DNA of 64,000 nt from positions 27,156,001-27,220,000 of the forward strand of contig NW_024704748.1 in the NCBI RefSeq assembly GCF_018977255.1. The letters run 5' to 3'. A program made the translations under genes and the position numbers. Under the pieces are notes generated by a model, which made no database searches, was not told where the DNA came from, and saw only the letters and a list, made by a program, of their open reading frames with translations. Below are positions 1-64,000 of the stretch, piece after piece; the first letter of the stretch is position 1; every line of letters begins with the position of its first letter. This stretch comes from Callorhinchus milii (taxonomy: Eukaryota).

Positions 1-621
1 TGGGCTTGGCGGGTACAACCGGCAAGTGAGGGGTTAATTCCGCCAACAGCCCATCTTCACAGGTCGTGTAATGCTGGGAGGGTCGAGAGCAGGTCCTACC
101 CCCACGAGGTTAGTGATATGGTCAAAAGGTTGTATTAAAAAGGCAAGTTTAAGGCTTCAATGAAGCAGACAGACAGCCCCCACCCACCCACCACCACCAG
201 AGTGGGGTAAACCGTTTCACACCCTCCTCTCCATATCCATCAACTCACGTGAGCAACGGGTGGGGGGGGGGGGGGCAGGGGAGAAGGACAGGACAAGACC
301 CCCCCCCCCAACTCCCAGGTAATGGGTCAACAAATCAGCTCCAGATTGGGACAGTTTTCGTGCTGTGAGCCTCACAAGGAACTGGGATACGTGTAGGTGT
401 GTGTACACCTGCACAATGGGGGAGGGAGGGTGCGATCCAGGAGCGAGGGGCAGTGATGGGGGGGTAATGGGAGGGGGCCTGGGGTGGGCGGGGGTTCTGT
501 GTGGTTTCCTATCCCGGGTAGGTTAGTCTACACTGCGACTCTTGGGGTAATTATGGCAGGAGGTCGGACATCGTAAACAAACTGACGAGTTGCAAATGGC
601 CTGTCCCCCACGTGATTAAAA

Positions 622-1240
622 ACACACACACACCCCAACATAGTCACTCACGTGCACAAGCTCTCACACACACACACCCCAACATAGTCACTCACGTGCA
701 CAAGCTCTCACACACACACACCCCAACATAGTCACTCACGTGCACAAGCTCTCACACACACACACCCCAACATAGTCACTCACGTGCACAAGCTCTCACA
801 CACATGCCCAACATACAGTCACTCACGTGCGCGAGCTCTCACACACATGCCCAACATACAGTCACTCACGTGCACAAGCTCTCACACACACACACCCATA
901 GTCACTCACGTGCACAAGCTCTCACACACACACACCCAAACATAGTCACTCACGTGCACAAGCTCTCACACACATGCCCAACATACAGTCACTCACGTGC
1001 GCGAGCTCTCTCTCACACACACCGCCCCCCCAACATAGTCACTCACGTGCACAAGCTCTCTCTCTCTCACACACCGCCCCCCCACGTACACTCACTCACG
1101 TGCGCAAGCTCTCTCACACACGCCCCAACATACTCTCACGTGCGTAAGCTCTCACACACACACATCCCAACATACACTTACTCACATGCACACGCTCTCA
1201 CAGACACACACATACTTACCACATACGCTCACATGCACCG
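622..1240. repeat. Minisatellite, ~43-47-bp unit ccaacatagtcactCACGTGcacaagctct(ca)n
   Basis: Roughly a dozen tandem copies, degenerating to the right. Confidence 0.9.
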
Positions 1241-1266
1241 TAATTGTGTCAGATAATAATTCAGAT

Positions 1267-1600
1267 GGGGGGGGCGAGGGGCCGGCCCGAGGGTGGGGTG
1301 GGCGAGGGGCCGGCCGAGGTGGGGGGCGAGGGGCCGGCCTGAGGGTGGGGGGGGGGGCGAGGGGCTGGCCTGAGGGTGGGGGGGGGCGAGCGGCCGGCCC
1401 GAGGATGGGGGGGCGAGGGTGCCGGCCCGAGGGTGGGGGGGGGCGAGGGCTGGCCTGAGGGTGGTGGGGGGGGGGGGGCGAGGGGCTGGCCTGAGGGTGG
1501 GGGGCGAGGGGCCGGCCTGAGGGTGGAAGGCATCGGGGGGGAGGCTGGGCTCGAGGGGGAGGGTGGGCAAGGCCGAGGAGGCGGGGGGGGGGCTCGAAGG
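1267..1600. repeat. G-rich tandem repeat (gagggtggggggggcgaggggccggcc)n, G-quadruplex-prone
   Basis: Direct tandem copies with multiple G-runs. Confidence 0.85.
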
Positions 1601-2193
1601 GGTGGTGGTGTCCCGTGGGAGAGGCCCGAGGGAAAGGCCAAAGGGGAGGGGTAATTGAGGTTAACAGCTCCAAGGTCACAGCGTATCAGTCAACTCAAAC
1701 ACAGGTCAGTGTGAAGTGTTGGTGCAAGTTCGGAGAGTGTGGGCGGGTGGGGGGGACTGGGGGGGTGTATGTCCGTGCCCACTAGGGGGTAGGAGTTTGG
1801 AGGATGAAGGGGTGGTGAAGGAGGGGGTGGGGGGGAAATTAAAATAAAGAATTAATGTTAATTAAGTGCAATTATTCTACAGAATTCCGCCCCCCACCAC
1901 ACACACAGAGACCCCCTCCCCACGGACAGGTAGTGATGTGTGTGCAATATTAGCGGACGGAAAAAGAAAAAGAGGCGGGGGGGGGGGGGCAATCAGGTCA
2001 AGCTTTGTCCATATTGTGCTGGGTTGGCAGCAGATCCCAGCATTGCCCACCTTCCCCCATCCCATGGGCCTCAAGTTGCAAAGGGGCGCTTTCCCCCCTC
2101 ATGTGTAAGCTGGGGCGGGACATTTCCCCCCTGCTGTAGTGTCAGGTGGGGTCTTGGGTGGGTCGTTTCCCCAACCCCCACTGCTAGGTGTCG

Positions 2194-7342
<5,149 letters not shown>

Positions 7343-9841
7343 TCAGTGTCGTTGGTACAGAAATATAGGGACAGGAGGAGGCCATTCAGCCCCTCGAGCC
7401 TGTTCCTCCAGTCTATAAGATCATGGCTAATCTGTACCTCAACTTCAATTAGCCTCCCTTGCCCCGTATTCCTCAATTCGCTGACCCAAATATCTCTCCA
7501 CCTCAGTCTTGGAAATGTGAATGGATCAAGCACCCCCAGCCTTCTGGAGGGGTTTACACAGATACAACCCCCAACAGGGAATGATTTACAGAAAAAATAA
7601 AATTATGCAAAATTACCCCTTAATAATAATAATAATCCTCGCATTTGATATAGCGCTTTTCACGTCGGGAGGACGTCCCAAAGCGCTTCACAGAACACAC
7701 TGTAAAGTGAATTGACTGTATATTTGTGGGCGAACGCGGCAGCCAATTGTGCACAGCAATGTCCCACAAACAGTCGTAGATTGAAAATGACCAATTTATT
7801 ATTGTTTGGGGTTTTGGAGGGATTATTTTCACTGGATCCCACTAATGTAGCCTCTTTAGAGAGATACAGAGGCCAGTTTTCATGAATTTAACTGTTTATC
7901 TGCAGCCTCTCTGCCCCCACCCTCTGGAACGCCATCCTGGAGCCCCTCCGCCTCGCCCCTTCCATTGCCTCCTACAAAGCCCAACTCAACCGTTCCCCTT
8001 TGACCGAGGTTTCAGTCACTCGCCCACCCCCACCCTCGGGAGTGGGAGGCAGTTGGACAAAAAAATGTGGTCACTCAATCCACGACTGTTTGTGGGACAT
8101 TGCTGTGCAATTGGCTGCCGCATTTCACCCACAAATTACACAATCACTGCGCTTTACAGTCCCTTCCCCTTCGCTTCCTCCCTCGCCTCCTTCAAGGCCG
8201 GTCTCAAGACCCTTCTCTTCGATCGTGCCGTTGGTCGCCCTCCCACTTCTCTGCCTTCCCTCACTCCTTCACCACCCCTCCCCCATACACGGGCCCCGAC
8301 ACCTGACTGTTCAGCGCTTTGGGACCTCCTCTCGACGTGAAAGGCGCTCTATAAATGTAATTTTGTTGTATATTCTGTGAGGCACTTTGAGACATGTGTG
8401 TGTTGTGTGTGTCTGTCTCCCTCTCCCTTCCTTTAAGATAAAGCAGCATATCAAATGCAGGGATTATTAGTAATATTATATTATTATGCAACAGCACGAG
8501 CCTACACATAGTGAAGCACATTATGCTGGGAATGACGTGGCGTGTAATTGGGATATAAACAGCGTGTCCCTGGGCTCAATGCTTCTGCTGTGTGTTGTTT
8601 ACTTCCACGACCTGGACCCAGCACTTTGCACTTGCACGGAGTGTCTTATACACACACATCAGACAGAATTCCACCACTGAGCGCTCACAGTTGGTCTTCA
8701 CTACACAAGAAGCACTCTGCGCGGTGTGAGAATCCCACACAGGGAATCACCCACCAGCCACGCCCCCTCATGAAGGGTAGCGTCCCAGAGAGCTTATTCT
8801 CCCCCCCAACCTCACCAATACCCCTCACCCCCTCCCATCTAGAGTCAGCTGTTGCTTGTGTGTCACTGGGATCTTGACCCTCACTTGCTGCAGTGTCCAC
8901 ACAACCAACAGAGAACAGTGACAGGGACAGGTTTGTGCTTCTCAGGGTAACTTCAGCAAGTTAGAGTAAAGAGCGGAGAGCAATCCTTTCACAATCCTCA
9001 TGGCTCAGTGCATGTCCCAACTGCTCTATTGGGAAGATGCTTTAGCAATTCATTTCTACATTAATTTACCTTTCAAAAAACTATGACTGCTAAACTTGAA
9101 ATATAGACTGACGCAAAACAAATATTCTGAATATTCTCAATTGCACATCCTACTTATAAGAACATAAGAATTTGCGGGTGAAAGAAGACCAAGGTCCATC
9201 CAGTTTGCATTCCACCATCCTGGCAGTCGCTTGACATGTTGTGTCCCAAACTATATACTGTATCCCCAGATATTATTTCCTAACAGAAATTAATTAGTGC
9301 TTGAAAGAATCAACACTTTCTGCTTCCATACGGTTACTATTTACTTAGTAAATATTTATTCACTGTTTACTTAGCTCATGTGGAGAAAATCCTGAGCACA
9401 GACTGGATGGCCCAATTACCTTCTCTCTGTGCTAGAACTGTCTAAATCATTCAACATGTGGGAAGATGATTCATGGCCTGATTAATGTCTGTACGTCTAC
9501 AAACACATCACACAGATTCTGCCTCTCTCTGAGAGCTTCTCATTCTAAGCACCATCCTGAGCTGCTGTGGTAGCGGCTGATTCAATACAATGGATGGTGA
9601 ACAGGTGTGTGTGAGAGGTTGGAAGCACAGCCTGTGTGTCTCATTCCTCACAAGCTTGGTATCAATCTCGGCTCAGTCATAGGCAGGGAGGGTGGACAGG
9701 AGGTTTAAGTAGATTGTACAGCACGGAAACAGGCCATTCAGCCACCTCCATAATATTCATTGCATTTCTGGTTAAGCTCAGACTGTATAGCATTTTGAGG
9801 CGTAGCTTTTACGTGAATGTCAAAAGAAGCTGTTATATCAC

Positions 9842-11842
9842 CTCCACCAGGAAACTCTGGTCCTCCTGCGTCAGGCGGCTGTATGTCACCAGCATGCTCT
9901 GCAACATCTTCCACACCAGGTGTCTTTGCTCTGTGTCCTGTGGCCGCAGCCTGGAAACACAAGGATACGGGACAACAGCACGTCAGATCTGAAGCTTGGT
10001 GCACACGGCCACAAGAAACAAAGAAAGCGTACAATGGGAACCTGGGAGTGAGTGAAGGCTAATCTACCTGTCTACCTGGCAAGGTTTGGCTGTGTCACAG
10101 ATCCCAATTCTGATTAAATAATAAATAGTCATTTCTCCGCATTTTCTGCCTCTTTTGACACCTGAAACAATCCCTAACTCAGGATAGTTTATGCCACTCC
10201 TGAATTGGCTGCTGGAGGGTACCACTTGTTCCATGGGCCGAATGGCCTCCTTCTCCTTCGCCTCTCCCATAAAAATCTCGGTGACTATAAACACATGAAA
10301 TCATCGAGTGTGAAATTGAGCTCTGGCACAAAATACACCACCATATTGTTTAGAGAGACATCGCAGTGTTACATACTCTTTCTTCAGGAGGCTGGCATCC
10401 AGAGTCACCAGGCCAAAATGCAGGTCAATAATTTTCTTCAGCACAAATATCTTGCGTCTCAGATCATCCTCGTTCTCTGAGCCATCGCCGTTCACTGCTA
10501 TGTACGTGCACTCTGCAAACTGAGAGCAGGGACAAAGGTCCCAGAGAGTCAGGTTGAACACAGGAAGAACTTTAGAAGCCTGAACAAACCTGAAACAATT
10601 AACAGCGGAATCACTGATACTCAACCTCACCACCAACCAACCCATTCAAAATGGATACCCACAGCTTGCAATACATTGTGTATCTTCCACCTCTAAATAC
10701 TCACATTGGTAAGAATTGCAATGTGTGATGTGTTCATTAATGTTTGAAAACTGCCACATTAATGGCTGAGGACATTGACTAGTATGCAGGTGTGACCTCC
10801 TACACCCCTCACTCCGTTACATTGGTTGGACCCCAAGTCAATACTTTACTTCAGGCCTAAGCATTATGAATGAAGGGTGAGGGGGGGGAAATAACTGGAC
10901 ACCAGTTGATATCTTCAGTTATCAACAGGGCAGAATTTTCACCTGCGTGTTCGCTAACACCATCACAGATTGCAAATGTCACCCCGAGGTAGTTAATACT
11001 TACAGTCACAGACACAGGTTTGAGTTGCTTACCTGATGCAGGACAAAGAGGTGCTGGTTCTCACTGACGAAGGACGTGTAAGTGTCCGAGAGCTTCTCGT
11101 TCAGAGTAATACAGGAAATGAGAAGTGGAGCAAAGAGTGTGTTGATGCTGTCCTCAGTAGCTGGCACCTGTACACAGAGAGCATGAAATAAAAAGAATAA
11201 TCCTTGCATTTGATATAGAGCCCTATCACGTCATCGAGACATCTCAAAGCACTTCACAGAATATACTGTGTATTTCGTGGGAAAAGCTCAGCAGCACAAT
11301 TGCACACAGCGGTGTCCCACAAACAGCCATGGAGTGGAGTGACCAATTTTACTTGCGGAATTTTTGACCAGGACACCGGGAGACAGAAACTCCCTTCCCA
11401 CATGGGAAATCTCAGCTTGGTTTGGAGACTCTTACAACACGGTAATGGGTTTGTGCATGTGCCCACCTGAACAGCCAGACAGGACCTCATCAATGATTCC
11501 GTGGCACTGACAATCCCCCGGACAAAATTGCTCACTCACTCCATGGCTGTTTGTGGTAAGTTGCTGTGCCCAAATTGGCTGCCACGCTTCACTCACAAAA
11601 CTAAGTCGCTTCACTTTACAGTGTATCCTGTGAAGCGCTTTGAGACGTCTCGAAGATGGGGTAAGGCGCTACCTCAAATGCAAGGATGAAATGCAAGAAT
11701 TATTATGATTACTATTCACCGTTACCTCTCCATGTTTTACTGCTGATTTGGCAAACCTCTGCTGCAGGCTGACGTCAAAGTCCGGATCCGTCCAGTAAAA
11801 CAGGACCTCAGCACTCTCGCTGGCGATGAGGAGGCACTTCAT
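9842..11842 (-). CDS. HPS1: HPS1 (BLOC-3 subunit), coding exons 1-4 (aa 1-168), opposite strand to the rest of the gene
   Basis: Exons 11842-11726 (MKCLLIASESAEVLFYWTDPDF...), 11167-11033 (VPATEDSINTLFAPLLISC...), 10519-10377 (FAECTYIAVNGDGSENEDDLRRK...) and 9950-9842 (LRPQDTEQRHLVW...DQSFLVE). All GT-AG and in phase. Resembles the human N-terminus MKCVLVATEGAEVLFYWTD recalled from memory. Confidence 0.92.
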
Positions 11843-11973
11843 CACCTCGGCCCCAGATTCCCCTCCTCACCTCACCCCAAACAGCCCCTCATCCAGCTCC
11901 GCACACCCGTAAACTGCGGTTAGACATCGCTCAAGGCTCTGGATCAAAAGCAAGGATTGTCATCGTTAATAAT

Positions 11974-12939
11974 GTGGGGAGACCCTGACACACAGCCCCT
12001 GGGGGGTGGGGGAGACCCTGACACACAGCCCCTGGGGGGGGGTGGGGGAGACCCTGACACACAGCCCCTGGGGGTGGGGGAGACCCTGACACACAGCCCC
12101 TGGGGGGGGGTGGGGGAGACCCTGACACACAGCCCCTAGGGGGAGACCCTGACACACAGCCCCTGGGGGGGGAGTGGGGGAGACCCTGACACACAGCCCC
12201 TAGGGGGGGGTGGGGGAGACCCTGACACACAGCCCCTGGGGGTGGGGGAGACCCTGACACACAGCCCCTGGGGGGGGGGGGGGAGACCCTGACACACAGC
12301 CCCTGGGGGGGGGGGAGGGGAGACCCTGACACACAGCCCCTGGGGGGTGGGGGAGACCCTGAATACAGCCCCTGGGGGGTGGGGGTGGGGGAGACCCTGA
12401 CACAACAGCCCCTGGGGGGTGGGGGAGACCCTGACACACAGCCCCTGGGGGGGGGGTGGGGGAGACCCTGACACACAGCCCCTGGGGGGTGGGGGAGACC
12501 CTGACACACAGCCCCTAGGGGGGGGGTGGGGGAGACCCTGACACACAGCCCCTGGGGGGTGGGGGAGACCCTGATATACAGCCCCTGGGGGGTGGGGGAG
12601 ACCCTGACACACAGCCCCTGGGGGGGGGGGTGGGGGAGACCTTGAACACAGCCCCTGGGGGTAAGGGGTGGGGGGGGGGTGGGGGGAGGGGGGAAGGGGT
12701 GGGGAGGGGAGTGGGTTGGGGGGAGGGGGGAGGGGTGGGGGAGGGGAGGGGGGTGGGGAGGGGAGGGGTGGGGTGGGTGGGGGGGGGGGGAAGTGGGGGA
12801 GTGGGTGGGGGAGGGGGGAGGGGGGGGGGGAGGGGTGGGGGAGGGAGAGGGGTGGGGGAGGGTGTGGGGGGGGGGGGAGGGGTGGGGGCGGGGGGGAGGG
12901 GTGGGGTAGTGGGGGGAGGGGGGGGGGGAGGGTGGGTGG
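11974..12939. repeat. Minisatellite (gggggagaccctgacacacagcccctggggg)n followed by poly-G-rich tract
   Basis: About 20 tandem ~31-37-bp units with variable G-runs, running into the N gap. Confidence 0.92.
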
Positions 12940-13305
12940 NNNNNNNNNNNNNNNNNNNNNNNNNTGTGAGAGAGAGAGACAGTGTGTGTGAGAGAAGGGA
13001 GAGAGAGAGAGACAGTGTGTGNNNNNNNNNNNNNNNNNNNNNNNNNNNNNNNNNNNNNNNNNNNNNNNNNNNNNNNNNNNNNNNNNNNNNNNNNNNNNNN
13101 NNNNNNNNNNNNNNNNNNNNNNNNNNNNNNNNNNNNNNNNNNNNNNNNNNNNNNNNNNNNNNNNNNNNNNNNNNNNNNNNNNNNNNNNNNNNNNNNNNNN
13201 NNNNNNNNNNNNNNNNNNNNNNNNNNNNNNNNNNNNNNNNNNNNNNNNNNNNNNNNNNNNNNNNNNNNNNNNNNNNNNNNNNNNNNNNNNNNNNNNNNNN
13301 NNNNN
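12940..13305. other. Assembly gaps (N 12940-12964 and N 13022-13305)
   Basis: Runs of N flanked by G-rich and (GA)n/(GT)n low-complexity sequence. Confidence 1.
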
Positions 13306-13929
13306 AGTGTGTGAGAGAGAGACTGAGAGAGAGAGAGAGAGACAGTGTGTGTGTGAGAGAGAGAGAGAGACTGAGTGTGAGAGAGACACAGAGAGAGACT
13401 GAGTGGGAGACAGACAGACAGAGAGACTGAGTGTGAGAGAGGGGATGAATGAGAAGGAGACTGAGTTGACTCGGGTTCTGGGGAGAGAGACAAACACACT
13501 CATACAAGGAGATACAGAGTCTGAGAGAGGGGGTGAATGACTCAGGCCTTGGGGGGGGGTTGGGGTGGGGGGCGCAGAAAGAGTGACACAGAGAGTGAAA
13601 GAGAAACAGAGATAGAAAGAGAGTGAGAGAGAGGAATAGAAACAGAGAGAGAGAGAGAGTTCTGTAACCCGCCATCCACATAGCGAAGGCTCAAACCCAC
13701 ACTTGTTGGATGTCAAATGACCAACTAGTGACTATCGTTTGTGGGCAGTGGGTGCGGTGCGGTGAGTGGCTCCAGGGTGACATGTTTGGCAATGGACTGT
13801 CGGAATCCAGCCCCCCCCCCCCCTGTGCCGGTCTCCAGTCCGGGTCCTGACTAGGAGGGGCCGCAGTGTCCCAGGGCACTCACTGCTGATGGCAGCACAG
13901 CCCGGCCCGGCTCATCGGCAGGTCCTGGA

Positions 13930-14325
13930 AGGGCCGACCAGTCACTGGGGGCCGGGAATCCTCCCCCTCGGCTCCTGGTAACCCCACAGCCAAAGCCCTA
14001 ACTAACGGGGAGGGGGGTCCTCGCTGGACAAGCAGCGGGAAAGCTGCCGGACAGTGATATCAATGGCCGAGCTGTGTGGGTTTAGGTGGTTAGACTCCCG
14101 CGGTTACCCCAACGCACACTCTGGGGTCCCCCCAAGCCTTGGCTCCTGCCAACCTGCGCCTAATACTTTCCAGCATTAAGTAATCAGGATGTATTCCTCC
14201 AGGGAGAGAGAGAGAGAGTGTGCATCCCATTCCAGACCAGGGGACATTTGTGTACACGCTATACAATATGTGTATCTCTGATTTGTGTACCCGCAATGTG
14301 TTTCTGCGAGTCAGACACACGATTG
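13930..14325 (-). mobile_element. Unclassified interspersed repeat (related copies ~29490-29730, 33425-33620, 54565-54840, 55218-55582)
   Basis: Shared blocks gtgtctgacac..gcagaaac, ctctccctggagggacgca.cctgcttacctaattcc, ggagtctaaccagctaaaaccacac, gtccagctaggaccaccc, gttagggctttggct. This copy is reversed relative to the others. Confidence 0.65.
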
Positions 14326-14822
14326 CCCCCAAAAATAAAAATCTCTGCAATCTTCTGCCTGGGAGCGAGAGACTGAGCCAAGCTGAGATGTACATTTTGA
14401 GGAAACATTATCATAATAATAATCCTCGCATTTGATACAGTGCCTTATCACGTCTTCGAGACGTATCAAAGCGCTTCACAGAATTTACTGTAACGTGAAT
14501 TGACTGCATTGTTAAAGCGGGGCAGAGGAGGGGTGGGGTCTAAGGAGTAATTTCTGGTTTCTGTGAAGTTCGGGTTCTGCAAAGTTCCTAAAATCTCAGT
14601 AATTCAATGTTCCGGCACATTCTTGGCTTGAATGTGAGCCAAACAGAAGATTTAGGGCAGCACATGTCCCCTCAGTTAGGCGGCTAATTCTAGGAGCTTC
14701 TCAAATGTTTTTTAAAAGCCGTAGTTGGGGGTGGGGGGGTGATGGGAATTTTGTATTTAGATTCTAGGCCGAGACCCACAGAGCAAAGGGAATGGCAGAG
14801 CGGAGGAATGGGATTGGGGGAT

Positions 14823-14940
14823 GGGGAGAGAGCAGGGGATTGGGGTTAGGGTACTGGGAGAGAGTAGGGGATTGGGGTTAGGGTACTGGGAGAGAGCAGG
14901 GGATTGGGGTTAGGGTACTGGGAGAGAGCAGGGGATTGGT
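14823..14940. repeat. Short tandem repeat (gggagagagcaggggattggggttagggtact)n
   Basis: About 3.5 copies of a ~32-bp unit. Confidence 0.8.
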
Positions 14941-15423
14941 GTGGGTGATGGGGAAGGAGTAGATTTGAGTAGAAAAAAATGGAGTTAAACAAATGAATGG
15001 CCTCATGTTGGGAGGAAGTCCCGAGGTGTTGGACAGTCAGAGATTTGGACCCAAGCCGGGGTTGGGATCAGGAGGGTTGGCGAGTGGGAGGATGACCGAA
15101 GGTGTGGTCAAAGAGGAAGGTCTTGAGACTGGCCTTGAAGAAGGCGGAGGGAGGAGCATCAGTTGCATCTGATGTGTTTGAACAATGGAGTCCAAGGATT
15201 ATATTATGATATTGTGCGCTGCTGCTGGAATTTAGAAAGCCGTGCGCAGCAGTGCAGGTTTCTTCCCTTCCGCTTCTCACCCTGTGAATCCCGAGAACCA
15301 TTCTTCAAATATTGAGCTAACTGTGTAAACACTGGTGTTGGCTCTGAGCTGCTGCTGTGGGAAGATGGTTCCTGTGCTCTAAATCTCCGTGTGAGTGTCG
15401 TGCTTCCCTTCCTGGGCTTCTTA

Positions 15424-15989
15424 TAATAATAATAATCCCTGCATTTGGTACAGCGCCTTATCGCGTCTTCAAGAAGTCTCAAAGCGCTTCTCAGAATATA
15501 TTGTAAAGTAAATTAACTGTATATTGTGTGGGTGAAACACAGTAGCCAATTGCACAGTCGTGTGGATTGAGTGACCATATTATTATTGTTAGTTTTATTT
15601 AAGGGATTATTACCCCTGAGAAAAGCGATCCACCAATCAACTGACTACCGGGTTCCTACTTACTGCTGGTAAACAGCGGTGTGTGGAGAAGGAAACTTCC
15701 CAACAGTTTCGCCCACCCGGGAATCGAACCCCGGTCCTCTCGCTTGCGATGCAAGTGCCCTAACCCCTCTCGACTCTCTTCCCCCTCCTCGCTCCCTCCC
15801 TTCCCTCCCCTCCCCTCACCCTGACCATTTCCCCTCCTCGCTCCCTCCCTCCCCTCCCCTGACCATTTCCCCCCTGCTCGGTCATGACCCAACTGTACAG
15901 CGCCTTGGGACGTCCTCCTGACGTGAAACGCGCTTTATAAATGGAATCTTGTTGTTGTTGTTGTTGTTGTGTTGAGCTACAGGACTCCC
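15424..15989 (-). mobile_element. tRNA-derived SINE interrupted by an L2 3' fragment (~15765-15971, plus strand)
   Basis: The SINE head ...gtgccctaac|...|tgagctacaggactcc is split by an L2 tail ending in (TTG)n. Confidence 0.8.
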
Positions 15990-16275
15990 AAGATGGTTCC
16001 TATGTTGTAATCTCCTGCTATATAAATGCAAGTTTATTGAATATTATGCAATAAGTGTGATTTACCTGGAGGTATTGCTGTGGGTGTGAGCTCAGTTACT
16101 GCCGCATTTCGTCCACAAAGTCCAGTCACTTCACTTTACAGTGTATCCTGTGAAGTGCTTTGAGATGTCTTAAGAAGTGATAAGCTGCTGTATATCAATA
16201 TAAAAGCGCTGTATTATTATCATTATGCTGTTTACCTGGGAGCTCAGCACAGACTGACGTACACTTTTGTCTCAG

Positions 16276-19200
16276 GCAGTGGAGCGTTTGATCCACCCAC
16301 AGCTGTGTGAGCGCTGCATCGAGTTCCTGGATCGGCAGGTGGTGCAGCAGATAAACGGCCGAGCGGAGCGGGCGAGCGAGGAGGTGGTGCACGCCTTCAT
16401 CCTGGTGCACACCAAGCTGCTGGCATTCTTCTCCAGGTGACACGTTTCCAATACATCCCCAATTGCCTTTCAATTGTTAAACAGATCTTTATTACAAGAG
16501 GTTGGGAACAATTAGGCTGGCTCATTGGTACCCACCTCTTGCTGCCTGTGGCATCACACTGTTTCGTAAATGAGTCCAGGATTCAGCCATGCCTCTGGTA
16601 ACACCATCCCACCTGTTAATAACTCTTTTGTAAGGAAATACTTCCTGGTTTCTGCCCTTCCCACTCCTGACTTGTGTCTTCTGTGCTGTTGCCTGCGCCT
16701 TGGAACGTCCTCCTGACGTGGAAGGCCCTATACAAATGTCATTTTGTTGTTGTTACATTAGTTTTATTTGAAAGTACTGTTCTACTACGGTTACTTTCTC
16801 TGAACATGGCCATTTTAGGAATAAACCAGTGTTAACCGGTGCTCAATAGTGAAGGTCGCTTGAAAATCATGACTGGGATTCATTGGCCTTCCTGTATGTG
16901 AATTGTGAATAGAAATAGCCCCATTAATGCTCTAATGTCACTATTGCTAATCATGCTTTTAATTCCTGCAGAGCATTAAATTCATTACCATTACTATTAA
17001 ATTCTCCTTCCCATTCCTCTCTGCAGTCGTAATGCCAGCTCTGTGAAGCCTTCAGACTTGCTCTCGCTCATCTTAATTGCACAAGACATGTATCCTAGCA
17101 ACGGCCAACTGGAGACACAGGCTGGCAAGGTGAGATTCCCTGGATTTGTATGGGGAGAAGGTGCTAACGGAGAAAGATTACACGTAAAGTATTCTGGGCT
17201 GTACAGGCAGTAAGTTTACCAGCAGTAAGTAGGAACCCGGTTGTTCCTGAATTGGCGGAACAGTTTTCTGGGAGTAATAATCCCTTCAAAATAAAAAAAT
17301 AAATAAAATGTGGTCACTCAATCCACAACTGTCCGTGGGACACTGCTGTGCGCAATTGGCTGCTGCGTTTTGCCCACAAAAATATACAGTCACCACACTT
17401 TATATTCTGTGAAGGGCTTTTAGAATTCTCGAAATATGAGAAGGGACTATATCAAAAGCAAGGATTATTATTATTATCTGTGCTGAATAGCTAATCTCAG
17501 CCAGCACAGTGGTCAGGGCTGTAACCCCCCCCCGGAGCTGGGGAGAGGGGAAATCAATTGTACCCTCGTCCTGATTGCTCTCCTGCTGAAATGTCTCTAC
17601 ATTAACACTGATGCTCATTTGTGTAACAGGATGTAGAGGACCTGACGGTGGCTGAAGAGTTCCACACACCTCAGTCTTCTCCCAGTCCACACGGAGCAGG
17701 TACTTGTGAGAGTTCTTGTTCATCTCTGTTCTCTTTCCTGGAATTTATAAAGTCAGCATAGATCCAGAAATGAGTGTTCCAGCATTCATGCTGTCTTTCG
17801 GGTGAGATGTTTAACATCTGCATGTTGTGTTGGTTCAGATTAATTCGAGGTTCCCATGACACTAATTTAAGGAAGAGCAGGGTGTTTTGGTGTATTCATC
17901 AACATTCCTCTCTCACCCTCAAATTTACCTGAAAAGTTAAGATTCCGTTGCTGTATTTGAGTGATCGTGGGGCAGATGAGCTGTCACTTTTACCTACTTA
18001 TGCCACTCCACCTCGGAGAAACTTTGTGTCATGCACTTTGAGATCTTCCAGCTTGGTGAGCGCTATAACGGTGGCCGTACTTTCAGTTACAACGCTCCGA
18101 AAATCTGGAAAAATGTTGTTCTATTCCTCCGCCTTGCCCCCTCTTTCCCCATCTTCGGGTTGCGCCTGAAGACCTTTCTCTTTGACCATGCCTACGGTCA
18201 CTTCCCCCCAGCTCGATGTTGTCCTCCGCCACTGTCAAGTATTCTGGGGCGTTACCCTGCATGAAGGGCGCTGTGTAAATGCAAGCTGTTGTATATCAGG
18301 CGCCAGCATGATTTGTATGTAGCCATTATAAAGAACTCATTTTAACAGTTCCTAAGATAGCCTTGCAGCACGATCTGCTGATAGCATTTCTGTGAGGGGA
18401 CCCACATTCACGTGTCTTTATGAGCTTCTCTTTATAGCATGTTTGCATTCTCTTACAGTCACACTCTTTAGGATATTAAACTCTCTTTCTCCGCTCCTGC
18501 TGTTTGAGTGCCCTACAAACCTATAACCTCTGACTCGGGTCCTCTCTCTTCAGGAGACCTTGGGATGGCAGGGAGCAGCTCACACACATTCCAATTCACT
18601 GACTCAGAGATACAGGTAAGTGATGGTAATTTATGCCCTGATTGTTACTTACTGTCCTATAGGACAAGTTAAACCCAAAAAGTCTCTGCTAGTTTCTTTT
18701 TCTCCATTTTTTCTCACCATCATGTGACACTATTAATAATCTTTGCATTTGATTTAGTGCCTTATCACATCATTGAGATGTCTCAAAGTGCTTCACAGGA
18801 TGTAGTGTAAAGTGGAGTGACTGTATTTTGTGGGTGAAGCAATATTGAAAAAGAGAATAAAGTTTTCCTTGGTGTCCTGATCAACAATCATCAGATAAAT
18901 TGGTTGTTCACTCCTGTATGGGTGTGTGGACCTTGCTTCCAATATTATAGGCACTTTATCAAATACAAGGATTGTTATGTTAAATATAGTGTACGCTATC
19001 CGGTTTATTCCTGCAAACTAGGGCTAACATTTGAGAGGTGTCTTGTGTGTCTAACTGCTGGTTGGACCACGGATCTGTATTGCTGGGGGAATGGGGTAGA
19101 GGGGCATTGCACACTACTGACATCTCTTTGCTGTGTTTAGATTGCTGAGGACACAGTGCAAGCAGCTTCAGAGAGTTCTGTTCCCAGGAGGATCTTCCTT

Positions 19201-22200
19201 GATGCTAATCTGAAGGAGCACTACTGCCCCATGATGCCTCACAACATGTACTGTATGTCCCTCTGGCCGGCCATCTCACTAGTGCTCCTCACAAAGGTCA
19301 GCAGGACTCATGATCAAAGCAGTTATAGATATAAGGGAGTTTCCTCCCCCTCCGATGTTAAATGCCCAGCACCACGTTCCATCTGACAGGGAGTGATGCC
19401 TCAGACACCACTGATCTACTCTGCTCCCTTCCCCTCCTGTTCTCTTAAAGCTTACCTTTCTCTTTTCCTGTTCCTGGTATGTGGCCTCTGGTGCCTTACC
19501 CGAGAAGCTCAGTGGGACAGCACTCTGGATTCTGAGTCAGAAGGTTGTGGGTTCAAACCCCACACAGGGACTTTGGACTCCCAGTCTGGGCTGACACGCC
19601 AGTGTAAATTAGCTAGTTTTGCAGTTGTTCACTCTCCCAAGTCTGTCCTGTGAGTCTTTGGGTCCTGATTGGGTGTGGGGTGTGGGGGAGAGAGGAATAC
19701 AAAAGTGATAATGAACGTGGCCAAATTGGGTAGTTTAAAGATCACATTTTCCAGTTGACGTGTGAAGAACAAAGCGGTGACTTACAGCTGGGATGGTTGG
19801 GCCAGGTTTCACCGATTCACATCTGTTTGATATCTGACAGATCCCGTCCAGCCACGTCGCTGTGTCCCTCCACCAGCTTTTAGACGCATTCACGGTGCTG
19901 GAGGCGAAGCTGAATGAAGGACAGGAAGTTGGGCACGCTCCTCGCGCTTACCCAAACATGGCGGATCTCCGGCACAGGATGGACAAATTCATCAAGGCTG
20001 TGGCAACCCGGGAGCGACCGGTAACAATAACAATAATAATCCTTGCATTGTGCGTCTTAAAACATCTCAAAGCGCTTCACAGAATATACTGTAAAGTGGA
20101 ATGATTGGGTATTTTGTGGGCGAAACACGGCAGCCAAGAGATGCCATTTTATTGCTATTTGACTTGTTTTATCTAAGAGTCACTGAGGTAACGGTAGTAG
20201 CCCAGTTTGTCTGTGTGGCTGTTTCACTCTTGTTGATGTGTAAATTGTGAGGAGGGAGGAGGGCAGAGTGAGATGCTCCTCTTGCCCACAATCAGAGATT
20301 GAGGGATTGATTTTGTGGTATTTCTTAATTAAGAAATCAGGAAGTGCGTGACACTGGCTGGTGGGAATGTGCTATGGCTTGCTCTATTTTGGCAGCGGTT
20401 TTCCCTTCAGTTACCAGAGGCATCCTCACTTAGGTTTCTTAATTAAGAAATTTGAGTGAAGCAATCCCTCAAGAAATATTGTGAAATTGGTGCCTCTGTT
20501 TGAAGCCACCTTTGGTGCAGCAGATTGCAACATGTCCAATGCCCCTCTCCCCCCACCAACTCTCCCCGCCCCACCCCCACACCCAAACATATGTCTATAA
20601 TGCCTGATGTCTTTTGATCTTTTTAGTGCAGATCGTGGCATCAAGCCTGTAAAAGCTAATGATGTGTTGAATCATTGTGTAGTTGCAGTACGCCTGGGCA
20701 GACTTCAAGAGCAAAGCCTTCTCCAAACCTGACACTGGGAACCATCACGAGTGAGTATAAGTGGAAGGTGCTTCAGATATTTGCTTTGTGGACTTATGTG
20801 AAGGGGGCGGAGACTCCTGGAGTAAGAGCTTTGAATACCGAATGTTTCCCCAACTCTGCTTTGCTTTGGCACTTCGGGATTGTGTTCAGTTGCAGGATGC
20901 CCTTTGGAAACCTATCCCACAATCCCTTCGCCTCGCTCCCTCCCTTGCCTCCTTCAAGGCATGTCTCAAGACCTTCCTTTTTGACGTGGCTTTGGGCACC
21001 CTCCTAACCCCACCCAACCCTAACCCCCACCTCCGCCCCCCCTGATCCGAACTGTCTGCTCGGGTCCAACTCCATGACTGTCCAGCGGGACGCCCTCCCG
21101 ACTTGAAAGGCGCTGTGTAAATGTAATGTGTTGTTGTGGTTGAAGCTGAAGTGGCATCCAGTGGTTGGAAAGATACTGCTTTCCTGACGTGCGGAGGATG
21201 AGTGTGTATCAGCTGCAGTTTTTGCGTGATTGACCGTGTTGACTTCCCTTGCAGTCTATTACAGGCCTGTCGTAACGTGAAGTCCCAGCTGTGCTCGGTG
21301 TACCAACAGCGCTTCCTGCTCAGGGCTGGCAGGGAGTGTCAGCACCTCTCCTCAAACCTCCAGGCCAGAGTCCTCGAAACTGTGCAGTATGTATTCCACC
21401 ACTGAGCTTCCCTTCCTGGGACTGGGCTGCTGAGCAAAATGTACCCTTTCCTAAGGAAATGAGGAGATAAATAGTGTTCGGTTATTCCTGTTAATTGGCT
21501 AAATTGTAAGCAGGGATTTAAGTTCACGATTGTCACCGGAAGAAATCAGGAGAAGTTAGAATCAACTCTTTCCAGCAAGGTTCCCTCTGAGATCTCTTGT
21601 GGATAAAGGGATATGGTGTTAAGGCGGGTAGGTGGAGTTAGAATAGATCAGCCATGATCTTATTGAATGGCAGGGCAGGCTAGAGGGGCTGAGTGGCCTA
21701 CTCCTGCTCCTGATTCTTATGTTCTATGCTCTTCGTGACTGAGGAACCGTAGCTTATCCATTCATTCCTCACAGCTCTAACAGTGGTAGTTAGCCTCGTT
21801 GCTCTCCTCTGCTCCCGATATCCCTTGATAACCTTGATGGGGAGGCAAAGGCAGGTAATTGGAGTTGAGGTATAGATCGGTCATGATCTTATAGAATGGT
21901 GGAACAGGCTCGAGGGGCTGAATGGCCTACTACTGTTCCTAAGTTCCTGCCTCTAGATTTTCAACAGTTCCCAATACAGGATAATTAGCAGAAATTTCAT
22001 GCTGGAACCAGGTTTGTAGCTCAGTGGTTAGAGCACTTACCTCGCAAGCGAGAGACCTGTGTTCAATTCCCAGTAGGGCGAAATGTTGGGAAAGTTTCCT
22101 TGCTCCACACACCTGTTTACGTAGCAGTAAGTAGGAACCCGGTTGTTAGTCAATTGGTAGATCGCTTTTTCAGGGGTAATAATTCCTTAAAAAAATAATT

Positions 22201-25200
22201 AATTGGTCACTTCTATCTACGACTGTTTGTGGAACACTGCTGCCACGTTTCACCCACAAAATACAGTCATTACACTTTACAGTGTATCCTGTGAAGTGCT
22301 TTGAAACGTCTCGAAGACATGATAAGGCGCTATATCAAATGCAAGTATTTTTATTGTTCCAGGAATAAATGGGACAGTGCTTTGTATTGTTGGTGTCAGT
22401 GCTCTCATCTGTTTGTGTCACTTTCAGAGGCAAGCTGATGGACTGGAAGGAATTTCTCTTAGTGAAGAGCAAGAGGAACGTCACCATGATCTCATATCCA
22501 TCTTAGTATATCTACATCTCAAAGCCCTCCACACAATCTCTCCCAATGTTATTATTATAATAATAATTCTTACATTTAATACAGCGCCTTACCATTTCAT
22601 CGAGATGTCTCAAAGCCCTTCACATGATGTACTGTAAAGTGCAGTGACTGTGTATTTTGTGGGCGAATTTGTTCTGTTATATACAACCTTCCTGTGCAGA
22701 GATGTGGCTGTGACACTGAAAATTGTGCAAGATTCAAATGAACCTTTCTCGCCGTCCTTCCCCTTTCTGAAAGAAAGGAGCAGGTCCCTATCCTGCTCTC
22801 ACTCCCAGGGATGGGCTTGTAACGAGACAAACTCCTTAGTTGTTCTGAACAAGAATTGGGATTGTACTCATCTTTTTTTCGAAGCCCTCTTTATATCAGC
22901 CATTTTCTCCTTGCTCGTCCCATTGTTCACTCATGTTTCAGCGATTTATCATTGTCTGCTCCCACTCTGGAACTCCATCTCGGAGTCCCTGGCCGCGCCT
23001 GCCCCCCTTCCCACCTTCAAAGTCTTACCTTTTTGTCTGTTCTTTCCATCCCCCAAGCATAGGCTCAAATTGTCAGGCGCTTTGAAATGTCCTCCTGACG
23101 TGAAAGGCGCAACATAAATGTAAATTGTTATCTTTAACCTGGCCTGTACGCATCTGCAAGATTTTCCTGGGCTGATTCATTTCATCTATGTGGATCGGAC
23201 AGCGGGTCAGATGATCGCACCTGCCATCAACATGATTGAAAAACCCACCTCTGAGCTGGGGAAAGGGCCGGTGGCGGCTTTCATCAAAAACAAGGTGACT
23301 CCCTAGTGCAGAGCAGAAACTTGGAGAATCAGCCACTGGTTGGGTTTATCAAGTCCTGTTTCAAAGGCTTTAAGTTTTCATTTGAATGGGCCTGGCAGCT
23401 GTGTGAGTTCGGGAGATGGCATTTGAATATGGGACTGACTTTCAATTTTGCATTTCTCATATTCCAATCCGGAATACCCTCCCCCTATTCCCTCGCTCGT
23501 GTCCAACCCATCCGTTATGTAGCGCTCCGGGACGCCATCTTACATGAAAGGTGCTATATAAATGCAAGTTGTTCACGATAAGAGTCGAGATAAGTTCTAG
23601 ATAATAATAAAAAGCTTTGCATTTGTCATAACATCTCCATGTCACTGAGATGTCTCAAAGCGCTTCACAGAATATATTGTAAAGTTAATTGACTGGCAAA
23701 TGATCCACCAATTGACTAACAACCGGGTTCTAACTTACTGAGAGGTAAACAGAATTGTGTGGAGTAAGGAAACTTGCCCAACATTTCACCCTGCCCGGGA
23801 ATCAATCTAAACATTCTTTTTCTCGTGCCCTTGACATATCCTTCACATTCCTTAGCATTGTAATGCTTGCAATTACATTTGATTTGTGTGAGTTCCCTTC
23901 TCTCTGCAAGAGTGGAAACTCAGCACTGGTCATGCACGGATCGGTACACTTGCCAAGCCTTGTTACAGTGGCAATGAATTGTGACTTGCTTTGTTGTCTA
24001 AGCTGTGCGGGCCTGTCTTTAACAACGCACCTTCTGTGTCATTAGGTGTGGTCTCTGGTTGGTTTGGGACGCCGGTACCTGCAGAAGGGATACACCACAC
24101 TCACCTTCAGGGACGGAGATTACTACTGCTGTTATTTCCTCTGGTTTGAGAATGAAACTGTAGGTATCGATCAGATGTTTTAGTAAAGATCAGAAAAACT
24201 CCTCAAGGTTGAGAGATCTGTCAGCCTTCTCTCACTCGCATAGCAGTGACTGCCCTTTGTTGCTCAGCAATGTCATGAATAATATATAATCTATTCAAAA
24301 TACAGTCAAATTATCCACAAGCACCGAGGGTTGAAGCCCCACGTCGGGACTTGAATAACACAGTCTAAGCTGAATGCAGTTCTAGGGATGTGTTACATTG
24401 TCGGAGGTGCCGTCTTTTGGATGAGACATTAAACCTGTCTGCCTGTTCAGGTGGATGTTAAAGATCCTATGGCACTATTTGAAAAGATAGGGGAGTTTCT
24501 CTCTCTCTCTGTCCTGGACAACAATCCCCCAAATAAAATTGGACGCTCACTCCATAGCTGTTTGTGGGACACTGCTGCGCGCAATTGGCTGCCTTGTTTC
24601 ACTCACAAAACACAGTCACTGCACTTTACAGTGTTTCCTGTGAAGCTCTTCGAGCCGTCTCGAAGACGTGATAAAGCGCTAATTAAATGCAAGGAATATT
24701 AGTGTTATTGTTATGAACTCCCTAATCCTGGTTCTGTCCCATTTTATCTTCAGGGTTTGTTCTGTTCCTCACTGAAAGTTTCCCTTCTCTCTGATTCTTC
24801 TCCTTTCCATTGCTCTTTCTAATATCAAAACTGCTATTAATTCACTCACCTGAGGTTTGAATTGTTTTGAGATGTCCTCCTGATAAGTGAAAGACACTAT
24901 ATAAATGTAAACTGTATTGTCTTTCTTGCTTTTCTCCTCTGATTTTAATCTGTGTGACCTTGGCAAGGAACCGTCCTCCATTGCACTATTCTACTCTTCC
25001 ACACTGACTGACTGACTGATTGCTCCTGCATTCATCCAGTCTGTCAGATCCTTATCTCCTGACACTTATGAATGTCTCACTAGTATTGCCAGAAAAATAT
25101 ACCTCCACCTTTCGCCTGTCTCTCACTTCAGCTTCTGCTACTCCTGGTCAATCTTTCCCTCTGGGTAATATGCTCGTCATCATCCTATTCTTAACATGAT

Positions 25201-26817
25201 CCCTCTTGTTCTTAATCTGCCACATGGCTGCTAAACGCCAAGACACTACCCGCGTGAAAGGCACAATATAAATACAAGTTGTTGCCGTTCTATCCTGTTA
25301 ATTTGCAACATTATGGAAGCTGCTCTTTTTAAATCGACTCTCAAATTATCATTGAAAGCTCTGGCCTATTCGTTAGTCATCGCTGATTTGCTGCTCTGCT
25401 GGAGATCTTGTGTCTCTCACACTCTGCTCATGATACAGTTTACAATGATATAGCACGTTTCACGCCATGTTCCTGGAAAGGAGGGAAATGGGCAGCTGCC
25501 ACTGCTTGTGGCTCTGCCCTGGTCAGTGAACAGTGGATTATGTGTATTTTGCAATGTTAGCTTGCCTCGTTCTGGAGGAAAGTAATGCCTCGTTCCAGAG
25601 TTGGTTCTATTTGCCTTTGGATTGAATGGCTTTCTCTGAGCACTCTCCCTCAATCCCTTTGCTTGGCCCCCTCCTTCCCCATCTTCAGGTCGCACCTAAA
25701 GGCTTTCCTCTTCGACCATGCCTACGGTCATCTCCCTCCAGCTCGGCATCGTGCCCCGCCATTGTCAAGCATACTGGGACACCACCCTGCATGAGGGGCG
25801 CTATGTAATTGCAAGTTGTTGTTGTCTTGTGTTCATGTCTGGAGGACCACCATCCCCGTACTGCCCTAACCTGAGTGTTTCTCTCGCCGTGTGCCCAGGG
25901 ATACAAGCTGCCAGGTATTGAGCTGCCCATGCTGTCTGACGACTCAGCACCCATCGGCATTTTAACTGGAGACTACTACAGGTACACAATCAGAGCCTCA
26001 GCAGGGGTGAGGTACAGGACTGACTCCAGCCTGTGTGGAGCCTGGTTATAGAAAGAGGTGTATTGGTGTAATAGAACACCAGCTCTCTGGGGAGGAGGGG
26101 AGGAGGTTTATACACACTGCTCTGGAGTCAGCAATCTCTTCTGTAACATCCAGTGGTTAACTGAGCCACATGTAGGACAGGTGAGGGATTGGTCACAGGC
26201 CAGACAAGTTACAGTCCGAATGCCCTCACCCTATCTGAAGGGAAGATCATCAGAGCTATCAGTAAGGCTCCTAGTGCTTCCTGGGACCAGTAAAATCTGC
26301 ACCAAGAGGCCAGGCTATCAACCAACATCCCAGGTTCTAAGTTCCAAGTCCCCTCATGGTGCATAAGCAATGTCTTGGCTTACCCCTGGGTGGTTGGGAT
26401 GAAGGGGGTAAGAATTCTCTCGTAGGTTTCAAATAGTCTTGATCATGTATGCCATTACCCCGGTACCATATTACCCTTTGTACTATTAGCCCTAAAAGCT
26501 GGTCTGTAATTCTCAGCTTCCTCCATTTTATCCTAGTACAGAATGTGTTTTGAACCTTGGTGCAACCCTCAGTTTAGGTAAGGATCCCAGGCTTGTGCTA
26601 TAGGGCTTTGCGGTGTCTGAAGTCTCTAATGTGTGGCCTCTCACTCTCCCCCAGGAAACTACTGCGATATTACAGCAAGAACCACAGCTCGGAGGTGATC
26701 AAGTGCTTTGAACTGCTGACCATCCACTTGGGTGTGGTCCCCACGCAGTTCATCATTCAGCAGTGCTGTGATTTAGCTCGCAAGCTGTGGGAGCCCTCCC
26801 GCATCCCACTGCTCTAA
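16276..26817 (+). CDS. HPS1: HPS1 (BLOC-3 subunit), coding exons 5-17
   Basis: Exons 16276-16436 ([14 protein letters not shown]...), 17027-17129, 17630-17699, 18554-18615, 19141-19296 ([16 protein letters not shown]), 19841-20020, 20683 or 20689-20750, 21255-21386, 22428-22493, 23150-23294 ([13 protein letters not shown]), 24046-24159, 25899-25981, 26655-26817 (...[14 protein letters not shown]). All phases are consistent. About 666-668 aa when joined to exons 1-4. Confidence 0.95.
22014..22356 (+). mobile_element. tRNA-derived SINE, near full length
   Basis: tgtagctcagtggttagagcac...gttcaattccc head, Deu-like core, tail aaatgcaagtattttt. Confidence 0.8.
22494..23149 (+). other. U12-type (minor spliceosome) AT-AC intron of HPS1
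   Basis: 5' end ATATCCATC (consensus ATATCCTT), branch-site-like TCTTTAAC at 23131-23138, AC at 23148-23149. Splicing here gives ...RNVTMIS/HLQDFPG..., collinear with human RNITMVSYLEDFPG. Confidence 0.88.
24325..24705 (+). mobile_element. DeuSINE-type element, long family (similar copies ~5280-5645, 5915-6290, 51660-52130 minus; 56968-57382, 63300-63675 plus)
   Basis: ...ggatgagacattaaac...ctgcctgttcaggtggatgttaaagatcc...gtcctgg.caacaatcccc...gctgtttgtgggacactgctg...gtgaagc...aaatgcaagg. Resembles SacSINE1/AmnSINE1 Deu-domain elements as recalled. Confidence 0.75.
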
Positions 26818-29124
26818 GGCAGCAAGAACAGCAGCTCAGTCTGTGCTGGAGAACAGTGGTCTTTGGGTGGTGGTGGGGGCAACATAGGACCAGGAGTAGG
26901 TCATTCAGCCACTCAAGCCTGTTCCCCGATTCTATTAGATCATGGCTGATCTGTACCTTAGCTCCAATTACCCGCCTTTGCCCCTTATCCCTTGATACCC
27001 TGACCTAACAAACATCTCTCCACCTCAGTCTTGAAAAGGCATCCACAGCCTTTTGGGGGAGAGAGTACCAGATTTCCACTAACCTTTGACTGAAAAAAAG
27101 GAAGAGGGAAAGGAGAGGGATCCCTAAAAGCTGCCTTGATTAGCTCCATCAATCCTCATTGACTGTAAGATCATTCAACCTTGAGCAAGGTCATTGCAGG
27201 TCAATGGCCTCAGGCTGCTATTGGGCAGGGGAGAGCCTCATTGCACCAGGGATCATCTGGTCCCAGCTCTTCTGACTGGAATCAACTCTCTTGATTTTGT
27301 GCAGCACATGGTTGAGGAAGAGTACCAGAACAATGGGAATTCAATGACACGTGCCCACATGTGTGGCCTGCCAGCCTGCCAATACATTACCAATTGTAAT
27401 GTGGGTTTGGTGTGGCCATCTGGTCGGGTGGACAGCTGGTTGAATTTTGCGTTGGACCCCATAAAAAGGTCCAGCGACTGGACAGCCTGCACTTGTGATG
27501 AGTTGGTAATACAGTATTGATACTTCACCATTAGGTGTCACCATTAAAATGGTGAAGCTTTGTACTAGACCAGCACTAGTCTTGTAGCTCCAAAAGACAT
27601 GTGGGGTAGTGTAACCACCTTTCTACACTTTGAGTCCTTGAGTATAATCTTTGAACAAATTCCCAGCTTCAGAATTGTGAGATCCAGTAGGAATGTCATC
27701 ACTCACTGTTGTGCTTTGTATAAAAATGTTTATCTCCTCCATCTTCTTTCTCTGCTGTAATGCTGAAATTAATAATAATCCTTGTATTTGTTATAGCGCT
27801 TTATTGCGTCTTTGAAACGTCTCAAAGCGCTTCACAGAATATACTGTAAAGTGAATTAATTGACTATATTTTGTGGGTGAAACACGCAGCCAATTGCACA
27901 CAGCAGCGTCCCACAGACAGTCTTTGATTGACCAAATTATTATTTATTTTTGAAGGGATTATTACACCCGGAAAAGTGATTCGCCAATCGACTAACAACC
28001 AGGTTCCTACTTCCTACTGGATAAACAGAGGCGTGTGGAGTAAAGAAACTTGCCCAACGATTCACCCTGCCAGGAATCAAACTTGAGTTGACTCGCCTGT
28101 GAGGCTAGTGCTCTTACAATTAGAGGAAACATTCTGCCAAAGTGGAGTCACAGAAACTCCCATCATATTTAAGAATAATTTAATTTTACAGCAAAATGAA
28201 ATTATAGTTTTTAAACTTGATCAGTGCGTCACTGATTTTGGAGCCCGTGTGATCCTCGGCCTTGTGATGTGCTGCTGCCTCTTATTTCTTTTGGTTTAAT
28301 TATAAATGATTTAAAAATAACTCAAATGGACCAAATAAGCAGGAAAGATAAATACATTTAGCTTTGGTTCCCAAGGCTATGCCCCAGCCTGAGGATTGTT
28401 GCCTGGTATAAAACCTTGCTCTTATTCCATTAGATCTTTAATATCCACCTGAACAGCAAGACAGGGTTTTGGCCTATTCAAAGGATGGTTTCTCTGATGA
28501 TGCAGTGCTTTCCCAACTGCTGTGCTGCTGTGTCAGCTCCAGACTGAGTTCAACTCCCGACGTGGAGCTTGAAGTTGCAACCTTCTGATCTAGAGGCGAG
28601 AGCCAAGCCGCCTTCTAGCAGGGATTTGATTAGCGGTAAATTGCTTTAATACTCCTGAGGAGACTTTGGGTTCCCTTTGTATTCAAGAAAAGGCAGAGAA
28701 CAAACGCTGCTTATAACCATCTGATTATATTGTGAGAGTTGCTCAATACACAGTCTGAGCTCCCATTGTAGTCTCAGTCTGAATCCACCGGCCCTCCCTG
28801 ATTCCATCCATCTCAAACCGTGAGGGGCGTGTGTGGAGCCAGGTGCACCCGCTGGAAAGACATCATTTTACAGGAACGAGCTCTGCTCTACTCTCTCTCT
28901 CTCTTGTGTCCTGGCTTGATCAAATTACTAACAAACATGGCAGGAGGAAGGAGCAATGTTGTTAGCTGCTTTGGTATAAGATACAAATGGGCAGGTGCGA
29001 GGGAATTGCCGCACCCTGCCTTCATTCATTGGTGACGCAATGGACCTGAGAAGGCGATTGTCCCTGTCCTTCCTGCCCTTTCATAACACTGGTGAGATTA
29101 GGAGCAGATGGTCAGGAGGTCCTG

Positions 29125-32100
29125 TCAGTTGATTCCGCCGGTCAGATCGTTCACCACTCCAGAGGTAACCAGGGACAGCAGGAAGAGCTTCTCCAGACTG
29201 ATGTCGTGCATGGCCTGAGCATTCATGGCGGCCATGCTCACCGTCTCGTAGTAGTGCATGGGAAGGTGCAGCTGGTTCATGTCATAGCCAAACCCAGCCA
29301 TGTTTACCTCGTCACACAGGTGCAGCGCTGTGATGATGGACGTCACACCCAACGTCGGGTGTTTCTGGGGACAAATGGACAGATTCTCATCACTTTTCAT
29401 TTTAGTTCAGGAAAGAACTTCCATTTTCTACAGTGGCTGATATCACAGCATTTCACATGCAATTACCATTGGGTGTTTTTGGGGGATCAGCTGCGTGATT
29501 TATTGGAATGGAATGCACATTCTCTCCCTGGAAGGACGCATCCTGCTTACCTAATTCCGGACAGTATTAATAGCAGGTTGGCAAGAGTCAAGGCTTGGGG
29601 ACCCCAGAATGTGTGTGTTGGGGTAACTACTGGAGTCTAACAAGCTAAAACCACACAGCTTGCCGTTGAGAGCAGTGTTTGGCAAGCTTTCCCACTGCTA
29701 GTCCAGCTAGGACCACCCATTAGGTGTAGTGACTTTCTCCAGGTAAATTCAGCAGCTGTTTTGCAGACATAGTTCTTGTGACACATTTAGTAACTGCTGC
29801 CAAGATCACCATTGCCTTCTGTGACTGCTTACCCTGCTCTCAACTTCAGACAATCCTAGATCAGGAGGCATGAGCTGTGAGCGGTTACCACACAGCTGCC
29901 AGTTCTGATCTGTAATAACTGTTTCTTCCAAACTTGCATTAGCTACCAGAGAGTGAGCACCCTGGCCAGGACCCTGTAATCTAGGCTGGGAATTTTCCAT
30001 TGTTCCTTCACATGTTATATCCCCGTCGCTTGCATAGTCACATGGAATGCTTCTGATGCCTCAGCTGATAAAAAGCAATCAGCAGTACTCTATATTCAAG
30101 TCAACCCGGCTCTGTGCTGAGAAAGGCTGGTGGAAAGGATCTGGGGTCCCAAACCAGATCAGTTTGAGGGAGGTTCGTACTATGCATGCAACCAGGGGGT
30201 AGGGGATTAGGTGCTGCCCTCCCATTGCTCTCCGCACTGCCTCTTGTGAGGTTGTACATGTCAGTGCGGAGGCCGATGGGACGAGAGGTGGGTGGATGTC
30301 CTCTTTCGAGCTGAGGCAGCATAACCTCACCCTTTGCTCTTTCAATAATTACTTTAATTATTTAATTACTTTAAACATCGCCAGACTACGGCACTACCTC
30401 ACCCCTCACGCTGCTGAAACCCTGGTCCACGCCTTTGTCACCTCAAGGCTGGACTATGGGAACTCTCTCCTCGCCGGCCTTCCCGCCACCTCCCTCCACA
30501 AGCTGCAGGTCATTCAGAACTCTGCAGCTCGTGTACTGTCCCGCACCAGACACCGCGATCACATCACTCCCACCCTCGCTCGCCTCCACTGGCTCCCCAT
30601 CCCCCAGAGGATTGATTTCAAGATCCTCATCCTCACCTACAAGGCCATTCACGGCCTTGCTCCTTCCTACCTCTCCAACCTACTATCCCCCTACCTACCT
30701 GCCCGTACCCTCCGTTCCTCTGGCTCCGGTCTGCTCCACGTCCCCCGCCCCAACCGCCCTACCATCGGTGGTCGGGCCTTCAGCCTCTCAGCCCCCAGGC
30801 TCTGGAACTCCATCCCCCAGTGCCTTCGCCGCTTCCTCCCTTTCCTCCTTCAAGGTCGGTCTCAAAACCTTTCTCTTTGACCGTGCCTTCAGCTCCCCTC
30901 TCGACTCTCTTCCCCCTCCTCGCTCCCTCCCTTCCCTCCCCTCACCCTGACCATTTCCCCCCTCCTTGCTCCCTCCCTTCCCTCACCCTGACCATTTCCC
31001 CCCTGCTCGGGTCATGACCCAACTGTACAGCGCCTTGGGACGTCCTCCTGACGTGAAAGGCGCTTTATAAATGGAATCTTGTTGTTGTTGTTTAAATCTA
31101 TACCCTCGAGCTACACAAGTGATAAGGCTTTGGGCATGATGTGGGACAGAAAGCGAGGAAGCAAGAGATGGATAGCCTCTGGGATGCTACCCTGTGTGGG
31201 GGTGCTGTATAAATGCAAGTTGTTGTAGATCCTTGAGTAGAAATAGGAGAGGGTAGAGTGAGAGGGTAAACTCCTATATTCCTGTGAGTTCCCCCAGAGA
31301 GGTTAGGAACTTGTAACCTGGGCTCCAATCCCATCCCTCTGACCCTCAGTTGAAGGGTTGTACATTACCATCCATTTCCATTGGCTGCTGTGGGGATCTG
31401 GGTAGCTCAGGAAGTTGAGTGCTGTTTCCCGAATGATATCCAAGTTAAAAATCCGGAAATTCTCCACCTTCAGGGGGATGGACTCCACCACAGATTGCCA
31501 AAACCACAACTTCTCCGCAAAGGTCTAAAGGAAAACAAGGAACTGTGTTGATGACAGGCAGTGATTCCCTGTGTAGCCTGGCTCGTGTCTGGCCTCTGGT
31601 TAGAAGGTTTAAGGCCCACACAAGAACATAAGCTTCTCATCCAGGGTTAATGATCCAACACACTCACGAGGAGTGCAGTGTCAGCAATATCATCATTTGG
31701 AGAAGACAGGAACAGGAAGAGGCCTTTCAGCGCATTGAGACAGTTCCACCAATTGTCAGGTCTCGTAATTCCATTTCCCTGCCTCTTCTCCTTACCCCGT
31801 AATAATAATAATTATTGAATTTGATATAGCACCTCATCACATCCTTGAGATGTCTCAATATACTGTAAAGTGAATTGACTGTATATTTTGCAGGCAGAAA
31901 GGAGCAGCCAAGTGTGCACAGCAGCGTCCCACAAACAGTTGTGGAGTGAGGGAACAAATAATTATTGTTTTTGAAGGGATTATTATCCCCGGAAAAGCGA
32001 TCCGCCAATTGACTAACAACCAGGTTCCAACTTACTGTGGGGTAAACAGGTGTGTAGAGTAAGGAAACTTGCCTAAGGTTTCGCCCTGCCCAGAATTGAA

Positions 32101-35100
32101 CCCAGGTCCTCTCACTTGTGAGGCAACTGCTCTAACTACTGGGCTAAAGGACTCTGCACTATAATACCTTTATTTTAAATATCCCAATTCCTTCTACAAG
32201 CTTATGAGGCAGTGCATTCTACATTCTCACCGCCCTGTGTGAAGAAATGATTTGTGTCTCTAAATCATCCTAACCATCCAAATCGAATTATCAGATTTCT
32301 CACCATTGGCTTCTTACTGACCACCGCTTTGAGCCAAGCAAAGTCTGCGCTCTTATAAATCACTGCCACGAATAGTGATTTAGGATCATAGTCTATGGGA
32401 GTCTTTGAAGCCCCCTCCGGGTAAGTGATCCGCAAGGTGGTCTTTGAGCCCACATCCTGCTCGTAACCCACCACAGGCCCGTTGTTCATCCTGATGGAGA
32501 GAGAGGACAACTTAACAATAGCATGCAATTATATAGCGCCTTCCACGCAGGGTAGTGTCTCAGAGCGCTTAGCAGTGGCAGAGCCTGACTCCGAACCGGA
32601 GCGGTGGGGGAGGTGGCCATAAGCACAGTCAAAGAGGAAGGCTTTCATGTGGGACTTGGAAAAAGTGGAGAGAGGGGGCAAGATGGAGGGATTGAGGGAG
32701 AGTGTTCCAGAGTTTGGTGGCGTAGTGGCTGAAAGTGCGACCTCCAATGCTGGCGCAGAGGGTGCGAGGGACCAGCAGGAGGCCGGGGCCAGTCGAGTGG
32801 AGGCACCAGGTGGTGGATTGGGGAGTGAGGAGGTCGGAGAGGGAGGGAGGTGCCAGAGAGTGAAGGGATTTGAACACGTGTGAGGATCTTGAATTTGATC
32901 CGTTCAGCGATAGGGAGTCAGTGTGGGTTCGTCACCTGATAACAATGTGGTGCTGATCAATGTAAGGCCCGAGCTTGCTCCCGATCAGGATGCCTCCGTT
33001 GCCCACCACAACGCACCTCCTGCATCCCACTGGCCCCAACCTCTCCGGAAGGCCAGTTTCCGGCAACATGCTCAGGATCTCTTGCAGTTGCTCCTCACAC
33101 CCCTGAAACCCATACGGTGGCTTGTAGGGCAGTGTGTCCTGGGACCCAGGAAGCCCCCTCTCCTCCACAAACACAGGCACCTGCATCAGGCGCTTGGTGG
33201 GGTACCGGGCATAGAGCTTCACTTGGCTTGAGTTTGGCCTGCAACGCTGTGCTAGTATCTGCGCTGTTTGGTTATGGAGCCTCTGGAAAGAACACAGAAC
33301 ATTTCACTCCAGTTTCTCTCTGTCTCACACGCACGCACACACTCCTTGCATTTGATGTAGAATCAAAATGTCTCAAAACATGCAATTGTACCAAGTGTAA
33401 TGACTTGTAGGCAAATTTGTCTCAGAGTGTGTGTTGGGATCACTGCTGGAGTCTAACCAGCTAAAACCACACATAGCTTGCCATTGATATCACTATCTGG
33501 CCAGCTTTCCAGCCGCTTGTCCAGCTAGGACCACCCAACCAGTTAGGGCTTTGGCTCGCAGGGTTAACGAGAGCTGAGTGGGAGGATTCCCTGCCCCAGT
33601 GACTGGTCCGACCCTGACAATGTTGCTCTTCTCCCAGCACTGTACCAAGTGTCAGCCTGGACTGTGAGCTCAAAATCCCAACGTGGGTTAAACCCTGACT
33701 GATGCAATGCTATTATCTCAGTAAATTCTAAGAAATGACTTGAGACAATACAACAATATAGATGTGATATCAACTGCATATTGTACGAGCTGCTGTTGGA
33801 TTAAGGCTTGGGTGAGCAAACTCCAGCAGTGTGGCTTTGAAGCATTTCCCAGCCTTTGTCAGGCCTGGAATCACTCACTGCCGCCATAGAGACACCACCA
33901 ACATCCAGACTGAGCTGGCAGGGTGTGCGTGGGAGTGAATGTTTCAGTATTTGGCACCTAACTCCAGAGCCAGATGCTTCCACACTTTATAATAATAATT
34001 TTTACATTTGATGCAGAACCTTATCACGTCTTCGAGACGTCTCAAAGCGCTTCACACAATGTACTGTAAAGTGAATTGACTGTGTATTTTGTGGGCGAAA
34101 CACGACAGCATAAACAGTCATGGATTGAGTGACCAAATTTTTTTTTTGGTGAAGGGATTATTATCCCCGGAAAAGCGGTCCGCCAATCGACTAACAACCG
34201 GGTTCCTATTTACCGCTGGGTAAACAGGCGTGTGGAGTATGGAATCTTGACTACCGTTTGGCCCTGCCCGGGAATCAAACCCGGGTCCTCTCGCTTGCTA
34301 TAACCTCTAAGCTACAGGACTACACAGTTACAACACCCATCTCTTAGCCCTGGCTTGAACATTATACAAATAGTAGCTGAATGAAAGAGTACAGCCCATG
34401 TTCCTACCGCAATCCTGCTGGGCGCCATGGTATAGGACTTCAAGGTATCTGCTTTGTGGTAGTAGGAAGGAAGGAGCATGATCATGTAACAGAAGCTGAG
34501 GAGCATCAGGGATATCATCCGGGTATGTGGCCTGGAAGAACCAAGAAGGGTCGTCAGGAGGAAACGTGTGAAGAGCGATAGAACTCCTTGCACTCCGCAA
34601 TGGCCCAGCCGGTAAATAATAATCTAATAATACTTGCATTTGATACGGCACCTTATCACATCTTTGAGACATCTCAAAGCGCTTCACGGGATATACGCGA
34701 AACAATTGTGCACGCGGTGTCCCACAAACAGTAATGGATTGAGTGACCAAATTATTATTTTGTTTTGAAGAGATTATTACCCCCGGAAAAGCAATCCTCC
34801 AATTAACTAACGCCCAAGTTCCTACTTACTGCTAAGTAAGCAGAGGCATGTGGACTAAGGACTCTTGCCTAAGGTTCCGCCCTGCCTGGGAATGAACCCC
34901 AGGTCCTTTCACTTGCGAGGCGAGTGCTCTAACCACTGAGCTGCAGGACTCTTACTTGTAACTGAGCTGATCTCAGGGTTCGGGACTGATGCGTGCCTCA
35001 GCCTCGCTATCCTCCAGTGAGTTAGAGAAGAGAAAACAAAATCAGCTGTGAATCTCTGTTCTGATCACTGTCCAGATCCCCACACCAGTGCTGGAAGGTG

Positions 35101-35806
35101 CTTGTGTTCAGACCTTGGGTGAGGACAGGATTGGGCCTTGGATCTGATGTGCCCCAAGGTTGAAAATACCTGTCCTCACTCACATCTGAGTGTGCGTGGG
35201 TCCGACCCTCAACAACACTAAGACCTTGCATTTAAATAGCACCTTTCACGTGGGGTAATGTCCCAGAGCGCTATGGATAGTGAAAAGGAATGGAGAGAAA
35301 CCCCTCTGTAGAGTGTGTCGTGCCTCTAACTGCCTGACTTGTTGCTGTCAACAACAACAACAAGATTACATTTGTTTAGCCTTTCATGTCAAAAGGACGC
35401 CCCAAGGCACTGTATTGCCAATAGCTAACCAGGGCCCTGGGCTGTGAGAGCACTCAGGGAGGTGACCTTTCTGACAGATGAAGCAATGTGTGTTTACCTA
35501 ACCAAGCTCTCTTGTTACCAAAGCAATGTCACCTTCACATATGTGCAGTGTCTTGCTATATAAATGTAAGTTATTGTTGGTTCTTTTGCCAATTATCTTA
35601 AATCTGTGTCCTTTGGTTACCGACCCACCTGCCAGGTTCTCCCTGGCTACTCTATCAAAACCTCTCCTCATTTTGAACACTTCTGTTAAATCTCCCCTCC
35701 CTTCTGTTCTAATGGTCCTCTGGGCCCTAACGTAGGTGTCTGTAGAACGGACCCACAGAGAGGAATGTCTCTGTACTCACCTCCTACATATTATCCGCAG
35801 CCACAT
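29125..35806 (-). CDS. st3gal7: Alpha-2,3-sialyltransferase, ST3GAL5 (GM3 synthase)-like, probably ST3Gal VII; about 359 aa
   Basis: Exons 35806-35781 (MWLRIICRR), 34531-34408 (TM segment [20 protein letters not shown]), 33282-32936, 32490-32304, 31524-31369, 29364-29125. Sialylmotifs L ([13 protein letters not shown]...[19 protein letters not shown]), S ([25 protein letters not shown]), III (HYYE) and VS (HDISLE). The GT29/ST3GAL family call is secure; the st3gal7 subfamily call is inference. Confidence 0.8.
30368..31092 (+). mobile_element. L2 LINE 3' fragment (ORF2 C-terminus and 3' UTR with (TTG)n tail)
   Basis: ORF 30296-30880 reads [25 protein letters not shown]...QNSAARVL...[23 protein letters not shown]...APRLWNSIP, a typical L2 ORF2 end. 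Confidence 0.92.
32525..32925 (-). mobile_element. L2 LINE 3' fragment
   Basis: Translation [16 protein letters not shown]...[17 protein letters not shown], plus L2-type tail. Confidence 0.8.
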
Positions 35807-36521
35807 CTCATTGTTTCTAGAGAGCCTGAAAACCAAGGGGAGCGATCAGACAATCAACTCTGCGTCAGTCACTGCAGCGAGCGGCAAAAATGATCAGTTG
35901 ATTTCACCCTCGTGACGTGAAAGGCACTATAGAAATGTACATTTGTGTCCTATTGTCTACACCGTTAATGACACTAACATTGCTAAATCTTACTGAAGAA
36001 ATTCTGTCCTCCACTCCCCCCACCCCCCCACCCATCTGATGACCTCTTAATCCTTGAGTACAGTTCTAAACATGCCGCCCCCCTCCCCCCCCCCTCCATG
36101 TCCTCACCAAGAGTGATTCTTTGGGGTGGTGGGTGGGGGGAGGGAAGGGGGAAGAAGTGAGAGAGAGATTGAAATGAATCAGGGAACAACTTATCTCATT
36201 AAAATGTCTCCATACCCACTGGAAAATTAATTAGGTAGAAACTATTTATATTGTTTTAAACAATAGCTGGAGGGCATCAATTTATGGTCTTCATGATGAA
36301 GCACAAGTGGTCAGGATAAACAGTATGACACACTCATTTTAAACAATGACATCTTCAGTGATATCTAATTTCCTCTGACTGTACGCTTGTTGCAAAATGG
36401 TCTCCCTGGGTTTATCAATGACTTCATTAATTCTCATTGGATTCGTAGGTTTATTACAAAGGGATATGGAAGCCCCCATTGGCTGAAGTAGATAATAGCT
36501 GTTGAAAGGGAATTAGTTAGA

Positions 36522-36836
36522 TAATAATAATAATAATCCTTGCATTTGATATAGCGCTTCTCACATCTTCCCGACGTCTCAAAGAGCTTCACAGAATATG
36601 CTGTAAAGTGAATTGACTGTATATTTGTAGGAGAAATGCGGCAGCCAATTGCACACAGCCGCGTCCCGCAAACAGTCGTGGATTGAAGATGACCGATTTA
36701 TTATTGTTTTGGGGGGGGATTATTATAAGGTGTGTGGAGTAAGGAAACTTGCCCAAGGTTTCGCCCTCTGCCTGGAATTGAACCCAGGTGTCTCGCTTGC
36801 AAGGCGAGTGCTCTAACCACTGAGCTACAGGACTCC
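36522..36836 (-). mobile_element. Full-length tRNA(Ala)-derived SINE (close relative at ~53345-53674)
   Basis: A-box tagctcagtgg, TGC anticodon-like loop, B-box ggttcaattcc, Deu-like core and (TTA)n tail. Confidence 0.85.
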
Positions 36837-36869
36837 ACATACCCATGTAATGTAGATATCACTGTCACT

Positions 36870-37672
36870 GATCTGGGAGTGCAGTGGGAGCTTTACTGTG
36901 TCTCTAACCCTGACCTGGGAGTGTGGACACACAGTGTAGAGGGAGCTTTACTGTGTCTCTAACCCTGACCTGGGAGTGTGGACACACAGTGTAGAGGGAG
37001 CTTTACTGTGTCTCTAACCCTGACCTGGGAGTGTGGACACACAGTGTAGAGGAGCGTTACTGTGTCTCTAACCCTGACCTGGGAGTGTGGACACACAGTG
37101 TAGAGGAGCTTTACTGTGTCTCTAACCCTGACCTGGGAGTGTGGACACACAGTGTAGAGGAGCGTTACTGTGTCTCTAACCCTGACCTGGGAGTGTGGAC
37201 ACACAGTGTAGAGGAGCTTTACTGTGTCTCTAACCCTGACCTGGGAGTGTGGACACACAGTGTAGAGGAGCTTTACTGTGTCTCTAACCCTGACCTGGGA
37301 GTGTGGACACACAGTGTAGAGGAGCGTTACTGTGTCTCTAACCCTGACCTGGGAGTGTGGACACACAGTGTAGAGGAGCGTTACTGCGTCTGTAACCCTG
37401 ACCTGGGAGTGTGGACGGACGCACAGTGTAGAGGAGCGTTACTGTGTCTCTAACCCTGACCTGGGAGTGTGGACACACAGTGTAGAGGAGCGTTACTGTG
37501 TCTCTAACCCTGACCTGGGAGTGTGGACACACAGTGTAGAGGAGCTTTACTGTGTCTCTAACCCTGACCTGGGAGTGTGGACACACAGTGTAGATGGAGC
37601 TTTACTGTGTCTCTAACCCTGACCTGGGAGTGTGGACACACAGTGTAGATGGAGCTTTACTGTGTCCCTAAA
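36870..37672. repeat. 54-55-bp minisatellite (actgtgtctctaaccctgacctgggagtgtggacacacagtgtagaggagcttt)n
   Basis: About 14 tandem copies; 18-aa periodicity in the ORF track. Confidence 0.95.
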
Positions 37673-37772
37673 CCGTGCTGTCGCTGTTGCTTATCTTAAA
37701 GTTGAATTGTGGGTTTACTTGTGGGGGAGTCTGGAGACAGAAACCCTCAGAGATGAATGTTTCCGTACTCAC

Positions 37773-37835
37773 CGGTGAGTGACCCAGGCCTTGAGACAAC
37801 TGATCAACACACACATCCTGTTGTTTCCACAGAGC
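37773..37835 (-). CDS. Duplicated alternative 5' coding exon of the sialyltransferase (MCVLISCLKAWVTHR)
   Basis: 63-nt exon with tttcag acceptor and gtgagta donor, homologous to exon 35825-35781 including intron flanks. ATG at 37816. Ends in phase 2, like its paralogue. Confidence 0.55.
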
Positions 37836-38081
37836 CTGAAAACCAAGGGCATGATCAGATCAGACAACGCTGACCCTTTACAGAACTGCTTCACAGTGAC
37901 TCTCAGCGACGGCAAACCAAGAATGATATTATCATTGATTCTGACATTGGTAACGTTTTTTGAACAAATTCTATCTTTCCCCTCTCTGCACAATCTCCCA
38001 CCCCCCACCTTTCTGATCTCTATATGCTTCCCCTTGGTTTGAATTCAAAGTAAGCTCCCCCTCCCCCCACCACCCATGTAA

Positions 38082-38614
38082 TGTGGACGCACAGTGTAGA
38101 GGGATCTTTACTGTGTCTCTAACCCTGACCTGGGAGTGTGGACACACAATGTAGAGGGAGCGTTACTGTGTCTCTAACCCTGACCTGGGAGTGTGGACAC
38201 ACAGTGTAGAGGATCTTTACTGTGTCTCTAACCCTGACCTGGGAGTGTGGACACACAATGTAGAGGGAGCGTTACTGTGTCTCTAACCCTGACCTGGGAG
38301 TGTGGACACACAGTGTAGAGGGAGCGTTACTGTGTCTCTAACCCTGACCTGGGAGTGTGGACACACAGTGTAGAGGAGCGTTACTGCGTCTGTAACCCTG
38401 ACCTGGGAGTGTGGACGCACAGTGTAGAGGGAGCGTTACTGTGTCTCTAACCCTGACCCGGGAGTGTGGACACACAGTGTAGAGGAGCGTTACTGTGTCT
38501 CTAACCCTGACCTGGGAGTGTGGACACACAGTGTAGAGGAGCTTTACTGTGTCTCTAACCCTGACCTGGAAGTGTGGACACACAGTGTAGAGGGAGTTTT
38601 ACTGTGTCTCTAAC
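38082..38614. repeat. Second array of the same 54-55-bp minisatellite
   Basis: About 9-10 tandem copies. Confidence 0.95.
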
Positions 38615-39787
38615 TAGTGGTGTAATTGACCTGTGAGTGTGGATGCTATAAAATAAATATTTCCCTGGCACCGACATTTCTCTTTCGTAAACAGAAAATG
38701 TAACTTCCCCTGAGCAAAACCACAAGCTCGGGCAATCCTCACTGGTCAAAGGTGTGTGAGGCTTACTTACTCACTGCCTGGACAGGCTGTCGGACTCCCA
38801 ATTAATCACCGCAATGTCTCCCAGCACCTGCTCACATGGATTTCCGTTTGCTTCAGTCTTCCACAAGGTGAGATGGATCAGGTATTGTCTTTACTGTTCG
38901 GCCTCACTTTCCCATCGGCCCCCAATCCACTTCTCATTGCTGAATGTGGGAGTAATTTAGGTTCGGTGCTAGTCCCATCCTGTTCATCGTGTAATGTTAG
39001 GCTCACCGGCTGTGTCTGGCTCACAATAAACCTGCCTTTACCTGCAGCAGCTGGTGTCCATGCTACCCTCCTGCTTTATCAGCACAGAAAAAGCACTGAC
39101 AAACATGTCACTGCTGGCGCTCAGCAGCCTGATGAGAACACAGGTGAACTGCAGTGACGAAACCCTCTGTGTATTTGTTTAATCATTCACAGCTTGGATT
39201 GAAGCCAAGTGAACTTTGACCAACAGTCAAATATTCTTTCTTTCCTCCAGTCCTCCAGAAATGCCCAAACATTAAAACTTCACACACACATACACTTGGA
39301 CACAGAAAGTTGTTAGAACCTTTGTTACAGTCTGGAATAAATTGCCCGAAAGGCTGGTGGAAGCAGATTCAATAGTAGCTTTCAAAAGGGAATTAGAAAG
39401 TACAGTACTTAAAACAGAAACATTTGCAGGTTCTATGGGGTAAGAGTGGAGGAGTGGGACTAGTTGGTAATTGTTTCAAGGAGCCATCACAGGCACGAAG
39501 GACTGAATGGCCTCCTTCTTTGTGTTAATATTCTATGATTCTATAGTAATTTTTACAGCATTTCGGAGAGAATGGAGTAAATACCTGAGGAAATATAATG
39601 TTGAGAGATGTGGAGAAAAGAGCAGGTGATGGGATTTTATCTGTTGGTTGCACCCACCTATTTAATCTCCTCTAAAAATGGTGTATAAAGCTTTTTGCTG
39701 CCTCTTTTCAAATGTAAACCGACAACATATTGATCTGAGGTGCACACACCTGTATTATTTGTGTGAGGCGTTTACCAGCTTCCATTA

Positions 39788-42600
39788 CCATAAGAGGTAG
39801 GAGCAGGAGTAGGCCATTCAGCCCCTCGAGCCTGCCCCGACATTTAATATGATTATGGCTGATCTTCTAACCTAACTCCATTTACCCGCCCTATCCCCAT
39901 ATCTCTTAATCCCTCTATCCCTTTAGATATCTATCAACCTCAGTCTTGAATATGTTCAAGGACTGAGCATCCACAGCCTCTGGGGTAGAGAATTCCACAA
40001 ATTCACAACCCTCTGAGTGAAGAAATGTTTCAATTCAGTTCAAAAAGGCTGACCCTTAATCTTGAGACTATGACCTCTAGTTTTAGATTCTCCAACCGGG
40101 GAAACAGTCTCATGGCATCTACCCTGTCAAGACCCTTAAGAATCTTATAGGTTTCTACAAGATCACCTCTAATTCTTCTATATTCTGGAGAACATAGGCC
40201 AAGTTTACTCAACCTAATCTCATAGGCCAACCCCCTCATCCCAGGAACCAACCTAGTGAATCTACGCTGCACTCTCTCTAAGAAGAGGATGTCCTTTCTT
40301 AAATAAGGAGACAAAACTGCACACAATATTCTAGGTGCGGTCTCTCCAAGGCCTTATACAACTGCAGCAAGACTTCCCTACTCTTGTACTCTAACCCTTT
40401 TGCAACGAACGCCAACATGGCATTAGCCTTCCTAGTTGCTTGCTGTATCTGCATACTAACTTTTTGTGACTGGTGTACAAGGATCCCAAATCCCTCTGAA
40501 CACTAACACTACCCAGTCTCTCTCCCTCTAGAAAATAATCCGCTTTTCTATTTTTACTACCTAGGTGAATAACGTCACACTTCCCCATGTTATACTCCAT
40601 CTGCCCCTTCTTGCCCACTCTTGCCCTAGCCTGTCTATTTCCCTTTGCATTCTTCGTGTGTCATCCTCACAGCTCACGCTCCCACCTATCTTTGTATCAT
40701 CCGTGAATTTAGATATGTTAAGTTCGATTTCCTCATCTAAATCATTGATATAGACTGTAAATAATTGAGGTCCAAGCACTGATCCTTGTGGCACTCCATT
40801 AGTCACATCCCGCCAAGCTGGACCAGTTTATCCCTACTCTGTTTTCTTCCTGTTAGCCACTCTCCAATCCATGCTAATATATTATCTTTAATTCCACCGG
40901 CTCTAATCTTATGCAACAGCCTTTTATGTGGCACTTTGTCGAATGCCTTCCGGAAATCCAAATACACCACACCTACTGGTTTCCCCCATCTAACCTGCTA
41001 GTTACATCCTCAAAAATCTCTATAAGATTTGTTAAACATGATTTCCCTTTCGTAAAGCCATGTTGACGCTGCCTAATCATGTTGTGATTTTCTAAGTATC
41101 CCACGACGACGTCCCTAATTAAGGACTCGAGAATTTTCCCTACCACCGATGTCAGACTGACTGGTCTACAGTTCCCCATTTTTTGTCTCCCACCTTCTTA
41201 AATATCAGCATTACGTTTGCGATTCCAATCACTGGGAACCATTCCAGAATCCAGGGAATTTGGGAAGATCAAAAACAAAGCATCCACTATCTCTGCAGCC
41301 GCCCCTTTATAAACCCTGGGATGCCGGCCATCAGGTGCAGGGGATTTATCGGTTTTTAATCCTATCAATTTCTCTAGTACTATTGCTTTACTGATGTTCA
41401 TTTCTTTAAGTTCCTCACTAACATTAGCCTCCAGGTTCCCCTCTACTTTCGGTAAATTTTCAGTGTCCTCTAACCTGAAAACAGAAGCAAAAATATTTGT
41501 TTAATGACTACCATTTCTTTATTCTCCATTATAATTTCTCCCGTCTCCGCCTGCAATGGACCCACATGCACTTTTGATAGTCTCTTCCTCTTTACGTACT
41601 TGTGAAAACTCTTACGATCTGTCTTTATGTTCCTCGCGAGTTTACCCTTGTATTTCATTTTCTCCCTTTCTTCAGTTTCTCGGTTTTCCTTTGCTGTTCT
41701 CTAAAGCCCTCCCAATCCTCAGGTTTGCTGCTGTTTTTGGCAGTATTATAGGCCTCTTCTTTTAACTTTATACTTTCCCCAACTTCTCTGGTTAGCCAAA
41801 GTGGAACCATTTTTCCCCGTGGTATTTTGTATTTTTCAAGGGAATATGTGATCGCTGGGAATTATATATTATATGTGTAAACGTTTGCCATTGCTGGTCT
41901 ACCATCATGTTTTTTAAATCTAATTTCCCAGTCTATTTTAGCCAAAGCTTTGCTCATACCTGCAAAGTTGGCTCTGTTTAAATTTAAGATCCTTGCTTCG
42001 GATTCAACAATATCACTAACTTAATGTTAAATTCCATCATGTTATGGTCACTCTGCCCTCGAGGAGCCTTAACTTCCAGATTGCTGATTAGCCCTATTTC
42101 ATTACACAAAACAAGATCTAGGATCGCCTGCTCCCTGGTTGGTTCCTCAGCATATTGTTCTAGAAAACTACCTCTAATGCATTCTATAAACTCATTCTCT
42201 AATTTACTTTTGCCATTTTGGTTTTCCCAGTCTCTATGAAGATTGAAATCACCCGCTATTAGTGTATTCCCTTGCTACACGCTCCTCTAATTTCCTGATT
42301 AATACCCTGCCCAATACTGTAACTGCTGTTTGGGGGTCTATAAACTACTCCTTACTAGTGTTTCCTGCCCCTTGTTGTTTCTTACCTCCACCCTCTAACC
42401 CCCCCACCTTGTTTTCCACATTGCTCTTTCCTATATGTCGAATACCCCGGAATGTTTAGCTCCCACCTTTGGTCTCCCTGTAACCACGTCTCAGTAATAG
42501 CCACTATATCATACCCATTTATATCTATTTGTGCACTTAATTTGTCTCTCTTGTTAAGAATGCTTCATGTCTTCAGATATAGAGCATTTAATTTTGACTT
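39788..42600 (-). mobile_element. Decayed CR1-type LINE (ORF2 fragments with frameshifts)
   Basis: Fragments NCRPVSLTSVVGKILES...QHGFTKGKSCLTNL, GVPQGSVLGPQLFTVYINDL...[24 protein letters not shown]...RRIRGDLVETYKIL. CR1 3' end ggccattcagccc near 39810. Confidence 0.93.
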
Positions 42601-42884
42601 GTGTTGACTTTCACCAGTTCTTATACCGAAGGGCTGTTAGTCAGATTCTATCTGCAGAATAAACACCCAAGTCTTATTTAGGGATTAGTTTCTGTCAAAT
42701 AGGAGAAAAATTGGGGAGGGAATCAGGAACATTAAGAAGCAAGTTGAATATAAGAAAAGTTGTTTTTTTGAGAATACAATTGTTAAGAGGCCAGTTATAA
42801 TCGACAGGTCACTTTAAACAAACATTGCAGACATGTCCAGATGTCCTGCATGCAGAATGCAAATTGGTTGCGATCATGTCTAAA

Positions 42885-43300
42885 CAATACAACAAAATTA
42901 CCTTATAGAGAGCGCCTTTCACGTCAGGAGGACATCCCAAGGCGCTGGACAGTCAGGGGTCAGGACCCGAGCATCGGGGAGGGGTGGGGGATGGGTGAGG
43001 GAAGGCAGAGAGGTGGGAGGGTGACTGAAGGCACGATCGAAGAGGAGGGTCTTGAGACCGGCCTTGAAGGAGACAAGGGAGGAAGCGAGGCGAAGGGACT
43101 GCGGGATGGAGTTCCAGAGTGTGGGGGCAGAGAGGCTGAAAGCCCGGCCACCGATGGTACAGCGGGTCGGGCAGGAGACATGGAGCAGCCGTAGCCCGAT
43201 GAATGGAGGGACCGGGCAGGTTGGTAGGGAGTCAGCAAGTCAGAGAAGTAGGAGAGGCCATGGCCTTAACGGTGAGGATGAGGATCTTGAATTCAATCTG
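42885..43300 (-). mobile_element. L2 LINE 3' fragment
   Basis: Tail stem-loop gcgcctttcacgtcaggaggacatcccaaggcgc and L2 ORF2-end homology. Confidence 0.8.
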
Positions 43301-43564
43301 GATATGAACACAATGTAGACAGGCCGTCCGGCCTGCAATACTGGGGTATGCTGCATTGTCAGAGGTGCTGTCCTTTGCACGAGATGTTTAATCGAGGTCC
43401 CATTTGTGCCTGCTCAGGTGAACTTTAATGATCCTGTGGCACTATTCAAAAAGGATTTGTCCCGGTGTCCTGGCTGACAATCTCCCAGAGAAGGCAACTG
43501 ATCAATACCACAATCTCTACATTAGTCAGCATATTATGCTATTGTTACTATAACAATAAATTAG

Positions 43565-44224
43565 TTATATAATGCCTTTCACATCAGGAGGATGTCCAAA
43601 GGCGCTGGGATACTGAGAGCTGGGGTTTGGGATCAGAGGGGTGGAGGAGGGAAGATGACCGAGGGCATGGTTGAAAAGGTCTTGAGATGAGCCTTGAAGG
43701 AGGCAAGGGAGGGGGCAAGGCAGAGGGTCTCCGGGCTGGCGTTCCAGATAGTGGCTGAAGGCCCGGCCGCCAATAATGTAGCAGGCAGGGTGGGGGACAT
43801 GGAGCAGGCCGGAACCTGTAGAGTGCACAGATTGGTGAAGTTGGTTACAGATCCTCACCCTTGTCTTCAAATCCCTCCATTCCTCTGCCCCCCCCCACCT
43901 CTCTGACCTCCTTGCTCCTCAAAACAGTGCCTGTTGCCTTCGTTCCTCCGGGTCTGGCCTCCTCCTTGTCCCCCGAGTCCTCTGCTCCACCTTTGGCATC
44001 TGTGCCTTCAGCCACTATGCCCCGAGGCTCTGGAACTGCCTTCCTCACTCCCTTCGTTTCACTCCCTCCCTTCCCATTTTCAGGTCTCTGCTGAACTTTT
44101 CTTTTCGACCATGGCTTTGGTCACCTTCCTCCCCCCGGCTCGGCCCCGGGATCCGTTACTGTGAAGCGCTCTGAGATGCCATCCGGCGCGGAGGGCACTA
44201 TATAAGTCCCAAGTTGTTGTTGTT
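43565..44224. mobile_element. Two L2 3' fragments back-to-back (43565-43830 minus; 43850-44224 plus)
   Basis: L2 3' tails point outward at both ends. Confidence 0.7.
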
Positions 44225-45339
44225 ATACAGTATTTGGCTGTGCCTGGACTGATATTTTACTATAGTTGCTAACAAAATAGATATTTAATTGAAACCATTA
44301 CTGACCTGGTTATTGTTTCACAAGTGACTACTTACACCGGTGGAGATGGGGGAAGCAGGGAGGAGGGGACAGGCAAAGTTCCCACCATTATTTGGCCCTG
44401 TGTGAAGGTGGATGACAGGCGTGTAAGTATAAAAAATATTATGTAGGCAAATATAGTGGCCATTTTTCAATGCAGAGTTGGGGTTCTCTCTCTTTCTCTC
44501 CTCCCACTGCGCTATTTGAAGCTGCCCAAATAGCTTCCTCCATCAGTCATAAACCCACGACATGCCGAGCATCTCGAGGAACCGTCAACTCCCAATGACC
44601 CTGGTGTGAGCGCAGAGAGGCAAGGAGACATAACACAGTGAAAAGGTTGTATATTTTAATGTATAGTATTATATACAACACACTGAAGCTGTACCAAAGT
44701 CACAAGCCAGCTCAGGACAGAGGAACAGTAAAGCACCAGCAAGCTTCACGGTACATGTCCACCTGGGACTGCCCATCCAGCCGGGCTTTGGCTGTGTCTA
44801 CGTGGCAGTCTTAATATATTGATATAGCGCCTTATCACATCTTCGAGACGTCTCAAAGCGCTTCACAGGATACATTGTAAAGTGAATTGACTGTATATTT
44901 TGTGGGTGAAACACGGCAGCCAATTGCTCGCAGCAGGGTGGACAATTGGACAGTCGTGGATTGAGTGACCAAATTATTATTTTTGTTTTGAAGGGAAAGC
45001 GATCTGCCAATCGACTAACAACCGGGTTCCTACTCACTGTTAGGTAAACAGAGGCGCGTGGAGTAAGGAAACTTGCCCAACATCTCACCCTGCCCGGGAA
45101 TCAAACCAGGGTCCTCTCGCTTGCGAGGCAAGTGTTCTATTATGATGAACTGAACACTGAAACATGTCCGTGAGAATCACGTGTTTACTATGAGGTGGCG
45201 AGTCTCAGCTACCTCGGTGAAGCAGCCTACACCGTGCAAACACCACACTCGCTGGTATAGAAATCCTAGTGTGATGTTTCTGCCTGAGGCTTGAGCTCTG
45301 TGTACAGGGAGAGAGGAAGGATGTCTGTACAGGAGCCCA

Positions 45340-48300
45340 TCACTTGGGCAGTCTCCGGAGTTCATGCACCAGCCAGAGGGCCAGACTGAGCAGCACCAAC
45401 GACCCCGACTGATGGGTCACTGCCAGCGGGGTCGGCACGTACAGGAGCAGAGTGCTGATTCCCAGCCCAGCCTGAGACAGAGAGACACACAGTGAGATCA
45501 CAGAACTACAGACTGCCACGGCAAATACACAGGCCAGGAGCTCTGAGGGGACATACCTCAGTGATGCATCAGATAATAATAACAATCCCTGCATTTGATA
45601 TAGCGCCTTATCAAGATCTTCGAGACGTCTCAAAGCTTCACAGGATATACTAATAAAGTGGAGTGATTGTATTTTGGGTGCTAAATGGGATTGAGAAAGT
45701 TAACCCAGAAGCTTTCTGATCGTCAGGACACCCGGACAGGAGGGCACAGGTTGAGGCGTGTGGGTGGAGTTTCACCAATTAAAGAGTAATTAACAGTTGG
45801 TACAGGATTACAAGGAAAGGTGTGGGTCTCACAGCTGGATGCTGTGCTGGGAGGACAGTGGAGTGGGAATTGGACTAGCTGGTCAGACTACACAAGACAG
45901 CAATGCCCTTTGATCTCAGCCCTCCAGAATTCAACAACAACAACAAAATTATAGCGCCTTGGGACGTCCGCCTGACGTGAAAGGCGCTACACAAATGTAA
46001 TTTTGTTGTTGTGTTGAATTCTGGAGGGCTGAGATTAAAGGGCCTTGCTGTCCTGTGAAGTCTGACCAGCTAGTCCAAATTCCACCCCCGCTCACTCCGC
46101 TCCCCTCTTCAAACATCTGTCCTGTTCCTTATTAAAAGGTACTGACGGACTCTGCCTCGCGCTTGTTTGTGGCTGTGAATTGCACGTTCTCACCGCCCTC
46201 TGTGGAAAGACTATTTTTCTAAGCTTTCCTTTAATTGCCTTTGTGATTGTTACTGGTGTTACTGATTCACTGCTCAGTGAAAATAATCAATTACTGTTTA
46301 ACACGCGATAATCCTCTAACAGGAAACCCTTAACCAGATTAACTACACTGACTGAAGCCCTCAGCTTGCTGCCAGTGTGTGGGTATTGCCACTCAACAGC
46401 TGATGTCCCCTCTTGCTCCCATCTTATCTGACGGTAATGGATTGTGTCTCTACGCCTTACACAGCAGTCGGGCTCCATTACCTGGATGTACACCATGCCG
46501 AGCAGGGAGGCTATTGCCATCTGTGTCCTCCTAGGCATCGGCATCCTCCGGGACAGTGCGTACAGGGCAGTCACTGCCGTCACCGAGGCTATACCCTGAC
46601 ACACAAGAGAAAGTGAGAGAGAGTGTTAGCCTGAAGGAGAGTAATACAGGAACACTGCTCAGACACAGTGTGGAACTGTCCGCAACCTTCACAGCCAAAG
46701 CCCTGGCAGACAGGACGAGAGGCCTGAGCTGGACAGGTAATAATAATCCTTGCATTTGATACAGCGCCTTATCACATCTGTAAGGCGCTTTAAAGCGCTT
46801 CACAGAATATACTGTGAAGTAACTGTATATTTTGTGGGCAAAATTTACCAGGATTCTGTGGTCAAACTGCACAGTTGTTGGATTCTCGAAGACGTTTCTG
46901 AGCGTTGGGGAGAAGGCGAGCAGGTCATCGGGCACCCAGCGCTCTCCCATCTTCGGGAAGGAGTTATAGACCAGGCCAGCGTCTAGGCCAGCTACAAACG
47001 CTCCTGTAACAGTGAAGACATCATACAGCCCCTCCTCACAGCACCCACTGCGCTGGCCACACAAATAATGTCAGACAGCATTTTAATCCTTCAACTTTAT
47101 GTTATAGCCATATCGACCCGTTTTGAATGGTTTGGATTTTATGGATGGCAGTGGAGGGGAGGCCGGCGAGGAGGGCGTTAGAATAGTCCAGCCGAGAGGT
47201 GACAAGGGCCTGGACCAGGGATTCGGCAGCTTTCAGAGAGAGGTATTGGCGGAGACGGGCGATGCGTCAGAGGTGGAAGAAAGCAGTGCTGGTGCCGGTG
47301 ACTGAACCTTCATCCAATCCTCCTACCACTACCCTCCACCCCAACAATCCCAAAGCCCAGAACAGGCTCATGGGCTGAATGGCCTCCTTTTCCAATGTGC
47401 AGCATGACCAGCAGCAACTCCCAGTAAGTAACTTACTCCAGTTCACGTTTAAACAGCGGGTAATAGACAGCCCCCCTCCCCCGCCCCTCGCCATATGCCA
47501 ATGCAGACACAGACACAGCCCATTACCTGAGAGCGCGGTGACAAACACAAGGCCTCCTGTCCCACGGGCAAACTGTCTCATCAGCGCCATCTGCCGGGTG
47601 TTGGGCAGCTGTGTATGAAAGGCTGGTTCACTATAAAATACACAAGCGTGCTGACAGTCGTATGTATGTGTCTGTGACCCAAATCTTAATTATTCCCATA
47701 GAACGGCAACTACAGCACCGAAGCACCGGCTGAGCAGGTCAGTAAAGGCCACAATAGTCCAATACAATAGTACAGTACTCTTCTGGGCTTGGAACATAGG
47801 AACAGAAGGAGACCATTCAGCCCCTCGAGCCTTTTCTGCCATTCTACAAGATCATGGCTGATCTGTACCTCAACTCCAATTACCCCCGTTTACCCCATAT
47901 CCCTTGTTACCCTGACCCAATAAACATCTATCCACCTCAGTCATGAAAATGTGAATGGTTCCTGCCTTTCAGGGGAGAGAGTTCAGATTTCCACTCCCCT
48001 TTGCATTGGGATTAAGGGACTTTAATACTGTGACACAGGGCTGGGGCGAGGACTGGGGTATAACAAACATGCGCTGGGCCCACCTAGAACATAAGAACAT
48101 AAGAATTAGGAGCAGGAGTAGGCCATTCGGCCCCTCGAGCCCGTGCTCCGCCATTCAATAAGATCATGGCTGATCTTCTCACCTAACTCTGATTACCTGC
48201 CCTATCCCCATATCCCCTAATCCCTCTATTTTTCAAGAATCTATCAGTCTCAGCCTTGAAAATGTTCAAGGACTGAGCATCGACAGTCTTCTGGGGTAGT

Positions 48301-51110
48301 GAATTCCATAAATTCACTATCCTCTGTGTGAAGAAATGTTTCCTCAACTCTGTTCTAAGAGGCTGACCCTTAATTTTCAGACTGTGACCCCTGGTTATAG
48401 ATTCTCCCACCGGGGAAACAGACCCTCAGTGTCTACTTTATCAGCCCTTTAAGAATCTTATAAGTTTCAATAAGATCTCCCCTAATTCTTCTGTACTCTA
48501 TAGAGAATATAGCCCTGGTTTATTCAGCCTCTCCTCATAGGTCAGTCCCCTCATCCCAGGAACTAACCGAGTGAATCTACGCTGCACCCCCTCGAGGGCA
48601 AGTATGTCCTTTTTTAAATAAGGAAACCAAGACTGCACACAATACTCTCGGTGCGGTCTCACCAAAGCCCTATACAGTTGCAGCGAGACTTCCCTACTCT
48701 TATATTCTAAACCTTTCGAAATGAACCTGTACCTGTCTGGGAGGCAGCAGCAGAGAAAGGCCAGTCCACAGGCTGGCACAGTACAGCAGCAGTGCAGAGC
48801 CCAGGTGAGCAGCCAGACGATACTGACTGACCCGGGGGACGTCGTGAGAATCCTTCTTCTCCTCCAGCCCACTCTTCACCATGTACCAGCCCAGCAAACC
48901 CTGACAGAGAGAGCGAGAGATATGAAGCAACATTGACAGGAGCTCCCAGCGCCCACCGTCCCCCAGAACAGGTCACCCACAGTCACCCACCTGGAAACAG
49001 ACAAAGCTGCAGAGACCTGCCACCCGCAGTTTCATGCCCGCCGAGAGCCAGCCTCTCCTGAGGAAGTACGCAGCGGGCAGGATGTAGGCCAACCCCACTG
49101 CACGGCCCCACATGCGGTGAGCATACTCCATGTACCAGATACACTTAAACTCACTCACAGTCATGTCGTGGTTCAGGCTGGGGGCAGAGAGAGAGAGAAA
49201 AACGTTCATTTCTGGAGCTTTGGAATGAACTTCCTCACTCCTCAGACAAGATATATAAATCCCTGCTCAACCCACACAGCCCAGTCAGGGGAGCGCACAC
49301 ACACACACACAGCCCAGTCAGGGGAGCACACACACACACAGCCCAGCCAGGGGAGCACACACACACACAGCCCAACCAGGGGAGCACACACACACACACA
49401 GCCCAGTCAGGGGAGCACACACACACACACAGCCCAGCCAGGGGAGCACACACACACACACACACAGCCCAGTCAGGGGAGCACACACACACACACACAC
49501 AGCCCAGTCAGGGGAGCACACACACAGCCCAGCCAGGGGAGCACACACACACACAGCCCAGCCAGGGGAGCACACACACACACACAGCCCAACCAGGGGA
49601 GCACACACACACACAGCCCAGTCAGGGGAGCACCACACACACACACAGCCCAACCAGGGGAGCACCACACACACACACAGCCCAGTCAGGGGAGCACCAC
49701 ACACACACACAGCCCAACGAGGGAAGCACACACACACACACCACACACACACAAGCCCAGCCAGGGGAGCACACACACACCACCACAGCCCAGCGAGGGA
49801 AGCACACACACACACACACAGCCCAGCCAGGGGAGCACACACACCCACACAGCCCAGCCAGGGGAGCACACACACACACACAGCCCAGCCAGGGGAGCGC
49901 ACACACACACACAGCCCAGCCAGGGGAGCACACACACACACACAGCCCAGCCAGGGAAGCACACACACACACACACAGCCCAGCCAGGGAAGCGAGCACA
50001 CAGCCCACCCCACATGCCTGGCTGGCCTGTGCGTCCACTCCCCCGGGCAGGGGCACAGTCCAGTTGCTGGGGCAATCACCTACACTTTGAATTCTGGAAA
50101 CTGCTGGTATTTCTGGAACTCAGCTTCCCATTGCTGCTGTGAACTTGGAGGCTTCATCTCCTTAATCAGGTGCCAGTCCACCATGGACAGGCCAGACTCT
50201 GTCAGCCTGGAGGGGAGAAAGCAAACCTCTCTCAGTGCTCGGGTGAGGTTATACAGTGAGTCAAACAACATCCCACTATTTACCCGGGGGTGGGGGGGGC
50301 GGGAGTAAGAGGGTGACCACTTGGGCGAGATAAGGAAGCCTGTGGAACCCGTTCCTCAATACAAGTCAGTCATTTCCGAAGAGGGAGAGAATTGCTCGGG
50401 GAATCTGCAAAAATGAGTGCACAGACCCAGCTCCGAGGAACGACAACTGTGACGAATAATAATAATCCTTGCATTTGATATAGCGCCTTATTGTGTGCTC
50501 GAGACGTCTCAAAGCGCTTCACACAATATACCGTAAAGTGTAGCGACTGTGTATTTAGTGGGCGACACTAAACAGCAGTGTCCCACAAACTGCTATGGAG
50601 TGAGCGACCGATTTTATTTGGGGAACTGTTGGCCAGCGGGAGAGAGCGAGTGAGAGAGCGAGAGCGCGAGCGCGGGAGAGAGCGAGCGGGAGAGCGCGAG
50701 AGCGAGAGAGAGAAACTCTTGTTGAATGAGCGCTGTGGGATCTTCAAAACTCTTACGTTAAGAATGACTCTTCCACGACTAACCTGGTCACTCCACCAAG
50801 CACGACCGCCCCCACAACCATCCCACTGCACCCGATCAGCCACTTCCCCAGGATCCGGTCAGTGCCGGCGTTCGGCACGGAGGCTGCCGCGGGCTGGACA
50901 GAGGCTTCGGTGGCGATAGAGCTTCGCGCCCGTCTCACAGCCGCCGGTCTCCACCGCAGTGTTACCTGAGGGGGGACGAGAGATAAGTGAGTAAAACCCC
51001 TCGTCAATCACCACCACCCCCTGCAGTCTCCACACGGCGGCCCCCGGGCCGGAGGTCAGCCGGAGCCCCCGGGGGGGGGGGCTCTAGACTGAGGTATACC
51101 AGGCGCCAGG

Positions 51111-51142
<32 letters not shown>

Positions 51143-51267
51143 CACAAAATGTTAACACAGAATATCCTGACAGGAGGCCGAGAGTGTGAGCGGCTGAGAG
51201 GCGGCTGCAGGTCAGTGTCTCTCACCCGGACGGCGCTGAGGCCGCCGCTGACCCGCGGCCACAACAT
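45340..51267 (-). CDS. COX15: Cytochrome c oxidase assembly protein COX15 (heme A synthase), about 394 aa
   Basis: Nine GT-AG exons: 51267-51226, 50965-50784, 50206-50084, 49177-48991, 48900-48733, 47608-47527, 47003-46849, 46595-46482, 45471-45340. Motifs [77 protein letters not shown]. Kozak-like gccATG. Confidence 0.96.
45863..46085. repeat. Long inverted repeat (~85-bp arms) in the last COX15 intron
   Basis: Left arm gaattggactagctggtcagactacacaagacagcaatgccctttgatctcagccctccagaattcaacaacaacaacaaaatta. The right arm is its near-perfect reverse complement. Confidence 0.9.
48086..48725 (-). mobile_element. CR1-type LINE 3' fragment in COX15 intron 5
   Basis: Translation [51 protein letters not shown]; tail (ttcttatg)n. 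Confidence 0.9.
49272..50010. repeat. Minisatellite (acagcccagccaggggagc(ac)n)n filling most of COX15 intron 3
   Basis: More than 20 tandem ~27-38-bp units. Confidence 0.92.
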
Positions 51268-51472
51268 GGCGACGCCGCTCACCCTCCTCACCTCACCCCA
51301 CACACACACACACACCGGTCACATGGCTGCAGACAGCCAATCAGCGCCCGCGCTCGCGGGGCCGCGGCCACTCACCCCGGTCACATGACCGTCATGGCGG
51401 CTCCCAGCCCGGCGTCAGCGGCAGTCACCCACCCACTGCCACAGGCCCGGACACCAGGCCCCGCGGACACAG
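51268..51472. promoter_or_regulatory. Compact CpG-rich bidirectional promoter COX15/CUTC with putative CUTC exon 1
   Basis: CpG-dense. CCAAT box (agccaatca, ~51335-51343). Two ccGGTCACATG E-box-type sites (~51315-51326, ~51377-51390). YY1-like GCCATGTT overlapping the COX15 ATG. Plus-strand donor CAG|gtaacc at 51472/51473. Confidence 0.65.
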
Positions 51473-54387
51473 GTAACCGCCCGCCCCGCCCGGCCCGGCC
51501 CGCCCGGCCCACACCCCTCCCCCGGGGGGTCTCTGAGCTCACAGCCCAGCGCTGGGGGAGAGAGGGAGCCGCGGGGTCACAGGCGCCGCCTTCGGTTGAG
51601 ACGTGAGACCTCACGCCCTCTGTTAAAGAGGCCGCGGCCCCATCATAACAACAACAGTCACACAACAATAACACAACAACAACAGTCCCGCATCTGATAC
51701 GGCGCCTTCTCACGTTTTCTAGACGTCTCAAAGCGCTTCACAGGATATACTGTAAAGTGTAGTGACTGTGTTGTGTAGTGGACTGTGTTTTGTGGGTGAA
51801 ACGCAGCAGCACAACAGCGTCCCCCCAAATAACCGTGGGTTGAGTGACCCATTTTATTGGGGGTTGTTGGCCAGGACACAGGGAGAGAGAGAGAGAGAGA
51901 GAAACTCCCTTCTCTTTTCCAATAGCACAGTGGGATCTTTAACGTCCGCCTGAACAGACAGACGGGGCTTCAGTTTAACGTCTCACCCGAAGGCCAGAAT
52001 CTCAGACAGTGCAATACATCCCATAGCATTGGAGCGTCAGTTTAGAGACTTCGTGATTCCAAATCCTGACGTGTGGGGCTTAAACCCACAACCTTCTGAC
52101 TGAGAGGCGACAGAGCTACCGCTGAGCCCAGCTCACCATTGGGGAAAAGAGAAGGGAGTTTCTCTTTCCCGGCGTCCCGGCCGACAATCCCCCGGATAAA
52201 ATCACTCGCTCATTTCATGGCTCTTTGCGTCAACGTCGCTGTATGTAATTTGGATGCACATCAAACACACAGTTACTAAACTTTACAGTGAAATCCTGTG
52301 ACGCTCACGTCCTCTCGGCGCGATAAGGTGCCATGTCAGATGAAAGATTGTTGTTGTTAATAAATACTTTGCCTTTTTTTGATCTTTACTGCCCAACCCT
52401 GCACCTTTCTCCATACACAACATTCCCTCCCGAGATCACAAGATCATTTTGGGATGAAGAAGGTCCTTCGGCTCATCTGATCTCATCACTACAGAACAGC
52501 CCACTCAGCGCGGTCAGGGTGAGAGAGAGAGACACACACACACTGACCCCCTGTAGCCCTGCCATCCCGCCATCACCACATCAAGCCTTTAAATGTGCTC
52601 TCGGAGATGTTGTCTCGCTTGAAAAGTGCTGCATAAATGCTAATTTTTGTTTGTTTTATATGATCCCAGTATTCTCGCCTCCACCACTTCCCGGCAACCC
52701 TGTTAATTCCCCTCTAAATTAAGAAAACCTTCCTGGTGTCTGTCCTGAAATTGCTCCTTTAGCTCTAAACCTGTGTCCTCTTGTTCTACTGTCGGGATCC
52801 ATCCCAAAGTATTATCCGGGTTCTGTAATAACTTTAAAAAGGGACCTGAACAACAATGTATTTATTGCAGCGTCCTTCACACGGACAGACCAGTGACCTG
52901 CCCTCTCTCACTCTCAAACTTACACATAAATACTGATGGCCACGTGGGGTACTGGAGGGCAATCAGACCCTGTGGAAGCACCCCCCCCAGTGAGAGGAGG
53001 TCAGACGGGGGCAGAGAGGAATATACCAACGCAGAGGAAATTAGCAAGATAATTGGACACAATAAAATAGAAATGTCTTCTGTCTATGACATCATTTTAA
53101 TGACCTGGATCACTAATCACTAAGAATTTTCTCGGTCTCTCCTCATAACTTAGAGTCTCAGACCCAGACTCATCGCAGTGGCTTTCCATTGCCCAATTGG
53201 TGTCCACAAAAACAGATTTAAACCAAGGCCATCTGTACCTTGTTCAGGTGGATAGGCTATGGGGTAAGAGCAGGAGAGTTGGGCTAGTTGGTAGCACTTT
53301 CAAAGAGCTGGCACAGGCACAATGGGCGATAAGGTGCTATATATATAATAATAATATAATAATAATCCTTGCATTTGATATAGCGCTTTTCACGTCAGGA
53401 GGACGTCCCAAAGCGCTTCACAGAACCCACTGTAAAGTGAATTGACTGTATATTTGTGGGCGAACGCGGCAGCCAATTGCGCACAGCAATGTCCCACAAA
53501 CAGTCGTGGATTGAAAATGACCAATCTAATTATTGTTTTTGTTTTTTTGCGGGATTATTATTAGGCTCTGTGTGGAGTAAGGAAACTTGCCCAAGGTTTC
53601 GCCCTCTGCCTGGAATTGAACTCAGGTCTCTCACTTGCAAAGCGAGTGCTCTAACCACTGAGCTACAGGACTCCATATGCTGTAGAATTCTATGATTTCA
53701 TGTTAAAAATCCACTGTACTGTTAGAAAAGAGAAGAGCGATTCTCTCTCACTGTCCTGGCAACAAACTCCCCAGATAAAATTGGTCACTCACTTCATGGC
53801 TGTTTATGCTGTGCACAAATAGCTTACAAAATGCACAGTCCCTGCACTTCACACTAAAATCCTGCAATGCTTTGAGATAACTCAATATGATAAGACGATA
53901 AAATTAAATATGAGAATGATTGTGTGAGTTACTGACTGCCTTGGGAAGGAACTCAGGGAGCTGGTGTGAACACAATGGGCTGAATTAACTCGCACTTATA
54001 ACATTCTAGCTTCAAGACTCAGAATCGAGTTTCCCTTCCTAGGCGGCGATGTCGTTGACATAATAAATATATGTAATAATCTTGAATTTGATATAGCACC
54101 TTATCGTGTCGTCGAGACATCTCAAAGCGCTTCACAGAATTTATTGTGAAGTGGAGTGACTGTATTTTGTGGGGCAAATGCGGCAGCCAATTGCGCACAG
54201 CAGTGCCCCACAAACAGTGGTAGATTGAGTGACCCTGCCCAGGAATTGAACGCAAGTCCTCACACTTGCGAGGAGAGCACACTAACCTCTACAGGACTCC
54301 TGTTGTACATTGTATTGTACTCTGGAAAGTGAGTGTCTTTTTATTTATAAAAAGTCTTGATTTCTGGCCTTTGGTCTGCAGGGTGGG

Positions 54388-57300
54388 ATGGCGACCTCAG
54401 GCTTGCTGATGGAAGTGTGTGTGGATTCGGTAGAGTCCGCAATCAATGCTGAGAGAGGAGGTATGTGATCAGAGCACGTGAGCTTCACATTACGGGGTTG
54501 GACTCAAAGAGAGAGAATAGGGAACACTTAGCCAGAGAGGCAGAGAGGAGATTTATTTTTGGTCAGCCGGGTGTCTGACACAAGCAGAAACCCATCACCA
54601 TGTTTAAGAGTATCCCAACCAAACTGAGAATTCCCTGCATCCCACATACACATGGAAATTTATTGATGTGGAATACACACACTCTCCCTGGAGGGACGCA
54701 GCCTGCTTACCTAATTCCGGAAAATATTCGGTGCAGGTTGGCCAGAGCCAAGGATTGGCGAGATCCCAGTGTGTGCATTGGCGTAACTGCTGGAGTCTAA
54801 CCAGCTAAGACCTTAAAGCTTGTCATTGAGAGCGCTGTCAATGCTACTGGCAAGCTATACTTGTCATTGGAAGAGAAGGAGGAAAGATTTGGGGAATACC
54901 TGACAACAGGTGGTGACGCCTGGTCCCCCCCCAGAGACGGCACTCAGGGCAGGGCATGTCCACAGCTGCCTAGAGTTTGATATCTCACCTTTCGGCCACA
55001 AAATATACAGTCAATTCACTTTACAGTATATTCTGTGAAGCGCTTTGAGACGTCTTGAAGACCTGATATATATCAAATACAAGGATTAATATCATTATTG
55101 TCCCATTGTTTCCAGGAGCGAGTAGGATCGAGCTGTGCTCCAGCCTGATGGAAGGAGGCACCACCCCCAGCCTAGGTGAGCAACACACAGCGCCACAAGC
55201 TTGTCTGTCTCCCCCTCAACCGGGTGTCTGACACACGCAGAAACCTGTCACCATCTTAAGAGCATGTGAACGAAACTGGGCGTTCTGTGCATTCCACCTA
55301 CACATGGAAATCCCACAGATAGATTGTTGGAATGGAATGCACACTTTCTCCCTGGAGGGACGCATCCTACTTAACTAATTCTGGCCAGTATTAGGCGCAG
55401 GTTGGAAAGAGGCTTGGGGGGCCCTGCTAAAGTCTAACCAGCTAAAACCACATAACCTGCCGTTGATTTAGTCCAGCAAGCTTTCCCACCGCTTGTCCAG
55501 CTAGGACCACCCTACCTGTTAGGGCTTTGGCTTGCAGGGTTAACGGGAACTGAGTGGGAGGATTCCCTTCCCCCAGTGACAGGTTTTAGGCAGCATCACT
55601 TGCCTCAGGGACAGATGTTGTGGCTTCAAGTCCCCACATCAGGGGCTTCGAGCTCATGGTCCAGGCTGATCTCCAGTGTAGCAGTGGGAGATGGGTGGGG
55701 GGAGCACCACATTATCAGAGACATTGCCCTTCAGATGAGACGTTAAACAACAACAACCAATTACATTTGTATAGCACCTTTCACGTCGGGAGGATGTCCC
55801 AAGACATTGAGCTGCCCATCTGTGTCTATTCAGGTGGACGTTAAAGATTCCGCAGCACGGTTGGAAAAGAGAAGGTGTCTTGACTGACAATCCACAGCTA
55901 CCTCAAGATTATGCAAATGGTTGCCATGTTTACCCACAAAAAACACTCTCTATACGTGACAGTAAAGACTCTCTGTGATATTGTGTCTTTTTAGGAGCCA
56001 TTGGTTTAGCGATCTGCTGTGTGTGCTTTGCCCACTCTGTGCTGTCTCACATGCCCTCACACTCTGGTCTCCGCAGGTTTACTGCAGGTGATTAAAAAAT
56101 ACGTGGAAATTCCTGTGTTTGTCATGATCCGCCCGCGCGGAGGGGACTTCCTGTACTCGGACCAGGAGATGGAAGTGATGAAAACTGACATCAAACTGGC
56201 CAAGAGCAGCAGGGCTGACGGGCTGGTCTTCGGGGCCCTGACAGAAGACGGCAGGGTGGACACTGCAGTGTGCATGGAGCTACTGGGTAGGCCAGGCCTG
56301 GGCACCGTGGGCTGGGCAGAGTGGGTGACATTACAGGACTTTGGCGGAAGGAGGTTTGATGGAGTCCTGTCACCTAGTGGTTAGAGCACTCGCCTTGCAA
56401 GCAGAGGATTCGATTCCCGGGAAGGGTGAAACATTGGTCAAGTTTCCTTATTCCATACACCTGTTTACCAACAGTAAGCAAATACCCCCCACCCACACAC
56501 ACACACACCTCACCCCCCCCTCACACACATACCTCACACGCACATATCACACACACACCTCATCCCCCCACACACATACCTCACACACACATACACACAC
56601 CACATAGCTTCTAATCTGTTTCTTTCTACTTTACAGCTGCAGCACGACCCCTGCCTGTGACGTTTCACAGAGGTGAGCAGTGAGCGCAGGGGGCGCGGGA
56701 GGCTCCGTGCTTCTCTGGGATATGTCTGAGGGTGTAACTCGGGCTCTGGAACTCCCTTCCTCACTCCCTTCGCCTCGTTTCCTCTCTTCCTATTTTCAGG
56801 TCTCTGCTGAAGACCTTTCTTTTCGACAGCGCCTTTTGTCACCTTCCTCCCCTTCCCCCTGACCCCTCCCCTTCCCCCGGGCACAGCCCCGGGATCTGTT
56901 ACTGTGAAGCACTCTGAGACACCGTCCGCCGTGGATGGCGCTATATAAATCCAAGTTGCTGTTGTTGTAACTCTTGCCTTTGAGTCAGAAGGCTGTGGGT
57001 TCAAGCCCCATGTCAGGACTCACAATCACATAGTTTAAGCTGCCGCTCCAATGCAGTGCTGGGGGGTGTTGCCTTGTCTGAGATGCCATGCTTCAGGGAG
57101 ACATTAAACCAAGGTCCCGTCTGCCTGTTCAGGTGGACGTTAAGGGAACTATTGGGAAAGAGAAGGGAGTTTCTCTCTCCTGGTGTCCTGGCCAACAATC
57201 CCCCAGATAAAATCGTTCACTCACTCCGTGGCTGTTTGTGAGACACTGCTTATGAAACTGGCTGCCGCATTTCGCCCACAAAATACCCAATCACTGCACT

Positions 57301-60300
57301 TTACAATATCTTCTGTGAAGAGCTTTGAGACGTCTCAAAGACATGATAAGGCGTTATATCAAATGCAAGGATTATTATTATTTGAATTTCCAGCCTTTTG
57401 ACCCCTGAGGCGAGGCGAAGGGAGGGGAGTGTGAGTTGGCCAGTTTGCAGTGTGTATTTGAAGATTGAAGGAGCGAGTGCTGTGAGGTAACCTCTGTGTT
57501 TGTGTCTCCTCTCCTCGCTGTGCTCTTACAGCCTTCGACATGGCCCATTCGGCCTCTCTGGCCCTGGAGTCGCTGATATCCCTGGGGTTTGAGCGGGTGC
57601 TGACCAGCGGCTGTGACAGCTCGGCCCTGGAGGGGCTGCCCACCATCCGCAGGCTGGTGGAGCAGGTCAGTGCGGGGAGGGGGGGGGCCGGGGGGAAGTG
57701 CTGGGGGGTGGGTGGAGCGGGGGCAGAAAATCACTCGACCCCTCAACTATCACCGGCACCCAGTGTAGCAGGAGACACACCACACAGTGAGCTAGAATCA
57801 AAATAATACCATCTGAGCACAGAGGAACAGGAGGAGGCCATTCAGCCCCTCAAGTCTATTAGATCATGGCTGATCTGTACCTCAACTCCAATTATCAGCC
57901 TTTGTCCCATGTCCCTTGATACTCGGACCTAACAAGTATCTATTCACCTCAGTCTTGGAAATGTGAATGGATCCAGCAACCACAGCCTTTTGGGGGAGAG
58001 AGTTCCAGTTTTTTTGTGTAAAATAATGCTTCCTGATTTCAACAACAACAACTTGTATTTATATAGAGCTTCTCACGCAGGGTAGCGTCCCAGAGCGCTT
58101 TACTCCAAAATGGCCTGGCTCTAATTTTAAGAAGATGACTCCTTGTTCTGGATTCTCCCATCAGAGGAGATAGTTTCTCTGTAGCTCCCCTATCAAATCC
58201 CTTTATCCTTTTAAACACTTCAATCAGATCATCCCTCAAACCTTCTAAACTCAAGGGAATACAGACCAAGTTTATGCAACCGGTCCTCGTAATTTAACCA
58301 TTTAAGTCCTGATATCATTCTCACCCTCAGCCCCATAACCCCTCAACCTCGGCCCCTCCCCCTCTACCCCTCACTCTGATCCTCATAAAATCTTACACCA
58401 AGCGCCTAAGATTGTGTGCTTTAACCCTGAACTATCTTTCTTTGTTGCTCTGTGTTTAGGCTAAAGAGAGAATCCTTGTGGTCCCAGGTAATGGCAGCCG
58501 TTCAGTGACTGATGTGTGTTCGTGATTTCGGCTTTGGTGTGGACCAGCTGCCCACTGTCCCCTGTGCTCCCCAGGTGGTGGCATAACAGAGAGGAACGTC
58601 ATGCGTATTCTAGAAGGTTCTGGAGCGCAAGAGTTTCACTGCTCGGCTCGATCCTCAAGAGACTCCGCAATGAAATTCAGGTGAAGTGTAAGCATTGGCT
58701 TTGGGCGTGTGAGATAGCGTGTGTTTGAGATAGGGTGTGTGTGAGAAAGCGTGTGTTTGAGAGAGCGTGTGTTTGAGAGAGCGTGTGTTTGAGAGAGCGT
58801 GTGTTTGAGATAGGGTGTGTGTGAGAAAGCGTGTGTTTGAGAGAGCGTGTGTTTGAGAGAGCGTGTGTTTGAGAGAGCGTGTGTTTGAGAGAGCGTGTGT
58901 TTGAGAGAGCGTGTGTGTGAGAAAGCGTGTGTTTGAGAGAGCGTGTGTTTGAGAGAGCGTGTGTTTGAGAGAGCGTGTGTTTGAGAGAGCGTGTGTTTGA
59001 GAGAGCGTGTGTTTGAGAGAGCGTGTGCTTGAGAGAGCGTGTGTTTGAGAGAGCGTGTGTTTGAGAGAGCGTGTGTTTGAGAAAGCGTGTGTTTGAGAGA
59101 GCGTGTGTTTGAGAGAGCGTGTGTTTGAGAGAGCGTGTGTTTGAGAAAGCGTGTGTTTGAGAAAGCGTGTGTTTGAGAGAGCGTGTGCTTGAGAGAGCGT
59201 GTGTTTGAGAGAGCGTGTGTTTGAGAGAGCGTGTGTTTGAGAAAGCGTGTGTTTGAGAGAGCGTGTGTTTGAGAGAGCGTGTGCTTGAGAGAGCGTGTGC
59301 TTGAGAGAGCGTGTGTTTGAGAGAGCGTGTGTTTGAGAGAGCGTGTGTTTGAGAGAGCGTGTGTTTGAGAGAGCGTGTGTTTGAGAGAGCGTGTGTTTGA
59401 GAGAGCGTGTGCTTGAGAGAGCGTGTGTTTGAGAGAGCGTGTGTTTGAGAGAGCGTGTGTTTGAGAGAGCGTGTGTTTGAGAGAGCGTGTGCTTGAGAGA
59501 GCGTGTGTTTGAGAGAGCGTGTGTTTGAGAGAGCGTGTGCTTGAGAGAGCGTGTGCTTGAGAGAGCGTGTGTTTGAGAGAGCGTGTGTTTGAGAGAGCGT
59601 GTGTTTGAGAGAGCGTGTGTTTGAGAGAGCGTGTGCTTGAGAGAGCGTGTGTTTGAGACATTGTGCATAATATCCTGTGTGTGAGACAAGGTGAATGGTA
59701 TACAGTGTATTGTGTATTATTGCATTGTATATGATGTCATGTGGCGGGGCTGAGTCATGGAATAGAGCGGGGCTGGGTCATGGAATAGAGCGGGGCTGGG
59801 TCATGGGAGGCGGGGCTGATCTGTGGTTGGGGACGGGGCTGAGCTGTGGTTGGGGGCGGGGCTGATCTGTGGTTGGGGGCGGGGCTGATCTGTGGTTGGG
59901 GGCGGGGCTGAGCTGTGGTTGGGGGCGGGGCTGAGCTGTGGTTGGGGACGGGGCTGATCTGTGGTTGAGGGCGGGGCTGAGCTGTGGTTGGGGGCGGGGC
60001 TAATCTGTGGTTGGGGGCGGGGCTGAGCTGTGGTTGGGGGCGGGGCTCACCTGTGGTTGGGGGCGGGGCTGAGCTGTGGTTGGGGGCGGGGCTGAGCTGT
60101 GGTTGGGGGCGGGGCTGATCTGTGGTTGGGGGCGGGGCTGAGCTGTGGTTGGGGCGGGGCTGATCTGTGGTTGGGGGCGGGGCTGATCTGTGGTTGGGGG
60201 CGGGGCTGAGCTGTGGTTGGGGGCGGGGCTGAGCTATGGTTGGGGGCGGGGCTGAACTGGTTAGGGGCGGGGTTGGGTTGGGGCGGGGCTGCTCTGACCC

Positions 60301-60431
60301 CTGGTCTCTCTGTGGGCAGGAATGCGGGGGTTGGGATGGCAGCGCCGATGGCCGCCCCCGAGTACAGTATGAAGGTGGCTGATGTGAACCGTGTGCGGGC
60401 GCTGAACGCCATCGCCAAGAACATGGTGTAG
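54388..60431 (+). CDS. CUTC: Copper homeostasis protein CutC homolog, about 252 aa
   Basis: Exons 54388-54460 (MATSGLLMEVCVDSVESAINAERG), 55116-55175 (ASRIELCSSLMEGGTTPS), 56077-56286 (VFVMIRPRGGDFLYS...ADGLVFGALT), 56637-56672 (PVTFHR), 57532-57665 (FDM...ERVLTSG), 58460-58487, 58575-58680 (GGGIT...EFHCSA), 60320-60431 (TAG). All GT-AG and in phase. Confidence 0.95.
58705..59660. repeat. 16-bp tandem repeat (gagagagcgtgtgttt)n
   Basis: About 60 copies; 16-aa periodicity in the ORF track. Confidence 0.95.
59742..60292. repeat. ~23-bp GC-box tandem repeat (gggggcggggctgagctgtggtt)n
   Basis: About 20 copies ending just before the acceptor of the last CUTC exon. Confidence 0.92.
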
Positions 60432-63000
60432 CCCCCCGTGGGGTGGGGAGCGCGAGAAGCCCCGCACGGTGGTCCCGCGGGGAGCATGGCGATGTGGAAC
60501 GCCGCGGGGGCTGAAGGGAAGAAACCGGGTGATGTTTGTATCTGAGGCTGAGGAACATGGTGACCGGGGCTGCCATCATTAAAGAGCGGAGCTCACACAC
60601 TGGGCCTCACCTCTGTGCCATCTGTGATTTGGGGATGGGTTGGAGTGGGGGGTGCGGAGCTTTGGGGGTGTGAACAGAGGGGCTGTGGGAGAGGGGGTGA
60701 CCACAACCCCAGCTCTCGATTGCCCGTCCACCTGCTCACGCTGCTGTCTGCCATCCCGGAACCCCTCCACTTCATCTCCTCCCTTGCCTCTGAAGACCTT
60801 TTCAACCACGCCTTCGCTCACTCCTCCACCCACCCCCCCTGGGCCTCCACCCCTCCCAACCCACAGCTCGGGTGCAAACCCCCTGACGGTCCAGTGTCTT
60901 ATGATATCCTCCCAACATGAAAAGCGCTGTGTAAATCAATTTGTTGTTGTTGTTGTTGAACGAGAGACTCTTACAATCTGAGGATTGTTTCAATAAACCA
61001 ATTACAAGGCGTCAGTCTCCAGGCTTCGGTTTGTGCCGGGGGAGGAAAGTCCCTCTGTGTATCAGCTGTGAGCGTGCAGAGCAACACTAATTTATCCGAT
61101 TCACCTTTTCTCACCTCTCCCCAAAGTGCTGACTCATTGCTGTTTGGTACCACGGCTATTCACCTCACCAGGGGCAAGGTCTGCCCTGTTCTCTGTCAAC
61201 ACATGCTTTGTCATCCTGACTCCGTTACACTCTCGCCTCCAGATCAGGAATAATATTAACAATCCTTGCATTTGATTCCCGGGCAGGGCAAAATATTTCG
61301 TACACCGCACGCCTCTGTTTACCCAGCAGTAAGTAGGAACCCGGTTGTTATTCAATTGGCGGATCGCTTTCCTGGGTAATAATTCCTTCAAAAAAAATAA
61401 TAATAATAAATTGGTCATTTCAATCCAGGACTGTTTGTGGGACACTGCTGTGCACAATTGGCTGCCATGTTTTGCCCACAAAATATACAGTCAATTCACT
61501 TTACAGTATATTCTGTGAAGCGCTTTGAGATGTCTCGAAGATGTGTTAAAAGGCGCTATATCAAATGCAAGGATTATTATTATTTTTCCTGTAAAGTGTA
61601 GCAACTATGTATTTTTGACAGCCGATTTGCACACAGCGTGAAGTGAACGGACTGATTTTATCCGGGTGATTGTTGGGTCAAAAGAGAAACTCCCTTCCCT
61701 TACCTGAAAATGCGACGGAATCTTTGAGTGACCACTGAACAGGCACACAGATGGGAGCTCGATTTAATATCTCTCCTGTGAAAGGCAGCGTCTCCGACAA
61801 TGCAGCGCTCCCCCCTGCCCCCCGCGCCCCCCAGCACTGCGCTGAGAGTCAGCCTGGACACTATTTCTTATGTTCTTATAGGAAATAACATTATGGGACA
61901 TAGGGAGCTCATGCGATCACCAAGAAGGTGGAAGGCCAACTGGACGGAGCTTGGTCTTTTTTTCATCCAGCATTCCTTATGTTCAAATGTGGTCTCAAAG
62001 TCCCGACTTGAGGTTTGAACATACAACCTTCCGACTTGAGAGAGAGAGAGAGAGAGGACAGAGAGCTACCAATTGACATCGGCTGATAACTTTGAACGAG
62101 ATTGAAGGGTAAAAGTTCGGGATATTTTACCAGCTCATTCCTGATGAAACTCCCAGCAACTAAATTTGTGCGAAGGTTCAATATTGTCAGTGAAGAGCAG
62201 AAAATCCCTCCATAGGATTGAGTTAACAGTAATAATTAACCTCCCGTCTCTGACTACTTCCCCGACCGGCCAAGGTTTACCCGCTGCTGACTGGCCCACT
62301 GTGAGATAGCTGTTAGATGTTTAACTTAAGAACGACTGCTAATGAACTCGGGTAATTGTTTCCTCTCACCCGACCCCCCCAACCGCCCTCCACTGGACAA
62401 CTTAACTGAGAGCAAGTTAAAGATTAACAGACTGATCTGTTATTACTCTGTGACTGACGATGCCCAGTGTCTCTCTCTCACTGATATCCCAATCATCTCT
62501 GGCTCCCGGAACATTCTGTCATCTTTATTCGCTCTTCTTCATCTGCCAAGTCACTGTTGACCATAGTCGGGAGTTATATAAGCGGACAGTCGGCTCGGGA
62601 CCTGCTTTGGCGAGAGAGGAATGTCTTCAGTCTTGGATAAGTACTGTGGCTCCACCTTTTGGGTGAGTAACATTGAGACAGAATATGCAGTGAGTCTGGG
62701 TGTCAGATCGAGGGGTGGAAGATTTTAGTGGACACAGGGTTAGGGGCTTGTTAGGTTCGAGTCCCCACATCAGGGACTTTGAGCTCACAGTCTAGGCTGA
62801 AGCTGGTGAACAGTACATAAGAAGATAAGAATTTGCTGGTGAATGAAGACTGAGGTTCATCTATCTCTTTCCCACCATCCTGGCCGTCGCTTGACATGTC
62901 GTGTCCCCAAACTATATACTGTATCTATCCCCAGATATTATTTTTTAGCAGAAATCAATCTCATTTGTTCTTGAAACAAACAACACATTATTTTTCCACC

Positions 63001-63033
<33 letters not shown>

Positions 63034-64000
63034 CAGGGAGCCTGTTCCACAAGTTTATTGCTCGTTCCCTGAAGTTGTGTCTCCTCAGATTTGTTCTGAA
63101 TTAACCCCCTTCAATTGTAGGATGTGACGTCTGTTTCCACTGTTCAGTACAATATAAAAGAGGTTATCCTGGTCTACATTATCTATTCCTTTCAGAATCT
63201 TAGTCAGGACACTGACAGTATATTAAAATAAAAAACTACAGATTAGAACTTTTCTCCACTTTCCTCCCCCAATGGATGTGGAACACCCAACGAAATGGGA
63301 TTTGGAATCACACAGTCTAAGCTGACGCTCCAGTGCAACACTGGGGGGAGCGCTGCATTAATGGAGATGCTGTCTTTTGGTTGAGACATTAAACCAAGCT
63401 CTGACTGTCTGTGCAGGTGGAAGTTAAAGATCCTGCAGTGATATTGGGGAAAAAAAGGGAGTTTCTCTTTCTCTATCGGTGTTCTGGCCAACAATCCCCC
63501 CAAAAAATTTGGTCACTCACTCCACGGCTGTTTGTGTGACACTGCTGTGCGCAACTGGCTACCGCGTTTCGCCCACAAAATATACAATCACTACACTTAC
63601 AATACATCCTGTGAAGCGCTTTGAGACGGATCAATGATGCAATAAGGTGTTATATCAAATACAAGGATTATTATTTTATTATATTAAGTTACAAAGATCG
63701 TGTGTATCAAAGATAATGAAGGGAGGGAATGGGAGGGAGGAGACACGCACAGATTTCATTATAGTTTGGATGAAAACAAGGGAGTTTCTTTCTCCCAGTA
63801 TCCCTGCCGATCTTGCTCTACACATAAACAAGCCACTTATCTCATCGCTCTGGGTATGACCCCGAGCACAGATTACTGCTGCCTGAGCAGAAACTAATCA
63901 CTACACTCCACACTATGTGAGACACTTTTAGACAATGACATTATAATAATAATAAATAATAATACTGGCGTTTGATACGGTGCCTTAACGTGTCATCGAG

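Follow-up and report, generated by a model that had tools for sequence, protein, structure and literature searches.

Background

In the elephant shark, Callorhinchus milii, the locus of HPS1, a pigment-organelle gene, raises the question of how the coding exons of one gene can come to lie on both strands. An initial annotation of the window, by which we mean the whole 64,000-nt stretch analysed and to whose positions all coordinates refer, had ranked three explanations: repeat-mediated mis-assembly, a real inversion between oppositely oriented SINE/L2 copies, and trans-splicing as in Drosophila mod(mdg4) and lola. Here we present evidence that the split is likely to stem either from an error of assembly around a gap or from the private inversion of one animal, and not from trans-splicing.

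Two intact halves of HPS1

A tblastn search with C. milii HPS1 models assigned the first 168 residues to the minus strand and the remainder to the plus strand, and a splice-aware chain of 17 exons reproduced P0243 (XP_007903863.2, 668 aa, elephant shark) with 0 mismatches. The inversion of exons 1-4 relative to exons 5-17 was thereby confirmed, with both halves intact. The exons of HPS1, all from the splice-aware chain, and those of the neighbouring gene PI4K2A are as follows.

11726..11842, minus strand: HPS1 coding exon 1, 117 nt
11033..11167, minus strand: HPS1 coding exon 2, 135 nt
10377..10519, minus strand: HPS1 coding exon 3, 143 nt
9842..9950, minus strand: HPS1 coding exon 4, 109 nt
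16276..26817, plus strand: HPS1 coding exons 5-17, with longin domains 2 and 3
16276-16436, plus strand: HPS1 exon 5, 161 nt
26655-26817, plus strand: last HPS1 coding exon
2194..7312, minus strand: PI4K2A exons 2-9, 5' end at 7312 and 3' end at about 2194
7312-7112, minus strand: PI4K2A exon 2, starting in phase 0

Longin domain 1 (PF19036), at residues 2-158, lies within the 168 aa encoded by exons 1-4. After 504 nt of coding sequence, exon 4 closes in phase 0, the phase that the initial annotation had given; exon 5 aligns to human HPS1 residues 170-222 (PDB 8zwc). All 17 of the 17 HPS1 matches in the genome assembly searched (G000) fall inside the window, which rules out a second copy or an alternate haplotig. 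Exons 1-4 are joined to exon 5 in three further elephant shark models, XP_007903863.1 and two from UniRef, the latter two containing intron read-through. Because residue 428 is A in these three models and P in the window, they likely derive from another, collinear build.

PI4K2A exon 1 was not found in the genome search of G000, unlike exon 1 of a PI4K2A paralog, and no elephant-shark PI4K2A protein that includes it was seen among the best 120 of 1,668 and the best 120 of 325 matches. The missing exon had been overlooked earlier.

A single flip and its two ends

The two genes had been proposed to be ancestrally head to head and disturbed by one inversion, with ends in 7313-9841 and 11843-16275. 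That proposal stands, and the ends can now be placed within both intervals; a single flip of the block between them is the likely explanation of the HPS1 strand split.

8764..16015: flipped block, its left end set by contig breaks and its right end suggested by a split repeat
8763..8764: left junction, from contig breaks in runs X1 and X2
8764..8797, minus strand: inner half of a dispersed repeat, cut at 8764, from repeat comparison
16016..16040, plus strand: orphan outer repeat half, from a profile search, marking the candidate right junction 16015/16016

Contig evidence comes from four of 24 listed runs, two of them genome-sized (X1, X2) and two that we call RNA-like (X5, X8), no run being recorded as RNA; the findings hold among the pieces listed, with 153,594 further pieces lying outside these. 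Tables of joint and loose-end contigs, overrun by repeat contigs, were set aside. Contigs of both genome-sized runs (2/2) depart from the window at 8763/8764: X1 and X2 contigs match it up to 8763 and then carry 51 and 50 non-window letters, and one X1 contig enters it at 8764 after 12 non-window letters, these letters being known by count alone.

The dispersed repeat cut at 8764 is a common one, presumably of the L2/SINE-tail type. Of 19 inner halves within 264 kb, 18 run on into an outer half; the exception is the copy at 8764. A profile made from 57 other copies gave its best score in 11843-16275 (25.5 bits) to the outer half at 16016, the runner-up (18.2 bits at 15931) being an intact element. 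The 66 repeat matches in 1.064 Mb include only four further orphan outer halves, and the chance expectation of one in the 4.1-kb candidate strand is about 0.01. Relative to the half at 8764, the outer half at 16016 has the correct strand and the spacing seen in intact copies. These comparisons suggest a right junction at about 16015/16016, reconstructed from two repeat halves. In a genome search the junction stretch matched itself and two repeat copies, and nothing else.

The block might be flipped and its ends nevertheless misplaced, with 8763/8764 a small indel between samples and the true ends elsewhere in the intervals or at the gap described below. The departing X1 and X2 letters are known by count alone, and split-repeat signatures can mislead: a scan over 66 of 66 tiles (1.064 Mb) returned two reciprocal inverted pairs, one of which (71345-74677) is false, the ABCC2-like exons inside it running the same way as those outside, and another automated scan gave dozens of false pairs per region. 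We consider misplacement quite improbable, however, as the break at 8763/8764 was set independently by contigs, coincides with the cut in the repeat and lies within the interval that the exons demand, and as the partner half shows the strand and spacing noted above.

Spliced contigs and trans-splicing

Beyond HPS1 exon 4, spliced contigs of both RNA-like runs (2/2) carry on in a manner compatible with exon 5 and not with PI4K2A. The X5 contig (record 19) has 160 letters beyond its match reaching 9841, or 161, the length of exon 5, if a shared G is counted; the X8 contig (record 27) has 1,036 letters beyond a match that likewise reaches 9841, and extends the exon 1 region upstream to at least 11879. 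Both contigs match the G at 9841, PI4K2A exon 2 begins with A, and neither contig has pieces on 7110-7312, which holds that exon.

Such a continuation, together with the integrity of both halves, is also what an inversion fixed in the species would give if HPS1 mRNA were trans-spliced from two opposite-strand transcripts. This reading is scarcely credible. The DNA contigs of two other samples (X1, X2) leave the window at 8763 and the other, genome-derived models of the species are collinear, so that trans-splicing, the last option of the initial annotation, becomes unnecessary; moreover, PI4K2A would require the same rescue.

An assembly gap inside the block

The flipped block (7,252 nominal bases by coordinate arithmetic) is centred on a residual gap, with 4,176 bases to its left and 3,051 to its right, and the gap is flanked by low-complexity DNA.

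11976..12939: minisatellite with units of about 33-37 nt, then a G-rich low-complexity tract into the gap
12940..12964: 25 consecutive N, taken to mark an assembly gap of nominal length
12965..13660: tract of GA-rich simple repeats to the right of the gap, containing a 284-N run

We take a run of 25 N to be the convention for a gap of nominal length; among 20 stretches of N in 1.064 Mb of C7, 9 have exactly this size. N runs occur in the window at 12940-12964 and 13022-13305 and nowhere else, so HPS1 exons 1-4 and PI4K2A exons 2-9 sit in gap-free sequence, as had been claimed. Turning round just what lies left of the gap, which had been judged not to tidy the locus, is ruled out, since it would set PI4K2A exons 2-9 within HPS1 intron 4.

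As placed, the block ends are blunt and N-free, with no letters in common at the junctions. Comparison of pairs between the two breakpoint intervals revealed no inverted repeats at 8763/8764 or 16015/16016; the pairs found between the intervals are at most 130 nt long and, where longer than 25 nt, 76-89% identical. Mis-assembly keeps its place as the first option, without the repeat mediation proposed for it, and the inversion considered second likewise loses its SINE/L2 copies.

Other gaps of the same build carry scars that appear to be read-derived. Two of the nine other 25-N gaps checked have direct duplications (3,123 and 3,286 nt), indel-rich in both cases, one of them starting at the first base past the gap. 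Their differences comprise 37 gaps against 16 substitutions in one and 17 against 13 in the other, all on one side; being mostly small indels, they look as if they came from low-coverage long reads. At SPRY1 a 25-N gap with a duplication was confirmed; a fold-back read at this gap was ruled out, the sequences being just 68-70% alike. The EXOSC1-like exons close to the ZDHHC16-like gap agree among themselves. No convincing enclosing flip was seen at 8 other 25-N gaps on C7, in a scan that also overlooked the HPS1 block.

A gap fill written backwards, or a private inversion

We think it probable that block 8764-16015 was flipped in a gap-filling step that wrote read-derived extensions the wrong way round. 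The animal itself would carry PI4K2A and HPS1 head to head around a GC-/GA-rich promoter region that was never sequenced through. The original contigs would have broken off at 8763 and resumed at 16016. From each side, 3-4 kb of extension would have been added in the direction of the unsequenceable core, 25 N would have remained in the middle, and the fill as a whole would then have been inserted reverse-complemented. With the block flipped back, HPS1 would be an ordinary cis-spliced gene with an intron 4 of 1,338 nt, and the 25-N gap is the likely site of both PI4K2A exon 1 and the promoter region that the two genes share.

This reading is preferred because two of nine other 25-N gaps carry 3-kb indel-rich duplications, and it is supported by blunt ends, without inverted repeats, that enclose a 25-N gap in halves of 4.2 and 3.1 kb, and by the failure to find PI4K2A exon 1. 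The error-free exons within the block count against it. No description of reverse-written gap fills was found in the available portions of the literature, including PMC7081964, 10.1101/240747 and PMC6733440.

A real inversion would give the same picture in the data used, and a clean reciprocal blunt flip is also the expected look of an inversion made by end-joining. It is possible, though we hold it to be unlikely, that a balanced 7-kb-plus inversion arose by blunt end-joining in the assembled animal, probably on one chromosome. Its breaks would fall within intron 4 of HPS1 and intron 1 of PI4K2A. A new intron of 2,529 nt would connect HPS1 exons 1-4, in frame, to PI4K2A exons 2-9, and PI4K2A exon 1 would come to lie ahead of HPS1 exons 5-17. 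The contig breaks and the split repeat fit it equally well, as do the blunt, N-free junctions. The flip does bring HPS1 exon 4 and PI4K2A exon 2 into the same frame, the former ending and the latter beginning in phase 0, a point missed by the initial annotation. Residue 428 differs in the other build, and therefore haplotypes differ at HPS1. Loss of hps1 is recessive in medaka, so that a carrier would look normal, according to the available part of PMC9526055. Against the inversion, the block has a 25-N gap within it, with halves on either side as large as the read-derived duplicates at other gaps; P0244, the NCBI model of the minus half (170 aa), ends by reading through into intron 4 and is not a fusion; and the inverted layout is absent from the listed contigs of both genome-sized runs (X1, X2; 2/2).

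Comparison with known systems

PBJelly, in a yeast test, raised misassemblies from 29 to 102 (PMC6324547), and greedy gap closures without spanning reads have been described (10.1101/2020.05.22.110833). The HPS1 block resembles gap-closing misassemblies of this type (PMC6324547; 10.1101/2020.05.22.110833) in being a rearrangement with a residual gap at its centre, in low-complexity and GC-rich DNA, and in the read-derived duplicates at other gaps of its build. It differs in that a whole reverse-written fill is not described in the available portions of those papers.

Heterozygous inversions have also been mistaken for assembly errors (10.1101/2020.05.22.110833). Like the haplotype inversions of the zebra finch trio, the HPS1 block is inverted in one build against other data; those inversions are 4.5-12.5 Mb long and supported by reads and optical maps, whereas the HPS1 block is about 7 kb and breaks two genes (10.1101/2020.05.22.110833).

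At Drosophila mod(mdg4), the mRNA joins four 5' exons to intact 3' exons of the opposite strand (PMC13490949), and HPS1 shares the opposite-strand arrangement in this build only. There, however, the split layout is the normal locus, with 3' exons that have their own promoters (PMC13490949), whereas the HPS1 layout is not seen in other samples, as the X1/X2 contigs and the collinear models indicate. In the titles and abstract openings of literature pairing HPS1 with PI4K2A, or C. milii with HPS1, nothing on this locus was found.

The HPS1 flip is small and lies in repeat-rich introns, features common to SINE/LINE-mediated inversions. Inversions by non-allelic recombination arise between oppositely oriented SINE/LINE copies. 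The HPS1 flip differs in that its two ends do not lie in similar, opposite copies: they lack an inverted repeat pair, and one end cuts a single element.

Conclusions

On our best reading, the HPS1 strand split is not a real feature of the species' gene. HPS1 and PI4K2A are broken in this build, which is therefore no safe basis for claims about the loss, synteny or structure of either gene in this species; its sequence also merits distrust up to a few kb from each 25-N gap. Trans-splicing between opposite strands in a vertebrate would be important, and the data make the HPS1 case very unlikely. It is also improbable that a real 7-kb flip of the shared promoter has created, from these two lysosome-organelle genes, two reciprocal in-frame HPS1/PI4K2A fusion genes in a wild elephant shark. 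If true, one fusion would join HPS1 longin-1 to the PI4K2A kinase without its exon-1 glycine-rich loop, and the other would join the PI4K2A N-terminus to HPS1 longins 2-3. A real inversion would be a neat natural reciprocal exon swap between head-to-head genes, yet one animal's private allele.

HPS1 is divided between the two strands in this build

At G000:C7:27,156,001-27,220,000 (contig C7 of the Callorhinchus milii build G000), tblastn confirmed the proposal of the initial annotation that HPS1 is split, with residues 1-168 encoded on the minus strand and the remainder on the plus strand. All 17 of the 17 HPS1 matches in the build fell inside this window. A splice-aware chain joining 17 exons at proper splice sites gave XP_007903863.2 (P0243, the 668-aa C. 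milii HPS1 model) with 0 mismatches in translation, and the end of exon 4 was in phase 0, as had also been stated. The HPS1 models of the species match exon 5 identically. Introns other than intron 4 measure 426-1,739 nt; coding intron 13 (window 22494-23149, plus strand) is of the AT-AC class, and the mouse gene was reportedly found by Feng et al. in 1997 to carry a rare AT-AC intron.

A split repeat marks the probable ends of the block

The HPS1 exons on the minus strand lie in a probable flipped block, 8764-16015, which starts with the inner half (8764-8797) of a common repeat. Within 264 kb, 18 of 19 inner halves run on into the outer half, the exception being this copy. With a profile built from 57 other copies in 1.064 Mb, the best outer-half match within 11843-16275 is a plus-strand one beginning at 16016, with 25.5 bits against -15.3 for the continuation as assembled; no inner half precedes it. 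Over the 1.064 Mb, 6/58 inner-half matches, the copy at 8764-8797 included, lack an outer half and 5/66 outer halves are orphans; judging from the 4 other orphans, about 0.01 would be expected by chance in the candidate strand. Turning 8764-16015 back restores the repeat with the spacing of intact copies, gives intron 4 a length of 1,338 nt, and places the gap inside the block at the expected site of PI4K2A exon 1 and the putative shared promoter region. A blind scan returned 2 reciprocal inverted pairs, one of them false; unanchored split-repeat signatures can mislead. Because the block ends, as placed, are blunt and lie outside inverted repeats, the repeat-mediated routes first suggested, whether in assembly or in the animal, are not supported.

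Two further candidates were seen on C7. A candidate 2.9-kb blunt flip without exons (L032, G000:C7:27,272,397-27,275,327), presumably between DNMBP-like and CPN1-like genes and 2.1 kb from a 25-N gap, cuts a SINE-like repeat at one end, with seamless continuation on the other strand. A weak 13-kb candidate (G000:C7:27,528,723-27,541,955) encloses a 25-N gap flanked by a 1,087-nt inverted pair (93.6%) and may reflect no more than an internal SINE deletion.

Other samples, transcripts and gene models

Four of 24 listed runs were compared with 7000-11950. Two genome-sized runs, X1 and X2, from one study and of a kind not on record, each gave a contig matching 8450-8763 and continuing into non-window letters (51 in X1, 50 in X2); a further X1 contig matches from 8764 onward, preceded by 12 non-window letters. 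Since these contigs are unbroken through 8763, they argue that the junction 8763|8764 is absent from those samples at any appreciable level among the contigs listed, from which rare variants drop out.

The initial annotation had called for a search for RNA joining exons 4 and 5. In the RNA-like run X8, a 1,578-nt contig carries exons 1-4 spliced plus 1,036 letters beyond; in X5, one of 417 nt carries exons 3-4 spliced plus 160. Both also match 9841, a sense-strand G; exon 5 begins with G and PI4K2A exon 2 with A. Together with this G, the 160 letters of the X5 contig equal exon 5 in length; no piece of either spliced contig falls on PI4K2A exon 2. From the shared G, the length and the missing PI4K2A piece, we strongly infer that both continue into exon 5.

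Exons 1-4 are joined to exon 5 in XP_007903863.1 and in the UniRef models A0A4W3I4Y5 and A0A4W3I8C5; the latter two contain intron read-through and were thus likely made from genomic DNA. Residue 428 is A in XP_007903863.1 and A0A4W3I4Y5 versus P in the window. These sequences suggest that another build exists in which HPS1 is collinear. On a contig equal to C7 in length (28,267,339), NCBI has a 170-aa model, ending by reading into intron 4, and the 668-aa model. NCBI fills in parts of models from transcripts, and the longer model can include exons 1-4 only if they were patched in this way.

Trans-splicing had been proposed by analogy with Drosophila mod(mdg4), where, in the available text of PMC13490949, the normal locus carries 3' exons on either strand, transcribed from promoters of their own. 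The species-wide split layout that defines such a system was looked for at HPS1 and was not found in the samples and models compared; this explanation is very unlikely. The strand split is a true feature of the sequence file and probably does not belong to the species.

A proposed gap fill written backwards, or a possible inversion

We favor, with reasonable though incomplete confidence, a build artefact as the origin of the flip. The block contains a 25-N run (12940-12964), with 4.2 kb to its left and 3.1 kb to its right. Nine of the 20 N runs across 1.064 Mb share this length of 25 N. Among 9 other 25-N gaps examined (8 on C7 and 1, deliberately picked, on another contig, C1), 2 showed direct duplications differing mostly by small indels:

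Direct duplications at 25-N gaps
G000:C7:27,069,175-27,072,257 and 27,076,486-27,079,592 (L018, L019): 3,123 nt, 97.8%, spanning the gap
G000:C1:836,934-840,219 and 842,949-846,187 (L125, L126): 3,286 nt, 98.2%, beside SPRY1

The C7 duplication presumably copies an exon of a ZDHHC16-like gene. On C1 the second copy begins at the first base past the gap, and 17/17 indels are extra letters in the first copy. Both duplications fit read-derived extensions of ~3 kb. Two such extensions and the 25 N, handled as one fill and written in reverse, would produce exactly the observed layout. The case resembles gap-closing misassembly as presented in the accessible part of PMC6324547; no description of reverse-written fills was found in the literature searched. 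Scanning other gaps for reversed fills neither supports nor counts against their recurrence, since the scans also missed 8764-16015 itself.

To the left of HPS1, the minus strand carries PI4K2A exons 2-9. Neither a full-length nor an exon-1 query recovered PI4K2A exon 1 in G000, whereas that of the paralog was recovered on C1. In other cartilaginous fishes with both genes listed, the two are on equal-sized contigs (14/14), with accessions at most 5 numbers apart in 7 of the 14; on this indirect evidence they look adjacent, their orientation there not being addressed by these data. In C. milii they are likely head to head (window 2194-26817), and a common promoter is possible. To the right, we take the translated exons to represent a sialyltransferase-like gene near 29 kb, COX15-like near 49 kb (minus), CUTC-like near 56-58 kb (plus) and ABCC2-like from ~60 kb (plus), then DNMBP-like and CPN1-like genes farther along C7. 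Both PI4K2A and HPS1 are linked to melanosome and lysosome-related-organelle traffic, as far as the available portions of PMC9524207, PMC3708732 and PMC3502862 go.

A balanced inversion really present in the assembled animal fits all the data that the artefact fits, and we hold it as a tentative, somewhat doubtful alternative. The case also resembles a haplotype-specific inversion (10.1101/2020.05.22.110833, in the part available), and loss of hps1 is recessive in medaka according to the accessible text of PMC9526055. Neither of the 2 RNA-like runs compared showed fusion RNA. As assembled, PI4K2A exon 2 follows HPS1 exon 4 on the same strand after 2,529 nt, both in phase 0. Residue 127 of the whale-shark protein is the start of Pfam PF00454, while exon 2 begins around residue 139; the first kinase residues, which a fusion would lack, are presumably the glycine-rich loop. 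If the inversion is real, longin domain 1 (residues 2-158) would be fused to a PI4K2A kinase domain short of its first residues, and the reciprocal fusion would require PI4K2A exon 1 to end in phase 0, as exon 2 implies.
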